Assembly (NCBI GenBank): GCA_003598015.1
Contig: QZKE01000079.1
Location: 9,468 to 73,467, forward strand
Direction of reading: 5' to 3'
Origin: Actinomycetota bacterium
Lineage (GTDB): Bacteria; Actinomycetota; Geothermincolia; Geothermincolales; RBG-13-55-18
DNA: 64,000 nucleotides
Shown: positions 1 to 64,000 of the stretch, one piece after another
Position numbering within the stretch: the first letter of the stretch is position 1
How the letters are laid out: every line of letters starts with the position of its first letter
Position numbers and translations under genes: made by a program
Notes under the pieces: generated by a model
Told to the model about the DNA's origin: nothing
The model's database searches: none
Seen by the model: only the letters and a program-made list of their open reading frames with translations

Positions 1-862
1 CGCACTCCTGCGCCGCGCCGCGCAGGGCGCGGTGTAAGGCGAGACGCAAGTCGTGCCGGAGCATGTATCCGCTGGAGGTGTAGGAGCGGTCATAAACATA
101 TTCTCTGCCCAGGCCGGCCTCCTCGCGTTTCGAGATGCCCAGCACCGTCTCGCTGAGGGCGTTTCGGGTAGCCGCGGTAAAGCGCCCCGTGGAGCACACC
201 ACGTGTCCCGCTCCCGCCGCTGCGAACTCAGCGAGGACCTCCACGGCCTTCTCTATCCAGACCTCCCCGTACAGGGCGCGCCACAGGGGAGGGATCACCG
301 GGTCCAGGCGTACCTGGACGGGCAGTCCCAGCGAGGCCGCCCAGCGCAGGGCTTCGAGCCGGCTCTCGTAGGCGGGGGCCTGGGGCGAGAGCACGGCCAG
401 GACATCGGGTGGACCCTCGATGGTCACGGCCAGGAAGAAACGTCCGGTGCCGGGAAACCCCATTGCTTGCGCGAGGAACGAGGGGTCGCCCTTGGTGATG
501 ACATGGAAACTGACCCCCCAATCGATCAGCACCTCCACCAGCCCCTTGACTGCTCCCCGCAGTTCGGGAAGGTCCTGGCAGGGGTCGGTCGCGTTGGAGA
601 TGGAAACCGGCGGGCATAACTCCAGGCCCGTCAGCTCCTTTTCGACAAGCGCGGGCAGGTTGGAATAGACGACCGCGCCATCCTCGGCACCGCGGGAATA
701 GACCGCGTCCCTGGCGTAGCAATAGAGGCAGTTGTGGCGGCAGTTCTCCCTGCCCGGGGGGGTGACGTTTATGATCCACTTGTGGTAGCACTTGCGTCTT
801 TCGCCCCGGTAGGGGAAATCATGCAGGGTAGGGGAACGGCGTTCGCGTAGGATCACATTCAT
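1..862 (-). CDS. radical SAM protein (SplB / DNA-photolyase-like group), C-terminus runs off the window
   Basis: Absent from the ORF track because no stop lies inside the window. My translation from the ATG at 862-860 gives MNVILRERRSPTLHDFPYRGERRKCYHKWIINVTPPGRENCRHNCLYCYARDAV..., with the CxxxCxxC radical-SAM motif (CRHNCLYC). The frame stays open to position 1. Listed ORFs 53..619(+) and 228..791(-) are shadow frames of this gene. Confidence 0.7.
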   Translation of the reverse strand, partial: MNVILRERRSPTLHDFPYRGERRKCYHKWIINVTPPGRENCRHNCLYCYARDAVYSRGAEDGAVVYSNLPALVEKELTGLELCPPVSISNATDPCQDLPELRGAVKGLVEVLIDWGVSFHVITKGDPSFLAQAMGFPGTGRFFLAVTIEGPPDVLAVLSPQAPAYESRLEALRWAASLGLPVQVRLDPVIPPLWRALYGEVWIEKAVEVLAEFAAAGAGHVVCSTGRFTAATRNALSETVLGISKREEAGLGREYVYDRSYTSSGYMLRHDLRLALHRALRGAAQEC

Positions 863-1249
863 GCCTATATGATAACCCCGTCCGTACACAGGCATAGCAG
901 AGTTGATTGACGGTTTTCGAGATGGGTATCTAGTGTAGATGCTCGCGGCAGGTGACATCCCGAAGGGGAGGACATCCCTGCAAAGGCGTCTATCAGCTGT
1001 TTCTTAAAGGTCCGGACTGACATCGTGTTGCGCTCAAGAGGACGGGAAACCTATAATAAATAGTGGAACATAAGTCATATATTTAAGAGGTCGCAGCAAT
1101 GAACGCAGCAATTCCCCCGATGAATCCTCGAATCCCAATCCATGAAGAACACCGGGGCACCTGGCCCCTTTACATACAGAATAGAGAATATCTCTTGAGC
1201 CGCGGCGCCTGACGACGGCGCCCCAGATAGCTCTAAAGGAGGGGAAGTT

Positions 1250-2440
1250 ATGGCCAGGGAATTACAGGAAGTCTACGTTGTCGACGGTTGCCGCACCGCC
1301 TTCGGCAAAGCCAGGCCGAACGGCGCTTTTGCCCAGACGCGGGCGGACGATATGGTAGTCAAAATCATCCGTTCCCTACTGGACCGCAATCCGGGCGTTC
1401 CCAGGGACAAGATCGATGACAACATCTGGGCCGCGTCCACGCAATGGGGCGATCAAGGCCTTACCATAGGCCGCACCACCGCCATCCTCTCGGGCCTCCC
1501 GGTGACCACGCCGGGATGCGCAGTGGACCGCATGTGCGCTGGAGGTGCGACCTCAACCTGTTTCGGCGCATCGGAGATACAGGTGGGCGCCGCCGACCTC
1601 ATCGTCGCTGGCGGAGTGGAACACATGGGCAACCATCCCATGGGACAGGGCGCCGACCCCAATCCCCGCTTCCTGGCGGAAAAACTGGTGGATCAGAGCG
1701 CACTGAACATGGGCATGACCGCCGAGAACCTGCATGACATGTACCCGGATATTACCCAGGCGCAGTGCGACGAATATTCCATTATCAGCCAGCAGAAGGC
1801 CAAAAAAGCCCTGGACGAGGGGAAGTTCGGCAACGTCATCGTGCCCATGACGGTGTGGAGCGGAAACGGCTGGAGCGTGGCCGATAAGGACGAACAACCG
1901 AGGCCCGAAGCCACCCTCGAGAGCATGAAGGACCTGCGTTATCCCTTCCGTGTCAAGGGAAGGGTAACGCCGGGCAACTCCTCGGGTCTCAACGATGGCG
2001 CGGCCGGCGTGCTGCTGGCCTCGGAAAAGGCGGTCAAGGAGTACGGCCTCGAGCCCAAGATGCGCCTGGTGCAGTACGCCTTTGCGGCGGTGAAACCCGA
2101 GATCATGGGGCTGGGCCCCGTACCCGCCACCCAGAAGGTACTGGAGAGGGCGGGCATGAAGTTCGAGGACCTGGATGTCATCGAGCTCAACGAGGCTTTT
2201 GCCGTACAGGCCATAGTGTTCATGCAGGAATTCGGCATGAAGCTGCTGGACGACCCCAAGCTCAATCCCTGGGGAGGGGCTATCGCTTTCGGGCATCCCC
2301 TGGCCTCATCCGGATGCCGACTGGTAGCGCAACTGGCTTACTACTTCGCAGAGCATCCCGAAGCCAAGTATGGGTTGGCCACCATGTGTGTTGGACTGGG
2401 ACAGGGAGCCGCCATGATCTTCGAGAACGTCCAGAACTAG
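1250..2440 (+). CDS. fadA: acetyl-CoA C-acyltransferase (thiolase)
   Basis: 396 aa. Thiolase hallmarks read directly: nucleophile Cys in AVDRMCAGG, and C-terminal GHPLASSGCRL and MCVGLGQG. An AAGGAGG RBS lies just upstream of the ATG. Confidence 0.9.
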   Translation: MARELQEVYVVDGCRTAFGKARPNGAFAQTRADDMVVKIIRSLLDRNPGVPRDKIDDNIWAASTQWGDQGLTIGRTTAILSGLPVTTPGCAVDRMCAGGATSTCFGASEIQVGAADLIVAGGVEHMGNHPMGQGADPNPRFLAEKLVDQSALNMGMTAENLHDMYPDITQAQCDEYSIISQQKAKKALDEGKFGNVIVPMTVWSGNGWSVADKDEQPRPEATLESMKDLRYPFRVKGRVTPGNSSGLNDGAAGVLLASEKAVKEYGLEPKMRLVQYAFAAVKPEIMGLGPVPATQKVLERAGMKFEDLDVIELNEAFAVQAIVFMQEFGMKLLDDPKLNPWGGAIAFGHPLASSGCRLVAQLAYYFAEHPEAKYGLATMCVGLGQGAAMIFENVQN

Positions 2441-2467
2441 AGAGCGGAAGACGGAAAGGAGGTAGAG

Positions 2468-4510
2468 ATGTCCGAGGAGCTAGTGACACAGTTTAAAGAT
2501 ACGTATTACGACTCTCCGGCCGGGAAGATAGCCATAGTCACCATGGACAACGGCGAGGATTACCGCAAGCCCAACAGCTTCGGCCTGGGCGGCATGGCCA
2601 GCCTGAACGAATGCCTCGATCGCGTCGTGGCGGAGCCAGGCGTCAAGGCCTTGATCCTCACCGGCAAGCCCTTCATCTTCGGGGCGGGCGCCGATCTCAC
2701 CCAGGTGCCCCTCATCAAGACCAGGGAACAAGCCCTGGAGATCGCGCAGACGGGCCACGCGGCCTTCAAGCGCATCATCGACCTGCCCTTTCTCACCGTA
2801 GCCGCCGTCAACGGCGTCGCACTGGGAGGCGGGCTCGAAATCGCGCTGGTGTGCGATTACCGCACCATCTCCCCCGGTGCCGCGGCCGTGGGCTTCCCCG
2901 AGTGCTTCCTGGGGCTCATCCCGGGATGGGGCGGGACCACCCTGCTGCCCAAGCTCATCGGCCCCGAGAAGGCGCTGGAGATCATCGTCCACAACGCCCT
3001 CAACAACAACCGCATGTTAGGCGGCAAGAAGGCGTTCGAGATGGGCATCGCCGACCGCTTCTTCGAGCCCGTCGATTTCCTGGATAAGACCATCGCGTTC
3101 ACGGTGGGACTGCTGCAGGGCACGGAGAAGGTGGAGAGGCCGGAGCCCGACTGGTCCAACCTGGACGCCCTGGTCGCACAGGCCCGGGCCGTGGCCGACT
3201 CCAAGGTGCACGGCAACTCCAAGGCACCCTACATGGCCATTGACAACATCGTCGCGGCCAGGGATAACACGGTGGATGAGGGATTCGCCCTGGAGGACGA
3301 GGCCCTGGCCACCCTCATCCCCTCGCCCCCCATGCAGGCGGGCGCCTACGCCTTCGACCTCACCCAGCGACGGGCCAAGAAACCCGTGGGTGTGCCGGAG
3401 GGCGCTCCCCTGCCGGTGAAGAAGGTGGGCATCCTGGGCGCGGGACTCATGGGCAGCCAGCTGGCGGTGCTCTTCCTGCGCCGCATGAAGGTCCCCGTGG
3501 TCATCAAGGACATCAAGCAGGAGTTCGTGGACAAGGGCATGGGCTATATCGAGCAGGAGATCAACCGCCAGGCCGAGAAGGGCCGTATCGACAAGGGCCA
3601 GGTGCCATGGCTGATGGGCCTGGTGGAGCCGACGCTGGACTACGCCGACATGGCCGAATGCGACTTCATCATCGAGGCCGTGCTGGAGGAAATGCCCATC
3701 AAGAAGAAGGTCTACGGCGAGCTCGAGGAATTCGTCTCGGAGACCGCCATCCTGGCCACCAATACCTCCTCCCTGTCGGTGACGGAGATGGCCTCCGACC
3801 TCAAACACCCCGAGCGCGTGGTGGGCTTCCACTTCTTCAACCCGGTGGCGGCCATGCCTCTGCTGGAGATCATCAAGGCGGAGAAGACCAACGACCCTAC
3901 CCTCATCACCGCCTTCGATATCGGCAAGAAGCTGGGGAAGCGCTGCGTGCTGTGCAAAGACGCACCCGCTTTCATCGTCAACCGCCTGCTGCTGCGCTCC
4001 ACGGCGGAGACGTTGAAACTGGTGGACGAGGGCAACGACTTCAAGGACGTGGACGAGGCGCTGTGGGCGCTGGGTACACCCATGCCCCCCTTCACCCTCC
4101 TGGCCCTGGTGGGACCGGCCATCGCCCTGCATACCGGTGAGACCCTGGTCGAGGCTTTCCCGGACCGCTATACCATCAGCGATAACTTCAAGGAACTGGT
4201 GGCGCGCAAGAAACCCGGTGTCTATGGACCCGACGGCGAAGTCGACCCCGAGGTGCGCGAGCTCTGGAAACAGGACGATCCGCCCAAGAAGATCAGCGCC
4301 CAGGAGATGCGCGACCGCGTCAGCGAAGCCCTGGCCGACGAGTGCTGGCGGATGCTCGACGACGGAGTGGTGGGCGCCCCGGAGGAGATCGACATCTGCA
4401 TGATCTTCGGCGCTGGCTACCCCTTCTACATGGGCGGCTTGACCCGCTACCTCGACTACGCCGGATACTCCGAGAAAATCAAGGGGAAGAAGTTCCACCC
4501 CGACGCCTGA
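2468..4510 (+). CDS. fadB: bifunctional enoyl-CoA hydratase / 3-hydroxyacyl-CoA dehydrogenase
   Basis: 680 aa. N-terminal crotonase fold (AAVNGVALGGGLEIALVCDYR) and a central NAD Rossmann motif (VGILGAGLMGSQLA). It starts 27 nt after the thiolase stop, so the two are probably co-transcribed. Confidence 0.9.
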   Translation: MSEELVTQFKDTYYDSPAGKIAIVTMDNGEDYRKPNSFGLGGMASLNECLDRVVAEPGVKALILTGKPFIFGAGADLTQVPLIKTREQALEIAQTGHAAFKRIIDLPFLTVAAVNGVALGGGLEIALVCDYRTISPGAAAVGFPECFLGLIPGWGGTTLLPKLIGPEKALEIIVHNALNNNRMLGGKKAFEMGIADRFFEPVDFLDKTIAFTVGLLQGTEKVERPEPDWSNLDALVAQARAVADSKVHGNSKAPYMAIDNIVAARDNTVDEGFALEDEALATLIPSPPMQAGAYAFDLTQRRAKKPVGVPEGAPLPVKKVGILGAGLMGSQLAVLFLRRMKVPVVIKDIKQEFVDKGMGYIEQEINRQAEKGRIDKGQVPWLMGLVEPTLDYADMAECDFIIEAVLEEMPIKKKVYGELEEFVSETAILATNTSSLSVTEMASDLKHPERVVGFHFFNPVAAMPLLEIIKAEKTNDPTLITAFDIGKKLGKRCVLCKDAPAFIVNRLLLRSTAETLKLVDEGNDFKDVDEALWALGTPMPPFTLLALVGPAIALHTGETLVEAFPDRYTISDNFKELVARKKPGVYGPDGEVDPEVRELWKQDDPPKKISAQEMRDRVSEALADECWRMLDDGVVGAPEEIDICMIFGAGYPFYMGGLTRYLDYAGYSEKIKGKKFHPDA

Positions 4511-4526
4511 AAACGACCGTATCTGC

Positions 4527-4555
4527 GAGGCGGCTCCCGTAACGGAAGCCGCCTC
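4527..4555. terminator. GC-rich hairpin between convergent genes (bidirectional terminator candidate)
   Basis: GAGGCGGCT (4527-4535) pairs perfectly with AGCCGCCTC (4547-4555) around an 11-nt loop. It sits between the fadB stop (4510) and the stop of the minus-strand lipoprotein gene (4574). The U-tract is weak. Confidence 0.55.
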
Positions 4556-4573
4556 TTCAATCTATGCTCAGTT

Positions 4574-5215
4574 CTATTCGCCCGACATGGCCTCCATGGA
4601 CTGTAACATCGCATCTCTTTCGGCCTGGAACTTGTTGTACCAGTCCTCTATCTCCTGTTCGCCCTCCAGGCCGTTGGTCTGCGCATAATCGAGGAGCTGC
4701 GCGCAGGACGCGATAATATCGTCTATTCCCTCGAGATACACACCCATAACATCCACTGCGATGACGAATATCTGGGATCGTTCCTCCACGCTCTGCTCGG
4801 GGGCTTTTCCGAGTTCTTCCGCGTAGGCCGAATTGCCCTCGTCCATGGTCTCTATTCCCGAGGCAAGCGTGTCCACGATCTCTTGCGCGGCTTCGTCGGG
4901 TTTATCCAGCTCCCGCAGTTTCTGCAGCGACAATGCGTCCTTTTCGTTGCTCTTGACGAAGGATTCCGCGGCACCGGCCGCGCTTTCCAGGTCGGTGAAG
5001 CCGGACTGGTAATAAGCCTGGAAGGCAACCTGGCCTTCTTGCACGATCTCCGTATTGGACTGGTTCTCCTCGATTATGGAGAGTACGCTGTCCACGAAAT
5101 CCTGTTTCGACTGGTCGCTGCCGCAACCCTGCAATCCGGCTGTGGCTGCCACCAGGCTGACGGCCATCACCGCCATGAGGATAACGCTGAACCACCTCTT
5201 GCTCGCGGCACTCAT
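4574..5215 (-). CDS. hypothetical lipoprotein
   Basis: From the internal ATG (GGAGG about 5 nt upstream) the product begins MSAASKRWFSVILMAVMAVSLVAATAGLQGCGSDQ, a signal peptide plus lipobox Cys. The rest is acidic with no domain I recognise. The 36 extra N-terminal codons of the listed ORF (to 5323) lack an RBS. Confidence 0.7.
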   Translation of the reverse strand: MSAASKRWFSVILMAVMAVSLVAATAGLQGCGSDQSKQDFVDSVLSIIEENQSNTEIVQEGQVAFQAYYQSGFTDLESAAGAAESFVKSNEKDALSLQKLRELDKPDEAAQEIVDTLASGIETMDEGNSAYAEELGKAPEQSVEERSQIFVIAVDVMGVYLEGIDDIIASCAQLLDYAQTNGLEGEQEIEDWYNKFQAERDAMLQSMEAMSGE

Positions 5216-5463
5216 GACTACCTCCCTCTCCTTCAAGTGGTAACCGCCGGGCGTGGTCGCCCGTATACCACACAAAGGCCTCGCTTCACACCTTATGATC
5301 GACGTATCCATTCCGGGTACCATTATTCTACCACCAGGAGTGCCACACCTTGTTCCGGCGGGTAATCGGTCGGGCCTTTCCGGGTGCGGCGTGCTTCGAT
5401 CCTGTTAGGAATGGCGCGCAGGTATGCGGTAGAATATCAATCGTAGCAGCGAAAGGAGCAGCT

Positions 5464-6420
5464 TTGCTTCCAGAGGGAATCTACCTGCATAAAGACAATG
5501 AAACGATTTGGCCGGCATCGGCCAACGTACTCCTCATCAAGGACCCCGACGGCGCTTACCTGGTGGACGTTGGATGCGGCCACGAGGACACCTACGTCCG
5601 CCTCAAGGAGTTCATCGCCGGGCTGGGCCTCTCCATAACGGATATACACACCGTAGTGCTCACCCACGCCCACCCCGACCACATGGGTGCCATGCGCCAT
5701 CTGCTGGAGGAGATCTCGCCCCGCATCTTCCTTCACCCCGTCGAGATACCGCTGGCCGCGGAACCCTCCAGGCTTGACCGTACTTTCGATATCGATCTGG
5801 CTTTGCACTACGGCATCAATCCGTTCAATCTGGAAAGAGCTGACGTCAATGAATACCTATCACTCGATAAGTCCTGCCCCATGGCCAGGGCTGACGCAAC
5901 CCATACCATCGATCCCGCGGGGGAGCTGGAGCTGGGAAGGTTCACCTTCCAGGTGGTCGTGACTCCGGGACACGCCAACGGCCTGGTCAACCTCTTCGAG
6001 CCCGAGAGCGGCATGCTCTTCACCGCGGACGCCGTTGGGGACGTGGTGGCCTGGTATTCTCCCTCCAGCGGCGGACTCACCGGCTTCCTGGAGGGACTGG
6101 ATAAGATCGCCGGGCTGCCCGCCTCTTTTATCGTCCCCTCTCACGGCGACATGAGCGGCGTTCCCGGGGAGAAGATCGAGAAAACCAGGGCCCGGCTATT
6201 CCGCCGTGAGGAGAGGATTATAAAGGAGCTGTCCGGCGCGCCCGTTTCCTTTCCCGAGCTCTTGACGCGGGTGTTCAAAAACCCCTGGATCACTTTCTTC
6301 CCCGGCTCCCAGATCCTCCAATGCCACCTGGACAAGCTGGAGGCGGAAGGCAGGGTGAGATGCCACGGGGAGGAGGACGCATGGAGCGTCGAGTTGCTGC
6401 AGGGGAGGAATCGGATCTGA
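5464..6420 (+). CDS. MBL-fold metallo-hydrolase
   Basis: HxHxDH motif (THAHPDHMG) and downstream TPGHANG and PSHGD metal ligands. I prefer the in-frame TTG at 5464, 5 nt after GAAAGGAG, over the listed TTG at 5350, which has no RBS. Confidence 0.8.
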   Translation: MLPEGIYLHKDNETIWPASANVLLIKDPDGAYLVDVGCGHEDTYVRLKEFIAGLGLSITDIHTVVLTHAHPDHMGAMRHLLEEISPRIFLHPVEIPLAAEPSRLDRTFDIDLALHYGINPFNLERADVNEYLSLDKSCPMARADATHTIDPAGELELGRFTFQVVVTPGHANGLVNLFEPESGMLFTADAVGDVVAWYSPSSGGLTGFLEGLDKIAGLPASFIVPSHGDMSGVPGEKIEKTRARLFRREERIIKELSGAPVSFPELLTRVFKNPWITFFPGSQILQCHLDKLEAEGRVRCHGEEDAWSVELLQGRNRI

Positions 6421-6537
6421 TCAGGGGAATAATGGAGTGGAGAAGCGGGTGATGCCCCGTTTGATTGCGGCAGCAGGATCCGGAGCGAAGCTTCCGGGAG
6501 GCAGTATTTCGCCGCAACGGAATATGGATGGTTCAGA

Positions 6538-6809
6538 GTCCTATAGGGGGTGAGGGGATTGAGCGCATGCCCGCAATGCGGCCAGGAGAACAGAGGCGAG
6601 GCTAGATTCTGCGTGAAGTGCGGCGCTTCACTGGGAGCGCCGTCCCAAGCGGTGGCACAACCGCCCGCCGCGGCCGCGCCTCCCCCCGCGCAGCAGCCCG
6701 CGCGGTGGCGGCATGGCCGCATCCGGCTGAAAGCGGCGGTGGTTTGGCGAGAAAGCGCCGGGGATGTTAGGATAGCTTAAGCGTATCCGGTTGATGATTA
6801 CGCAGCGAT
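6538..6809 (+). repeat. 272-bp internally deleted tandem copy of the following zinc-ribbon gene unit
   Basis: 6538 to about 6706 is near-identical to 6810 to about 6978 (RBS, start, zinc-ribbon codons, start of the Pro/Ala linker). 6738-6809 matches the 3' flank at 7566-7640 (GGTTTGGCGAG.AAGCGCCGGGGATGTTAGGATA.CTTA..CGTATCCG). The roughly 560 bp encoding the membrane domain is missing from copy 1. Confidence 0.85.
6550..6780 (+). pseudogene. truncated paralog of the zinc-ribbon membrane protein (zinc-ribbon only, 76 aa)
   Basis: MRGLSACPQCGQENRGEARFCVKCGASLGAPSQAVAQPPAAAAPPPAQ is identical, apart from 3 residues, to the N-terminus of the next gene. It then diverges into an Arg-rich out-of-context tail. 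It could still be expressed as a small zinc-ribbon peptide. Confidence 0.5.
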
Positions 6810-6821
6810 GTCCTATAGGGG

Positions 6822-7559
6822 GTGAGGGGATTGAGCACATGCCCGCAATGCGGCCAGGAGAACAAAGACGAGGCTAGATTCTGCGTGAAGTGCGGCGCTT
6901 CACTGGGGGCGCCGTCCCAAGCGGTGGCACAACCGCCCGCCGCGGCCGCGCCTCCCCCCGCGCAGCCTCCCTACCAGCAGCCCGCGCAGTACGCGCAACC
7001 GGTGCCGCCACCCGCCACCTACGCGCAGCAACAGTATGCTGCACCCCCGGCTGCGCCCTATCCGGCGGCCTACGCCCAGGCACCGGCCTATGCCGGCAAG
7101 ACCAGGGGGGGCATGTTCTGGATCGGGGCCCTTATCTTGCTCGTAGCCGGGGTGCTGATACTTGTGAGCACGTGGATGGCCTGGGGAAGCGGACCGGGAG
7201 GTTTTATGTCTCTGTCCGGTTGGGACTGGTTCGACATCGGTAAGGCGGGAGGTGGCGGGTCCGGAGAGGTGGTGAACGCATTCTTTGTCTACTCAGACGG
7301 CTATCCCATCTTCACCGGTATCTGTACGCTCATCCTCGGAGGGCTTATCGTGCTGATAGCGGCGCTCATGCTTATATTCCGCAGTAAAGGATTGGGGGGT
7401 ATAGCCATCCTCTTCGCCATCTTCGCCCTGGGCATGGCCATTACCAACATGACGACCATCCTGCGCATCGAGGGCATATCCATGGGGGTGGGTATGTACA
7501 TCTTCCTCATCTTCTCCGTTGCGGGCCTGGTGGGGGGCGGAATGTCCATGTCGGGGTGA
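6822..7559 (+). CDS. zinc-ribbon domain membrane protein
   Basis: 245 aa. N-terminal CPQCG...FCVKCG zinc ribbon, a Pro/Ala/Gln/Tyr-rich linker, and a C-terminal block of about 5 hydrophobic helices. The start may be the TTG at 6831. Confidence 0.75.
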   Translation: MRGLSTCPQCGQENKDEARFCVKCGASLGAPSQAVAQPPAAAAPPPAQPPYQQPAQYAQPVPPPATYAQQQYAAPPAAPYPAAYAQAPAYAGKTRGGMFWIGALILLVAGVLILVSTWMAWGSGPGGFMSLSGWDWFDIGKAGGGGSGEVVNAFFVYSDGYPIFTGICTLILGGLIVLIAALMLIFRSKGLGGIAILFAIFALGMAITNMTTILRIEGISMGVGMYIFLIFSVAGLVGGGMSMSG

Positions 7560-7623
7560 CGCTCCGGCGGTTTGGCGAGCAAGCGCCGGGGATGTTAGGA
7601 TACCTTAGACGTATCCGTGTTCG

Positions 7624-8751
7624 ATGACCACACAGGTGAATATGGTCCCGGGAAGCGGCGGGGCCGGCCGTCAGCGATCATGGCTTCATTATATCTTTTA
7701 TGTATCCGCCGGCCTGGCCCTGGTAGCAATGGTTTTCTCCTGCGGCGTGGATGAAGGCGCCCTCTATTTTATATTGCCTCTCCCACTCCTCGGAATAGCC
7801 GTGCTCACCAACGTGGAGGCGGGCAAGAACCGCTTCGGCCGCTACAAGCAATACGGGATTCCGGATATCGTGGGCTCCGACGGCCTGGTCGTGGAGACGG
7901 AGACCATGGAGGAGATAGACGGGGCCATCGAGCGTATCCTGTCCCACGGGGAACGGCTCGTCTGTCTCAACGGTGGCGACGGCACCGTACAGAGGGCCAT
8001 TACCCATATGGTCAACAAGTACGGGGAGGGCGCGGAGGACATCCCCGTACTCTTTCCCCTGCGGGGCGGGACCATGAACCTCCTGGCCGATCACCTGAAG
8101 ATAAAAGGGAAGACACCCGAGCTGTTGCGGACGGCAGTGGAAGTAGAGCATCGTTCGCAGGATATACCGTACGTCGAGATCCCCACCTTGAGGATTGTGA
8201 GGGAGACGGGAGGGGTTACCGAGAAAGAATACGGGTTCTTTTACGGCAACGGAGCCCTGTACCGGTTTCATCGCGTGTATTATCGCGAGACCAAGGGCGG
8301 CCCCATCGCCGCCGCGGGCCTCTTCGCGAAGTGCGTTTTCGGGGGAGCCACCAAACGCACCCACTACAAGGATGTCTTCGGGCTGACGCCGGCGCGGGTG
8401 TTCATCGATGACTTCGAGATGCCGGGTGACCGCTTCACCGTCGTCCTGGCGGTTATGTTCCAGGTGGTGGTGATCAGCTTCGACGCCTTCCGGGATGATG
8501 GTGAGGGAGACTTCTACGTCATCGCCACCAACGTCCCCATCTTCAAGATGGCCAGGAAGATGCCCAGGCTGCTGTGGGGAAGGGGGGCGGACCCCCCTTA
8601 CCCCAGGGAGCAGTTCTTCAACCAGAGGGCCTCTCGTATCCGCATGGAGTGCCGCGAGGGATACAGCCTGGACGGGGAGGTCTTCGAACTCGAGGAGCCA
8701 TATAACCTGACCATTGAAAAAGGCCCGAAGATCAAAATCCTGAAGCCGTGA
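7624..8751 (+). CDS. diacylglycerol-kinase-family lipid kinase with N-terminal membrane anchor
   Basis: 375 aa. Two N-terminal hydrophobic helices, then the DAGK catalytic signature LVCLNGGDGTVQRA and RGGTMNLLA. Confidence 0.7.
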   Translation: MTTQVNMVPGSGGAGRQRSWLHYIFYVSAGLALVAMVFSCGVDEGALYFILPLPLLGIAVLTNVEAGKNRFGRYKQYGIPDIVGSDGLVVETETMEEIDGAIERILSHGERLVCLNGGDGTVQRAITHMVNKYGEGAEDIPVLFPLRGGTMNLLADHLKIKGKTPELLRTAVEVEHRSQDIPYVEIPTLRIVRETGGVTEKEYGFFYGNGALYRFHRVYYRETKGGPIAAAGLFAKCVFGGATKRTHYKDVFGLTPARVFIDDFEMPGDRFTVVLAVMFQVVVISFDAFRDDGEGDFYVIATNVPIFKMARKMPRLLWGRGADPPYPREQFFNQRASRIRMECREGYSLDGEVFELEEPYNLTIEKGPKIKILKP

Positions 8752-8796
8752 GGCTGCATTCAAGCCGGAGCGTCAGACCCGGGGATCAAGCCCGGG

Positions 8797-10974
8797 TTAT
8801 TCCTCAACCACCACCCTGATACCGCCCTCTTTGTTGGTGACGCTGAAGACGGTCGATCCTTCCTCCCGGCGGAAGAGCAGATCCAACCTCGATCGGCCCA
8901 CGCGCAGGCCTTTGAGCTCCACCTTTTCCAGCCAGGGGGGCAGGAGGGGTCTGTCTATATGGAGGACCCCCTGCGCGGATTCGGGAGAGAGGCCGAGCAT
9001 GAACTGGAGAAGGAGAAAGAGACTGCCCGAGGCCCAGGCCTGGGGGCTGCAGGCGACCGGATAAGGTACGGGTTCATTGAAATCGGTGCGTTTGAAGCCG
9101 CAGAACAACTCGGGCAGGCGCAGGGAGGCCGTGCGCATGCAGGCCATGTGGATGCCTTCCATTATGTCGATAAAGGCTCGATGCTCTTCGTACAACTTAA
9201 TGCCTTTGAGGATAAGGGCGTTGTCGTGAGGCCAGATGCTGCCGTTGTGATAGCTCATGGGATTGTAATAGTATTCGCTTTCGCTCAAGGTGCGTATCCC
9301 CCACCCGGAGAACATCGCGCTGTCCGTGAGCCTGGCGATGGCCCGTTTCGCCCGCTGCGGGGAAGGCAACCCCGTGAAGAGGAGTTGCCCCCCATTGGAG
9401 GACACTACGCGCACGGGGTTCTTTGCCCCGTCCAGGGCCAGGACATAGAAACCCAGTTCGTCGTCCCAAAAAGACTCCTCGACTCTTTGCTGCAGGTTTT
9501 CCGCCTCTGCGAGGAGTTTCCGGCCTCTTTCCTCTTCGCCGAGGGAGAGAAACACCTCTCCCAGGTGCCGTTTTGCGTAATAGACGTACCCCTGCGTCTC
9601 GACGGTGGCTACGGGCATTACGGGCAGGCGACCTCCGGGAAGCAGGATGGAGTCGCCGGAGTCCTTCCAGAACTGGTTGGACAAGCCCATGCTACTGCGG
9701 CGGCTGTACTCCACCAGGCCGTCGCCGTCCACATCCCCGTAATCATCGATCCATCCCAGGGCGGCGTCGACGTTATCGCGCAAGCGGTGAAAGGTCTCCA
9801 GATCGCCGGTCCATTTGAGGTAGTCGACCATGAGGACCAGGAAGAGGGGGGTGGCGTCAACCGTTCCGTAATACGGAGTATGGGGTATCTCATTCATTCT
9901 GGCCATCTCGCCCTGGCGTATTTCGTGGATGATCTTGCCGGGTTCCTCGTCTCTCCAGTCATTGACCTCCCTGCCCTGGAACGCGGCGAGGAAAAGCAGG
10001 CTGTCCCGCGCCAGCTCGGGCTTGAACAAGAGCGCTTCAAGGCAGGTAATGAGGGCATCCCTGCCGAAGGGCGTGGAATACCACGGCACCCCACCGGTTA
10101 CGATCTCCCCATAGCGGGTACGGGTGGAGAGAGTTCTGAGGTCGTACATGCTGTGCTGGATCATGAGGTCGAAGACGGCGTTGTCGGTGGTTATCTTCGT
10201 AGTAGACCCCAACCAGGCGTCGTATGACTCCCGCAGGGCGTCACGCACCTCTTCGAATCTCAAGGCTGGCTTGTCCTCCCCGTCTTCCAGGGGAATCACG
10301 TGCAGGTCTATGGACTCCTCTTCGTATGAGTCGAGAAGGAAGAAGAAGACGACCTCGATACCGGCCCTTCCCATGCGAAGCTCGTCAGGCCGGCGGGAGA
10401 ATTCAATACGCGTAATACGGCGCATGCGGTCCCTTCCGGTGTAGGATAACAGGAGCGTTCCGTCGTTCTCTCTGGCCGGCCTGTGCACGGTACCCCTGCG
10501 CTCGCGGCGCATGCCCCGGACCTCGAAGATGTCCGCGAAATCCGCGGCAAGGCCGATGCTCAACCCGATACGGACCGGCGCGGTGTGGAAGTTACGGACC
10601 CGGCACCTCTCTATGAACCCGTCATGGATGAGCCGGCTTCTCCTCACGCTCATCGTATCCTGGGGGATGTTGGCGCCGTCCCTGGTGACCAGGTCGGGGT
10701 TGGAGAGGTGGATCTCCGCGATATAGCCTCTCTCCGTGGAGGAAGAGAGCAGGAGAAGCGGCACATCCTCGATACGCGTCTCCATGGTGGACAGGTACCG
10801 CGTGTCACGATAGTACAGACCCAGTCCCGCCCGGTTGCCGTGCGCCATCTCACCGTTTTCGTAGGTATAGAGGAAGCACTCTCCCTCCTTGAGGACGAGG
10901 GATTGCCGTGGGACTTCGCTGACTATGAAGGGCAGGCCTCCGCCTCCTTCGAGGCAGAGCGATGCGGTATCCAT
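8797..10974 (-). CDS. amylo-alpha-1,6-glucosidase / glycogen-debranching-enzyme family protein
   Basis: About 725 aa. The GDE-type six-hairpin region shows GGVPWYSTPFGRDALIT and WPHDNALI. I prefer the start at ATG 10974 (G-rich RBS) over the listed 11007. Confidence 0.75.
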   Translation of the reverse strand: MDTASLCLEGGGGLPFIVSEVPRQSLVLKEGECFLYTYENGEMAHGNRAGLGLYYRDTRYLSTMETRIEDVPLLLLSSSTERGYIAEIHLSNPDLVTRDGANIPQDTMSVRRSRLIHDGFIERCRVRNFHTAPVRIGLSIGLAADFADIFEVRGMRRERRGTVHRPARENDGTLLLSYTGRDRMRRITRIEFSRRPDELRMGRAGIEVVFFFLLDSYEEESIDLHVIPLEDGEDKPALRFEEVRDALRESYDAWLGSTTKITTDNAVFDLMIQHSMYDLRTLSTRTRYGEIVTGGVPWYSTPFGRDALITCLEALLFKPELARDSLLFLAAFQGREVNDWRDEEPGKIIHEIRQGEMARMNEIPHTPYYGTVDATPLFLVLMVDYLKWTGDLETFHRLRDNVDAALGWIDDYGDVDGDGLVEYSRRSSMGLSNQFWKDSGDSILLPGGRLPVMPVATVETQGYVYYAKRHLGEVFLSLGEEERGRKLLAEAENLQQRVEESFWDDELGFYVLALDGAKNPVRVVSSNGGQLLFTGLPSPQRAKRAIARLTDSAMFSGWGIRTLSESEYYYNPMSYHNGSIWPHDNALILKGIKLYEEHRAFIDIMEGIHMACMRTASLRLPELFCGFKRTDFNEPVPYPVACSPQAWASGSLFLLLQFMLGLSPESAQGVLHIDRPLLPPWLEKVELKGLRVGRSRLDLLFRREEGSTVFSVTNKEGGIRVVVEE

Positions 10975-10987
10975 TTCCCCCCCCAGG

Positions 10988-11075
10988 CCTGACCCTAAGT
11001 GTGCCAAAAGTACCTTCGCGATGGTGGATCGTTAGGTTGGGATAGGCACATTCCAGACCTGACCCCAAGTGTGCC
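10988..11075. repeat. two 18-nt direct repeats upstream of the glucosidase gene
   Basis: CCTGACCCTAAGTGTGCC (10988-11005) and CCTGACCCCAAGTGTGCC (11058-11075) match at 17/18 positions, 70 bp apart, in the divergent promoter region. Confidence 0.6.
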
Positions 11076-11372
11076 TGACTTGACCACTCCCATCATATAT
11101 TCACCCACAATCCTCGCACAAGAACCCTTATTAAAGGGATACACAAATAAGCCCTTGGGTCAAGAGCGCCGCCCTGCCGGTATTGACGGTGGCCGCGACG
11201 ACAGCGTTGAAACAACTGGGAACCGGTGTGACGCAACCGGCCTTTAAGTTTAACAAAGGGGAGAGAGGGAAATAGAAAAACTAATGGGCGTATACGAGTA
11301 GTAGCATGCTTTCCCCCGCTCGAGGGACCGCTTGCCGGCTGCGGTGGAATCAGCTCCAGGAGGTACGTTGAG

Positions 11373-12437
11373 ATGCGCGTTGCGATGTTGGCTCCGGTAT
11401 GGATCCCCATACCTCCCGAGGGCTACGGGGGTATCGAGAGGGTTATCAAGTTGCTGGTGGACGAGCTGGTGCGTATGGGGGAGGACGTAACCCTCTTTGC
11501 CGCGGGACCCTGCCGGACACGGGCGTGGCAGCGGATTATGCTGGATGAGGCACCCACCTACCACATGGGCGAGACCCTCTACGACGCGCTCCACGTGGGG
11601 CGGGCTTACCGGGAGATCTACACCGGCGGCTTCGACATCGTACACGACCATTCCGGCTTCCTCGGACCTGCATTCGCGGGCATGCTCCCGGTGCCCGTTG
11701 TGCATACTCTTCACGGTCCCTTCACCCCGGAGATCCGCCGTTTCTACGAAGCCTTCAAGGACGACTGCTATTACGTGGCCATAAGCCGCAGGCAGCTTGA
11801 AAGCTGCCCGGGGCTGAACTACCTCGGCATGGTCCCCAACGCGGTGGACGTGGACGAGCACCGCTACCTGGGTGAGAAGGGCGATTACCTGATCTGTGTA
11901 GGCCGCATCTGCGAGGCGAAAGGGACCGAGCAGGCCGTGCTCCTGGCACGGGAGACGGGAAATCGCCTGCTCCTGGCCGGCAAGATCGATCCCGGCCGGG
12001 ACCGCGATTACTTCGAGTCGCGCGTCGTGCCCCACCTCGACGGCAAGATGATTCTATACCTCGGGGAGGTGTCACAGGAGGAGAAGGTGCGCCTGGTCTC
12101 GCGGGCTCGTGCTCTCCTCTTCACGGTGCAGTGGGAGGAGCCCTTCGGGCTGGTGATGGCGGAAGCCCTGGCCTGCGGTACTCCGGTTCTCGCCACGCGC
12201 TGGGGCGCCGTGCCCGAGGTGGTCGAGCATGGCGTGACCGGTTTTCTGGCCGATTCCCCCCGGGAGCTTGCATCGTATGTGGAACGCATCGACGAATTGG
12301 ATCCCCTGGATTGCAGGCGGGCCGCCGAGGAACACTTCAGCCCCGGGGCGATGGCGGCCAGCTATCTCGATATCTATCACTATGCCTCGGACATGCACCC
12401 CACCAGGCTGTGGCCTCATCGTGCCCACACTGCCTGA
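11373..12437 (+). CDS. GT4-family glycosyltransferase
   Basis: 354 aa. The C-terminal EX7E region reads EPFGLVMAEALACGTPVLATRWGAVPEVVEHGVTGFL. An AGGAGG RBS is present. Confidence 0.8.
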   Translation: MRVAMLAPVWIPIPPEGYGGIERVIKLLVDELVRMGEDVTLFAAGPCRTRAWQRIMLDEAPTYHMGETLYDALHVGRAYREIYTGGFDIVHDHSGFLGPAFAGMLPVPVVHTLHGPFTPEIRRFYEAFKDDCYYVAISRRQLESCPGLNYLGMVPNAVDVDEHRYLGEKGDYLICVGRICEAKGTEQAVLLARETGNRLLLAGKIDPGRDRDYFESRVVPHLDGKMILYLGEVSQEEKVRLVSRARALLFTVQWEEPFGLVMAEALACGTPVLATRWGAVPEVVEHGVTGFLADSPRELASYVERIDELDPLDCRRAAEEHFSPGAMAASYLDIYHYASDMHPTRLWPHRAHTA

Positions 12438-12490
12438 CGGGATCAATCCTCGTGGAAGACGTTCAGACGGTATGCGGTCCGATCGACCAC

Positions 12491-13600
12491 TCAGCGGGAG
12501 AACCGCCGGCGCAGGGCACGCCGGTCGCGGCGGGTGATGCGGCTCCTGTCCGCGGCCAGGGAAGCGGCATCCAGGTCCCCCACCATGCCTGAGAGATCGC
12601 GCCGCTGCTTGAGTTCCCTCTCCAGTATCTCCTGCATGCGGTAGCGGTAACGGATATGGGGCGTGATCCTCTCTCCGGCGCTCTCCGCCAGAGATTCCGC
12701 GGCCACCCGCCCACTCTGCAGCGCCAGCCGGATGCCGAAACCCCAGGGGTCCAGAAGACCGGCCGCCTCTCCTACCAGCAGGGCGCAGCCGGCACCGAGG
12801 TTGAAATGCCCTCCCACCGCCATGCGGTTGGATGCCGATATCTGGCGCATGGCCTCGCCGCCCAACCGCAATCCCACCCGCCCTTCCAGGAAAGCGGTGA
12901 GGCCGGCGAGCTCGTCCCGCCAACCCCGTGCGGCATCGTGGTTCACCGACAGGCCTATGAGGTCACCCCTGATGAAGAAGCGGGCGATACCCATACCTTT
13001 TTGCATAAGGACGAGGCCCATCCACTCCGGGTCCCAGTCCAGCTCCCCCCCGCAGAGAACGAGCATGGTCCGTTCGAGGTGCGGGACGGCATACAGTCGG
13101 TGGAACTCGGGTCGGAGGAGACGCAATGCCATGGATTCCGCCCCATCCGCGGCAATGAGGTAGGTCGCCTCCACCATTTCCTCCCGGCCATCTCTGGCGA
13201 TCCTCGCCGTCACGTGGAAACGCTCCACCTGGAAATCCTTTACCTCGCAGCCGTCCATAACCTCCGCCCCACAGCCCGTGGCGAGATGGGCATCGAGGCG
13301 GGAACGCAGCACCGCAAGGCCGGTTCCGGGGAAAGGCAGCTCGTATGTGCCTCCACCCTCGCAGAGCAGGCGAGCGCCCCGGACGGTCCGCGGGCTTGCC
13401 AGGCAGTCCGTGGGTATGGGCCCGAAGGCTTCCTCTACGAGGCTGGCGGCTTGCGGGGAGACGAAGCCGCCGCAGGTCTTCTCGCGCGGCAACCTCTCCC
13501 GTTCGAGCAGCACCACCGTGAACCCCGCGTCACTGAGAGACCTGGCGGCCATACATCCGCCCGGACCCGCTCCCATGACCACGGCATCGTAATATCTCAA
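12491..13600 (-). CDS. geranylgeranyl-reductase-family FAD-dependent oxidoreductase
   Basis: YDAVVMGAGPGGCMAA dinucleotide fold, EKTCGG motif, and C-terminal GEAAGLLDP. I prefer the TTG at 13600 (GAGGGG 7 nt upstream); the listed GTG at 13627 is the alternative. Confidence 0.75.
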   Translation of the reverse strand: MRYYDAVVMGAGPGGCMAARSLSDAGFTVVLLERERLPREKTCGGFVSPQAASLVEEAFGPIPTDCLASPRTVRGARLLCEGGGTYELPFPGTGLAVLRSRLDAHLATGCGAEVMDGCEVKDFQVERFHVTARIARDGREEMVEATYLIAADGAESMALRLLRPEFHRLYAVPHLERTMLVLCGGELDWDPEWMGLVLMQKGMGIARFFIRGDLIGLSVNHDAARGWRDELAGLTAFLEGRVGLRLGGEAMRQISASNRMAVGGHFNLGAGCALLVGEAAGLLDPWGFGIRLALQSGRVAAESLAESAGERITPHIRYRYRMQEILERELKQRRDLSGMVGDLDAASLAADRSRITRRDRRALRRRFSR

Positions 13601-13714
13601 TACACTACCCCTCAGGTCTCCACGCACTGCTCACTATTATGCCCTCGGGCCGCGCGCTCGTCATCAGGGATGCCCGGCGCCGCAGGGTTGCGAAAAACGA
13701 GTATACTAGTGCAA

Positions 13715-14587
13715 ATGATCGTCGATATACACACCCACGTGGGAGATTGTATCAACGGCGGAGGGCTGTCGGAACCCTACGACCGGCCTCCCCGCCTCCT
13801 GTCCGACCTGTTCGAGACATCGGGATTCCGGCTCATGGGTGGGAGGCGACTCTTTCCCCGCTTCTCCCGCTACGTGGAGATCATCCACAACCAGGAACGC
13901 AACAACCTGGGTACCCCCGAGAACATTCTCGCGTACATGAACCGCTTCGGGATAGACATCTCCGTACTCCAGCCCATCGAGCCGGTCCGCTCCACCGAGG
14001 ACAACCTGGCCCTGGTCGGCGAGCGCCTGCGGACCTTCGCCTCGGTGCATCCCCTGCATGAGGGATGGGAATCGCGGCTCGAGCGCTACATGGAAACGGG
14101 TTGCCTGGGGCTGAAGATCCATCCCATTATCCAGAGGCTGTCTCCCGGAGAGCCCGCGGTCTTCGACCTGCTCGAGGCATACGCGCCGCATGGCCGGCCC
14201 GTGCTGCTGCACGCCGGGGAGAGCTCCTATTTCCTGAACGAGCGCTCCCCCTCACGCTTCGGCCGTATAGGCGACTGGGAAGCGGTCCTCTCCTCCTTCC
14301 CGCAGGTAAAGTTCATCGTCGCCCACACAGCCATGGAGGGGTGGAAAAAGGCTATAACCTCAGGGGAGAGGCTGCCGAACCTTTATGTGGATACCAGCTT
14401 CCAATCCGTCTCACACGTGCGCGAAGCCCTGCGCAGCCTGGGGAAGGAGCGGGTGCTCTTCGCCTCCGATTGGCCGTTCTCGCTGCAGAAGGCACCATTG
14501 CGGGTGATCGCTTCCGCCGCCGGGGGTGATGCCGGTTTGCGCCGCGCCCTTCTCTGTGACAATGCCCACGCGGTCCTGGGACTGTAG
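13715..14587 (+). CDS. amidohydrolase-2 (TIM-barrel metal-dependent hydrolase) family protein
   Basis: Only the last 290 codons of the listed 643-aa ORF are credible. They read MIVDIHTHVG (HxH metal site), ...LHAGE..., ...VAHTAMEG... and ...FASDWPF. The upstream 353 codons are antisense to the reductase gene. Confidence 0.7.
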   Translation: MIVDIHTHVGDCINGGGLSEPYDRPPRLLSDLFETSGFRLMGGRRLFPRFSRYVEIIHNQERNNLGTPENILAYMNRFGIDISVLQPIEPVRSTEDNLALVGERLRTFASVHPLHEGWESRLERYMETGCLGLKIHPIIQRLSPGEPAVFDLLEAYAPHGRPVLLHAGESSYFLNERSPSRFGRIGDWEAVLSSFPQVKFIVAHTAMEGWKKAITSGERLPNLYVDTSFQSVSHVREALRSLGKERVLFASDWPFSLQKAPLRVIASAAGGDAGLRRALLCDNAHAVLGL

Positions 14588-14818
14588 GGATGGATGGGGT
14601 CATCCCCGGAAGAAAAGGCATTCGCGATGACGTCTCGGGCCGGCGCGTTTCACGTCATTGCGAGGAGCGCAGCGACGCGGCAATCTCCTCCGGACGCCGA
14701 TTATGGTCCGAACGAGATCGCTTCGCTGGCGGTCGCGATGACGTTGAACATGCGTTCGCGATGACTTCGATAATGTAAAATGTCCCATGTCCGGGGCTGA
14801 CCCCATCCTATACATCCC
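14587..14818. mobile_element. MITE-like 232-bp element carrying GTCATYGCGA-type repeats
   Basis: Terminal inverted repeats: GGGATGGATGGGGTCA (14587-14602) versus TGACCCCATCC-tatac-ATCCC (14798-14818). Inside are GTCATTGCGAGGAGCGCAGCGACGCGGCAATCTC (14654-14687) and three reverse-oriented GTCATCGCGA copies. The element fills the gap between two gene ends and has no coding capacity. Confidence 0.45.
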
Positions 14819-14844
14819 TTGGGAAACAGAACGAGCGTTGTTCT

Positions 14845-15600
14845 TTATGGAGGGGGCGGCTGGTAGCGGAAGTCTTCGTACCACATCATGGGCTGGTCGG
14901 GGCCCCGGGTGAGCAGGATCCACAAAGCGGAGAATACACCCTTCATTCCCGACATGGCGAGCCTGGCCTGCAATCCCGGTACGATCAGCACGGGTGGAAA
15001 CTCGCCGGGTGTCGCCTGCGGCGAAGCTTTGTTCGCTTCCCGGCGCGCGAGAGGAAGCTCTATGGCGGCCAGGCAGCAGGGATCGCCGCGCGAGAGCAAT
15101 TCCGTGATCTCGGGAACCTTGAGGTCGGGGTTGATCACGGAGAAGGTTCCCGCCTCCATGGCTATCATCAAGCAGGTGCATACCTCCGGGCATGCGGCAA
15201 GTTCCCTCGCCGCGGGGCAGTACCTCTCCTCCTTTACGGCCCTGCCCCGCGTCTCCTCCGTCCATACGCCCCTCACGCCGACCAGGCCGTCTTCGAAGTC
15301 GAGGACACGACCCAGGCTGCGTGCGTCGTAGGGGTCGATGTGCAGGTCTTCGAGGAGGATGGGAGCTCGCTCCTCCCCGATGCGATAGAAGACGAACTGC
15401 AGGGCCCGCACTCCCTTTTCACCGTAACGGCCGTGCAACGCCGGCAGCAGCCTGGTGAGTCCACGCATCATCAGGCGGAGGGGGATCTCGCGATGCCATG
15501 CGGGATCCAGCAGGTCACGCGGGCGGGGGTGAAAAGACCTCACCGCCAGGCCGTAGAGCAACCCCGAAATCAACAGCGATCTCTTGGCCCTCTTGAACAA
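14845..15600 (-). CDS. hypothetical protein, possibly L-2-amino-thiazoline-4-carboxylate hydrolase-like
   Basis: 251 aa. The Cys pattern YCPAARELAACPEVCTCLM...GDPCCLAAI resembles my recollection of the ATC-hydrolase family. This call is weak. Confidence 0.35.
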   Translation of the reverse strand: MFKRAKRSLLISGLLYGLAVRSFHPRPRDLLDPAWHREIPLRLMMRGLTRLLPALHGRYGEKGVRALQFVFYRIGEERAPILLEDLHIDPYDARSLGRVLDFEDGLVGVRGVWTEETRGRAVKEERYCPAARELAACPEVCTCLMIAMEAGTFSVINPDLKVPEITELLSRGDPCCLAAIELPLARREANKASPQATPGEFPPVLIVPGLQARLAMSGMKGVFSALWILLTRGPDQPMMWYEDFRYQPPPP

Positions 15601-15714
15601 GATAAATCACCCGCCTTCCAGTTCAGCCCCTCCCAGGACCCGCGCTTCGTGCGAGTAACCGGAGTATCGTAATCCGCTCTCTTCAACGGTTTTCGAATTC
15701 CGCCGCGTGACCCG

Positions 15715-16818
15715 TCACTGGGTCAGGGGGCGGTTGACGTCTATTTCGACGATCGCGCCGGAAGCAGAGTTGAAGGCGAATACGATCCCCTTGGCATTGT
15801 ACTCCATGATGGTCAACTCCTCGCCCTGATGCATCAGGCTGGTCTGCCTCTCGGGCGATCCGAACTCTTTCATCGCATCGGCGGAGGGCGAACCTATGCC
15901 CACGCCCATGGGCGTCTTTCCCTCGTAGGGATGGCGCACGCTTATGGACACCACGATATCGAAATCCCCCAGGGAATCGTTCTTGTCCATATCCTCCATG
16001 TAGACGTTCATCTTCCAGGTGCCGTATCCACCGGTGTAGGTGGCGAATACCAGGCCTTCCGTAGTGGAGCCGGTGCTGTCCGGCCCACCATATTTTTCCT
16101 TGACGGTGCGGAACTCATCGCCTACGTTTATTCCCGCCGCCGTCTGCCCGGGCACGATGGGTGCGGACGAGTATACTCCGAAGAGGCCGCCCTGGGCGTC
16201 GTCCGTACCCTCCTCCTCCTCAACGGGCCGCAAGCCGCCGTAGGCGGTTACGAGCACGGTTATAGCGCCGTCCGGCGGCGATATGAGGAACTCGACTCCC
16301 TTCTGGTCGTAGTAATAGAGCTGGATATTTTCACCTTCCGGTCCCTGTGTCTCGGAAATACTCTCGCAGGGTCCGAACTCACCCTCCACGTCTCCCGGCG
16401 AGCTCCCGATCCCCACCCCCCCGGAAGTCGTACCGTAGTAGGGTGTGGAGACCTCGATGGCCCCCACTTCGTCTTCGGCATCGAGGTAGCCGTTGCCGTT
16501 ATCATAGAGGGTGACCACCATGCGCCAGGAGGCGGGATCGTCTATCCTGCCCCCCTCACGGGTTCTGGCGTAGTATGCATACAGGTAACCGCCGTCCTTG
16601 AGTTTCTGTTCGGGTTCACCGTGTATGTCGAGCACCGCCTGGAAGGGGTCGCCGATGTTCACGTCGGCCATGGAATATCCGGGGACGATAGGGTCGTGGT
16701 CCCACGCCGACAGATCCTCCCCGCCGCCGCTCCCACATGCCGCGATGCCGGTGGCGATCACCGCCAGCGCCGCCAGGAACAAGCAGGCCGAGGCCGGTTT
16801 CGAAACATCTTTTTTCAT
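15715..16818 (-). CDS. hypothetical lipoprotein with internal domain repeats
   Basis: MKKDVSKPASACLFLAALAVIATGIAACGSGG gives a signal peptide plus lipobox. A module repeats (PIVPGYSMADVNIGDPF.., APIVPGQTAAGINVGDEF.., MGVGIGSP..). Confidence 0.7.
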   Translation of the reverse strand: MKKDVSKPASACLFLAALAVIATGIAACGSGGGEDLSAWDHDPIVPGYSMADVNIGDPFQAVLDIHGEPEQKLKDGGYLYAYYARTREGGRIDDPASWRMVVTLYDNGNGYLDAEDEVGAIEVSTPYYGTTSGGVGIGSSPGDVEGEFGPCESISETQGPEGENIQLYYYDQKGVEFLISPPDGAITVLVTAYGGLRPVEEEEGTDDAQGGLFGVYSSAPIVPGQTAAGINVGDEFRTVKEKYGGPDSTGSTTEGLVFATYTGGYGTWKMNVYMEDMDKNDSLGDFDIVVSISVRHPYEGKTPMGVGIGSPSADAMKEFGSPERQTSLMHQGEELTIMEYNAKGIVFAFNSASGAIVEIDVNRPLTQ

Positions 16819-16824
16819 TGCGGT

Positions 16825-17397
16825 CTATGCTCCAAGTTGTTCTGCCGCGCGTTCGTCCGCGCCGCCACGCCGCAAGTAGGAAACGGGGATATCCAAAGCG
16901 CTCTCGATGCTCTTGACGATGAGAAAGGCCTTGATGCGGTTGTCGGAGGGAGCGCCGGTCATGCCGGAGCGAAAGAGCTTCAGACGTTTGCCGTTCTTCT
17001 GTATCAGGTTTACGCGTACGTAATAGGAGAGGTCGCGTTTCGAGCTCCTGTCCCCTTCCGGCGCGGGAACGTGCGGCGACTCGACCACCTCCAGCCCTTG
17101 CAGTTTCTCCCGGCTCAGGCGCCGCCGCCTGGGTATGAAATAGTGGTAATGCTCGACTGTGAGTTCATGCGCGGCGGGGTCGACGATGACGTAGGTAGGG
17201 GAGGAGAAGATGGTGAACATGCTGTAGAAGAGTAATACAACGCAGCAGATACCCAGGACGATGCGCATAGTCCCCAGGGTGGCCAGCACCGCGCAGGTTA
17301 CGGAGACGTAGAAGAGCAACGCGTGGGTAACCTCCCAGGCACCTCCCCGGATCTCGAACTCCATGCGTTGGCTGCCGCTCGCGTCCGCCTCTGTCAT
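16825..17397 (-). CDS. hypothetical membrane protein
   Basis: 190 aa with two hydrophobic helices near the N-terminus and a basic soluble C-terminal part. Its stop lies 7 nt before the start of the lipoprotein gene. Confidence 0.55.
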   Translation of the reverse strand: MTEADASGSQRMEFEIRGGAWEVTHALLFYVSVTCAVLATLGTMRIVLGICCVVLLFYSMFTIFSSPTYVIVDPAAHELTVEHYHYFIPRRRRLSREKLQGLEVVESPHVPAPEGDRSSKRDLSYYVRVNLIQKNGKRLKLFRSGMTGAPSDNRIKAFLIVKSIESALDIPVSYLRRGGADERAAEQLGA

Positions 17398-17500
17398 CTT
17401 TCCTCCCGGTCCGTGATGTGTATCTCAACAGCTCTACAGCAGCAATTATAACCCAAGTGGGAACGGCTTCCTGCAAGCCGGGATGCGCATGCCGCCCGGA

Positions 17501-17755
17501 TCAGGCGTCGGTGACCTTGTACACGACATCGTGTTCGCGGGCATGCCCCTCCACCTTGATGCCGATCACATCGCCGGGACCAGCCTTCTGCACCTGGTCA
17601 TGTTCGATTTGCATGGACGATACATCCTGGGTCCAGTCCGAGGTATGTCCCTTGACATGTATGGTGTCACCTACGTTCAACTCGTCCTCGAGTTCGATGG
17701 CGGCGACATTTATCTTCGCGAAAAAGTGAGTGATCCTGCCGACCTGCTTCTCCAT
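17501..17755 (-). CDS. small EF-Tu-domain-2-like (translation elongation factor-like) protein
   Basis: 84 aa. GDTIHVKGHTSDWTQDVSSMQIEHDQVQKAGPGDVIGIKV resembles the beta-barrel domain 2 of translational GTPases. Confidence 0.5.
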   Translation of the reverse strand: MEKQVGRITHFFAKINVAAIELEDELNVGDTIHVKGHTSDWTQDVSSMQIEHDQVQKAGPGDVIGIKVEGHAREHDVVYKVTDA

Positions 17756-17959
17756 GGTTCACCTCCTTCCCGACCCCAATAGCATCGACGCCCCCGGAAC
17801 CCGGCCAGTTCCCAATCGAAGAGCCGTCTGCGGGCGCCCTATGCCATTTTTCGTGGGAATGCGCCTCGAATCCTGCGACGCGGTCCAGCGAGCGTTACTG
17901 CCGTGCCATACGCAGAGGGGCGTTATATAATATTACGGGGCGCGTAGCGAGGAGGCGGT

Positions 17960-18253
17960 ATGAGCGGTAACGATGACTCCAGGGAAGCGGTACTGCGCAG
18001 GCTGCACCGCGTGGAAGGGCAGGTGCGCGGGATAATCCGCATGGTCGAGGAGGGGAAGGACTGCGAGGATGTCCTCACCCAGGTCGCCGCCGCACGTTCC
18101 GCCATGAACCGCATCGGAATACACATCATCACCCACCGCATGAAGGAATGCTTCGAGGATAATCCACCAGATTCGCCGGAGGACGCCATTGGGGAAGCCA
18201 TCGACGTTTTCCTCCGTTTCAGCTCGAGCATCGGCCCGGTAACCCCGGAATAG
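17960..18253 (+). CDS. CsoR/RcnR/FrmR-family (DUF156) metal- or thiol-sensing transcriptional repressor
   Basis: 97 aa. LRRLHRVEGQVRGIIRMVEEGKDCEDVLTQVAAARSAMNRIGIHIITHRMKECF shows the typical helix pattern with sensing Cys (KDC) and His/Cys (THRMKEC). A GGAGG RBS is present. Confidence 0.85.
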   Translation: MSGNDDSREAVLRRLHRVEGQVRGIIRMVEEGKDCEDVLTQVAAARSAMNRIGIHIITHRMKECFEDNPPDSPEDAIGEAIDVFLRFSSSIGPVTPE

Positions 18254-18481
18254 GGGATCAACCGTTCAATCGACACATGGGGCCGGGTGCGCACGCAAGG
18301 AATATAACCTCGATCCAACTTCACCCTGCCGGGCCGCTTCATCCTTATAAGTCCGCATCCTGGCCTGTTCCCCTGTTCTCCTTATCATCCAGCCTCGTCT
18401 ATTCCGATCGCTTGCGGGCGGCATTCCTGGCATAGGCGGTCAACATGCCGGTAGGCGCCGTATGATTTAGATCGTATCGTT

Positions 18482-18499
18482 TATACCCCTATGGGTATA
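18482..18499. promoter_or_regulatory. candidate CsoR-family operator
   Basis: TATACCC-CTAT-GGGTATA is a perfect 7+7 inverted repeat about 45 nt upstream of the ATG at 18546. It overlaps a TATAAA -10-like hexamer. Confidence 0.6.
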
Positions 18500-18545
18500 A
18501 ACTCTCCGCATGGATTAACGCTGGTTTCTTTCCTGGAGGTAGGCT

Positions 18546-21542
18546 ATGAGTAAAAGGGATTTACTGCCCGGCATCCTTTCCGAACTGGAGGAACGCTTCG
18601 GGGAGCGTTTTAATGCAGACCCCGTAGAGAGGTACATCTACTCCCGCGACATGGGCGAGTTCCCATCCGTCGTGGGCAAGATCGTGGGAGGTCTCGCCCA
18701 GGCTGTCCTGCAAGTGGAAAACGTGGATGAACTTGCCTGGATCATCGGCTTCGCCCATCGCAATAGAATCCCCCTCACCCCCCGCGCCGCTGCCACCAGC
18801 GGATACGGAGGCGCTATTCCGGTGCTGGGGGGTATCGTAGTCGACCTCACCCGCATGAACCGCATTGTGGATATCGACGTGGAGGGGCGCTCGGTCACGG
18901 TGCAGCCGGGAGTCGTGTGGTGGAACCTGGAGAAGGAACTGCGGGCGCGCGGACTGGCCCTGCGCACCTATCCTTCCAGCGCGCCCTCTTCCACTGTGGG
19001 TGGTTGGGTAGCCGAAGGCGGTTCGGGCATCGGGGCCTATGCCTATGGAGAGATAGCCGACAACGTCCAGGAGCTGAAGCTGGTGGGACCGCAAGGCGAG
19101 AGGACGATAAGCGGCGATGATATGGGGCTTTACGTTGGTTCGGAGGGAACGCTCGGCTTCATCTCCGAGGTACGCCTGGCCGTGCGCGAGGCGGCTCCCG
19201 AGCGGCCGCTGTTGTTCTCCTTCGCGGGCGCGGAAGCGGTTCAGCGTTTCATCCATGCGCTGAAGGGAAAGGACCTCCCCCTGTTCCACCTCCAGGTCAT
19301 AACCCCGCAACTGGCCGCCCTTAAGAACCAGGTAGCGGCGGAGGCGTATCTCCCCGAAGGTTCCTACCTGGTGCTGGCCGTAATGGAGGGCGACGAAGCC
19401 GGACCCCATGACGAGTTGATGAAACTCGCTGCAAGCGCCATGGGCAAGGAACTGGATGAGGAAGGCGCCGCTCACGAGTGGGATGAGAGGGTTTACCCCC
19501 TGCGCATCAAGAAAGCAGGCCCCTCGGTCATCCCGGCGGAGGCCGAGGTGCCGCTGTCGAAGGTGGGAGCCCTGCTGGCGGATACCGCGAAGCGCCTTCC
19601 CGAGCTCGCCATGGAAGTGATCGTCGGCAGGAATGGGAAAGCGATTTTCCTGGGATTCATCCCCTGTGACTCGCGCAGCGTGGACTTCACCGTCGACTTC
19701 ACCGCCTCACTGGAATTCCTGCGCCTGGCGGAGAAGTACGGCGGTGCTCCCTACGGCATCGGGCTGTATTTCGTGGACAAGGCGGACAAGAGGCTGGGCA
19801 TGGCCAGGAGGAAGAGGCTGCAAGAGGCGAAACGGGAGGCGGACCCCGCATGCCTCCTCAACCCGGGGAAGATGGTGGAGACGTGCGCCGAAACCCCGCG
19901 CCTCAAGACCCTGCGCGGCATGATGGCCATGGCCAAACTGTCGCTGCCCCTGGCCATACCCACACGCAAACTGGCGCCCCACCTGCGCTTGATGCGCCGC
20001 CGGCTGCCGGAGAAGGTGGAGGAGGCTGCTTTCACCTGCGCGCAGTGCGGCTACTGCAAGCAGGACTGCACCCTCTATAGAGGCCGGGGCTGGGAGAGCG
20101 CGTCGCCGCGCGGCAAGATGCAGTACCTGCGCGGCTACGCCAAGGGGGAGGTGCCCCTCACCCAGGATATGTCGGACACCTTCCTGCTCTGCAGCACCTG
20201 CAAGAAGTGCGACCTCACCTGCCAGACCGACCTGCCCATCGAGTCCGTGTGGGAGGAGATGCGCGGCGAGCTCATAGCCGAGGGCAAGTTCAAGACCTTT
20301 CCTCCCTTCGAGATGATGGGCGCCTCCTACGACATGGAGAACAACATCTGGGCGGGATTCTCCGCGGACCGCGACGCGTGGCTGCCCGGGGACATCAAGG
20401 TGCGGGAGAGCGGCCCCGTGGGCTACTGGGCCGGCTGTACCGCCTCCTACGTTGAGCAGGACATCGCCCGCGGGGCGGCGCGCATCCTCAAGGAAGGAGG
20501 CGTTGACTTCGTCTACCTGGGGAAGGACGAAACATGCTGCGGGGTCCCCTTCCTCATGAGCGGAAAATGGGACGTCTTCGAGGAGGCCGTGCGGCGCAAC
20601 GTCAAAGCCCTCAAGGAACGGGGAGTGAAGAAGCTGTACACGTCGTGCCCAGGCTGCTGGGTTACGCTGGGCCAGCACTACAAGGAATGGGCTGAGAAGC
20701 TGGGGCTGGAATGGGACATGGAGGTGGTGCATATCACCGAGCTGGCGGCTGAGCTGGTGAGAGACGGCAGACTCCAGTTCAAGAACGAGATCCCCCTTAA
20801 GGTCACCTGGCACGATCCCTGCCATATCGGGCGTCACGGCAGGATATACGAGGAACCCCGTGAAGTACTGGAGGCCATACCGGGTTTGGAACTGATGGAG
20901 ATGGAACACAACCGCGACGAGGGGCTGTGCTGCGGCAGCGTGCTCACCCTCATCGGCGAGACCCGCCCCACCTCCGGGCGCATCGCCCACGGACGCCTGC
21001 AGGAGGCGCGGGATATCGGGGCCGAGGCCATCGTCACCACCTGCCCGTGCTGCGAGTTCCAGCTGCGGGTATGGGACGCGGCCGAGGGCGACGGCGTGAA
21101 GGTCCTCGATTTCGCGGCGGTGGTGGCGGAAGCCCTGGGCGAGAGGCTGGAGAACCCCGATCCCAAGGTGCAGGACTCCTGGGCGGTCTTCGACACCATG
21201 ATCCAGCTGATGACCCCCCAGGGCATGGCCGATTTCATGTGGGAGTTCCTGGACTCCATCTCGCCGCTCCTGGGCAAGGCCATGCGCCTGGGCAAGAGGC
21301 TGCCGGAGTCGCTGAAGAAGGGGATGTTCGCCGTGACCGACCGCCTCATGCCCATGATGATGCCCAAGATGCTTCCCGTCATGATGCCCTGGATGCTTCC
21401 GCGCATGATGCCCCTGATGGAGGCGAAGATGCCCACCATGAGCGATTCCATGCGCGAACTCATGCCGGACATCCTGCCGCGGGTCATGGACAGGGTCATG
21501 CCCTACATGATGCCGCGCATCGTGCGCTGCATGATATCCTAG
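18546..21542 (+). CDS. FAD-linked oxidase fused to a 2x[4Fe-4S] + 2xCCG (GlpC/HdrD-like) module, with a Met-rich C-terminal extension
   Basis: 998 aa. N-terminal FAD_binding_4 region (PLTPRAAATSGYGGAIP). Two ferredoxin motifs (CAQCGYCKQDC, CSTCKKCDLTC). CCG-type motifs (CCGVPF, CPGCW, HDPCHIGR, CCGS, CPCC). The last ~120 residues contain 26 Met by my count. Confidence 0.85.
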   Translation: MSKRDLLPGILSELEERFGERFNADPVERYIYSRDMGEFPSVVGKIVGGLAQAVLQVENVDELAWIIGFAHRNRIPLTPRAAATSGYGGAIPVLGGIVVDLTRMNRIVDIDVEGRSVTVQPGVVWWNLEKELRARGLALRTYPSSAPSSTVGGWVAEGGSGIGAYAYGEIADNVQELKLVGPQGERTISGDDMGLYVGSEGTLGFISEVRLAVREAAPERPLLFSFAGAEAVQRFIHALKGKDLPLFHLQVITPQLAALKNQVAAEAYLPEGSYLVLAVMEGDEAGPHDELMKLAASAMGKELDEEGAAHEWDERVYPLRIKKAGPSVIPAEAEVPLSKVGALLADTAKRLPELAMEVIVGRNGKAIFLGFIPCDSRSVDFTVDFTASLEFLRLAEKYGGAPYGIGLYFVDKADKRLGMARRKRLQEAKREADPACLLNPGKMVETCAETPRLKTLRGMMAMAKLSLPLAIPTRKLAPHLRLMRRRLPEKVEEAAFTCAQCGYCKQDCTLYRGRGWESASPRGKMQYLRGYAKGEVPLTQDMSDTFLLCSTCKKCDLTCQTDLPIESVWEEMRGELIAEGKFKTFPPFEMMGASYDMENNIWAGFSADRDAWLPGDIKVRESGPVGYWAGCTASYVEQDIARGAARILKEGGVDFVYLGKDETCCGVPFLMSGKWDVFEEAVRRNVKALKERGVKKLYTSCPGCWVTLGQHYKEWAEKLGLEWDMEVVHITELAAELVRDGRLQFKNEIPLKVTWHDPCHIGRHGRIYEEPREVLEAIPGLELMEMEHNRDEGLCCGSVLTLIGETRPTSGRIAHGRLQEARDIGAEAIVTTCPCCEFQLRVWDAAEGDGVKVLDFAAVVAEALGERLENPDPKVQDSWAVFDTMIQLMTPQGMADFMWEFLDSISPLLGKAMRLGKRLPESLKKGMFAVTDRLMPMMMPKMLPVMMPWMLPRMMPLMEAKMPTMSDSMRELMPDILPRVMDRVMPYMMPRIVRCMIS

Positions 21543-21650
21543 AAGCGGTCCGGGGCGATATTGGGATCCCGAAGGCGAAGAACAGCGGTCTCGAATGGCG
21601 GAGTGCTTCGCAACCGGTCTTGCGAATCCGCTTTTATCTGTTCCATAAGT

Positions 21651-21762
21651 ACATACCTCGAAGGGGGATTTTATGGCCTAATCCCTCTTTATCGGTGCTT
21701 GCTTAAGAAAAGGAGTAAAGCCCACCGTGTCCACAAAGTGCCCATTTTCTACAGTTGCATGT
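21651..21762. repeat. island repeat, long copy A (immediately 3' of hepT-mntA)
   Basis: It aligns over about 110 nt, at roughly three-quarters identity by eye, with 24311-24420. A shared block is AAGCCCAC.GTGTCCA....G.GCCCATTT..ACAGTTG. Confidence 0.6.
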
Positions 21763-21803
21763 ATAAGCCTGAAGGCCTGGAGTGATACGAGGAGGTTGTC
21801 AGA

Positions 21804-22100
21804 TCAGATATAAACGACCTCGGAGAGAATGCGCTCACCGATCCTCGGTTTCAAAGCCTTTTTCATTACCAGATCCACGTCCACATCGAGTAGTTCGCTC
21901 AGCCTGCGCTTCAGATTTACAAACCGCATCAGGCTTATCGGCTGTGAGAACTCCACCAGTATGTCCAGGTCGCTTCCCGCCGCCTGGTCTTCGCGCACGT
22001 AGGAACCGAACAAGCCGATATTGCTCACGGAGTACTCCTCCTCGAGTTCCCCTCTGTGCTCGTTCAGCTTCTTCTTGAATCTTTCCAGATCAGTCATCAC
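21804..22100 (-). CDS. mntA: MNT-type nucleotidyltransferase antitoxin
   Basis: 98 aa. The GSYVRED...GSDLDILV minimal nucleotidyltransferase motif is present. It overlaps the HEPN gene by 11 nt. Confidence 0.85.
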   Translation of the reverse strand: MMTDLERFKKKLNEHRGELEEEYSVSNIGLFGSYVREDQAAGSDLDILVEFSQPISLMRFVNLKRRLSELLDVDVDLVMKKALKPRIGERILSEVVYI

Positions 22101-22449
22101 TCAGCTCCTCGATGGTCCGCTTAATCTCCTCTTCGGCTTCCGGTAGATCGTCCTTGACGGTCAACCATACCGCCTCCAGATCCACCTCGATGTAGTCGTG
22201 GATCAACACATTCCTCATCCCGATCATGTCGCTCCAGGGTATCTTGGGATACCTCTTAACAATTTCTTCTGGTATATGGCGCGCCGCCTCCCCGGCCACC
22301 TCGAGAGCCCGGATAACCGCATAGGATGTACGTTCGTCCTGCTCGAACTCCCGCCTATCCATATTGCCCAGGAAGGCCCGAGCCTTTGCCATGGCATCCA
22401 GGATATCCTGCAGATAATCGAGTATCAGTCGTTCTTCAGCCATCTCCAC
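22090..22449 (-). CDS. hepT: HEPN (DUF86) toxin
   Basis: 119 aa. The Rx4H motif is in MRNVLIHDY, within a typical DUF86 helical pattern. Confidence 0.85.
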   Translation of the reverse strand: MEMAEERLILDYLQDILDAMAKARAFLGNMDRREFEQDERTSYAVIRALEVAGEAARHIPEEIVKRYPKIPWSDMIGMRNVLIHDYIEVDLEAVWLTVKDDLPEAEEEIKRTIEELSDD

Positions 22450-22721
22450 GCTCCTTTTACTGCTCCCATTATCATAGCAGGCGATGACACGTTCTTCATG
22501 GATCGTGCTCTCGTGGGGTGTGGATGAGGATCCCTATTTTATCAGCGCTCTGTCCCGGCGTTAGCTCTATTGGGAGCTTGCGGCCGCGTATGCGGTAAAT
22601 GAGTTCTCCGTCCCCTTTCGCCTCGCACGCCACCCTTCTTAACCGAAGACTTCGGTCTCAGAAAGAGGCGGTCTCCTACCTTTCGCAGGGCAGAGAGAAT
22701 TCGGGTAGCTGGCAATATATG

Positions 22722-23945
22722 TCAGTTGAACAATTCGCCCAGTTCCACCAGCACCCAGTCCTGGTAGTTGCAGGCTTTCACCCATAACTGAAGCTCGGCG
22801 GGGACTGCGACGAACTGGTACATCGTCGTAGGCCTGGTGGGTCCCCCTTCGCTTATCGGGACGTCAAGTATCTGCATCATGACCGCGGCGTCGATCTTCC
22901 CCCTGTATTGCTCCCCCAGGGATAAAAGGCCGTTATACCTCATGATGGAATCCTGAACGTCCGCGCTTTCATGCGTGCTTACGCCCTCCGGGGTCTTCAG
23001 GTCCCAGGTGGGCTCGATGAAATGGTTGGTGGCAACCAGGAGACCGTCTTCCTGGCCTCCCCTCTCCTTGCACGCGCAGGTCGTCTTCTCGAACGTATGG
23101 GCAGCCTGGGGATCAGCCACGTTGGCGATCACGGCTATCCTGGGGAGCGTGCTCAGCATGTAGGCCCTGGCCATTTCGATATCTGATGAATCAAGGAAAA
23201 TCGAGACATTGCCGATCATGGTGGGAACCGCTCCAGTCAGCTCCACCTGACCCCCGGATGGGGTCCCGTCATGCACTCCCATGGCAAGGTTGGCGTCATT
23301 GAACACGCTCATGGCCCCTATCTGCCCCGCATTGACGATGGTCGCCACCGACCGGCTTCCGTCATCGGGATTGAGTACTACCACAGTCAGGGTGTCGTTA
23401 TATTCCTTGAACTCAGGATAGTAGTCGAAGCTCCTCGCGCAAACGAGGGGGCCACCGCCTGTATAATCGCCCCAGGCGGCGGCGAAAGAGCACATGCCGG
23501 ACATGGAGACCAGCAGGGGCAGGTAAACGGCGTTGTCAACCATTATCAACTGCTGCAGGCTCATTCCGCTTGTCTCCTCCATGCCCTCGAGCATCTGCTG
23601 GAAGCGCGCTGGATAGATGCTGTAACTCTTAGTGAATTCCTCTTCTATCGTTGCGCGGGGAAGGGAGCCGTTCCTGGCGAAATAACCGTCAACTGCCTCT
23701 GCGTAGAAGTGCCTTATCTGGGATTCCATGAGCCCCCCGTACTGGCGGCCCATCTCCCTGTAGTTCCCGTTGAGCTGGGCTACATATATCTTGCCCGCTC
23801 GGTAAAGGCGGCCTCCCTCAAACTCCGAGACCTTTTCGAGGTTTTCGGAGGTCACCTCCCCGGAACCTCCCTTTCCACAACCGGCCGTGAACAGAGACGT
23901 GATTACCAGTAGAAGGCCGATTAGTACCGCCAGTCTTTTCCTCAA
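22722..23945 (-). CDS. C45-family (acyl-CoA:6-APA acyltransferase-like, Ntn) lipoprotein
   Basis: MRKRLAVLIGLLLVITSLFTAGCGKGG gives a signal peptide plus lipobox. The candidate Ntn nucleophile is in SGMCSFAAWGD, followed by LVCARSFDY. Confidence 0.55.
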   Translation of the reverse strand: MRKRLAVLIGLLLVITSLFTAGCGKGGSGEVTSENLEKVSEFEGGRLYRAGKIYVAQLNGNYREMGRQYGGLMESQIRHFYAEAVDGYFARNGSLPRATIEEEFTKSYSIYPARFQQMLEGMEETSGMSLQQLIMVDNAVYLPLLVSMSGMCSFAAAWGDYTGGGPLVCARSFDYYPEFKEYNDTLTVVVLNPDDGSRSVATIVNAGQIGAMSVFNDANLAMGVHDGTPSGGQVELTGAVPTMIGNVSIFLDSSDIEMARAYMLSTLPRIAVIANVADPQAAHTFEKTTCACKERGGQEDGLLVATNHFIEPTWDLKTPEGVSTHESADVQDSIMRYNGLLSLGEQYRGKIDAAVMMQILDVPISEGGPTRPTTMYQFVAVPAELQLWVKACNYQDWVLVELGELFN

Positions 23946-24240
23946 TCAAACCACTCCCGAGCCCCTAGACTTCTGCAAACCGACTCCTTAAAAAGCTTAT
24001 CCTCGCATTGCGATTGTTCCATCTTCGAGGGTATAACCTGACAGAACACCGATGTTGCTCAAGAAGGGAACATGGCGAAAATAGCCTACCGAGCCTTTTG
24101 GCTACGTCTTTCGCTCCACCCATGGATTATCGCTCCTCCAGCTCCCAAGTATCGTTGATCACCCCGTTACTGCTTCATTATTCATCAGCCGAATCTAGGG
24201 GTCCTTTGGGGTTTCATGTGTAGAATCCGGGGAAGAAAGC

Positions 24241-24275
24241 TCACTTGGCTCGAAAGGCGTTGCTCTTTGGAACTG
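24241..24275. repeat. island repeat, short core copy
   Basis: TCACTTGGCTCGAAAGGCGTTGCTCTTTGGAACTG matches the cores at 25091-25120 and 27640-27668. Confidence 0.45.
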
Positions 24276-24310
24276 ATCGTACGGACCCGCTCATAACACC
24301 CTCCATTGGC

Positions 24311-24420
24311 ACATGCCTTAAGCAGGGCTTTTATGTCAGAATTCCCTTTCGTCGATGCTTGTTCGAAAAGCGCACAGAAGCCCACTGTGTCCAAATCGCG
24401 CCCATTTAACAGTTGGTTGT
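24311..24420. repeat. island repeat, long copy B (immediately 3' of abrB-relE)
   Basis: See 21651-21762. It ends one nucleotide before the relE-like stop codon. Confidence 0.6.
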
Positions 24421-24705
24421 TCATTTCAAGCTGCTTCTCCTCAATATTTCGTAGATCTCCTCTCGCGGTCCGGTGAGTACCACGTAGACGACCTTATCCT
24501 CCGGCTTGAGTTGATAGATGATGCGGTGCTCTCCTCCTGGGGTCGTGACGGGCAGGCTGTATAGGCCTTCGTATCCTTTGAGGGGCTTTCCCGCACGAGG
24601 ACGATCCGCGAGCTTCGCAAAGGCCTTGTCGTAACAGTCCGCCAGTTCGCGGCCGTATCGCGCCAATGATTTAGCTACGCGCTGCGAGCCGTGCACCTCC
24701 CACAT
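24421..24705 (-). CDS. RelE/ParE-family toxin
   Basis: 94 aa. ...GEHRIIYQLKPEDKVVYVVLTGPREEIY is the typical RelE/ParE C-terminal pattern. It starts 4 nt after the antitoxin stop. Confidence 0.8.
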   Translation of the reverse strand: MWEVHGSQRVAKSLARYGRELADCYDKAFAKLADRPRAGKPLKGYEGLYSLPVTTPGGEHRIIYQLKPEDKVVYVVLTGPREEIYEILRRSSLK

Positions 24706-24708
24706 TGT

Positions 24709-24948
24709 CTATTTCCCGGAGCTTTTAGGGTAAAGGCGAACGGACTTCTTGCTGCGCCAATCCTCCTCCGCCTCACGCACGATATCCTCTAGGGACAGCT
24801 TGCGCAGGACGATTTCCCCTTCCCTCGCCTCTACCGTCATGCGGTCTCCTTCCTCGAACCCCAGCTGGGCCCGAATCCTCTTGGGTATTACCACCTGCCC
24901 CTTGCTGGACATCCTGGTGAGCTCTATCTGGCGGGCCATCTTTATCAC
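24709..24948 (-). CDS. AbrB/MazE/SpoVT-family antitoxin
   Basis: 79 aa. The SKGQVVIPKRIRAQLGFEEGDRMTVEAREGEIVLRK swapped-hairpin motif is present. Confidence 0.85.
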   Translation of the reverse strand: MIKMARQIELTRMSSKGQVVIPKRIRAQLGFEEGDRMTVEAREGEIVLRKLSLEDIVREAEEDWRSKKSVRLYPKSSGK

Positions 24949-25090
24949 CTCCTCTATGTAAGAATATAAGAATATCTTACCATGATTGCAAGTCCACGAC
25001 CTACGGGAGGGATAAGCCGCTATGAGGGCGACCCAGGAGGCACGAAGTGTTTTTAAGTCGTCTACATCATTATGGTATTTACTGGTATGT

Positions 25091-25120
25091 ACATATGCCT
25101 CGAAATGCGTTGCCCTTTCC
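25091..25120. repeat. island repeat, short core copy
   Basis: ACATATGCCTCGAAATGCGTTGCCCTTTCC. Confidence 0.45.
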
Positions 25121-25538
25121 TGCGAGCCCCGCTGTTCTACCTCTTCCCTGCCCCTCTAGTTTGTACCTTGAACTGGTCATAAATACAAACGCAGGGAATG
25201 ATCGCTTTACGAAACATGGCCTCGTCTACACTGGCTGGAATGAAGTTGAACTCGGGATGACTATCCCCAGATGTGTTCAAATGATCCCCTTAGCCCATGA
25301 CTGCCTAAGCCTATTGTCGACGCTGGTGCCCAGAAGAATACTACTCTCATATTCCAAATCCCCCAATAGCTCAATCACTCTTTAATTCTCGCGCAGCATA
25401 TGGGCTTGATGGGTTTTCACCGTTAGAAGGGTGATGGGTTGAGTTCATCGTATATCCGATTCCTGGAGTTGTTTCGTAGTACCCATCACGGGGAAGAATA
25501 AATCCAAAGTTAGAAACAGAAAGAGGAGGTGGATTCTT

Positions 25539-25760
25539 TTGGCAAAAGTCGACGATACCCAGGAAAACCTGGAGATCTGCGTGAAGTTCTGCGGGCCTTG
25601 CCCCTCTAAGCCGCAGGTTTTCGGGGAAGCGCTCTTCTGCGCGAGGGGTAAGAGCAGTAAAGAGGTGGAGGAAAAGGGCTGCAACTGCCCCGGCTGCGAC
25701 GTATTCGCGAAGTACGGCCTGGCTGATGGCTATTTCTGCAAGAACGGAGCCGCCGAGTAA
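25539..25760 (+). CDS. DUF2769-like Cys-rich small protein (copy 1, divergent)
   Basis: 73 aa: MAKVDDTQENLEICVKFCGPCPSKP...LFCARGKSS...KGCNCPGCDVFAKYGLADGYFCKNGAAE. It has the same architecture as the two modules downstream. Confidence 0.7.
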   Translation: MAKVDDTQENLEICVKFCGPCPSKPQVFGEALFCARGKSSKEVEEKGCNCPGCDVFAKYGLADGYFCKNGAAE

Positions 25761-25879
25761 GAAGTGTTAACACTAGCCATTAGGGTGCGCGCTTCCATCA
25801 AATACTATCAGTTCTGGGTGCGCCTTTAATGCTGCCATAAAACAGACGCTGTCTATGACGGGGAAGGGGGGAATCCACG

Positions 25880-27199
25880 ATGGAAGATCTCGGGCGAGAG
25901 AGAAACTGGTTACTGTTCCCGGGCTTCGAGATAGAGGTTGTGGCCACGGGCTTCAGCCTTCCCGTGAACATAGCCTTCGTCCCCGATGCGGGAAGCGACC
26001 CCGGAGCGCCCCTCTTCTATGTAACGGAGCTCTACGGCCAGGTCAAGGTTGTCCTGAACAATGGTGAAGTTGGTACCTATGCCACCGGCCTCCTCAACTT
26101 CGAGCCGGACTATAAATTCCCCGGCACTGGGGAATCGGGACTCACGGGGTTGTGCGTGGAGCCGGAGACCGGCGACCTCTTCCTCGCCATGCTCTATGAG
26201 GAAAACGGCCAGCCCAAGTCCAGGGTAGTGCGGACGAAAAGCGACTCGGGGCTGGAGATGACCTTGCAGGAGACCGTCCTGGACGGCGTGCCCTCCATCA
26301 GGGCCGCGCACCAGATACAGGCGGTGAGTATCGGCTATGACGGCAAGCTCTACGTGAACTTTGGGGACGGCATGGTCGATCCCAATGTAGCGCAGGATGA
26401 CAATGACCTGCGCGGCAAGATCCTGCGCCTGAACCCAGACGGCTCCGTTCCCTCCGACAACCCGAACCCGCCCAGCCCCATCTTTGCCAAGGGATTGAGA
26501 AACCCTTTCGGCGCGACCTGGAGAAAGAGCAACCACTCCCTGTACATCTCGGACAACGGACCCGCCTACGATGACAGGATCGCGAGGATAGACGCCGGGA
26601 AGAACTACGGTTGGCCCATGTCCATGCGCACCAACTCCATCTTCTGGTGGGAGTTCACCCAGGCGCCTACCGCCCTGGCCTTCATGCAGGACGGTCAGTT
26701 CCCCCATACCTATCACGACGAGCTCTTCGTCGCCCTTTTCGGCGCGGCCAATGCCAAGGGCAGGTCCCCAAAAGGAAAAAAGATCGTGAAGCTCCACCTC
26801 GGCGAGGACGACAAGGGCGTGAGCTCCGAGGACAGCTTCGTGGTGTACGTGGGAGAGGGGCCGGCAAGCCCTTGCGGACTTGCCTTCGGCCCTGGCGGCC
26901 TTTACTTCACCGACCTCTTTGGCGAGTTGGACGACCCTGCCAGGGCGCCGGTGGGCAGTGTTTACCGGGTGAGGGCGCGGGGCCGTGTCCCCGACACGCC
27001 GGAGAACTTCGCCCAATGCATCTGCAGGAACTGCCCCACCCATGACGAGTGCATGAAGGAAAGGATGCAGGGCCTGTTCTGCGCCCGTGGCAAGTCGGAC
27101 TGCGATTTCGAGCGCAAGGGTTGCATATGCGGCGAGTGCCCGCTGGCGACAAACTACCGCCTGGTGGACTACTACTACTGCGATACCGGGGAAGCTTGA
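25880..27199 (+). CDS. PQQ-dependent sugar (glucose/sorbosone) dehydrogenase-like beta-propeller fused to a C-terminal DUF2769-like module
   Basis: 439 aa with no signal peptide. Propeller motifs include GKILRLNPDGSVPSDNP, KGLRNPFG and NGPAYDDRI. The C-terminal 70 aa (26987-27196) read VPDTPENFAQCICRNCPTHDECMKERMQGLFCARGKSDCDFERKGCICGECPLATNYRLVDYYYCDTGEA. Confidence 0.7.
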   Translation: MEDLGRERNWLLFPGFEIEVVATGFSLPVNIAFVPDAGSDPGAPLFYVTELYGQVKVVLNNGEVGTYATGLLNFEPDYKFPGTGESGLTGLCVEPETGDLFLAMLYEENGQPKSRVVRTKSDSGLEMTLQETVLDGVPSIRAAHQIQAVSIGYDGKLYVNFGDGMVDPNVAQDDNDLRGKILRLNPDGSVPSDNPNPPSPIFAKGLRNPFGATWRKSNHSLYISDNGPAYDDRIARIDAGKNYGWPMSMRTNSIFWWEFTQAPTALAFMQDGQFPHTYHDELFVALFGAANAKGRSPKGKKIVKLHLGEDDKGVSSEDSFVVYVGEGPASPCGLAFGPGGLYFTDLFGELDDPARAPVGSVYRVRARGRVPDTPENFAQCICRNCPTHDECMKERMQGLFCARGKSDCDFERKGCICGECPLATNYRLVDYYYCDTGEA

Positions 27200-27256
27200 C
27201 AGTCCTCGTTTGCGGAGAATCCTTTAGCCAGACAATAAGAGGACAGGGAGGAGAGC

Positions 27257-27478
27257 ATGAGAGTTCCGGACACGAAGGAGAACCTGGATAGATGCCTCTG
27301 CAGGGAGTGCCCGTCCTACAACGCATGTATGAAAGAAGGGATGCAGGGTTTGTTCTGCGCGCGGGGCAAGACCAACTGCGACTTCGAACGGCAGGGGTGC
27401 TTCTGCGGCAGGTGCCCGGTCTCGACCGAGTACGCTCTCAACAACTTCTACTTCTGCAATACGGGCGCAGCGGAATAG
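27257..27478 (+). CDS. DUF2769-like Cys-rich small protein (copy 3)
   Basis: 73 aa: MRVPDTKENLDRCLCRECPSYNACMKEGMQGLFCARGKTNCDFERQGCFCGRCPVSTEYALNNFYFCNTGAAE. An RBS (GGAGGAGAG) is present. Confidence 0.75.
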   Translation: MRVPDTKENLDRCLCRECPSYNACMKEGMQGLFCARGKTNCDFERQGCFCGRCPVSTEYALNNFYFCNTGAAE

Positions 27479-27522
27479 ACCGGACCTCAAATCGCACCTT
27501 TCCGGGATAACGGCAGGAGAAG

Positions 27523-27669
27523 ATGGCCAGATACCGCTGCACCGTATGCAACTGGGTTTACGACGAGGAACAGGAGGGGATCCCCTTCAACTCACTTCCC
27601 GACTCGTATACATTAAAGAAAACCCATTACCAGAAGCTCGCATGCCCTCGAAAGGCGCTGTTCTTTTGA
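27523..27669 (+). pseudogene. decayed rubredoxin (second Cys knuckle lost)
   Basis: This 48-codon ORF is below the track cut-off. MARYRCTVCNWVYDEEQEGIPFNSLPDSY matches rubredoxin up to the LPDDW position. The sequence then switches to TLKKTHYQKLACPRKALFF, whose DNA is a copy of the island repeat core. A GGAGAAG RBS precedes the ATG. Confidence 0.5.
27640..27668. repeat. island repeat, short core copy (3' of the hydrolase gene, inside the rubredoxin remnant)
   Basis: GCATGCCCTCGAAAGGCGCTGTTCTTTTG. Confidence 0.45.
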
Positions 27670-27722
27670 CAGGCTTCGCTCACTGGATTCGATTCTCAAC
27701 CTGTCCGCATCTTGAGCGGGGG

Positions 27723-29135
27723 TTATTTCTTCGCTAGGTTGCCCAGGATGAAGGCGGCGATGTCGTCCACGACCTCCTCCGGGACGTGGCCCGGCAGCTC
27801 GTATTCCGCGGGGGTGCTCTTGCCCGTCCCCGGGACGAAGAGGTGGTTGAGGTCGGGGTAGGTCTCGAAGGTCACGTTGGGCATGCCGGACAGCGCGTCC
27901 AGCCAGCGCTGGAGGTCGGCCATGGTCACCTGGTAATCACGTTCCCCCTGCAGCACCAGGACGGGACGGTCGATGCTCTTGGCCGACTCCGCCGGGTCGT
28001 AGTCCCGCAGGTCCAGCCAGTAGCGCCCGGTGACGCCGAAGGGCAGCTCCGCCGCCGGAGTGGTCGGCGCCAGGCCGGTATCCTTCACCTTGGCTACCAC
28101 GGTCCGCAATTGGTCCAGCATGACCTGTTCCTCCAGGGTTATCACGCCGTCCAGGGAGGCGATGTAGGTGGACTGCTCGAGCACCAGGTCCTCCAGCGGT
28201 CGCGCCGCGCCCGCCAGGATGACGAAGCCCCGGGCCTGCGGCGAGGCGGCGGCGATGCGCGGGATGAGCATGCCGCCCAGGCTGTGGCCGAGTACGAAGA
28301 CATTACGAGGATCGATGCCCTCTGTCTGTAGCAGGAGTTCCACGGCGGCCACGGCGTCGTCCACCGTCTCCTCCCACACCGTGATGTCGCCGCCGAGCGC
28401 CGCTATCTGATCCTGATAGACCAGGGTTCGCTTATCGTAGCGGAGGACGGCTATGCCCCACGAGCCCAGTCCCCAGGCCAGGTCCTTGAAGGGCGCGATG
28501 GGACCGAGGGACTCGTCCCGGTTGTTGGGGCCGGACCCGTGCACCAGCACAAGGGCGGGGAAGGGGCCCTCTCCCCTGGGTACGGTAAGGGTCCCGGGAA
28601 GGGCCCACTCCTCATCTCCCACCGTCACCTCCTGTTCGGTGAAGCTGTCAAGGTCGACATAGGAGGGGGGCTCGTATTCGGAGGCGCCCTGGGTGGGAGC
28701 GAAAGAAAGGCCGGTGACCTTGCCGCCCCCGTCGAAGACGATCTTCACATCCGTAGACGACTGCTCGAAGCGGCAGGTGACGAAGACCACCCTCGTGCCG
28801 CCGGTGGAGGTGGAGGCGCGGGTTGCGGTGATCTCCTGGAAGGGGCCCGCATTCTCCACCAGGGAATCCCAGGCCTGTGCGAGCTGGTCGGGAGGCAGGG
28901 CCTGCCGCAAGGTGTCGTCGAATTCCTCCACCGCTGCAGCGTAGTCGCCCGCGGCGATGGATTCCACGATCTCTTGCGCCCTGGCCTCCGTATCGCTGAC
29001 GCCGGGTCCCCGCGCTTCGCCGCATCCCGCGATGAGGCTCAGCGCCAGGAAGGCGGTGAGGCACAGAGTGAACAGAGGCAGCAGGCTACGCATCACGTCA
29101 CATCCCGGTCTTACCATAACTGCTTTGCCGGCCAT
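27723..29135 (-). CDS. alpha/beta-hydrolase lipoprotein
   Basis: 470 aa. The signal peptide ends in the lipobox LIAGCGE. The nucleophile elbow is VLGHSLGG, and the N-terminal roughly 130 aa form an extra domain. AAGGGAG lies 6 nt before the listed ATG. Confidence 0.75.
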   Translation of the reverse strand: MAGKAVMVRPGCDVMRSLLPLFTLCLTAFLALSLIAGCGEARGPGVSDTEARAQEIVESIAAGDYAAAVEEFDDTLRQALPPDQLAQAWDSLVENAGPFQEITATRASTSTGGTRVVFVTCRFEQSSTDVKIVFDGGGKVTGLSFAPTQGASEYEPPSYVDLDSFTEQEVTVGDEEWALPGTLTVPRGEGPFPALVLVHGSGPNNRDESLGPIAPFKDLAWGLGSWGIAVLRYDKRTLVYQDQIAALGGDITVWEETVDDAVAAVELLLQTEGIDPRNVFVLGHSLGGMLIPRIAAASPQARGFVILAGAARPLEDLVLEQSTYIASLDGVITLEEQVMLDQLRTVVAKVKDTGLAPTTPAAELPFGVTGRYWLDLRDYDPAESAKSIDRPVLVLQGERDYQVTMADLQRWLDALSGMPNVTFETYPDLNHLFVPGTGKSTPAEYELPGHVPEEVVDDIAAFILGNLAKK

Positions 29136-29355
29136 CCCGTTCTCCCTTCACCGCCGTGCGCGTTCGTCTTCACATCTTCCTCGCATGAGAGCCCGCTTGA
29201 GTAATGGCCTTACCTACCGTCATGCGCGGTGGGCCGCATGCTCCCTCACGGTCGCAGCATTCGATACGCCTTGGCCTATGTTACTATCATTCCGGCGCCT
29301 GGTTACCGGCGGCCCCCGTCTCCCGCTCTTCTTTCAGCCTACAAGTGGTGTGGGT

Positions 29356-30360
29356 TCAGTTCTTGCCTACGCACTCCCGTGCCGCGGCCGCTATGGTCTG
29401 GGCGTTGGGCGCGCAGGCAGCCTCCAGCACCGGGGAGAAGGGGACGGGCTGATCCTTGGCCGCTACCCTTATCACCGGGCCCTTGAGGTCGCTCCACGCC
29501 TCCGAGGTGACCAGCGCGGTGATCTCCGCCCCCACCCCTCCCGTGAGGCAGCCCTCCTCCACCGTGACCAGCCTGCCCGTCTTGCGCACGGAGGCGAGCA
29601 GGGTATCCGTGTCCAGCGGCACCAGGGTGCGCGGGTCGATCACCTCGGCGCTGATGCCGTCGCGTGCCAGGGAGTTGGCGGCGCTCACGGCTGAGGACAC
29701 CATGCCGGATATCGCGAAGATGGTCACGTCCCCGCCCTCCCGCAGCACCGATGCCTGTCCCAGGGGGACGGTGAAGCGGGGATCCAGCGGGACCTCGTCG
29801 GAGGCGAAATAGAGCGCCTTGTGCTCGAAGAAGAGGACCGGGTCGTCGTCGCGGATGGCCGACTTGAGCAGCCCCTTGGCGTCCACCGGTCCCGCGGGCA
29901 CGCATATCTTCAGCCCCGGGATGTGCATAAATAGAGCCTCCATGCACTGCGAATGCTGGGCCGCGGAGGAGGATAGCATGCCGCCCGGAGCCCGGATCAC
30001 CAGCGGTACCTTTACCTGCCCCCCGGTCATGAAGCGGATCTTGGCGGCCTGGTTGATGATCTGGTCCATGCACACGGTCATGAAATCGGCGAACATGATC
30101 TCCACCACCGGGCGCATGCCGGTGATGGCCGCCCCCACCGCCGCCCCCACGAAGGCGCTCTCGGTGATGGGGGTATCCAGCACCCTGCCCTCGCCCACCT
30201 CGAGGTGCAGGTCCTTGGTGGGGCCGAAGATGCTGTAGCGGATATCCTCTCCCATGAGAAAGACGGACGGGTCCAGCTCCATCTCCTCCTTGAGGGCTTG
30301 CCTGACGGCTTCGAAATAGGTAAGGAACTGGGTCTCAGGCGCTTTGTCCTCCGCCATCAC
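29356..30360 (-). CDS. 2-oxoacid (pyruvate/acetoin) dehydrogenase E1 component beta subunit
   Basis: 334 aa. Transketolase-like pyrimidine-binding and C-terminal domains (VLDTPITESAFVGAAVGAAITGMRPVVEIMFADF). It overlaps the alpha subunit gene by 4 nt. Confidence 0.85.
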   Translation of the reverse strand: MMAEDKAPETQFLTYFEAVRQALKEEMELDPSVFLMGEDIRYSIFGPTKDLHLEVGEGRVLDTPITESAFVGAAVGAAITGMRPVVEIMFADFMTVCMDQIINQAAKIRFMTGGQVKVPLVIRAPGGMLSSSAAQHSQCMEALFMHIPGLKICVPAGPVDAKGLLKSAIRDDDPVLFFEHKALYFASDEVPLDPRFTVPLGQASVLREGGDVTIFAISGMVSSAVSAANSLARDGISAEVIDPRTLVPLDTDTLLASVRKTGRLVTVEEGCLTGGVGAEITALVTSEAWSDLKGPVIRVAAKDQPVPFSPVLEAACAPNAQTIAAAARECVGKN

Positions 30361-31334
30361 CGCTCACCCCCCGAGAATATGAGCCCCGGATCGTCCTCGG
30401 GTGAGGGCTCCTCGCTCTCCTCGGCGAAGGCGCACGCCCGCTCGATCTCCTCGTCCACCTCGGAGCGGATGCGCTCCAGCTGGGAGGTGGAGGTCAAGCC
30501 CTGCTCTATGCAGCGGCGCTCCAGCTGCTCTATGGGGTCGTGCAGGGTGAATTCCGCCTTCTCCTCGGCGCTGCGGTAGTCGTCCTCGTCGTCCACGTAA
30601 TGGCCGAGCCAGCGTCGGGTTACGGCCTCCAGCAGCGTCGGGCCGGCCCCTTCCCTGGCCCGCTCCACGGCCCAGGACGCGGCGAGATAGACCTCCAGAA
30701 CGTCATCGCCGTTCACGGTTATGCCCGGCATGTCGTAGGCCTCGGCCCGCCGGGAGATGCGCCCGATGGATTGATGGGAGCTCTGCGGGGTCGAGAAGCC
30801 GTAGCCGTTGTTCTCGCATACGAAGACCACCGGCAGTTTCCAGGTGGCGGCCAGGTTCAAGCCCTCGTGAAAGGTCCCCTGGTTGGAGGCGCCGTCGCCG
30901 AAGAAACACACTGCGACCTGGTCGGTCCCCCGCAGCCTCGCCGACAGGGCCGCGCCCGGCGCGATCACCAGGCCGGCGCCCACGATGCCGTTGGCGCCCA
31001 GGCCCCCCACCTCCACCGAGGTGATGTGCATGGAGCCGCCGCGGCCCCGGCAGTACCCGGTCTCCTTGCCCCTCAATTCCGCCATCATCCTGTCCGTGGA
31101 GGCTCCCTTGGCGATGAGGTGGCCGTGCCCGCGGTGGGTGCTGACGATGTAGTCGTCCTGGCGCAGGGCGGCGCAGACTCCGGCCGCGACGGCCTCCTGG
31201 CCCACGCTCAGGTGGATCATGAAGCCGGGGATCATCCCCATACCCGCTTGCTCGCTCACCTTCTCCTCGAAGCTGCGGATGGTATACATTGTCTTGTACA
31301 GGCGCATGATGAGTTCCTCGTCGAATTCAGGCAT
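30357..31334 (-). CDS. 2-oxoacid dehydrogenase E1 component alpha subunit (TPP-binding)
   Basis: 325 aa. The TPP motif reads CFFGDGASNQGTFHEGLNLAATWKLPVVFVCENNGYG. Confidence 0.85.
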   Translation of the reverse strand: MPEFDEELIMRLYKTMYTIRSFEEKVSEQAGMGMIPGFMIHLSVGQEAVAAGVCAALRQDDYIVSTHRGHGHLIAKGASTDRMMAELRGKETGYCRGRGGSMHITSVEVGGLGANGIVGAGLVIAPGAALSARLRGTDQVAVCFFGDGASNQGTFHEGLNLAATWKLPVVFVCENNGYGFSTPQSSHQSIGRISRRAEAYDMPGITVNGDDVLEVYLAASWAVERAREGAGPTLLEAVTRRWLGHYVDDEDDYRSAEEKAEFTLHDPIEQLERRCIEQGLTSTSQLERIRSEVDEEIERACAFAEESEEPSPEDDPGLIFSGGER

Positions 31335-31707
31335 CTCCCCCTCCTTATCTCCGCTGTCGCGTCGCGGTGGTACCGGCCGGGCGGCCTTTAACCGTCACGC
31401 CGTGATTCTTGTATGTGGATTTCTGGAGCACCTACATTATACAGCGCAGAAGCCCCAGGAACTCCTTGATTGCCATCTAAGGTACTTTTATTTGGGGGCA
31501 TAGAAGATCGATGATCATGCGGGCATGCGGCAAGATCGCCGGTGTCACCTCGGAAGCACTGGGTGTGGCCAGAGCCTCATTCCAGGCCGCATCGAGTCTT
31601 TCACGCAGAAGGTGCAGTTCAAGAAACCTGTCTACGGGATCGAGGTGACAAGCCTAAAGCCGGCCGATTTGGTTAGCGGGATCAAAGCTATGCCTCTTAT
31701 AGTTCCT

Positions 31708-33615
31708 TCAACCTCCCGGAGGGGGCGGGTCTTCCTCCGGGGGCGGGATTATGTCGAACTCGGCCTCGGGTGGATTGATACTGGAGAAATTGATATTGAA
31801 CTCCTTTACGGTGGTCGCGTCGGTGAAGGAGGCCCCGTCCCCCAGCTCCACGTAGCAGGAGCCTGCCGCGGTAACCTCGGAGTAGATGCACCATACCCGC
31901 AGATGCACGTTCCGCCCCGGCGGCATATCCCCCAGGTAGACATCCTGCGAGTCGCAGCCGCCCTTCGGGGTCAGGTGGTACTCGTACCAGGTGTCGGTTA
32001 CGAAGGCGAAGCGGTCGTCGTTGCGACCGTCGTTCAGGGAATCCCCGACGGTGATCTTGAACACCCGCTCGTTGCCCTCTCCGTCCAGGAAGAAGGTGAC
32101 CACGCTGTTATCTGAGATATTGCCGGATGCGTCCACGAGCCACAACCTCATGCCCGCCCAGTAGCACTTGCCGCTGGAGAAGACGTCGCCCACGCTGACC
32201 AGGTCGCTCATCCTCTTGGTCAGCGTGCCCGAGGAGCCGCTTATGCCCAGGGAGGAGGCGGTCTTGCTGAAGGTGCCGCGGTTCTTTACGCCGTTGCCGA
32301 AGAATTCAAATTTCAATTCTCTGATATCTGCATTGCTATCCGACCATTCCATGTATAGCTCGGTGTTCGACAATTCGTCGAGGTCTTGTATGTGGGTGTC
32401 TTCCATGCAGGCCTCGGAGATGCGAGGTGGTTTATAAGTCGTCGATACCTGCCGCTCATACACCAACTCGCTGCCCAGATCTCTTATATCGAGAGCCGAA
32501 ATCTTGAATGCGATTTTGCTAGCGGAAGTCGCATAGGAAGGAACGCGGAACTCCACTTCCAGAGGGTGGGCATAACCGCGCGCGATAGGGGGTGGCCCCC
32601 CGGAATCGAAGGTCCCAACGAAAATATGCCTCTCAGCGATACTGCAATAGTTGCCGTCTGTTACATGGAATACCTCAACTTCTATATTGTCGACGCCCAG
32701 GTTGATGTGATCCCAGGCCGTATCGTCCAATGCGTTGCCGGTAACCGTATATAATTGCCCGGGGACGAGCCGGTCGGGGATTCCGCTGATCCAGACCTTG
32801 GGGGGCATGTCGTCTCCATACCGTGGCAGGTACTCGACCGCCATTTCTATATCGCCCGCTGCCTTGCTTACCAGCTTGGACAGCTCGACGATCTCTCCGG
32901 AGGTGTCCTGGGAGAGGATAGAAGACGCCACCCTGAAAAAGCTCCCCAGCAGGCCCATGGTATAGCTGAAATTTTCCCTGTCATAAGTACCATCAAGAAA
33001 CTGGATTAATCCCAAGCCAGTGTCCGCGAACATGTTTGATTCGTTATAAGCTTTGAAAATCTCCCCTCTAAGCTCGGCATTATCTCTAACGACGACGAAT
33101 TCCCGAATGGCTTCCATGATGGATGTTCCCGCCTGGCTCGCATATGGGCTTTCCATTGAATACCACATCGCTCTATGGTAGCCGACGATCAAGAGAAAGA
33201 GGATCCATTCACTATCCCAGTCCCATTCCTTGCCGCTCTCGGACAGCAAGGCCTCGGCGGATGGCTCGGTAACGGTGAAATTCTTGGGCACGCTTGCGCC
33301 GGCCGATGTCTTTACCTCGAGGTTGTAGGTGCCGGGATCGTCGTAGGGAACCATCACCGTCAATCTACTGGCCGAGGCGGTGATTACGTGCATCTCTTTC
33401 TGGTCACCAAGAAAGACCCGGTTATCACGGGGTGTAGGCCCGAAGAAGCTGCCGTTGATGGTGATCACTTTTCCGGGTGCTCCCTGATAGGCCGACAGGC
33501 TGTTGATCACCGGTACGCAACCTGCTGCCCCCAAGCCGAATATGGCTAAAGTGGAAAGGGCAACGAAGACAGAAAGGAGAATCACCAAAAGCTTCTTGAG
33601 TTGCAGACCCTTCAT
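31708..33615 (-). CDS. large IPT/TIG-domain surface lipoprotein, otherwise unknown
   Basis: 635 aa. The signal peptide ends in GAAGC. It is followed directly by an IPT/TIG domain (VINSLSAYQGAPGKVITINGSFFG...RLTVMVPYDDPGTYNLEVKTSAG). The remaining ~500 aa have no motif I recognise. A GGGAGG RBS is present. Confidence 0.65.
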   Translation of the reverse strand: MKGLQLKKLLVILLSVFVALSTLAIFGLGAAGCVPVINSLSAYQGAPGKVITINGSFFGPTPRDNRVFLGDQKEMHVITASASRLTVMVPYDDPGTYNLEVKTSAGASVPKNFTVTEPSAEALLSESGKEWDWDSEWILFLLIVGYHRAMWYSMESPYASQAGTSIMEAIREFVVVRDNAELRGEIFKAYNESNMFADTGLGLIQFLDGTYDRENFSYTMGLLGSFFRVASSILSQDTSGEIVELSKLVSKAAGDIEMAVEYLPRYGDDMPPKVWISGIPDRLVPGQLYTVTGNALDDTAWDHINLGVDNIEVEVFHVTDGNYCSIAERHIFVGTFDSGGPPPIARGYAHPLEVEFRVPSYATSASKIAFKISALDIRDLGSELVYERQVSTTYKPPRISEACMEDTHIQDLDELSNTELYMEWSDSNADIRELKFEFFGNGVKNRGTFSKTASSLGISGSSGTLTKRMSDLVSVGDVFSSGKCYWAGMRLWLVDASGNISDNSVVTFFLDGEGNERVFKITVGDSLNDGRNDDRFAFVTDTWYEYHLTPKGGCDSQDVYLGDMPPGRNVHLRVWCIYSEVTAAGSCYVELGDGASFTDATTVKEFNINFSSINPPEAEFDIIPPPEEDPPPPGG

Positions 33616-33633
33616 TTTCTACCTCCCGTTGTC

Positions 33634-34527
33634 TTATTTTCTTGTCGCAAGACTGCCTGGCCTCAAATCGATTACGGGATCCGATGCCGATCCCCGCGTA
33701 AGGTCTTTCGATCCATTTCCATTACTCATTCCCGGTAGTCCTCCAGGACCGATAGCGCCATTATCGAGTTGCTCGCTCTCCTTTTTTATCCCTCTCACGG
33801 GGAGCAGCTTCTTCCCCGAGGTCAGGAAAAACGTTGATAATAAAATGATGGCCACGCTCAAGATCTGGAAGGTGGAGGCGGCCAGGGGATTCTCGTGGAC
33901 ACGCAAGAACTCCATGAAAAAGCGGATAGTACCGCAAGCGGCCAGGGCCAGGAAGAACAGCTCGCCATCTCGCTTGAGCCGCCTGGAAAGGTATACAAGA
34001 AACACGAAGGCAGTCAGGCTCATTATCAATTCATAGAGCTGGGTCGGGTGCACGCTCTGCACCGTCCCCGGGAAGGTGACCGCCCAGGGAAGTCCGGAGG
34101 GTTTCCCTCCGCAGCAGCCGTTCAGGAAACAGCCGGCCCTGCCTATGGCCAGGCCCAGGGGCAAAACCAGTCCTACCGCATCCGCGACCTCCCACACCTT
34201 TATCTTGAGTAGCCTTGCCGCTAGAATGATGGCACCCCCCCCGACGATTACCGCACCGTAGAACACCAGGCCGCTCATCTGGAGCGTGAGGATCTCGCCC
34301 GGATTATGGGAAAAAGCATCGAGATGGCCTGCGACGTAGAACAGCCTCGCCCCCAGAAGCCCCGCCGCCGAGCCGGCGAAGGCGAGTACAAGGACGGATG
34401 TCAGCGTATAGCCCTTGGGCTTCAGCCGCAGGTATGCAACGGTGATCGCGGCAATTATCGCCAGCATTCCGGCCGCCGTATATGAGTAGACGGTCCAGCT
34501 GCCTACGTGGAACAAGACCGGGTGCAT
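33634..34527 (-). CDS. lgt: prolipoprotein diacylglyceryl transferase
   Basis: 297 aa and polytopic. Lgt signatures are GARLFYV, GLVFYGAVIGG, GRAGCFLNGCCGGKPSGLPWAVTFPG and HPTQLYE. Confidence 0.85.
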   Translation of the reverse strand: MHPVLFHVGSWTVYSYTAAGMLAIIAAITVAYLRLKPKGYTLTSVLVLAFAGSAAGLLGARLFYVAGHLDAFSHNPGEILTLQMSGLVFYGAVIVGGGAIILAARLLKIKVWEVADAVGLVLPLGLAIGRAGCFLNGCCGGKPSGLPWAVTFPGTVQSVHPTQLYELIMSLTAFVFLVYLSRRLKRDGELFFLALAACGTIRFFMEFLRVHENPLAASTFQILSVAIILLSTFFLTSGKKLLPVRGIKKESEQLDNGAIGPGGLPGMSNGNGSKDLTRGSASDPVIDLRPGSLATRK

Positions 34528-34590
34528 CGCCCACCATCCCTATACCCGTCGCTCACCTTCACCCATTCATGGCCGGGCGCCTTTCGAGCC

Positions 34591-37500
34591 TTAATCACGA
34601 ACCACCCCGTTGACGCTATCCAACACGAAATACCACTCCCCACTTACGGTATCTTGCGAATAGAACCCCCAGGTTCCTTCGAATAATCTGACGTCGTCGT
34701 TATAGGCGTTGCCGATAGCGACCGTATAATTGCCGCCGGAAGTATATTCACCGAAATTATGAAAGTGAACCAGATATTCTCCACAGGGAATGCGGCCCTC
34801 GAATTTGACCGACCCTCCCCTGCCGTATATCTGTCCGTATGCATAAAATGGGGGGCTGGCGCCGCACTGATATATCTCGACGAATGCTTCCGGCGTCCCC
34901 TGTCCCCAGGTGAAATCCGCGTACACGTAGTAATAGACCGATGGAGACACGAGGAATTCCGCGTATAATGTAGGCGATTGATTGCCGTATTGATCCTTCA
35001 GATAGACCCACGCGGTGACGGTCCCGCGCTTGCTGAGGTCGATGCGGTTCTGGATGCCGCTTTTCCTGAAGATGTAACATCCCTTGTTGTACTGCCAGCT
35101 CGTGGTGCTGCCGATACCGAACTCGGCGGCGCTCAGGCTGAACCAGGACGTATCGGTGACGGGGTCGCCGGTGAGGCGCATCCATACCTGTCCAGTATAT
35201 AGATCCCCATCTTCGTCGCGGCAGTCGAAGCTGAGTCTTTGGTTGTAGCGATCGGTAGTATTGGATACTATGGGCTTGGATAGTCCCAGATCGTTGATCT
35301 GTGGTGCTTCGGGTGGCTCGACTTTGAAGAAGGTCGTCTCGGAGTTGCTGTAGGCATCGTCGTCGTCCCTTACCTTGACGGTTACCTTCACCGTGCCTGG
35401 TTGGTTGAGATTGAAATAGCCGCTGTTCCTTAAGGAGGACGGCACGAGCGTCCCGGAGACCGTCTGCTCCGTGGCATTGGGGTCGAACGTTATGTAGGGA
35501 TTAACGTAATTTATCGTGCCACCGACTATGGGATTTCCCGACCAACTGCTCAAGGTTATGTAGGCGTGGTCTATGTTGAGATCGGGATCGGAGCAGGTGA
35601 AGGTGACATCCAGATTCCCGAGATCCGCGAAATCGCGTATGGAGTTATTGTCGACACTCACCGATCCATATTCGATCCTTGGAGCCGTGTTCTTGACGTT
35701 TATGGTAAGGGTAAAATGGTTTTCATTCCCTGCGACATCCCAGGTTGTAATCCTTAACTTCAAGGATTGTCTACTCGAACTCTTTCCCCAGCCATTACCG
35801 GGGACCAGCAGCACGGATATGGATGCGTCAAGGTCAATTGGACCGAGATAACCGTCGCCGGGCAGGTAGAAGGGCGTGCCGGACGCCGTGACGGAAATGC
35901 CCCAGGAAGCGGGGTCCGGTATGATGAGGTTGTTCTGGTCCCTGAACTCATGCTCTATTATGGCTACTCCGGACTTCAACCTGGCCGTCTGGGACGGCTC
36001 GGTGATGTCGAAGCCTATCCAGGCCCCCCTGTCCACCTCCAGGTCCATGGAGGTACCCCTTGAGCAGGAGATGCCGGGTGCCGCGGTATCTGTTGCCACC
36101 GCATAACCGTCCAGCAGGGCATCCAAGGCAGCGAGGGAGGTATCAAAGGCGATCCAATAAGCGGCGCCGGGCTTGCCGTGGAGGATGTGCTCGGCGATAT
36201 AGGAAAGCCCGTGCTCCAGCACGAACTCTATAAAGCCGTGTACGGACTGCCACCATTCCCCGCCCGCCGCGGCGGCGGCCATGGCCTGGGCGCTGGCGGC
36301 CCCTGCCCGGTTATAGAAGATATCCAGGGCCTGGTCCAGCTGGCCGATGAGACCGTTGTCCCGGATGTGGTTGTCTATCAGGAGCAGGGTGGGGTCGTCC
36401 AACACGCCCTGGAAGCCGTTGTCGTAGACGTCCTCGATGTCCTGGAGGACCGCGTCACAGTCGGAGATGGCCACGTTGTGCCGTTTGAGCTCGGTGACCA
36501 GGAGGTCGAGCTTCTCCAGGAAGGTCTCGGTGTAGTCACCGGGCTTCTTGCCCCGCTCGAGGTCGCAGATCTTCACCTTGCCTACCACGCCGTCGAACTG
36601 TCCGGAACCGTCGGGGTCCATGCCGATGTACACGTCGTTCTGCACGTCGGCGATGATGCTGCTGGTGGGATTGTTGTTTGAGGCTACCAGCTTGGTCTGT
36701 CCCAGACCCTGGGAGTAGATATAGACCTCCAGCTTGGAGTCCGCCGCGTTGAACCAGGCGGTGATACGGCAGTCCTCCATGGGGAGAGGGTCGGTGTTGG
36801 GATCGGAGTAAGCCAGGTTGGTTCTGCCGTACTTGTCCCTCACCGAGAACAGCAGCTGCCAACCCACGCCGGGGTGGTTGACCGCCTCCAGCTTGAAGCA
36901 GCCCTCCTTGTTGAGGATGGTCATGGTGTCGGCCTGCGACGCCTGGTTAATGAACGTGTCGGCTATCAATGCCAACCCGTCCAGGTGCCTGAGCCCCAGG
37001 TCGTTGTCCAGTTTCACGTGGGAGTTATTACATGGGAGGAATAATGCCTTGCCACTGTTTTTCCACCTGTCGGGCACGAAGGCTACATCCCCCTCTATGT
37101 CGCCGTGGTTATGGTACCCGCTCTTGTCTTCAACCACGGTGCGGGAGAAGTCCTCGTTCGGGCTAAGGTCCACCATCATGGTGCCCAGGTCCACGGTGAA
37201 CGGCTTCACGCTGGAGTTGCCGCCGTTTCCGGAGACGAAGACGTTGCCCGTTTCTGCTCCCGGGGGCACCTTGCACACTATCCTGGTGTCGGACCAGCTC
37301 ACTATCTCGTGGGAGGTCACCCCTCCTCCGAAGAAGACCTGGCAGTCGTTGCGGGCTCCGAAGCCGCTGCCGGTCAAGGTCACGGTATCCCCCCAGGTGC
37401 CGGAGGTGGGGCTGATGGAGTTCAGGCACCCCGCTCCCACCCCGATGAAGAACATACCCATCGTCGTGGCCACCAGGGCCAGGGTGGTGAACAGGCTTAT

Positions 37501-37608
37501 CAGGGTTTTCCTCAAGTAATCAGGTTCCCTGCTCCCGGGGAAGGAGCGCTTCCTCCGCAAACCACTCTTTCCCGGCCTCGAGGTCTTTGCGCCTGGTATC
37601 AGGTTCAT
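34591..37608 (-). CDS. very large IPT/TIG + LamG-like (concanavalin-type) surface lipoprotein
   Basis: About 1005 aa from ATG 37608 (GGGGGA RBS; the listed start is 37656). A basic N-region and a hydrophobic helix end in GVGAGC. An IPT/TIG domain follows (SISPTSGTWGDTVTLTGSGFG...IVCKVPPGAETGNVFV), then a LamG-like region (DKSGYHNHGDIEGDVAFVPDRWKNSGKALFL), then about 650 aa of unknown beta-rich sequence. Confidence 0.65.
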   Translation of the reverse strand: MNLIPGAKTSRPGKSGLRRKRSFPGSREPDYLRKTLISLFTTLALVATTMGMFFIGVGAGCLNSISPTSGTWGDTVTLTGSGFGARNDCQVFFGGGVTSHEIVSWSDTRIVCKVPPGAETGNVFVSGNGGNSSVKPFTVDLGTMMVDLSPNEDFSRTVVEDKSGYHNHGDIEGDVAFVPDRWKNSGKALFLPCNNSHVKLDNDLGLRHLDGLALIADTFINQASQADTMTILNKEGCFKLEAVNHPGVGWQLLFSVRDKYGRTNLAYSDPNTDPLPMEDCRITAWFNAADSKLEVYIYSQGLGQTKLVASNNNPTSSIIADVQNDVYIGMDPDGSGQFDGVVGKVKICDLERGKKPGDYTETFLEKLDLLVTELKRHNVAISDCDAVLQDIEDVYDNGFQGVLDDPTLLLIDNHIRDNGLIGQLDQALDIFYNRAGAASAQAMAAAAAGGEWWQSVHGFIEFVLEHGLSYIAEHILHGKPGAAYWIAFDTSLAALDALLDGYAVATDTAAPGISCSRGTSMDLEVDRGAWIGFDITEPSQTARLKSGVAIIEHEFRDQNNLIIPDPASWGISVTASGTPFYLPGDGYLGPIDLDASISVLLVPGNGWGKSSSRQSLKLRITTWDVAGNENHFTLTINVKNTAPRIEYGSVSVDNNSIRDFADLGNLDVTFTCSDPDLNIDHAYITLSSWSGNPIVGGTINYVNPYITFDPNATEQTVSGTLVPSSLRNSGYFNLNQPGTVKVTVKVRDDDDAYSNSETTFFKVEPPEAPQINDLGLSKPIVSNTTDRYNQRLSFDCRDEDGDLYTGQVWMRLTGDPVTDTSWFSLSAAEFGIGSTTSWQYNKGCYIFRKSGIQNRIDLSKRGTVTAWVYLKDQYGNQSPTLYAEFLVSPSVYYYVYADFTWGQGTPEAFVEIYQCGASPPFYAYGQIYGRGGSVKFEGRIPCGEYLVHFHNFGEYTSGGNYTVAIGNAYNDDVRLFEGTWGFYSQDTVSGEWYFVLDSVNGVVRD

Positions 37609-37922
37609 CTCGTATCCCCCTTGATAGACTGCCCTATTACTCCGCTTGATTCCCAAGATTTCATCGCTGCAAATATTTCGGGAATAGAAAAGCGTATCGT
37701 TTTCTATGATCCCATGCGCTCATCTATCCCTCCTTTTACGAAACTATTCCACGTAGCATACACACGGAATCTTACAAAAACCTTACAAAAAACTGGGGGT
37801 TCCACTTCGCGCCAGCTTTGCCGCCGATGCAAATATCCGGTCGCCGCTTTGTATGCGATGATGCCCCGCCTCCCCGTGTGCGATAATATCCTTACGGTTT
37901 CAGCAGTATCGAGGAGGAGGCA

Positions 37923-38327
37923 ATGCCGAAAGAATTTCCCACCGTTTCCCCGCAGGGGTTTCATCCTTTCGGGGAGCTCATCGGCCTGGAGTTCACGGCG
38001 ATAGGGGAAGGCCGCAGCCGCTGCGAGCTGCAGGTGAGAGACGAGCTCTTCAACCCCCACGGCGTCCTGCACGGCGGGGTCGTCTACAGCATGGCGGATA
38101 CGGGAATGGGCGGGGCGCTCTACTCCCTGCTCGAGGAGAAAGAGCTGTGCACCACGGTGGAGATAAAGATAGCCTACTTCGCTGCGGTCAAGGAGGGGAA
38201 GCTCGCCTGCGACACCAGGGTCATCGAGCGGCGTTCGCGCATCGCCATCCTGGAGTCGGAGGTCACCGGCGGAGACAGGCTGGTGGCCAAGGCCCTGGGG
38301 ACCTTCTATATCTACGAGACCAGGTGA
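37923..38327 (+). CDS. PaaI-family hotdog thioesterase
   Basis: 134 aa. NPHGVLHGGVVYSMADTGMG is typical of the PaaI/YdiI family. Confidence 0.8.
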   Translation: MPKEFPTVSPQGFHPFGELIGLEFTAIGEGRSRCELQVRDELFNPHGVLHGGVVYSMADTGMGGALYSLLEEKELCTTVEIKIAYFAAVKEGKLACDTRVIERRSRIAILESEVTGGDRLVAKALGTFYIYETR

Positions 38328-38413
38328 CACGGGGGTGTGGCTGATATAAAACGCCGCCTCCTATCCGGGCTCCAGGGAGGGTAGGATTGGACACAACCCA
38401 TCAACCTTGGCTG

Positions 38414-38932
38414 CTAGCCAGCACATCGGTTATCTTGGTCATGATCCCTACATACGCTCCGGGGCTTCCTGCTCTCGGCCACGATGATGGCGATCAAGGC
38501 GAGGAAAAGGACCGCGGTGACGAGCATACCGCCCAGGAAAACAACGCCGGCGACAACACCGAGGACCTCATACGCATTGCTTCCACCGCTTTCGCAGGCG
38601 AGCGTAGCAATGATCAGGGCTGTCGTAGTTCCGACCAAGATGACGATCCAGGCGAGCAGGATGGTTGCCGTGGCTTTCTGCGACCTACTGCGTACCCGCC
38701 TCCGGTGCACCAGCGTGCTGATGGATACAACGATGGACAGGACAAGAAGAGTACAAATCAAACCTCTAGAGATACTGAGGTGAAACCGCGCGGTTTTGCT
38801 TGATATCACCACGGCTATCAGAAGGATAGGCAGACATATCATCACCGCGACCCCCAGGTCCCTCCCCACGAGGTTCCTATCGGTTATCCTGGCCTGGTGC
38901 CGGTGGACGTTCATCGCTATCCCCCGCCTCAA
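38414..38932 (-). CDS. hypothetical membrane protein
   Basis: 172 aa with four hydrophobic helices. Its TTG start overlaps the upstream stop (TTGA), suggesting translational coupling. Confidence 0.5.
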   Translation of the reverse strand: MRRGIAMNVHRHQARITDRNLVGRDLGVAVMICLPILLIAVVISSKTARFHLSISRGLICTLLVLSIVVSISTLVHRRRVRSRSQKATATILLAWIVILVGTTTALIIATLACESGGSNAYEVLGVVAGVVFLGGMLVTAVLFLALIAIIVAESRKPRSVCRDHDQDNRCAG

Positions 38933-39210
38933 CGCTTGCTTCTGGTCAGTACGTTGATTATTTTGGTCATGATTCCTACGATCAGGATAGACAATCCGAT
39001 TGTTATGGCTATAGTCTCCCCCCCATTATCGCCTGGGTCATCACGCAACATCTCACCGAAAATCGTCAATAAAGAAAAGATGGTGAGGATCAAGCCGATG
39101 ATGATCAATCCTGTCACGACGGCGGAGAACGCCCTTTCATATTTCTGCCTGGGCGTCTTTTTCACGGAATAGTAACCGCGGCTTACGCCTCTGGTATTCG
39201 TAGCTTCCAT
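38929..39210 (-). CDS. hypothetical small membrane protein
   Basis: 93 aa with two hydrophobic helices. A GGAGGAG RBS is present. Confidence 0.5.
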   Translation of the reverse strand: MEATNTRGVSRGYYSVKKTPRQKYERAFSAVVTGLIIIGLILTIFSLLTIFGEMLRDDPGDNGGETIAITIGLSILIVGIMTKIINVLTRSKR

Positions 39211-39512
39211 TTCTCCTCCTTTTCCGAATCTTTATCCTACCCTTATTCTCGTTCAGATATTTCAAGGAGACTATTCCGCGCAGGAGGGGTATAGGGGGTT
39301 ATTTCCAGGGGTTAGAAGGAGGCTCGAGCATCCCTCTCGGGGGGGATGCGGGAGATACCGTGCATGGCATATGAGACGGGCATGCATCGTATAAATGCAT
39401 TTCAGCCGGGGGGTATGTAGAAGGATGAACATCATCGCAAGTTAAAATCTGCCTGCAAATGAGGTATTACCCTACATGACCATGGACAGGGAGAGCGCCA
39501 CTCGAGAAGGGG

Positions 39513-40184
39513 TCAGACCAGGCCGTCCTTACGGGCCATGATCACGGCCTGGGTGCGGTCGTCGATGTGCAGCTTGCGGAAGATTGCCTTGACGTGGGCC
39601 TTGACGGTGTGTTCGCTGATGAACAGCCGCTCGGCGATGTCCCGGTTGATGAGGTTCTCGGCGACGAGCATGAGGACCTCCATTTCCCGCTTGGTGAGCT
39701 GGCTGTAGGGCTCGGAGAGGGCCACTTGTTCGGGCGACTCCTTCGGCTCCGGGAGGCCGGCCAGCAGCTCGACGAGCTTCCTGGCCACCGACGGGGTTAT
39801 CAGGCTCTCGCCGCGATGGGCGGCGTCCACGGCCTCCAGGAGCTGCTGGTTAGCCGCGGCCTTCAACACGTATCCAATGGCCCCCGCCTTGATGGCGCGG
39901 GTAGCTATCTCCCGGTCGTCGAACATGGTCAGAACCACCACCTCGCCTTCGGGATTGATCTCCTTAGCCCTGGCGGTAAGCTCTATTCCACTCATCCCCG
40001 GGAGCTGGATGTCGAACAGGCTTATGTTAGGGCGGTAGCGCTCCAGCAGCGGCACGGCCTCCTCCCCCGAGGCCGCCTCCGCCACCACCTCGATGTCGGG
40101 GCGGCTCTCCAGGATGCGGCGTAGGCCCTCCCTCACGATGTCGTGGTCATCCACGATGAGGACCTTGATTTTCGCTTCCTCCAT
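39513..40184 (-). CDS. NarL/LuxR-family response regulator
   Basis: 223 aa. The receiver domain shows VLIVDDHDIVREG and ISLFDIQLPGMSG. The C-terminal LuxR HTH reads LTKREMEVLMLVAENLINRDIAERLFISEHTVKAHV. Confidence 0.9.
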   Translation of the reverse strand: MEEAKIKVLIVDDHDIVREGLRRILESRPDIEVVAEAASGEEAVPLLERYRPNISLFDIQLPGMSGIELTARAKEINPEGEVVVLTMFDDREIATRAIKAGAIGYVLKAAANQQLLEAVDAAHRGESLITPSVARKLVELLAGLPEPKESPEQVALSEPYSQLTKREMEVLMLVAENLINRDIAERLFISEHTVKAHVKAIFRKLHIDDRTQAVIMARKDGLV

Positions 40185-40185
40185 G

Positions 40186-42219
40186 TCAGATCCCTCCGGA
40201 TACGGGGATGGACACCGTCAGAGTGGTGCCCCTGCTCTCTTCGCTCTCTATGCTCAGCTTCCCCCCCATCTCCTCGGCGCGCTCCATCATGCTGGTCATT
40301 CCGAGCCCGGGCGCGGCGCCGGCAACGGAGACGCTCACACCCACGCCGTCGTCGGCCACCTCGAGGACTACCTTTTCCTCGTCCCGCAGCAGGGAAACCT
40401 TGACCGTGCCGGCTCGGGCGTGCTTGCGCACGTTGTTGAGGCCCTCCTGCAGGATGCGGTAGAGGTTTCCCTCCACCAGGGGCGGCAGCGTTTCCCCCTC
40501 CTCGAGGTTGCTTTCCAGGCTCGTCTCCAGTTTCCCCTCGGCGGCGAGATCCTTGAGCAGCTTCTCCGCCGCTCCTCTCAATCCCAATACGTCCAGGGGG
40601 ATGGGCCGGAGGTCGGTGATCACCGCCCTCAGTTCCTCCAGGCCCTCGCGGGCTCTCTCCATCAGCGCATGCAGGTCTTCCCTAGCGCGGGCGAGGTCAC
40701 GCTCCAGGTCATCAAGGGTGAACTCCGAGAGGTAGACCACCCCCAGGAAGCTCTGGGCAACGCCGTCGTGCAGCTCGCGGGAGATCCTCCTCCGCTCCTC
40801 CTCGTGTGCCTCGGAAACCCGCTCCATCAGTTCGTTCACCCTCCTTTGTTTCTCCAATACCTCCTGGTAGAGGGCGCCGTTCTTCAAGGCGATAGCCATT
40901 TGCGGGGCCATGGCGGCCAGCAGGGAGCGGTCGCTGAAGGAGAAATCGTAACCGGACAGCTTCTCTCCCAGCAGGAGCGTTCCCACCGTTTCCTGCTCGA
41001 ATATCAAGGATATTTCCAGCACCTGGTAGGAGGCATCTCCCCCTTCACCATCGCCGACAAGTATGCGGTCTTTTTCGAAGCGCAGTCTGGGAGACGGATC
41101 CTCGATATAGGAGGGGAAAAAGCCGGAAATGGTCTGCCTGCGCCACCTTCCCTCGCCCTGGGATTCGTAGAGCAGGGCCGCTCCGGTCAGCCCTATGGTA
41201 TCGGTCAGGTTGCCGGTGATGTGACGGGACAGGTCATCCAGGCTGACCAGTTCGGTCAGGGACTCCGCGAAGGACGCGAGCAGTTGCCCGTATACGTAAT
41301 CCTTGCGGAAGAACAGCCTGTCCACCCATCTCATCAACAGCCGCCTCAAAGGCTCGAAAACCAGCACCAAGAGGAGGATGAACAGGGCGGTTATTATATA
41401 TCCCTGGGCACTGAAGTAGCTGCTGATAAAACGTTCAGAGATGATGATGGTGAGGATGTATGCGCTGGTGATCAGGACGGTGAGGATGAAATAGACGATG
41501 CTCCGTTTGAGCACCAGCTCCACCTCGCTGAACATCTGGAGCCTGAGGATGCCGTAGGCGAAGACCGCGGCGGTGATGGTGAAGAAACACGGCGTCGAGG
41601 AAAGGGTATACAGGCGGGCGTTCTCCAGGATGTTTACCACCAGGGGGATGGCCACGGCGGCCACCATCACCTGGGCGATACGTTTCTCTCTCAAGCGCTT
41701 TGAACTGCGGTAGTTATGGATATAGATGGTGAGAGCGGCGAGGAGCAGGGCGTAGGAGAAAAAGGCGTAAGTCCAGTAGAGCCAGCCCTTTACGGCTACG
41801 AGGTTCGTGCCACCCGCACCGGCCTGGAAATCGAATGCCCATGTCGTAGCGTAGAAAGCGACCAGGGTGAATACGGCCGGCAGGTACAGGCTCAACAGCA
41901 GGGGAGCCCTTGCTCTGTTCCTCATCAGCGGGAAGGCAGAAGGGAAGATCAGGGCAAGATGGAAGAACAGCACGGGGAAGAGTATCTCCCCGGGCGCCTG
42001 GAACCTTACCCAGAAGGTCCACGTCGAGATACTCCCCGATATGTTATACATGGCGTCCCCGAAGGACCATACGGCCAAGGAGAGTCCCATGAGGGCGAAG
42101 ACCTGGTTCACTCGCTGGCGGGGATTCTTGTAAAGCACGTAGGCGATGAGGGCGAGGTTCAGAGCGGTTGCGGTAAAGGAAAAGAAGGCGATGATGTTAT
42201 GGGTCGTCTGTCCGTTCAA
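40186..42219 (-). CDS. sensor histidine kinase (HisKA_3 / NarL-type) with polytopic N-terminal sensor and GAF-like domain
   Basis: 677 aa. About 7 N-terminal TM helices. The H-box is ISRELHDGVAQSF, with HATPase motifs LQEGLNNVRKHA and DDGVG. Its stop lies 2 nt before the regulator start. Confidence 0.85.
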   Translation of the reverse strand: MNGQTTHNIIAFFSFTATALNLALIAYVLYKNPRQRVNQVFALMGLSLAVWSFGDAMYNISGSISTWTFWVRFQAPGEILFPVLFFHLALIFPSAFPLMRNRARAPLLLSLYLPAVFTLVAFYATTWAFDFQAGAGGTNLVAVKGWLYWTYAFFSYALLLAALTIYIHNYRSSKRLREKRIAQVMVAAVAIPLVVNILENARLYTLSSTPCFFTITAAVFAYGILRLQMFSEVELVLKRSIVYFILTVLITSAYILTIIISERFISSYFSAQGYIITALFILLLVLVFEPLRRLLMRWVDRLFFRKDYVYGQLLASFAESLTELVSLDDLSRHITGNLTDTIGLTGAALLYESQGEGRWRRQTISGFFPSYIEDPSPRLRFEKDRILVGDGEGGDASYQVLEISLIFEQETVGTLLLGEKLSGYDFSFSDRSLLAAMAPQMAIALKNGALYQEVLEKQRRVNELMERVSEAHEEERRRISRELHDGVAQSFLGVVYLSEFTLDDLERDLARAREDLHALMERAREGLEELRAVITDLRPIPLDVLGLRGAAEKLLKDLAAEGKLETSLESNLEEGETLPPLVEGNLYRILQEGLNNVRKHARAGTVKVSLLRDEEKVVLEVADDGVGVSVSVAGAAPGLGMTSMMERAEEMGGKLSIESEESRGTTLTVSIPVSGGI

Positions 42220-42499
42220 GCCTACCCCCTGAGCAGGTTTTTAAGTAATTATACACCCGGCCGGGTAGCGGCTTTACCAACCCCCAATGCGTAACGTCGA
42301 TGGGATTCCGCGGGGGGGGACCCGTTCCCTCGTGGGGCGGCCTCCTGCGGGCCTTCCAATTCGGCTTAGAGGGTGCCTTTGGCACATATGCAAAAGGTGA
42401 ATACCTGCTCGACTTTGATGGTTAATAAAAAGCAGTTCTGGGTATATTGAAACCGGGAATGACGAAGATGAGATCAGGCTCTGCAGGCAGGAGCATTTT

Positions 42500-43165
42500 T
42501 TGAAGAAGATCCCCATATTCCTCGCGCTCGTCCCAGTTCTCCTCGTGTTCGGGGGCTGTGGCGGCGGCGTAAACCCTTGGGTAGAGAAAACGCTGCAGCG
42601 AGGACGCGTAGAGATGCAACGGGAGAGGAATAAGAAAAACCTGGAGAGGATGAAGAAGGCATACGGGAGTGAAGCCACGGATACTCCCCGGTATGACGAT
42701 CCGGACTACCGGGAGGCTTATTACGACGGCTATAATTCCGGCTACCGGGAGGGCAAGCAGGACTGCCTCAGCGGCGACGAATACGGCCCGTCGTTGAAAT
42801 CCATGGAATCCGGCGACTGGGCTTATGACAGTGGTTACACGGAAGGATTCAACGAGGGATACTACGAGGGATTCAGCGAGGCGTTTGCCCAATCGGAAGC
42901 CTCGCAGGAAACGATTACCAAAGACGGGGAAACATACGTGGTGGAGACATACGACCAGGGTTATAACGCCGGCTATCCAGTGGGATACGCCGCGGGTGAG
43001 CAGGATGCGAAGGTGACGGAGCTGTATTACGAACCGGCACCCTCTGTGGAGCTGGTCGACAGCCACTGCGAAGGCCACTTCGGGGCCGATTACCGGCCAG
43101 GTTGGGTCCAAGGATACACGTCCGGTTACGTAGACGCCTGGCGCAAGTATAATCCGTCCCAGTAA
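42500..43165 (+). CDS. hypothetical lipoprotein with GY-rich repeats
   Basis: MKKIPIFLALVPVLLVFGGCGGG contains a lipobox. G-Y-x-x-G-Y/F motifs repeat through the protein. TTG start with an AGGAG RBS. Confidence 0.65.
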   Translation: MKKIPIFLALVPVLLVFGGCGGGVNPWVEKTLQRGRVEMQRERNKKNLERMKKAYGSEATDTPRYDDPDYREAYYDGYNSGYREGKQDCLSGDEYGPSLKSMESGDWAYDSGYTEGFNEGYYEGFSEAFAQSEASQETITKDGETYVVETYDQGYNAGYPVGYAAGEQDAKVTELYYEPAPSVELVDSHCEGHFGADYRPGWVQGYTSGYVDAWRKYNPSQ

Positions 43166-43194
43166 AGGGCAAACTCCCGGCGGCGCCTTGGGTT

Positions 43195-43560
43195 TTATCT
43201 CTTTATTTTCTTACGCGGGCTTTTTTTCGGCAGTGAGAGGACGTATTCCACCGCCGAGACGAAGGCGTCCTCGAGTTTCAAATAATCCCGCGAGTTCTTG
43301 CGATTGATGAGGACCCATTCCTTCATGGGGCGGCCCTCCATGGGCACGAAGGGCTCCACTCCTCTTTTCGCGAGGAGTTCCTCGCGCACCTCCGGGGGGA
43401 CCTTCAGGGATACGCCGTCCTCCCAGACGCAGGCGAAGAGCTTGCCGTCCACGTAGTAACCCGGCAGGCCGAACATCTTGCCCGCCTTCACCCCCGGAAT
43501 AGGAAGGAGCATCTCGTCCAGGGTCTCTTTGTGTTTCTCGTTGAATGCGGCGAGGGGCAT
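43195..43560 (-). CDS. TfoX/Sxy N-terminal-domain-like protein
   Basis: 121 aa. GKMFGLPGYYVDGKLFACVWEDGVSLKV resembles the TfoX_N pattern. Confidence 0.45.
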   Translation of the reverse strand: MPLAAFNEKHKETLDEMLLPIPGVKAGKMFGLPGYYVDGKLFACVWEDGVSLKVPPEVREELLAKRGVEPFVPMEGRPMKEWVLINRKNSRDYLKLEDAFVSAVEYVLSLPKKSPRKKIKR

Positions 43561-43705
43561 GGCTACCTCACAATCCTCGTTCGCGATTCCTCACCTATAG
43601 AGATTATTCCTACCCGGCATTCAGTTCCGGCCCTCGGGGGGAAAGTGCCGGTCTTTCTCTTTCACACGCCCCCGGTTTTGCCTTAACGTATAAATGGGAC
43701 CGTCT

Positions 43706-45193
43706 CTACTCTGCTTTTGAGGCCTTCAGCAGCTTCCAGGTTCCCCTGGCGAGCGCAAGGCCGGCGAGGGCGGCACCTATCCGGGCCGCTGGCTTCAGGA
43801 TAGCATTAAAACCCTGCTTGGGCTTCCACTCCACGTTGAGGGAGACGGTCTTCCCCAACTTGTCCAGGGCGATGACCTCGGCGACGTGGTTAGAGTTCCA
43901 GATGGCCGCCTCCATGCCTCCGGAGGAGACGTGGGTCTTGGTGTAGTCCCCGGTGAGGTAGAAGTTATCCAGGGGAGAGCGCTGGTAGGGGCGGTGCTTC
44001 TCCATCCCCGGCAAGGCGCGGTACACGCCCTGGCGCTCCCGCACCACCTTGTACTTGCGCACCTCCGCCTCCCGCGCCGTGGGGAAGAGGGCCTTTATCT
44101 GCTTGATGGCGATGTCGAATATGACCTCGTCCGGCAGCCCCTCGATGTGGTCGGCGGGGGAGAGCACCATCTCGAACATGGAGCCTCCCTTGAAGATGTC
44201 CGGCAGCACGTTGGAGAGGTCCGCATAGGTGTTGAAGATGCAGTTGTTGGAGAAGAAGGTCACGTCCACGTCGGTGAGCTTGCGGTCGAACCACACCTGC
44301 AATGACATCGAGGGGGCGTAGCGAAAATGCCACAGGTCCCGGAAATAGTCGTAAAAGAAAGCCTCCTTGGGGAGGACCTGACGCAGGGCGTAGGGGCTGA
44401 TGGCGGAGACGTATATGTCCGCCGTGCGCTCCTCGCCGTCTACGGTCACACTCTTCACCTTGCTGCCGTCGAGGTTGATGGCGGTCACCGCCTTCTTCAG
44501 CTCCGTCTTGCCTCCCTTGGAGTGGATGTAGTCCAGGCAGGTATCAACCCAGATCTCGCCCAACCCTCCGTTGGCGAAACCCACGCGGGCGCTGTTCGGG
44601 TCCGCTCCAACCTTGCGGAACCAGTTGAGCATGACCTTGGCGGAGATCATCCACGAGGGTGTGAAGGTGAGGCCGTTGATGCCCGGCTCCAGGGGCAGGA
44701 AAGCCTCGATGGGGGCGTGGCGCATGACCCACTGGCCGAAGGTGATCTCGTCCAGCTTCTCCAGCTTGCGGTGGGAATACATGATCGCGCCGCCCATGCC
44801 CGCGGCGGTGAAGAGCAGCTTCCACTTGGGCACGGCATCGTAGGACTTGAGCAGGCCGACGAAGGCGGGGATGGCGTGTAGGGGCGCGGGCAGGTTGGCG
44901 AACCTGAGCACCGCCTCCCTGCCGCCTTCCTGCATGTAGTAGAACTCCGTCTGCTTCCAGAGGATGTTCTTCTCGATGCCCATCTTGTTGAAGAAGTTGA
45001 GCAGGTTGGCGTAGTAGGGGAAGAAGACGTGCAGGGCGTTGTCGATCATGTCCCCGTCTTCGTCCTTCCACGAACTGGCGCGTCCGCCGAATATCTCGTC
45101 GGCCTCCACCAGCTCCACTTCCATCCCCAGGTCCAGCAGGTTGATGGCCGTGGCCAGCCCGGCCATTCCTCCGCCCATGACCAGTGCTTTCAT
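43706..45193 (-). CDS. FAD-dependent amine-oxidase / phytoene-desaturase-family oxidoreductase
   Basis: 495 aa. MKALVMGGGMAGLATAINLLDLGMEVELVEADEIFGGRASSW gives the dinucleotide fold plus GGR motif. The C-terminal FYLTGDYT motif is present. The substrate is not inferable. Confidence 0.75.
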   Translation of the reverse strand: MKALVMGGGMAGLATAINLLDLGMEVELVEADEIFGGRASSWKDEDGDMIDNALHVFFPYYANLLNFFNKMGIEKNILWKQTEFYYMQEGGREAVLRFANLPAPLHAIPAFVGLLKSYDAVPKWKLLFTAAGMGGAIMYSHRKLEKLDEITFGQWVMRHAPIEAFLPLEPGINGLTFTPSWMISAKVMLNWFRKVGADPNSARVGFANGGLGEIWVDTCLDYIHSKGGKTELKKAVTAINLDGSKVKSVTVDGEERTADIYVSAISPYALRQVLPKEAFFYDYFRDLWHFRYAPSMSLQVWFDRKLTDVDVTFFSNNCIFNTYADLSNVLPDIFKGGSMFEMVLSPADHIEGLPDEVIFDIAIKQIKALFPTAREAEVRKYKVVRERQGVYRALPGMEKHRPYQRSPLDNFYLTGDYTKTHVSSGGMEAAIWNSNHVAEVIALDKLGKTVSLNVEWKPKQGFNAILKPAARIGAALAGLALARGTWKLLKASKAE

Positions 45194-45221
45194 CTCTCGC
45201 TCTCCTTTCTCTTGACGCTTC

Positions 45222-45346
45222 AGGGGTCAGGTCTTTCATTTTGCATACCAGAGTATCTGGATGTCATTCCCTTCCTCCTCAACATCCGACCAGGGATGGT
45301 TTCTACAACGCATACCGCGGTATGCAAAATGAAAGACCTGACCCCT
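45222..45346. repeat. 125-bp palindromic element: perfect 28-bp inverted repeats around a 69-bp spacer
   Basis: AGGGGTCAGGTCTTTCATTTTGCATACC (45222-45249) is the exact reverse complement of 45319-45346 (28/28). The spacer holds a nested GGATGT..ACATCC hairpin and a third GCATACC copy. The element fills the TetR-stop to desaturase-start gap exactly. Confidence 0.9.
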
Positions 45347-45974
45347 AGGTCGAAGCGTTGCTCACGATGTTCTCAAGGATCTCTCTCACGGCCAGCAACG
45401 CTTTATCCCGGGTGAGGACGTCGCTCAGGCCTACGAGGTATGCGAAGACCAGGGTTATGCCGAGGGAGAGGATCTGCCATGCCGCCACCGTCGTATCCAG
45501 GTCCTTCCTCACCGTGCCCTGGCCCTTTCCGGCCTCGAACATGCCGGAGAGCAGGCCGGTGTATTGTATGAGCCTGTCGCTCAATGCCGCCCGTATCTCT
45601 GGATCGCGGGCCGCGGTGATGGTCTCGAAGAGGAGCATGGATTCCTCGGGGTGGTCCATGACGAACCCGTAGAGGGCGTTGCTCATGGCGTAGATACGGT
45701 CGGGCACGCTGTCCTCTTCGTTGATGGCACCGGTGAGGGTGGCGACAAAGCGGTTACCCACCTCATCCAGCGCCTCCAGCAGAAGCTCCTTCTTGCCCGG
45801 AAAATACTTGTAAAGGGCTGGTTCGGACACGCCTACCTTCTGCGCGATGCGGCGCGTGGTGGTACCGGGGAGGCCCTGCTCGGCCATGATGGAGATGGTC
45901 GCCTGGATGATCTGCTGCTTGCGTTCCGGGCCGCTCAAACGCCCGTTGTTTACGCCCATGCTCGTCCTCTTCAC
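45345..45974 (-). CDS. TetR-family transcriptional regulator
   Basis: 209 aa. The N-terminal HTH reads RKQQIIQATISIMAEQGLPGTTTRRIAQKVGVSEPALYKYFPGKKELL. The start is either the GTG at 45974 or the ATG at 45959. Confidence 0.9.
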   Translation of the reverse strand: MKRTSMGVNNGRLSGPERKQQIIQATISIMAEQGLPGTTTRRIAQKVGVSEPALYKYFPGKKELLLEALDEVGNRFVATLTGAINEEDSVPDRIYAMSNALYGFVMDHPEESMLLFETITAARDPEIRAALSDRLIQYTGLLSGMFEAGKGQGTVRKDLDTTVAAWQILSLGITLVFAYLVGLSDVLTRDKALLAVREILENIVSNAST

Positions 45975-45978
45975 AAAG

Positions 45979-45998
45979 GTTAGTGAATATTAACTAAC
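45979..45998. promoter_or_regulatory. candidate TetR operator
   Basis: GTTAGTGAAT/ATTAACTAAC is a 20-bp palindrome (9/10 half-site match). It lies 5 nt upstream of the TetR start, in the divergent region shared with the SDR gene. Confidence 0.5.
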
Positions 45999-46257
45999 TT
46001 ATATCATGCCCCTGGCCGTGGGTCAACGCTCTACATATCTTTAACGATGCTCCGTTCGGTGGGGGAATAATGTGGACGGCGTGGTCCCGCTCCGGCTTCT
46101 CCGCAGCCCGCAAGGTGCCGCCGCTGTTTCGCGCCGTCGCCAGCAAATGGAATCATCCATGCGGCGGTCCGGTCCGGATCATCCTTGCGCTGCCGGCTCC
46201 GTTTCTGATACTTTCGGTCTAACCAAGTGAGGGAGGAACCAGGAGGGGAGAAACGAG

Positions 46258-47214
46258 ATGTCTGTCGTCGCCGTCACCGGTTGCTCGGGCTATATCGGCT
46301 CGCGCTTGCTCCGCTTCATGCACGAGAGCGAGAAGGTCTCCAGGATCATCGGGGTGGACCTGAATCCGACGCGCCATGAGACCCCCAAGATGGATTTCCA
46401 CCGCATGGACGTGCGCGATCCGTCCATCATCAACCTCTTCACCCTCAACAACGTGGAGACGGTGGTACACCTGGCTTTCATCGTCAATCCCATGCACGAC
46501 GACGACCTCATGCACGATATAGACGTCAACGGTACCCGCAACGTGCTGGCCGCTACCGCGGCGTGCGTGGCGCGGCACCTGGTGGTGGCCTCCTCGACCA
46601 CCGCCTTCGGGGCTTTTGCCGACAACCCCGACTGGCTGAGCGAGAATGACCACCCCCGCCGCCAGACCAATTACACCTACGCCTCCGACAAGTACGAGAA
46701 CGAGATGAGCATCCGCATCTTCAAGGAGGAGAACCCGCAGGTGAAGGTGGCGGTAGTGCGTCCGTGTATCGTCTACGGCCCCAACGTCGATAATTACATC
46801 TCGCGCTTTATCCTCAGGCTGCCCTTCCTGCCCGCCGTGGGGGGCGAGAAGCCGGATATGCAGTTCGTGCACGAGGACGATGCCGCCGAGGTCTTCATGC
46901 GCATCGTCGAGAAGGAGGCGGAGGGATATTTCCATGCCTGCGGGGAGGGGACCATCAACACCGAGGAGATCGCCCGCATGGCCGGCAAGCCGGTCATACC
47001 TATACCGGAGTGGCTGGTCTACCCCGCCATGGACCTGTTGTGGAAACTCCACGCCCCCCTGATCGAAGGCCCCTCCGGCCTAGTGGATTTCATCCGTTAC
47101 CGCTGGACCGCGTCGGACGAGCTGACGCGGGAGGCACTGGGACTGGGACCGCGCAAGCACTCCCGCGACGTGGTGCGCCTCATGCTGGAAACCCACGGCA
47201 TAACCCCGCGTTGA
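46258..47214 (+). CDS. NAD-dependent epimerase/dehydratase (extended SDR)
   Basis: 318 aa with VAVTGCSGYIGSRL (GxxGxxG) and YASDK (YxxxK). Confidence 0.8.
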   Translation: MSVVAVTGCSGYIGSRLLRFMHESEKVSRIIGVDLNPTRHETPKMDFHRMDVRDPSIINLFTLNNVETVVHLAFIVNPMHDDDLMHDIDVNGTRNVLAATAACVARHLVVASSTTAFGAFADNPDWLSENDHPRRQTNYTYASDKYENEMSIRIFKEENPQVKVAVVRPCIVYGPNVDNYISRFILRLPFLPAVGGEKPDMQFVHEDDAAEVFMRIVEKEAEGYFHACGEGTINTEEIARMAGKPVIPIPEWLVYPAMDLLWKLHAPLIEGPSGLVDFIRYRWTASDELTREALGLGPRKHSRDVVRLMLETHGITPR

Positions 47215-47288
47215 ACCGCCGGGGGGTCAGCCAGCGGTTTTCCGCATCCCGTACCGTCGCCGGCAGCCCCGTATCGTTCCCTGTAGAA

Positions 47289-48587
47289 TTAAGGGGATTG
47301 CACGACTTTCAAGAGCGCGCCGGCTCCGTCCGCCTGCGGCGAACAGAGAGGCGCCAGCCGATCGAAAAAGGCGTCGGGATCTATGACGTCCTCGGGCGCG
47401 AATACCCCACGGCGCTCGATAATGCCACTGCCCAGCATGTCCAGCCCCAGCGCCAGCGGTATCCCCGTCATTCCGCCCATCGAGCCGGCAGGCAAGGAGG
47501 CCAGGCTCGCGGCCGCGTACGCCTCCCCCCCGTCCTTGATCCCCTCTGCGCAGGCGAAGAGCACGGGCAGGTTCGGTCCCACGTCCTTCGGAGCCCGGAT
47601 GAAGCGGAGGGCGTCCTCCATCCCCATCTGGCGCCGGGCCAGCTTCCCCGCCAGCCATGCCAGCCCTTTTTTCGTCGCTTCCCATTGCGGCCTCCTGCTG
47701 CGCGGGTCGGGGGTGAGTCTTTCCGCCGCCTCCTGGACGAGTGCGGTGGCCTCGGCAATGCTCGTTCTCCCGCTATCGATCCTGCGCCGCAGCCAGAACA
47801 GCAGGGCTATCACTTCGCCCGGCAGGACCATGACGTTGTAGCTGGCCTTCAGTTCGGGGTAGCGCCGGGGCAGAGTGACGGGCTCCGGATGGCCCACGGT
47901 ATGGGCTATCCTCGTGCCCGATCCGGGGAATACGACGGGTATCTCCTGCAGGGGGGTGGTAGCGACAAACTCACCGCCCTCGAGGACCCGGATGGCCCCG
48001 GATACCTGCTTCAGCCAGTGGTCGTATGCGGCCCGGAACGAGCCGCCCGTGCCGGGCTGGAGCTCCTCGAGACCCTCGGGGTCGTCCGTCGATTCCCCCC
48101 AGCCGGTAATGAGGGAAAGCGTGGAATCCAGCGCCTGCGCCGCCTTCACCGCAAGGAGGTTGGTAATCCCGGGGCTGGCTCCCATGCCCAACACGGCGGT
48201 TATCCCGGCCTTGCGCGCTTCTCCGTCCATGGCGAGCATGTCCAGAGTCGGCTCCCAGTCGTCGCAGATATCCAGGTAGTGGCAGGATGAATCAATGGCG
48301 GCCTCGAGGATAGAGGGGCCGAACATGTAGAAAGGGCCCGTGGTGTTGAGCACGACATCCGCCTGGTCGAGAAGGTGTTTCAGGCTTTCGAGATCGGTGA
48401 TATCCGCCCGTGCCGAAACACCTTTCTCTCCCACCCAGTTATCGGCTACCTCCCTTGCCCTGGCCTCGTCGCGATCCACTACCACGATCTGCTCGACGCA
48501 AGCGAAAGTGGCGGCGGTCCTGACGGCATAGCGTCCCATGCCTCCGCCGGCTCCCAGTGCTACGATTCTCATTCCTTGCCCGGTCAC
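47289..48587 (-). CDS. saccharopine-dehydrogenase-family NAD(P)-binding protein (paralog 1)
   Basis: MRIVALGAGGGMGRYAV Rossmann motif. I prefer the GTG at 48587, 8 nt after AAGGAGG. The listed ORF extends to 48644. Confidence 0.7.
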   Translation of the reverse strand: MTGQGMRIVALGAGGGMGRYAVRTAATFACVEQIVVVDRDEARAREVADNWVGEKGVSARADITDLESLKHLLDQADVVLNTTGPFYMFGPSILEAAIDSSCHYLDICDDWEPTLDMLAMDGEARKAGITAVLGMGASPGITNLLAVKAAQALDSTLSLITGWGESTDDPEGLEELQPGTGGSFRAAYDHWLKQVSGAIRVLEGGEFVATTPLQEIPVVFPGSGTRIAHTVGHPEPVTLPRRYPELKASYNVMVLPGEVIALLFWLRRRIDSGRTSIAEATALVQEAAERLTPDPRSRRPQWEATKKGLAWLAGKLARRQMGMEDALRFIRAPKDVGPNLPVLFACAEGIKDGGEAYAAASLASLPAGSMGGMTGIPLALGLDMLGSGIIERRGVFAPEDVIDPDAFFDRLAPLCSPQADGAGALLKVVQSP

Positions 48588-48748
48588 TACGTCAACCTCC
48601 TTATTCGTCAGCGTCTGTGTAGAAAACCACCGCGTTGGCGTCACTCCCCATCAACACGAACCGGTTCCCATCTTCGCAAGGCCGGACGGGATGCGGCTCG
48701 GGCTCGGCCTGCCTCCCCCGCCGCCGCTCTGCGCGCGCGTCCGCCGGT

Positions 48749-49819
48749 TCAATCTACGGCGTCGGCGGCCTGTTCCCGGTTCCCCGCCATGCGTCTGGCC
48801 TCGGCCCTCCTCCCCCGCTGCATGCCAAAGAAGCTTCCGGCGAGTACCGCCGCCAGCGAGATCAGCACGTCCGCCAGCTGGGCCTGGGCGACGCTTGCAC
48901 CTTCCGCTCCCGCCAGCCAGAAGGGAAGTCCGGCGGCAAGCCCGGCCCCCAGCGATACGATTACGAGCAGCCAGCATATGGCGTATATTCCCAAGGGTTT
49001 CTTGCGCGCATCCAGTAACGCCGGGGTCAGGCGCATGTCCGGTCTCACCTGGAGTTGCGATTCGTAAAACGTCCACGCTGCAAGCACCAGAAAGGTCAGC
49101 GCCGCGCTCGCCGCCAGCGTCCAGATATCCGTTACACCCGTTCCCGAGGCCGCCTTGAGAGCCTCCTCCTTGACCCCTTTGAGCCCGATGGAAAAGGCGA
49201 TGATCAGCGCGACGATGCTCCAGGGCAGGGCGTAACCTTTCACATAGTAACTGGCTATGGACGGTGGCGGGTTGCCGCTGGCTTGCGACGAAACCGCCGC
49301 CGCGAAAACGGCGAGGTCACGCTTCAGCCGCCATCCCAGGAGCGAGGTACTGGTCAGCATGGCCGCGCCACACGCGATCAGTATGACCCAGATGGGAGCG
49401 ATATGATCGGCTCCGCTGAACCACAGGACAAGCAGCAGCAGGCCGGCCATGGCGAAGCCCGCCGCCAGGCCCACGGGAGCGATGCGGAACCAGGGGTTTC
49501 CGGGCTGCTCTCGGTGGCCTCCGCGGTCGTGATACGCGGGCTCGCCGGGCGCCATCTCCCATTTTCCCCGCACATAGGCATTACGCGCGCTCACCAGCGT
49601 CACAACCGGGGCGAGCGCGCTGAGCAGGGGGACGAACATGAGGATGTAGCCCTGCACGGCGAGAGTCCTATGGTTGAATGCACTGCCGATCAGGGCGAAG
49701 TAGATCCCCCCCATGATGATCGCGTCCACGCCGACCGTGATGAGGTTCTCGATATACGAGCTCTTCACCTGCCACGCCAGCGGGTGCGGATGTTTCTTAC
49801 CCTCGACTCGGCTTTCCAT
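48749..49819 (-). CDS. hypothetical polytopic membrane protein
   Basis: 356 aa with about 8 hydrophobic helices and no motif I recognise. Confidence 0.55.
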   Translation of the reverse strand: MESRVEGKKHPHPLAWQVKSSYIENLITVGVDAIIMGGIYFALIGSAFNHRTLAVQGYILMFVPLLSALAPVVTLVSARNAYVRGKWEMAPGEPAYHDRGGHREQPGNPWFRIAPVGLAAGFAMAGLLLLVLWFSGADHIAPIWVILIACGAAMLTSTSLLGWRLKRDLAVFAAAVSSQASGNPPPSIASYYVKGYALPWSIVALIIAFSIGLKGVKEEALKAASGTGVTDIWTLAASAALTFLVLAAWTFYESQLQVRPDMRLTPALLDARKKPLGIYAICWLLVIVSLGAGLAAGLPFWLAGAEGASVAQAQLADVLISLAAVLAGSFFGMQRGRRAEARRMAGNREQAADAVD

Positions 49820-49905
49820 CTCAGCCTCCAGTACGGTGATTCACGTCAACTCCCCCGAGGTTGTTGTTCCCGGGGAGACCCCACGGCCAGGCTGATGTAC
49901 GTCTT

Positions 49906-51318
49906 TCACCGCCTCTCCCGATTCATCAGGCTTTCCTCCTGCTTCGCCACGTAGGCCATGAGCATACCCCTTAGCTTTTCCGCCAAGGGCGGATCGGATA
50001 GCGGCCTGGTGAATATGCGGCCGCGTCCGTCCTTGTTCCCGTACGCTATTCCGGGATCGGGTTCGTACTCCAGCTCCGTACGTGCCTGTGTCGCGTGGGG
50101 CATCTCCAGCACGTCCCCCAGCCAGTACGGCCGGAAGCGATTGCGGCAGGGGTGCCCGGGGTGAAACCACATTGTGCAGCGCTTGGGTTCCAGCAGTATC
50201 CCGTACAGCGTGTAGGAGACGATCCTTTCCACCAGGGCCGCCTCGAAATCGCGCCGCTTTATATGATTCCAGAAGTTCCAGGGATGGGCGCAGATGGTGG
50301 AGTCGTCTATGCGCTCCTCGTACCACCTCCGCTCGATGCCATATTCCCGCAGAGGCCCGTAATCGCAGCCGTGGTCCGAGGTGATGGCCTGCGCCACCGC
50401 CGGGTCGATCCCGCCGTGGTGGGAACGCAGCAGATCCCACGCCCTGGCCAGCCGGGCATAGGAACCGGATATCAGGGGTTCGGCCGCCGGATCGACGCTG
50501 CCCGTCTCGGCGCGGTCGATGAACTGGTGGTGGTTGGTGGAAGCGAGCAGGCCGTCAAATCGCGACGCGGGCGTAACCTCCAGGTGATGGTGGCTGTATT
50601 CGATGAGCGCGGCATCCCCGCGGGCATCGCCGACGAGCAGGTTGGCGTTGAGCATGATGGCCGAGGCCTGCCCGGGCAGCACGAACCTGGGATTGGCCTC
50701 CATCACCGACACCGCCCCCGCCACGTCGGCGTGTTCCTCCATCATCATGTTGTTGAGCTCGAAGAAGGTCAGCCCGTCCCCGCCGTCGGTCATACCCACG
50801 GCGTTGTAGACACAGCTCAGCCCCTCCGAATTCATCAGGCCGAAACCGTAGGTCAGGGGAAGGCCCATGAAGCTGTGGTCGATGCACAGGTAGGATTTAC
50901 AGCCTTTTATCCTGCGTACGTAGAAGGGGAAGCGCCCCATGAAGTTGCGCCACCATCGCGGCAGGTCCAGGTTCCAGTTGAGGAAGGCCCTGCCGTCCCG
51001 CGTCGCCGGCGGTACGGCCGCGAAATTCGTGCATGCCGGCGCCGGGAAGGGATTGCCCGGACCTGCCGAGAGCAGCCTGTTCCGTTCCAGGCCGGCGCTC
51101 CTCGCCAGCCCCTCCAGGCGCTCCAGGGCACGCGGGTAAAATTGCGCGAGCGTTTTCTCCCTGTGGCGCAGTGAATCGGCGCGCAGGGGACGGGTATGGC
51201 GCAGGATTTTCCGATAGGCGTCTCCGTATCTCCTGCCCAGCACCAGGCCGTATGCGTAATCGCCCGCCGCTTCGATAACCGTCAGCGGAGAACCTTCCCT
51301 CACCCTGTTTGATACCAT
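49906..51318 (-). CDS. C45-family (Ntn) acyltransferase/hydrolase-like protein
   Basis: About 470 aa from ATG 51318 (GGAAGGAGG 10 nt upstream). The candidate nucleophile is in PAPACTNFAAVPPATRDGRAFLNWNLD. The listed GTG at 51429 adds a low-complexity leader. Confidence 0.5.
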   Translation of the reverse strand: MVSNRVREGSPLTVIEAAGDYAYGLVLGRRYGDAYRKILRHTRPLRADSLRHREKTLAQFYPRALERLEGLARSAGLERNRLLSAGPGNPFPAPACTNFAAVPPATRDGRAFLNWNLDLPRWWRNFMGRFPFYVRRIKGCKSYLCIDHSFMGLPLTYGFGLMNSEGLSCVYNAVGMTDGGDGLTFFELNNMMMEEHADVAGAVSVMEANPRFVLPGQASAIMLNANLLVGDARGDAALIEYSHHHLEVTPASRFDGLLASTNHHQFIDRAETGSVDPAAEPLISGSYARLARAWDLLRSHHGGIDPAVAQAITSDHGCDYGPLREYGIERRWYEERIDDSTICAHPWNFWNHIKRRDFEAALVERIVSYTLYGILLEPKRCTMWFHPGHPCRNRFRPYWLGDVLEMPHATQARTELEYEPDPGIAYGNKDGRGRIFTRPLSDPPLAEKLRGMLMAYVAKQEESLMNRERR

Positions 51319-51430
51319 CGCAAGACCGCCTCCTTCCGTGGAAGCACCGCCATTATCCGATCTCCCACAGCGGCACGAAGTTCCATCCGGCGCCCCGGGC
51401 CGCGGGACCGCAACAAACTCCGCCAACACC

Positions 51431-52552
51431 TCACACGCGCAAGGGTTCGGACATCTCTTCTCCCTCGTACAGCCTTATCCCATCCTCGGCCAGCCGGGTC
51501 AGGAATTCCCGGGGCTCGAGACAGGCCTCGGGCGCCATCACCCCCTTTTCTTTCACTTTACCCTCGCCCAGCATCTGTATGGCCACCGAGGGGGGGAGGC
51601 CGGTGAGCAGATCCATATGCGCCGCCGCGCCGTAGACCACTTGCCCCCATCTGCCTGCCTTCTTGCCGGTGACGTCCACGCGGCAGGCGGAGCAGGTCTC
51701 CCGCGGCCGGTAGAACAGCCTGGCCAGGGGGGTCAGTACGTGCGTCGCGTACCAGACGGTCATGTCCATGCGGCGCGGCGTATCGTAGAGGTGCATGCGC
51801 TCGCCCAGCATGGTCATACCGGCCATGATACCGTCCGCGAAGCCCCCCTTCAGGGTGACCGTCCTGGCGTTGATATAGCGGGGGATGGTGACCGGCTCGG
51901 GATGGCCCAGGTTATATACGTACACGTCGCCCACGGGCTCCGGAAAGCGCACCCTCTCCTTCCCGGAACCGGCGGGCACCATCACCCGCCTCCCTCCCTG
52001 GAAAGAGGGAACGGCGCCGTGGAAGATATGCAGGGTATGATAGATAACCGCCTTGCCCTCGGTGTCTCCGCTGTGGCATCCCCAGGATACGGCGACCTCG
52101 TCGACCTCGTCGAAGCAGGAGGAAGCCTTACGGGCCAGCACGTTGGTGACGCCCGGCGTCCAACCCACGCCGGTGATCATGGTGACCTCCGCCGCCCTGG
52201 CCTCGCCGTCCAATTGCAGGACGTCCACGGCGGCGTCGTTGTCGTCGCAGATGCTCACGTAATGAGCGCCCGCCTCGATACAGGCTCTCGCCATCTTCAC
52301 CTCGTATTTGTAGAAGGGTCCGACCGCTCCCAGGGCCACGTCGTAACCCCGCAGGGCCCCGACCAACTTGGCGTGGTTGTCCACATCCACCTTCAGGTAG
52401 GTGCATTGCGGACCCAGTTCCCCGGCGAGCGCCCGTGCTGCTGCGATGTTGCAGTCGGCGACCGCCAGCTCCTCGACCGCGGTCCGGGAGGCAAGGTCCT
52501 TCACCGTCAGCCTCCCCATCGCCCCGGCTCCACCCAGTGCAATCACCCTCAT
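51431..52552 (-). CDS. saccharopine-dehydrogenase-family NAD(P)-binding protein (paralog 2)
   Basis: 373 aa with the MRVIALGGAGAMGRLTV Rossmann motif. Overall it is collinear with paralog 1. Confidence 0.7.
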   Translation of the reverse strand: MRVIALGGAGAMGRLTVKDLASRTAVEELAVADCNIAAARALAGELGPQCTYLKVDVDNHAKLVGALRGYDVALGAVGPFYKYEVKMARACIEAGAHYVSICDDNDAAVDVLQLDGEARAAEVTMITGVGWTPGVTNVLARKASSCFDEVDEVAVSWGCHSGDTEGKAVIYHTLHIFHGAVPSFQGGRRVMVPAGSGKERVRFPEPVGDVYVYNLGHPEPVTIPRYINARTVTLKGGFADGIMAGMTMLGERMHLYDTPRRMDMTVWYATHVLTPLARLFYRPRETCSACRVDVTGKKAGRWGQVVYGAAAHMDLLTGLPPSVAIQMLGEGKVKEKGVMAPEACLEPREFLTRLAEDGIRLYEGEEMSEPLRV

Positions 52553-52602
52553 GTCCTCAACTCCTTTTTGCTTGCTCTACCGCGGGTGCGGCACAGCAGC
52601 CG

Positions 52603-54228
52603 TTATCTGCCCGCGATCTCGTTGATCAAGGCTCTCGCCTGCGGGTACCAGCCCGTCCTGGTCGCTACCTGCTCTCCGAGTTCCTGGTACTGGTCCGCGG
52701 CGCTCGTGTATGCGGGCCATGCCTCCAGACCCTCGCCGTTGGGATCACCCGTCGCGGTGAAATTCACCCAGTATGCCATCATTGTGCGCGACAGGCCGGT
52801 GTCGACGGGATTCCCGGCGACATCCTCCACCTCTTGCATGAAATTCCCGAAAACGTAGAATATCTCCAGGCCGTGGAAGACGCCGAATTGCCCCAGCAGC
52901 GGAAGATCCGGATTCCTTGTGAAGCGGTAGAGGTAGGCGTCTGAAGCCTTCCCCTCCATGCATGCAGCCGCGTATCTTGCACCCGCTGCGAATCCCATGA
53001 CGGTTATTACGTCGTCGAGGGCATTCAACACTTCGGCTTCGCTTCTGCCGGGAGGAAACAGCGCCAGCACCTCCTGCGCATACGGCCCGTATGCCGCCTC
53101 CATGAGGCCCGCGTACTCCTGTGGCGTCATCTTCAAGCCGTAGAGAAAAAGGCTTCCCTCGTCGGAATTGGTGCCGATGAGCAGGGGGACGTCCATGTGC
53201 TTGCCGGTCCCGAAGAGGGTGGCGGGATCATCGGGGATGGCCCAGCCGTCCACCACGGGCCTGAATCTGACGCCCGTGTGCGCTTCGTAGTCGTCGAAAG
53301 CGGCAGTGAGTACCTCGTCGGCCGGCTTCTCGCGCATGGCCGTCGCGACGTCTCCCGCCTTGTCGCAGCCCAGACCGACGGCGATCTTCTCTCCCGTGAC
53401 GTATGCTTTGTCCAGGGTATCTTCCCGTGCTTGAGCGGTCGCCCAGCCGGTCGGGTAAGCGAGGTAGAAGGAACCGCTCTCTGAGATGGCGCGATCGAAA
53501 AGGCCTTCCGCAAGAGGGCTTACCATCATATCGATGATACTTATCGCTCCCGCGGACTGTCCGCATACGGTTACCCGTTCGGGATCTCCACCGAAAGCGG
53601 CGATGTTCTCCTGCACCCATTCCAGGGCGGCTATCTGGTCAAGTAGCCCGTAGTTTCCCGACACGCCATGCTCCGATTCGGCGCTGAGGGAGGGATGACA
53701 CATGTACCCGAAGGGGCCGATTCGGTAATTGAAAGAGACAAACACCACGCCCTGCTCCGCAAGGTTGCCGCCGTCATAGGTATCGAGGCTGGCCGCCCCG
53801 GTGGTAAAGCTGCCGCCGTGGATCCACACCATGACCGGAAGCCTTTCGCCGGGGCTTGCGGCGGGCGTCCATACATTGAGATAGAGGCAATCTTCGCTCG
53901 TTTTCCCCACGTCGTAGATGGGTGTCTCGGGCTGAGGGCACGCCAGGCCGAAGTCGCTGCAGTAGAGGATGTCATCCCAGGGCTCCACGGGCTGCGGTTC
54001 TCTCCATCTCAGCTCGCCCACCGGTGGCGCGGCATATGGAATCCCAAGGTATGTCCAGATGCCATCCTCCTGCTGTCCGCCCACCCTGCCGCTGTATAAC
54101 TGCATGACGTTCATTCCGCTTACCCCAGCTTCTTCATCCTTACCGTTCGTGCAGACGGATGCAGATAATGCCGCTGCAGCGCACAGGATTACAACGGCAA
54201 TGCAAACGAAGATATTGTTGTGTCGCAT
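52603..54228 (-). CDS. type-B carboxylesterase (secreted)
   Basis: 541 aa with an N-terminal signal peptide. The oxyanion motif is WIHGGSFTTG and the nucleophile elbow is CGQSAGAIS. Confidence 0.85.
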   Translation of the reverse strand: MRHNNIFVCIAVVILCAAAALSASVCTNGKDEEAGVSGMNVMQLYSGRVGGQQEDGIWTYLGIPYAAPPVGELRWREPQPVEPWDDILYCSDFGLACPQPETPIYDVGKTSEDCLYLNVWTPAASPGERLPVMVWIHGGSFTTGAASLDTYDGGNLAEQGVVFVSFNYRIGPFGYMCHPSLSAESEHGVSGNYGLLDQIAALEWVQENIAAFGGDPERVTVCGQSAGAISIIDMMVSPLAEGLFDRAISESGSFYLAYPTGWATAQAREDTLDKAYVTGEKIAVGLGCDKAGDVATAMREKPADEVLTAAFDDYEAHTGVRFRPVVDGWAIPDDPATLFGTGKHMDVPLLIGTNSDEGSLFLYGLKMTPQEYAGLMEAAYGPYAQEVLALFPPGRSEAEVLNALDDVITVMGFAAGARYAAACMEGKASDAYLYRFTRNPDLPLLGQFGVFHGLEIFYVFGNFMQEVEDVAGNPVDTGLSRTMMAYWVNFTATGDPNGEGLEAWPAYTSAADQYQELGEQVATRTGWYPQARALINEIAGR

Positions 54229-54622
54229 CGTCTATACCCCCTATAAGAAAGACCTGTTCACATGGCATTCTCGCTATCCAGGGCTGCCTCGTTTTGCTGT
54301 GCCTCCTCCATACCGTGGCCCTGGCGGTGAAACGGACAGAGATCCTAAAGGTGATATTTTATCACCTTCCATTTTTAACATATCCTCAAGGGATTGGCAA
54401 CACACTCATCACGGCTCATCACGGCCCCATGCGGGCGGTGACGATTTGATGAGAAGGAGATCCTGGCATGACGATCTGCTGTTGACGGAGCAGCCAGGCA
54501 TCGTATCGCCGGCGACTGGGAAGAGCAAGGCGAGGCAGGAGAGGCGGTTGCCATCGCAAGAGGGTGGACCGCCTCGGCCGTTTCTTCCATACTTAATGCG
54601 GAACGGTGAGGTGAATCCAAAT

Positions 54623-55258
54623 ATGAGGGAAAATCGGGACGTGGCGGGACGCAGAAAACAACCTCCGGTCGTCCCCAGCACCGCGAGGGGACGCATTACG
54701 CGGCAGCGCCTTGTAGAGGCCGCCATCCTGGCCATCGGGGAGAAGGGGATCGCAGAGACCCGCGTGGCGGAGATTACACGCAGAGTCGGCTGCGGCTATG
54801 GAACATTCTACAAGTACTTCTCCAGCAAGATCGACCTGGTACGTCAAGTTATGACGGAGGTATACGACGAGATCCACAGAGAGAGCTTTCCGCCGATCTC
54901 GGACCAGGCAACCCCTGAAGAACTGGTGCGCGTCGGTATAACCAGTATGGTCGAGGTCATCGACAAGCATCGCAATATCCTGCTGGCGCTGGAGCGTGCG
55001 GTAGGCCTGGACTCCGATCTGCTCGCACTGCGCGACAAGTTGCTCCACCGCGACGTGGAGGAACTGGAGCGGCGCATCCACTTGTTTGAAAGGGCGGGTT
55101 ACGGCCTCGGGCTCGACCCCTTCGCCGTTTCCCTGGCCCTGAACAGCATGGTGGAGGAGATGTCGCGGCGCTGGTTATTCTACGAGGATCGCATCAGCGA
55201 GGAGGTCTTCATCGATACCATAGTCGGCATATTCATGGCCATCTTCCGAGAGAAATAG
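54623..55258 (+). CDS. TetR-family transcriptional regulator
   Basis: Only the last 211 codons of the listed 429-aa ORF are credible. They read RITRQRLVEAAILAIGEKGIAETRVAEITRRVGCGYGTFYKYFSSKIDL. The ATG at 54623 follows GGTGAGGTGA. The upstream part is antisense to the esterase gene. Confidence 0.85.
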   Translation: MRENRDVAGRRKQPPVVPSTARGRITRQRLVEAAILAIGEKGIAETRVAEITRRVGCGYGTFYKYFSSKIDLVRQVMTEVYDEIHRESFPPISDQATPEELVRVGITSMVEVIDKHRNILLALERAVGLDSDLLALRDKLLHRDVEELERRIHLFERAGYGLGLDPFAVSLALNSMVEEMSRRWLFYEDRISEEVFIDTIVGIFMAIFREK

Positions 55259-55381
55259 GAAGTCAAGAGTTGCCCGGGAGTAGCATGGTGAATGCCCTCC
55301 GCCCAGGGTCTGGCGCGGCCTCGATGACCAGCAAGCTACTTTCCAGCCTATGTACCCGGTTAACCAGGGAGAACAGGCCGG

Positions 55382-55603
55382 TTAGATGCTGACTTCCTGG
55401 TCCTCTTTTTCCAGCTTTGGTTTGCGCAACAGGGGTATGAGGACGATGGCCCCCAGTGCCAGGGTGCCGAGGAGATATTTTCTGGGATCTTCACCCCTCT
55501 TCTTCGCGGCGTTATAGGCGATGGGGGCTTCCAGGGAATGACCGATCACGGCCGCGGCGATCCATATCTTTAGGAACTTCTTGGTCCAGTCCGGAACTTT
55601 CAT
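55382..55603 (-). CDS. small membrane protein, paralog A
   Basis: 73 aa from ATG 55603 (GGAGG RBS). It shares AAKKRGEDPRKYLLGTLALGAIVLIPLLRKPKLEKE with the neighbouring gene. Confidence 0.55.
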   Translation of the reverse strand: MKVPDWTKKFLKIWIAAAVIGHSLEAPIAYNAAKKRGEDPRKYLLGTLALGAIVLIPLLRKPKLEKEDQEVSI

Positions 55604-55757
55604 GGCTACCTCCATGATGTTTCAGCAAGTGCAGCGCCTCCGCCATGCGGGCAGACAAATCATGGGCGATATATGGTCGATCGCCGTTTATTGAACCGTT
55701 TGTCGGCGGGAACAAACAGGGAAACGATCGCCGCACCGTTCCGACTTCGAAAAGCGG

Positions 55758-55967
55758 CTAGATATCCACCGCCTTGCTCTCTTTCCCCAGCTTGGGTTTG
55801 CGCAGCAGGGGGACCAGCACGAATACCCCGAAGACCGAGGTCAGAAGGAAGTATTTTACCGGGCTCTTGCCCCGCTTCTTGGCCGCGCGCATGGCGATGA
55901 GCGCCTCGAAGCTATGCATGACGGCGAGTTGCTTAGCGATCTTCATCATCTTGTCGCTCTGTTCCAT
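55758..55967 (-). CDS. small membrane protein, paralog B
   Basis: 69 aa from ATG 55967 (GAGGAGG RBS): ...AAKKRGKSPVKYFLLTSVFGVFVLVPLLRKPKLGKE. Confidence 0.55.
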   Translation of the reverse strand: MEQSDKMMKIAKQLAVMHSFEALIAMRAAKKRGKSPVKYFLLTSVFGVFVLVPLLRKPKLGKESKAVDI

Positions 55968-56190
55968 GATGACCTCCTCTGGATGAACCTGTGGCCGCGG
56001 GCATTGCTCCCGGGAACGAATCGCCTCTACACCTCGAGACCGAGAGGAAAAGACCCGAAACCCCACTTTGACGGACATTACCCTCGCCCATATCGGGATA
56101 GGGTAAAATCATTATAGCAGAGCCCCTGCCGGGCTGGGCCCGGCCGCGGGCGGAGAGGGAGGACATAGAGACCAGGGAGAAGGACGGGAT

Positions 56191-57675
56191 ATGAATGAAT
56201 TGAACCAGAGACTGCGGCAGATTTACGGCGCCATCGAGGACAGCGGGCTGTATATCAATCTCAACCACGACATACGTTTTCACGAGAAAAAGGAAGTGCC
56301 CCTCAACCTGAACGAGACGGAGAGCATCGTGCTGGCGGAGGAGAGCTACAACTCCCCGTTGCTCCTGGCCCTCCTCACCTCGGTGCTGCGCAATGGCACC
56401 ATGATCCTCTACGGCTCCCCGGGTTCGGGCAAGACCACCTCCGCCGAGTTCGTGGGGGCCTTCGTGCACGGTACCATTCTGGAGGAGACCTTCGGGGACG
56501 GCGCGGGCGACTTCAAGGTGATGGAGGCCATCCACGAGGCCACCATCCACGGCCATCACGAGCTCACCGAGGAGAAGATGATCGGCCGCCCGCACCTTGG
56601 CAAACTCATGCGGGACGGCGAGGAGGAGATCATCCCGCGCAAGTTCATGCTCTCCCCATTCCGCATGGTGGACGAGGTCAACCGCCTCACCCCCGGCCGC
56701 ACCAACAACCTGTTGGAGATGATGGACCGTGGTTTCTCCGTCTACGGGGATTCCAAGATCTACGCGGCCGAAGGCGCCACCTTCCTCACCGCCAATTTCC
56801 GGGACGTAGCCTCGTCGGACCTTACTCCTCCCTTCCTGGATCGTATAGACGTGGGGGTGTTCGCCCCCACCCTCAATCCATATTTCCTGGAGATGGCGCA
56901 GGGCGGGGAGGACCGTAAGCTCACCGGGAACGAGGAAGCCTACGTCGCCCACCTGCGCGACGAGATGAACGTAAGGTTGACCACCGAGGACTTCGAGAGC
57001 ATACGCGAACAGATCGCCGGCGTCCAGATCGAGCCCGACGCCCTCTACATCCTCTATAATTTCATCTCCGAGCTCAACGGCTGCACCCTGGCTTCTCCGG
57101 ACATCGAGCGCAAGAACAAGGGCTTCGCCTGGTTCGTCAAGCCGCCCATACTCTGCTCCCAGGTCGACGACGGCGGCGCGGCGGGGGGCGGCCACCTGGG
57201 GGGCTGCCATTACCATAACACCGAGAATATCTGCTACAAGACGGAGAACGAGGTGAGCGTGCGGGCGGGCAAGACCATCGAGCGCTACGCCAAGGCCCTG
57301 GCCTGGTTCCGCGACCGCGCACAGGCAGGGTTGGAGGAAGTTGAGGCGGTGGTCCCCTACGTGCTGTGGTTCAAGCTTATCCCCACCGACCGCGCCTGGT
57401 CGGAGCGCCCGGAGTTCATGAACGACCGCATCGCTCTGGTCCAGGACCTCTTCGCCACTTCACGCAACCATTATCTCAAGAGCCGCCGCATGATCAAGAC
57501 CCTCGACGGCGTCCTGGAGTTATACGAGCAGGCGGTGAAAAATCAGTCGGTCGATCCCGGGCTGGTGTTGGAGGCTTTGGAGTCCCTGAAGAGCTACGAT
57601 TCACCCGCCAAGTACCCCATCGCGACCATGCTGCGCCAGGTCTACCGGGAGATCGCGCGCGAGACCCAGGGGTGA
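56191..57675 (+). CDS. MoxR-like AAA+ ATPase, atypically long
   Basis: 494 aa. Walker A is LYGSPGSGKTT. The Walker B region reads FRMVDEVNRLTPGRTNNLLEMMD (MoxR-type DExNR), and sensor/Arg-finger region reads LTPPFLDRIDVG. A Cys/His-rich insertion (57151-57240) and a roughly 150-aa helical C-terminus are present. Confidence 0.7.
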   Translation: MNELNQRLRQIYGAIEDSGLYINLNHDIRFHEKKEVPLNLNETESIVLAEESYNSPLLLALLTSVLRNGTMILYGSPGSGKTTSAEFVGAFVHGTILEETFGDGAGDFKVMEAIHEATIHGHHELTEEKMIGRPHLGKLMRDGEEEIIPRKFMLSPFRMVDEVNRLTPGRTNNLLEMMDRGFSVYGDSKIYAAEGATFLTANFRDVASSDLTPPFLDRIDVGVFAPTLNPYFLEMAQGGEDRKLTGNEEAYVAHLRDEMNVRLTTEDFESIREQIAGVQIEPDALYILYNFISELNGCTLASPDIERKNKGFAWFVKPPILCSQVDDGGAAGGGHLGGCHYHNTENICYKTENEVSVRAGKTIERYAKALAWFRDRAQAGLEEVEAVVPYVLWFKLIPTDRAWSERPEFMNDRIALVQDLFATSRNHYLKSRRMIKTLDGVLELYEQAVKNQSVDPGLVLEALESLKSYDSPAKYPIATMLRQVYREIARETQG

Positions 57676-57682
57676 GGACGAA

Positions 57683-59272
57683 TTGCGCATCCAGGGCGTA
57701 GAACTCGACGATATCCTGGAAAGGGCACGGGCCTTCTGCAGCTACCCGCGCATCATGGACCCCGAGTTCGTGCTCAACCCCGCCGGCCACGAGCATGCCG
57801 CCAAGCTCAATGATGAGTTCGGCTTCTGGGAGCCCACGGAGAACCGCGTCTACATAAACGTCCCCGAGGTCATTGAGAAACTGGGCATCCAGAACCTGGA
57901 GGCGGTCGTCGTCTATCAGCTGCTGCATTACGCCCTGGCGCCCTTCGACATGCGCACTTCGCTACGCCTTACCGCCTCCGCCAAGCTCGCCCTGGAGGAG
58001 GTCAAGGACCGGGGGCGCACGGTCACCTTCCAGGAGGCCCTGTCCATACAGCGCCTCTTCTGCGACATGGTCGACGTGACCTACGCGGCGCGCAACGGCA
58101 TGCGCGAGCAGATGATCAGCCTCTACCATGCCCTGGATAAGGCCAAGGGCTGGAAGCAGAGCAAGATGTGGAAGTTCCTGCTCTGCTGCTTCGAGGAGAT
58201 GTGGGATGCCCAGGAGACGCTGGTGGGCAAGGTGCCCAGGGAGATGCGCGACGACGCCTGCCGCCTCGCCTCTCGCGTCCTGGATCGCCCCTTCGCCGCC
58301 GCGGGGTGGGAGGAGAAGGTACGCTTCCTCGTGGGCTATCTGCATAAGTATTACGAGGACCCCCAGGAGATGGACGACAGCCGCCTCATGGACCACGGCA
58401 TCGACGAGATGCGCGCGCGTTCGGCCGAAGAGGCGCTGCGCTCCCTGGCCATGGAGATGGGGATGCAGGACTTCAAGGAGCTGGTGGGGGGCATCGGGGC
58501 CGGCTCCGAGACCCAGGCCCTCGTCTGGTACTATCGCGACCTCTCCCGCCGTTACGAAGTGCGCTTCCAGCCGGTGCGCAGCGAGGCCGGCGAGGAGGTG
58601 CCCCACGCTCCCCTGGCCTGGGGCATGGCCGACCCCTTCGACCGCCTGGACCTCCCTTACACCCTGTATACCTGCGGCAAGGCGGTGCCTACCCTCACCA
58701 CCAAGCAGTGGGAGAAGGTGGAGATGGAGGTGGTAGCGCGGCGCAAAACGCCCCCGGACGTCATCATCATCCTGGACGCGTCCGGTTCCATGACCAATCC
58801 CACCGCCGAGGTGGCCAACGCCGTCCTGGCGGGGTTCGTGATGGCCCGCAGCGCCGGCAACCTGGGGGCCAAGGTGGGCCTGGTGGTCTACTCAGACCAG
58901 CAGCGCTCCCTGGTGGTGAAACCGGTGTGGGATCTCCACCAGGTGGAGGAGGGGCTGGTGACCTATTACGGGGGCGGCACCGTCTTCCCCGTGCAGGAGT
59001 TCCGCTTTATCGCGGGGCTGGAGACCCACCGCCCCAAGCATTTCTGTCTCATCTCGGATACCGAGATCACCAACATCGCCGAGGCCTCCTTCCACCTGGG
59101 CGAGGCGCTGCAGATGCACCCGGAGAACTCCGGCTCCGTCTTCCTCATAGACCAGGCTTACAATGACAAGGCGGAGGCTATCCGTGAGGCGGGCTACGAC
59201 ATATTCCCGGTTTCGCGTGGACAGGACCTGGTGCGCATCGTCGCCGGCAAGGCCCAGGAATTGTACGCTTAG
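57683..59272 (+). CDS. VWA-domain protein (C-terminal MIDAS), partner of the AAA+ ATPase
   Basis: 529 aa. TTG start 8 nt after the ATPase stop, with a GGTGAGGA RBS. The C-terminal VWA domain carries the DxSxS MIDAS motif in VIIILDASGSMTNP. The N-terminal ~380 aa are helical and unassigned. Confidence 0.7.
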   Translation: MRIQGVELDDILERARAFCSYPRIMDPEFVLNPAGHEHAAKLNDEFGFWEPTENRVYINVPEVIEKLGIQNLEAVVVYQLLHYALAPFDMRTSLRLTASAKLALEEVKDRGRTVTFQEALSIQRLFCDMVDVTYAARNGMREQMISLYHALDKAKGWKQSKMWKFLLCCFEEMWDAQETLVGKVPREMRDDACRLASRVLDRPFAAAGWEEKVRFLVGYLHKYYEDPQEMDDSRLMDHGIDEMRARSAEEALRSLAMEMGMQDFKELVGGIGAGSETQALVWYYRDLSRRYEVRFQPVRSEAGEEVPHAPLAWGMADPFDRLDLPYTLYTCGKAVPTLTTKQWEKVEMEVVARRKTPPDVIIILDASGSMTNPTAEVANAVLAGFVMARSAGNLGAKVGLVVYSDQQRSLVVKPVWDLHQVEEGLVTYYGGGTVFPVQEFRFIAGLETHRPKHFCLISDTEITNIAEASFHLGEALQMHPENSGSVFLIDQAYNDKAEAIREAGYDIFPVSRGQDLVRIVAGKAQELYA

Positions 59273-59280
59273 CGGAAGAG

Positions 59281-59600
59281 ACATTACGAGTTGAGTGAAG
59301 GTAGTGAGCGGAGCGTGGCGATCCCGCCAACGGGAACGAAGAAACAGTTGCACGGTCCACCCTCTTACCGTCATCGCGAGTGGAGCGAGGGTAGTGCGCG
59401 ACCTGGCTGTCATGGCAAGACGCGCGTGGGTAATGCGCGACCTGGCTGTCACGGCGAGGAACCCCCGCCATGTCATGGCGAGGAACTCCCGCCATGTCAT
59501 TGCGAGGAACGAAGTGACGAAGCAATCTCTATGTGCCCGCTCCGCCTACAGGGGCTCGTCGTCGCGTCGCAATGCCTTATTCATCGCTCCCGAGGGTGAT
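59281..59600. repeat. cluster of degenerate GTCATYGCGAGG-type short repeats
   Basis: There are at least six forward copies (CATTACGAG, GTCATCGCGAG, GTCATGGCAAG, GTCACGGCGAGG, GTCATGGCGAGG, GTCATTGCGAGG). The last extends to GTCATTGCGAGGAACGAAGTGACGAAGCAATCTC (59496-59529), matching 14654-14687 at 29/34 positions. Local duplications are ACCTGGCTGTCA x2 and CCCGCCATGTCAT x2. Confidence 0.7.
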
Positions 59601-59605
59601 CACGC

Positions 59606-60451
59606 ATGAAACTCCCGAAGCATATTTTTAAGGACAGCTCGGAATCCCTCAAAGAGATCCTCGAGACGAACCGCCAGGAGGAAGAGGCGCGCAGGGCACG
59701 CTTCAAGGACTTCGCCCTGTCCGATTTCTTTCTCAACCTGCGTTCGCGCGACAAGCTCACCAAGGCACGGGTGCGCCGGGCCCTGCCCGCCCGCGACGAC
59801 GGCGAAGTCGTAGACCTTGCAGAGAGGCTCATGAACGAGGCCTCCTCCGATTACCTGCAGCTGCGCATGCAGTGGCAGCGTGAAGCCGTGGGCTATCTGA
59901 CCAGCCTCGGGGCGGAAGCCTTCTCGCGCCAGGGTGGCGGCGAATGGGAGATACCTGACGGACTCGACTACGTGGGCATGCAGGCGGAGGGAACGCCGGA
60001 AAGATGGCTGGAGATCGGGGCCAGACGCATCGGCAATTTTGCCGGGCTGAAATCCAAATATCTCATGATCAAGGCGGAGACGGTGGGCGACTACTGTTTC
60101 CGTCGCGCACGTTGCTGCCGGGTAGAGGCGGAGATGGCGGGCAAATGCCTGGGGGAGGAGGGAGAAGAGCTGAGACTGCAGGTGCGGGAGGCGGGCGATT
60201 GGCTTATGCTCAAGTCGAAGCGCTGCTTCGTGGATGCCCGCAAGGTGGGGCGCCTGGCCGGCCTCGACTCCCATAACCTGGAGATGCACGTTCATTCCGC
60301 CGGAGCCGAGCTGGGGGCACGCGCCCGCGACGCGGTCATCTACGTCTACCGCGAGGCCAAAAGCCTGGGGCTGCGCGGAAGCGGCGTGGTGTACATGCGC
60401 CACGGCACCCCCCCCTGGCGCACCTCTTTCCGCGTCGAGAAGATCCCTTAA
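59606..60451 (+). CDS. hypothetical protein
   Basis: 281 aa with a GAGGGTGA RBS. It is charged and helical N-terminally, with scattered Cys (CFRRARCC, KCLG, RCF). I recognise no family. The 535-aa antisense ORF 59600..61207 is a shadow frame. Confidence 0.5.
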   Translation: MKLPKHIFKDSSESLKEILETNRQEEEARRARFKDFALSDFFLNLRSRDKLTKARVRRALPARDDGEVVDLAERLMNEASSDYLQLRMQWQREAVGYLTSLGAEAFSRQGGGEWEIPDGLDYVGMQAEGTPERWLEIGARRIGNFAGLKSKYLMIKAETVGDYCFRRARCCRVEAEMAGKCLGEEGEELRLQVREAGDWLMLKSKRCFVDARKVGRLAGLDSHNLEMHVHSAGAELGARARDAVIYVYREAKSLGLRGSGVVYMRHGTPPWRTSFRVEKIP

Positions 60452-61290
60452 AAGGCCACCGGGGCGAAGGTGTCGCGCCGCCAGCGGTGGGGCAGGTCGA
60501 TGATGGTACCCGGCTCTGTGATAGTATCCAACGCCGCGAACATCTCTTTCAGGATGGCTCGCTGCTGATCCACGTTGCCGGGCTCCCCCAGAGGGGCGCC
60601 GTAGGGGTAGCGCAGGTAGAGCGTGCGTGGGGCGCCGATCTTCTCCGAGAGCTCGCGGTTGAGGGATAAAGACACGGTGCTGATGCCGTGGGATTCCACC
60701 ACGCGGGCGATCAGGCTCACGGCCCGGTTGCACATGGGTCAGCCCGGGGTGAGGAGGACAACGTCGACACCGTCCTCCTGCAACCGGCGGGCGATCTCGT
60801 GGGCGGAGCCCGAATCGGCTGCGACCAGCTCCTTCACGTGGAGGTCGAACCCGAAGCAGAAATGGTCCGCCCCAACCGAGCCGATCGCGCCTTCCTCCGC
60901 CAGCTCGCGCAGCCTCTCGATGGGGAAGATGACATTGATGTCGGCCTCCGCCCGGTCGTGTGGGAAGTGGGTATGGGAGATGCGCAGGCAATCGACGTTC
61001 ACGCCGGAGGGCACGGCACGGTAGCTGGAATCGCCCAGGGCGGAGGCGGTGTCGAACGGATCCTGGTCGTCGAGGTGCACCCCGGTTGTGGTGATCAGGC
61101 TCACCCTGCACTCCGGCAGCGCTTTCTCCAGCGGCATGAAGGGAAGCGGATCCTCGCTTCTCCCGGCCGCCAGGGGCCGCATGGCCTTCTCCACCAGCCT
61201 GCGGCATGAGCTCTGGAACCTCCTGCCGGTGGGGGAGTTGGTCATCTTCCCGAAGAGCCGCCAGATATCGAGCCTCTCGAACAAGCCCAT
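60448..61290 (-). CDS. GrdB/PrdB-family (glycine/sarcosine/betaine/proline reductase B-like) selenoprotein, read through an in-frame UGA
   Basis: Listed ORFs 60739..61290 and 60448..60735 are in the same frame. They are separated only by TGA (60741-60739) and one Pro codon: ...VDVVLLTPG-U-PMCNRAVSLIARV..., giving a UxxC redox motif. A 6-bp stem (60723-60718 / 60690-60685) lies 15 nt downstream of the UGA. Confidence 0.65.
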
Positions 61291-61303
61291 GGATATCCTC
61301 CTC

Positions 61304-62548
61304 TCATGCCCGGGGTGAGAAGATCACGCGCCCGCCCTCACGCCGGCTCGTCGCGCCCGCTTCCTTGAGGACCACGGCCACCAGCACGTCGAGGCGTCCG
61401 GGTATGCGCTGGAAGCGCATGGCTTTTCTCAGGTTCACGGCCGCGTCGTCGACGGCGCGGAGTTCCTCGGTGATCTCCGGTATGGTGGCTTCCCCCATGC
61501 GCGCGTGGACGTCCAGGATGTCATCCCGCAGGCGGGAGTAGAAATCCTCGAAGGCCCGGAAGAACCGTATGCATTCCTCCCGGCCGCGCGCGACGTCCGT
61601 CATCTCTATCTCGTCGAAGGGCGTCAGCCTCAGGGTGCGCATGACGTCGGGGAAGAAGGTGGTGCTGCGGTGGGAATCGGTGGCCAGCTCTATGTAACCC
61701 TCCTCCGCCATGCGGCGGAACTGCCCGCAGGTGCTTATGCATCTCTCGAGCGAGGAATAGTAGAAGGCGGGATTTATCTCCACCGTCACGTCCCCGGACA
61801 GGAGCAGCTTGTTCTCGGGATCGTAGAGGGAGATGTGGCCGGGGGTGTGGGAGGCGTCGTGGATGGCGAAGAAGCGCCCCACCTCCCATCCCTCCAGCTC
61901 CACCTGTCCGAACCGGCGCTTTACCCTGGCCGCACTGGGCAGGATGGTCGCCCTGTCCGAGAGGTTGCGTATGCCCAGGAACATCAGCCTGAAATTCGCC
62001 TGCAGTATGGAACGCGCCAATCCGACCGAGATCCGCGAGGCCAGGTTTACCGGGGCAGTGATGCCGCCCAAATCGAACTGGGCGTATATGTCATAGAGCT
62101 GCTCCAGGTCGCGAAAGTCCGCCATCCAGTCCGCGAGATAATCCAGCACCCTGACCTCGGGCTCCTGCAGCAGGAAGCGCCAGTCCATCCCGCTCTCGAG
62201 GATCACGTCGTTGTTGGATGCGTGGTCGAAGTGGCCCTGGGTCAGCATGAGGTCCACGCGCTTGACACCGTCCGCGCGGTAACGGCGCATAAGCTCCAGC
62301 ATGCGCTCCCGGTAGAAGGGGTAGGTGCCGCTGTCGAGCATCAGCAGCGCATCGCCGTCCCGCAAGAGGAAGACGTTGGACGAGGCCGGTTTGATCAGGA
62401 AGTAGTCGCTGATATAACCTTCCAGCATCCATACGTCGGGAGCGATCTCGCGTGTGAAGGAACGCCGCAGCTCTTTCTCCTGTCCTGGAATAGTGAGTCT
62501 GTAGGACATATCAACCCTCCCTGTTACGCCCCGGGGAAACAGGATCAC
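61304..62548 (-). CDS. MBL-fold hydrolase-like protein
   Basis: 414 aa with a variant metal motif LTQGHFDHASNND and a later DASHTPGH. Its stop lies 14 nt before the selenoprotein start. Confidence 0.6.
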   Translation of the reverse strand: MILFPRGVTGRVDMSYRLTIPGQEKELRRSFTREIAPDVWMLEGYISDYFLIKPASSNVFLLRDGDALLMLDSGTYPFYRERMLELMRRYRADGVKRVDLMLTQGHFDHASNNDVILESGMDWRFLLQEPEVRVLDYLADWMADFRDLEQLYDIYAQFDLGGITAPVNLASRISVGLARSILQANFRLMFLGIRNLSDRATILPSAARVKRRFGQVELEGWEVGRFFAIHDASHTPGHISLYDPENKLLLSGDVTVEINPAFYYSSLERCISTCGQFRRMAEEGYIELATDSHRSTTFFPDVMRTLRLTPFDEIEMTDVARGREECIRFFRAFEDFYSRLRDDILDVHARMGEATIPEITEELRAVDDAAVNLRKAMRFQRIPGRLDVLVAVVLKEAGATSRREGGRVIFSPRA

Positions 62549-62564
62549 TCACGCTGGCCTGTTC

Positions 62565-63239
62565 CTACCGCGGATTCAAACCGTCGATCAATATCTTCAG
62601 AAGAGTCTCTCCCGCCTGTTCCAGGTCGAACCTGCCGTCCAACAGGCACCACTCGAAGACGATGCCCCTGATCGCGCGCACGAGGGCCAGGGTGATCTCC
62701 TCGCTCGAGAGGTCGCTGCGCAGCTCCCCGCGTTTCTGCGCCTCCCGCACCAGGCGCAGCGCGACTTTGTACGAGGCCCGCGCCTTCGCGGCCAGGGGAG
62801 AAGGTCCCCGGCCGGGTGCGATCTGGCTGGAGAAGGCTACCTTGAGATAGTCCTTGCCCAGGCCGGCGAGGTGCCGCAGCGAATATCTGCCCAGGGCGAT
62901 CAATCGCTCGACGCCGGATGCGATCTTTGCGATCTCCCCGAGGGAATCCAGATAGAAGCGGTCGAGCTCCAGGAATTCCTCCACCAACACCTGGTCCTTG
63001 GATTTGAAATGCACGTAGAAGGTACCCTTGGAGACGCCCGCCTCGCGGCAGATATCATCCACAGATACGTGGTCGTAGCCCCTGCTGGAGTAGAGTTGCA
63101 GCGCCGTTTCCGCCAGCCTGCGGCGGGTCTCCTCGGCTTGCTGCTTACGTGAGAGCCTCTCGCCAAGTACGCTAGGATGTACCTTTACACTGGTGCCGGG
63201 ATCCGATTGCGCCCCCCGCTGGCTAGACCTGGCTTCCAT
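62565..63239 (-). CDS. TetR-family transcriptional regulator
   Basis: 224 aa. The HTH reads RRRLAETALQLYSSRGYDHVSVDDICREAGVSKGTFYVHFKSKDQVL. Confidence 0.9.
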   Translation of the reverse strand: MEARSSQRGAQSDPGTSVKVHPSVLGERLSRKQQAEETRRRLAETALQLYSSRGYDHVSVDDICREAGVSKGTFYVHFKSKDQVLVEEFLELDRFYLDSLGEIAKIASGVERLIALGRYSLRHLAGLGKDYLKVAFSSQIAPGRGPSPLAAKARASYKVALRLVREAQKRGELRSDLSSEEITLALVRAIRGIVFEWCLLDGRFDLEQAGETLLKILIDGLNPR

Positions 63240-63264
63240 GGCACCCCCCTTAGGGAGCTGTTAT

Positions 63265-63289
63265 TGACTACAGTCAGTGACTACAGTCA
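63265..63289. promoter_or_regulatory. tandem palindromic operator candidates
   Basis: TGACTACAGTCA (63265-63276) and an identical copy (63278-63289), each a 5+5 palindrome. They lie 26-50 nt upstream of the TetR ATG and are followed by TATAAC. Confidence 0.55.
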
Positions 63290-63440
63290 TTATAACATTG
63301 TGGCCTGAGAACTCAAACTCGATTCTGGCAGTAAGGCATGAAGGTTCTTCCCCGAAAGGTGTGGGTGGTTGATTTTTCTGAAGATGCCGGAGAGCTCCCC
63401 CCTCATCTCCTATATGGAGTCATGGTTTCAAGAATGTGGA

Positions 63441-64000
63441 TTATATCGCGGCGTGCTCTTTCAGGAACACGATGGACTCGCGCATAGCCACGCGCGAGGA
63501 CTTGAAGAAGTAGAAGTTCAGGAAGCCGTGGTTCACGTAGGGAAATTCCGGCTTCGTGAAATAGAGGTCCCGGTGCTGTACGCCCAGCTCGCCGAGGGCA
63601 AGCGAGAAAGCGCGCGACTCGGGCAGTAGGGGATCGCTCCCTCCACAGGTGATGAAGGCGGGGGGGTAGCCGGCGGTGATATGGCGCAGCGGAGAAGTTA
63701 TATCGGCCTTCATCCTGCATGCTTCCGCATCTTCCCCGAAGCAAGCCCGGTAGAAAACCTTTATGAAAGGAAACCCGGTGCCGAGCATGGCGTCCATGTC
63801 GTAGGCCCCGTAGAAAAGGAGAAGACCCCGCAGGGACTCCGCCGGGATCATCTCGCGGATGCCGGTGGCCTCCGGCAGAGCATCGTCTCCCGCTGCCGCC
63901 GCGTACCATGACGCCAGGTGCGACCCAGCGGAGTCCCCGGCCAGGAATATCCTGGAAGGATCGCCCCCGTATGCGGAGCAGTTGTGGTAAACCCAGCGGA
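63441..64000 (-). CDS. alpha/beta-hydrolase fold-3 (HSL-like) esterase, N-terminus off window
   Basis: My translation of the frame up to the window edge reads ...RWVYHNCSAYGGDPSRIFLAGDSAGSHLA... (GDSAG nucleophile). It continues into the listed 136-aa ORF, which contains ...GGSDPLL... and ...NHGF. Confidence 0.75.
   Translation of the reverse strand, partial: RWVYHNCSAYGGDPSRIFLAGDSAGSHLASWYAAAAGDDALPEATGIREMIPAESLRGLLLFYGAYDMDAMLGTGFPFIKVFYRACFGEDAEACRMKADITSPLRHITAGYPPAFITCGGSDPLLPESRAFSLALGELGVQHRDLYFTKPEFPYVNHGFLNFYFFKSSRVAMRESIVFLKEHAAI

Follow-up and report, generated by a model that had tools for sequence, protein, structure and literature searches.

The window, by which we mean the whole 64,000-nucleotide stretch analyzed here (from contig QZKE01000079.1 of an Actinomycetota bacterium), carries at 25539-27478 three modules of the DUF2769 family (PF10967), one free, one fused to a propeller protein and one free again. 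The four open reading frames on which the original prediction was built were all found in the ORF listing where it had placed them (Table 1). The fusion gene, at 25880-27199 on the forward strand, encodes a protein of 439 amino acids whose nearest named relative, at 66% identity, comes from a Dehalococcoidia MAG. The hairpin at the 3' side of the locus is possibly the end of the operon; terminator-like sites are not significant on their own in this region, where two were observed and 2.5 expected. A promoter scan of the region found none, and an Rfam search of the window gave no match. Public sequencing runs contain only 5-7% of the words of the locus and so provide no expression data for it.

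Table 1. Features of the DUF2769 locus (positions within the window)
Feature	Position	Strand	Description
Free DUF2769 protein, type B	25539..25760	+	73 aa, 8 Cys, TTG start, GAGGAGG 5' of start
Pattern of the type B free module	25539..25760	+	CxxxCxxCP...LFCARGK...GCNCxxC...YFC
Propeller part, aa 1-372 of the 439-aa fusion protein	25880..26995	+	Six-bladed sGDH/Asd-type beta-propeller (predicted); Pfam GSDH 5.5e-34
C-terminal DUF2769 domain, type A, aa 373-439, with stop codon	26996..27199	+	10 Cys; Pfam PF10967 3.6e-15
Free DUF2769 protein, type A	27257..27478	+	73 aa, 10 Cys, GGAGG ribosome-binding site; 57 bp 3' of the fusion gene
Rubredoxin-TPP enzyme gene stump	27523..27669	+	48-codon rubredoxin-like ORF; first 30 codons homologous
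Terminator-like hairpin with T-tract, 3' of the stump	27704..27730	+	Weak consensus match

All three modules score far beyond the Pfam cut-off of 22.8 bits for DUF2769, with 53.3 bits (4.2e-14) for the first free module (25539-25760), 56.7 bits (3.6e-15) for residues 380-434 of the 439-residue protein and 59.3 bits (5.7e-16) for the second free module (27257-27478). The two family names that had been proposed, DUF2769 and GSDH, were confirmed in this hmmscan-type search, as both Pfam families came out above their cut-offs. DUF2769 is built as a pseudo-twofold repeat, in which C-x(1,3)-C-x2-C-P ... aromatic-C occurs twice, and it is strongly conserved along its whole length across phyla, including aromatic and hydrophobic core residues. 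Eight cysteines are invariant or nearly so among 52 diverse members (C13/14, C15/18, C18/21, C34, C48, C50, C53 and C67), and each of the three window modules has all eight; type A carries two more. The single cysteine pattern described in the original prediction, with 9-10 cysteines in each module, therefore stands in part: LFCARGK and the terminal aromatic-Cys are found in all three, while the counts are 8, 10 and 10, and the first module, of type B, reads CxxxCxxCP instead of CxCxxCP and does not have the second CP, the other two being of type A. The proposed local amplification did not hold up, as the modules share only 44-63% pairwise identity and fall into these two subtypes, which makes them divergent paralogs and not the products of a recent duplication. 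The two free modules are instead orthologs of a DUF2769 pair in a close relative (locus L223), where the pair lies within a cluster of a rubredoxin-TPP (Rd-TPP) enzyme and a DUF2769-GltS protein; the ortholog of the first module (1939-2160 of L223) is about 90% identical to it, and the second module is 93% identical to P0121. Three copies within 2 kb cannot be a matter of chance in a family this rare, for which only 716 clusters (50% identity) are counted in a set of 1.84 billion representatives.

The function of DUF2769 has received little attention, as our literature search found two passing mentions of the domain, neither of them functional, and nothing on PF10967 or on sorbosone dehydrogenase in connection with Methanobacterium. 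No Pfam match at E<=1 was obtained between the modules and Fer4, rubredoxin or any other Fe-S family, nor with metallothionein families at the same threshold; only DUF2769 itself and a sub-threshold Albumin_I_a match appeared. The missing Fer4 match weakens the idea that DUF2769 is a ferredoxin and leaves the idea that it functions like one untouched. AlphaFold2 (AF2) predicted four short helices for the free type A module (best model pLDDT 82.9, one of five models being confident), and this model found no fold match in the PDB. All hosts seen belong to anaerobic lineages.

The rubredoxin-like reading frame behind the second free module is the 30-codon remainder of a gene for a rubredoxin-TPP enzyme, of which L223 has the intact version. 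The stump agrees at 27 of 30 positions with the N-terminus of that relative's Rd-TPP protein (592 aa), and the DNA homology stops near 27612, at codon 30, ahead of the second knuckle, CPIC. Only the first cysteine knuckle (C6, C9) is present, so the stump lacks the two-knuckle arrangement of a rubredoxin (PF00301; CxxCG ... CPxCG) and by its sequence is non-functional as one. The rubredoxin gene had been described as a remnant, and it is indeed degraded; being a truncated piece of a larger gene, the stump cannot be a working partner of the propeller. Intact rubredoxin-TPP enzymes adjoin DUF2769 genes in bacteria, Bathyarchaeota and Methanomicrobiales.

In order to see how widely the propeller and DUF2769 travel together, we replaced a generic propeller scan of species genomes, which brought up GSDH proteins at large, with close relatives at just 7 loci, by a scan for subfamily-specific DNA motifs, and this gave 58 species-level loci of which 52 could be assessed. 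The fusion is present in 19 of these 52, including complete genomes of cultured Methanobacterium, and a free type A DUF2769 gene lies directly downstream on the same strand in another 16, at gaps of -4 to about 70 bp. DUF2769 is thus fused to the propeller or translationally coupled with it in 35 of the 52 loci and has no copy nearby in the remaining 17. Operons with the fusion and one to three further free DUF2769 genes recur in Methanobacterium, for example in M. oryzae DSM 11106. At the protein level more than 30 clusters (formed at 90% identity) combine PF10967 with PF07995, at 60-81% identity. A chimeric join or a frameshift introduced during assembly, one of the ways in which the original prediction could have failed, has practically no chance of explaining such a record: the fusion recurs in independent clusters, in 19 species-level genomes and in finished genomes of cultured organisms, and our search for evidence in favor of an artefact turned up nothing, the few split versions among relatives (P0008 with P0194 on one contig; L184, L010, L165) being the nearest thing to it. 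When the genes neighboring the propeller were clustered, no further partner shared between lineages emerged, which indicates that the propeller-DUF2769 pair is self-contained. A luciferase-like gene recurs near the propeller, mostly in Methanobacterium loci.

The propeller itself matches GSDH (PF07995) with 118.4 bits over residues 28-249 (cut-off 25 bits), a match that covers profile positions 4-223 of 332 and leaves the C-terminal 120 aa of the propeller unmatched, and with 64.2 bits it falls far short of the subfamily cut-off of 434.55 for TIGR03606 (NCBIfam). The AF2 model nevertheless predicts a six-bladed beta-propeller with a pLDDT of about 90 over residues 10-368, and the top Foldseek match of this model is 3A9G (E 1.3e-26, TM 0.84). 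Within the predicted active site H144, R207/N208, N226-G227-P228 and K298 are conserved; H144, R207 and N208 align with His144 and Arg228/Asn229 of sGDH and are invariant in 41 homologs. A global profile-profile alignment sets ASPCGL opposite the classical GRiRDV and so brings S330 and C332 to the positions of Arg406 and Arg408, two residues that we take to lie within the GRxRDV motif of sGDH. The motif itself is variable, a strict regular expression for it having matched only 14 of 45 classical GSDH proteins. In sGDH, Arg406, which is conserved, and Arg408 bind the carboxylates of PQQ (PMC6881789). As these carboxylate-holding arginines are replaced by Ser330 and Cys332, canonical binding of PQQ is doubtful and the propeller probably does not use the cofactor in the usual way. 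The label "PQQ-type" that had been given to the propeller is therefore questionable.

The original prediction also held that the 439-residue protein has no signal peptide, and this is what we found for the whole subfamily. A hydrophobic N-terminus is present in none of 41 members and in 38 of 45 classical GSDH proteins. Since the fusion gene has only 7 in-frame codons between the upstream stop and its ATG, and since the first propeller motif begins after about 11 residues in every one of the 41 homologs, there is no room for a signal peptide, and on this sequence evidence the propeller is cytoplasmic. The subfamily is 60-70% identical between bacteria and archaea. By comparison, a survey of bacterial six-bladed PQQ proteins of the AA12/CcPDH type found Sec signals in all sequences (bioRxiv 10.64898/2026.07.10.737718).

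A second enzyme scaffold bears on the role of DUF2769. In a large clade of Glu_synthase-type FMN enzymes DUF2769 forms the N-terminus (120 of the 120 best matches have this architecture), and in orthologs the same N-terminal slot is occupied by a rubredoxin-like domain (72 of 77) or, in one case, by Fer4_19 and two zf-CDGSH domains. DUF2769 is thus positionally equivalent to rubredoxin and Fe-S domains in these enzymes. Such rubredoxin- or Fe-S-fused "glutamate synthase-related" FMN proteins (PF01645; Clostridioides, Hungatella, Methanoculleus) resemble the window fusion in that a small Cys-rich metal domain is attached to a redox enzyme, with DUF2769 in the exact position of rubredoxin or Fer4_19+CDGSH; they differ from it in having an FMN TIM barrel instead of a propeller and the domain at the N-terminus instead of the C-terminus.

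We consider it somewhat probable that the locus encodes a cytoplasmic oxidoreductase of anaerobes in which DUF2769 modules serve an sGDH/Asd-derived propeller as iron or iron-sulfur electron carriers. The module would be typical of strict anaerobes. Its catalytic part, a six-bladed propeller, would have its origin in the soluble glucose/aldose dehydrogenases (sGDH/Asd), and the small DUF2769 proteins, fused and free, would hold iron or iron-sulfur centers on their cysteines and bring electrons to the propeller active site or take them away from it. The eight invariant cysteines would suffice for two Cys4 sites, which could be two clusters or two mononuclear irons. The propeller would have kept its general-base histidine and the Arg/Asn pair, lost the arginines for the PQQ carboxylates and gained a conserved cysteine in their place. 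The original prediction is supported in part, and its core, the idea of a metal or Fe-S electron-transfer partner for a cytoplasmic propeller, gains support from these independent comparisons, because DUF2769 is paired with the propeller in two thirds of the assessed loci and fills a rubredoxin/Fe-S slot elsewhere. By these comparisons DUF2769 looks like a redox domain. We observed the architecture and its recurrence, the tight gene coupling, the missing signal peptide, the residue replacements and the equivalence in position to rubredoxin and Fe-S domains; metal binding and the direction and role of electron transfer we infer. Counting against a carrier, the CxCxxC spacing fits no canonical Fe-S motif. 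C-x-C is a motif that metallothioneins typically have, and Zn is often the metal in rubredoxin-like knuckles. The AF2 model of the fusion has a pLDDT of about 30 over the DUF2769 domain, so that its docking on the propeller is unreadable.

A rival reading sees in DUF2769 a zinc or soft-metal thiolate domain that stabilizes, regulates or metallates its partners and transports no electrons, as a structural finger with two Zn(Cys)4 sites or as a metallothionein-like buffer or chaperone. The combination of C-x-C and C-x-x-C with 8-10 cysteines in about 70 residues is metallothionein-like in style, in enzymes the rubredoxin-like knuckle is in many cases a structural Zn site, and the modules have no Fe-S HMM matches. 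Furthermore, in 16-19 loci of Promethearchaeota the gene of a type B DUF2769 is flanked by those of an ArsR-family regulator and an SBF/ACR3-like permease, and a methyltransferase is encoded close by. This arrangement is reminiscent of smtB/smtA and of ars operon logic, although it may be mere lineage synteny in Asgard archaea. Strong conservation with an aromatic and hydrophobic core is unlike metallothioneins, to which the Pfam search gave no match either; among the domains that fill the slot in the FMN enzymes elsewhere are genuine Fe-S types (Fer4_19, CDGSH), and the family was seen in anaerobes only. On balance we regard a thiolate domain of this kind as unlikely.

A role outside redox chemistry could also be proposed for whatever is attached to the C-terminus of the propeller. 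Because a sister branch of the same subfamily, 55-62% identical, has as its fusion partner DUF427, a beta-tent fold that has no metal site and whose fold relatives bind small ligands, the add-on need not carry electrons, and either domain could be a substrate-recognition, lid or oligomerization domain; about a third of the loci do without any partner. The DUF427 branch is functionally diverged, however, with altered active-site motifs (SINGP, NHGW, AEGG), and DUF2769 is also found as a free protein with up to three extra copies per operon and on an unrelated FMN enzyme in the place of rubredoxin, the latter being easier to explain by a portable carrier than by a propeller-specific lid; we judge this role improbable. 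DUF427 had been considered as a functional clue in its own right and was dropped as uninformative, since it has no metal site. The small proteins might conversely be the substrates of the propeller, Cys-rich peptides modified in a RiPP-like manner from several precursor genes beside one enzyme gene, as the grouping of small paralogous genes next to the propeller gene would suggest. RiPP cores are not conserved over their whole length across phyla as DUF2769 is, and a substrate would hardly be fused to the C-terminus of the propeller and to the N-terminus of another enzyme, or be interchangeable with rubredoxin, which makes this explanation very improbable.

Beyond the carrier role itself, we tentatively put forward a broader proposal, for which the odds are rather against than for: that DUF2769 is a low-molecular-weight iron or iron-sulfur carrier with a new fold, comparable in standing to rubredoxin and ferredoxin, in strict anaerobes, and that the propeller is a PQQ-independent, cytoplasmic sGDH branch doing its redox chemistry through the DUF2769 metal center and possibly Cys332. 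The two would then form an unrecognized class of anaerobic oxidoreductases, spread horizontally among methanogens, Asgard archaea, Patescibacteria, Dehalococcoidia and others. Quinoproteins of the sGDH type are regarded as periplasmic or secreted, PQQ-dependent and belonging to aerobes and facultative organisms. A highly conserved cytoplasmic branch in strict anaerobes, including methanogens and Patescibacteria, without the PQQ-clamping arginines raises the question of its cofactor and substrate. DUF2769 is linked with redox enzymes built on two unrelated scaffolds, and with a position that elsewhere belongs to rubredoxin or Fe-S domains; the idea that it is a new electron-carrier family is directly testable, a 73-residue protein being easy to express. 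If it is correct, annotations could be given to hundreds of genes now called "hypothetical" in methanogens, ANME, Asgard archaea and candidate phyla, and the anaerobic electron-transfer repertoire would gain a new module.

The soluble PQQ aldose/glucose dehydrogenases (Pyrobaculum aerophilum Asd, 3A9G/3A9H; E. coli YliI, 2G8S; A. calcoaceticus sGDH, 1C9U) are the closest known systems, with the same six-bladed fold as the model of the window propeller, at 26% sequence identity. Common to both are the catalytic histidine, the Arg/Asn pair, a (Q/N)-G-P loop and the equivalent of Lys377. Unlike them, the window propeller has no signal peptide, has Ser330/Cys332 for Arg406/Arg408 and is fused to a Cys-rich domain, and the hosts of its subfamily are anaerobes. 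These anaerobic hosts are not known to make PQQ. Among the ferredoxins, those of the bacterial 2x[4Fe-4S] type are likewise small, with a pseudo-twofold three-Cys motif ending in Cys-Pro, a remote fourth cysteine and eight cysteines in total, but their spacing is CxxCxxCxxxCP compared to CxCxxCP or CxxxCxxCP in DUF2769, which is not matched by the Fer4 HMM and whose predicted four short helices have no counterpart in the PDB. The metallothioneins SmtA/BmtA, encoded with the ArsR-family SmtB, parallel the Promethearchaeota type B DUF2769 as small C-x-C proteins beside an ArsR-family gene; they share no sequence or HMM similarity with DUF2769, which is far more conserved and occurs in fusions with redox enzymes.

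The pyranose dehydrogenase of Coprinopsis cinerea, an AA12 propeller with a cytochrome b domain, offers a precedent for an sGDH-like propeller joined to a small dedicated electron-transfer domain, the role we propose for DUF2769. That enzyme is secreted and PQQ-dependent, has a haem b domain and retains all PQQ-binding residues (PMC6881789). It differs from the window protein in each of these respects, having haem b in place of a Cys-rich domain, a location outside the cytoplasm and a complete set of PQQ-binding residues. Cytochrome domains were also considered for the nearest outgroup of the propeller, on account of a weak NCBIfam match to PVC-type haem-binding proteins, and were rejected, as the Planctomycetota relative examined has PKD domains instead.

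Four co-directional open reading frames lie within 2.1 kb of the window (see table), and the neighbouring genes are unrelated to them, with toxin-antitoxin pairs of the MNT/HepT and ParE/MazE types upstream and alpha/beta-hydrolase and pyruvate-dehydrogenase-type E1 genes downstream on the opposite strand. DUF2769 (PF10967) is matched by both 73-aa proteins and by residues 380-434 of the 439-aa protein at 53-59 bits (Pfam cut-off, 22.8 bits), and GSDH (PF07995) by residues 28-249 of the latter at 118 bits, which confirms the families named in the original prediction; judged by these profiles, the three modules are bona fide members of PF10967. They share V-D-T-EN, LFCARGK, GCxCxxC and a terminal aromatic-Cys and carry 8, 10 and 10 cysteines, not nine to ten each as first counted.

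Features of the DUF2769 locus in the window and of the related cluster on L223, a close relative's contig
Feature	Coordinates	Basis or remark
Free DUF2769 protein, type B, 73 aa, 8 Cys	25539-25760	TTG start after GAGGAGG
Propeller-DUF2769 fusion, 439 aa	25880-27199	Pfam GSDH and DUF2769
Free DUF2769 protein, type A, 73 aa, 10 Cys	27257-27478	Pfam DUF2769
Rubredoxin-like ORF, 48 codons	27523-27669	Translation
Rubredoxin-TPP-enzyme fusion, 592 aa	L223:2635-4413	
DUF2769-Glu_synthase (PF01645) fusion, 505 aa		

The two type II toxin-antitoxin pairs (21804-22449 and 24421-24948, minus strand) comprise a nucleotidyltransferase (MNT) with a HepT-like RNase and a ParE-like toxin with a MazE/AbrB-type antitoxin. 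A predicted 407-aa lipoprotein, its signal sequence ending in LFTAGC, is encoded at 22722-23945 (minus strand); Pfam returned nothing for it at E<=0.001. The ~590 bp 5' of the first DUF2769 gene (24950-25540) are apparently non-coding, with a G+C content of ~52% compared to ~61% for the window, and no sigma-70-like promoter was detected there.

AF2 models residues 10-368 of the fusion protein as a six-bladed propeller (pLDDT ~90). Its best Foldseek match, 3A9G (TM 0.84, 26% identity), is the PQQ aldose dehydrogenase of Pyrobaculum; the enzymes of T. thermophilus, E. coli, S. coelicolor and A. calcoaceticus rank next, and then HHIP. In soluble glucose dehydrogenase (sGDH), Arg406 and Arg408 bind the PQQ carboxylates (PMC6881789). 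Alignment places the sGDH general base His144 on H144, inside an invariant AAHQIQ, Arg228/Asn229 on R207/N208, and the loop Gln246-Gly247-Pro248 on N226-G227-P228. A global profile-profile alignment of the subfamily with 45 classical GSDH proteins pairs K298 with the basic residue of the classical L(R/K)G (the Lys377 position) and aligns ASPCGL, which hardly varies in the subfamily, with the classical GRxRDV, the motif in which we take Arg406 and Arg408 to lie; the carboxylate-binding arginines would therefore be replaced by Ser330 and Cys332. The anaerobic hosts of this subfamily are not known to make PQQ. The PQQ-type propeller of the original prediction thus stands as regards the sGDH fold, the histidine and the Arg/Asn pair, but the loss of the arginines and the anaerobic hosts make canonical PQQ use doubtful.

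The predicted absence of a signal peptide is borne out, as the first conserved strand starts after ~11 residues, and a hydrophobic N-terminal window occurs in 0 of 41 subfamily members versus 38 of 45 classical proteins. A survey of bacterial six-bladed PQQ proteins (AA12/CcPDH-type) reported Sec signals in all (bioRxiv 10.64898/2026.07.10.737718). Against the NCBIfam glucose/sorbosone family (TIGR03606) the fusion protein scores 64 bits, below the cut-off of 434.55. By this score, by the residues at Arg406/408 and by its predicted lack of export, the propeller is a divergent member of the GSDH superfamily. Archaeal and bacterial members are 55-68% identical, implying strong constraint together with horizontal spread. 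Propellers 40-47% identical to that of the window occur in proteins of 700 to >1300 aa (L011-L030; Planctomycetota, Catellatospora and others), the one examined also having PKD domains; they are a branch of their own that lies between classical GSDH and the cytoplasmic subfamily and is probably secreted.

The fusion is genuine, and a chimeric assembly as its source is excluded: in a homolog search the same architecture recurred, at 60-81% identity, in >30 clusters at 90% identity, drawn from lineages including Dehalococcoidia and Hermodarchaeota. The same propeller also occurs alone (~365 aa) or fused to DUF427 (PF04248; ~464 aa). For the census that the original prediction had called for, the subfamily-specific motif AHQ[IV]Q...G.D.KLY.N was scanned in the DNA of species-representative genomes and matched 58, all of anaerobic lineages, including Methanobacterium (M. 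oryzae DSM 11106 and two complete genomes), Methanomassiliicoccales and Archaeoglobaceae among archaea and Aminicenantes, Actinomycetota, Patescibacteria, Dehalococcoidia, Atribacterota and Eubacteriales among bacteria. An HMM scan of the 52 loci with an assessable downstream region found the fusion in 19, in 16 a free same-strand DUF2769 gene that directly follows the propeller gene (overlapping it or lying up to ~70 bp away), and no DUF2769 in 17, two of these being DUF427 fusions. In Methanobacterium the fusion repeatedly shares an operon with one to three additional free DUF2769 genes. Since this pairing recurs and clustering of the propeller's neighbours revealed no further gene conserved across lineages, propeller and DUF2769 form a self-contained two-part module, an association on which we found nothing in the literature. 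In one relative (P0024) a CMD/AhpD-like gene (PF02627; L004:9554-9910) follows the fusion gene, and a divergently oriented luciferase-like (F420-type) oxidoreductase gene precedes it; the latter recurs upstream in eight loci, mostly of Methanobacterium.

Among 1.84 billion representatives DUF2769 accounts for 716 clusters at 50% identity and is thus a small family. Its eight conserved Cys positions are arranged as a pseudo-twofold repeat in which three clustered cysteines ending in Cys-Pro are followed 13-15 residues on by an aromatic-Cys. Alignment of diverse members separates type A (CxCxxCP...C...LFCARGK..C..GCxCxxCP...YYC, 10 Cys) from type B (CxxxCxxCP...LFCARGK...GCNCxxC...YFC, 8 Cys). 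In the window, type A comprises the fused domain and the free gene downstream of it, and type B the upstream gene; with pairwise identities of only 44-63%, the proposed local amplification is not recent. In the census, the module fused to or adjoining the propeller is type A, and type-B loci (Nitrospirota, Promethearchaeota, Heimdallarchaeota, Methanomicrobiales) have no propeller within 6 kb. AF2 gave the free module four short helices (best pLDDT 82.9; the other four models, 53-66), a fold for which Foldseek returned nothing from the PDB; the sequence likewise lacks a relative there, and in Pfam it matches no ferredoxin, rubredoxin or metallothionein family. We found just two passing mentions of DUF2769, as a small M. 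mazei protein detected only under heat stress (PMC12704099) and in an archaeal 'dark' structural cluster (bioRxiv 10.64898/2026.04.01.715805).

P0121, the protein nearest to the downstream free module (93% identical), is encoded on the 14.5-kb contig L223, where type-B and type-A orthologs of the two free genes are followed by the two larger fusion genes and the propeller is absent. The window's rubredoxin ORF corresponds to the first 30 codons of the L223 rubredoxin-TPP gene (27/30 identical), and the DNA homology breaks off near 27612, just short of the second CPxC knuckle. The supposed rubredoxin remnant is therefore a stump from deletion or rearrangement, predicted to be unable to bind iron. 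On this comparison, the window joins a propeller-DUF2769 gene, which has inserted between the two free DUF2769 genes, to the degraded margin of another redox cluster associated with DUF2769. TPP enzymes of the acetolactate-synthase/pyruvate-oxidase type with one or two rubredoxins fused to the N-terminus adjoin DUF2769 genes in bacteria and archaea (also L142:7315-9249, L134, L147 and L125), an architecture of which we know no description.

DUF2769 also accompanies other redox enzymes. The DUF2769-Glu_synthase FMN enzyme has a widespread architecture: its best 120 homologs all combine PF10967 with PF01645 (60-84% identity; Methanosarcinales, Methanoperedens, ANME-1, Methanobacterium, Moranbacteria), and the orthologous Methanoculleus enzyme (L103), which adjoins two free DUF2769 genes, has an N-terminal rubredoxin (PF00301) instead. 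A scan with the latter found 577 relatives in species genomes. Of the 77 best-scoring ones, 72 begin with a rubredoxin-like CxxC...CPxC domain (those of Clostridioides difficile, Hungatella hathewayi and Methanobrevibacter among them), four have a truncated or different N-terminus, and a protein from an Aminicenantes MAG (L245:2317-4236) has at this end Fer4_19 and two zf-CDGSH domains, showing how variable the electron-entry module is in this family. In Bathyarchaeota and Methanomicrobiales, type-B DUF2769 genes likewise have rubredoxin-(rubredoxin)-TPP enzymes encoded less than 2 kb away. The N-terminus census and the propeller fusions thus place DUF2769 on two unrelated redox scaffolds, positionally interchangeable with known Fe and Fe-S electron-transfer domains; together with the company of rubredoxin-fused enzymes, this gives the best, if indirect, support for a role in electron transfer.

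We lean somewhat towards a cytoplasmic oxidoreductase of anaerobes, in which an sGDH-derived propeller would carry out His-assisted substrate chemistry and the fused or co-translated DUF2769 would pass the electrons on via iron or Fe-S centres with Cys ligands; extra free paralogs may lengthen the chain or link other enzymes. Its working logic would resemble that of the fungal quinohaemoprotein CcPDH (propeller plus cytochrome b) and of rubredoxin-fused FMN enzymes. The original observation is confirmed, and its interpretation partly supported and sharpened.

That DUF2769 is instead a Zn or soft-metal thiolate domain is rather unlikely, though the C-x-C motifs and a Promethearchaeota gene with an ArsR-family regulator on one side and an SBF/ACR3-like permease on the other speak for it. 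In 16-19 such genomes (L130-L163; e.g. L146:820-1212, L161:3755-4831, L138:1364-3037) the type-B gene lies ~190 bp from the ArsR-family HTH (PF01022) and ~800 bp from the permease (PF01758), with a methyltransferase fused to a CdhD-like domain nearby; the resemblance to an ars or smt operon hints at a response to metals or metalloids. A lid or recognition domain would fit the fusion of DUF427, a beta-tent fold without a metal site (PMC4287342), to the sister-branch propeller, but we consider this improbable for DUF2769, and that DUF2769 proteins are substrates very improbable.

Type-A DUF2769 of ANME-1/Methanophagales (L086, L087, L090, L092, L093, L095, L098; P0241) carries a ~90-aa lysine-/glutamate-rich, probably helical C-terminal extension without Pfam match, and its gene is flanked by Trm1-like and MptA-like genes (named by eye), with no propeller nearby. 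In Nitrospirota/Thermodesulfovibrionia (L108-L137; e.g. L137:5198-5950) a type-B gene lies ~60 bp downstream of 6-phosphogluconolactonase (PF01182), with glucose-6-phosphate dehydrogenase- and 6-phosphogluconate dehydrogenase-like proteins (identified by eye) upstream and PhoU-like and PiT-like phosphate transporter genes downstream, a layout that may connect it with sugar-acid metabolism or reflect synteny within the lineage.
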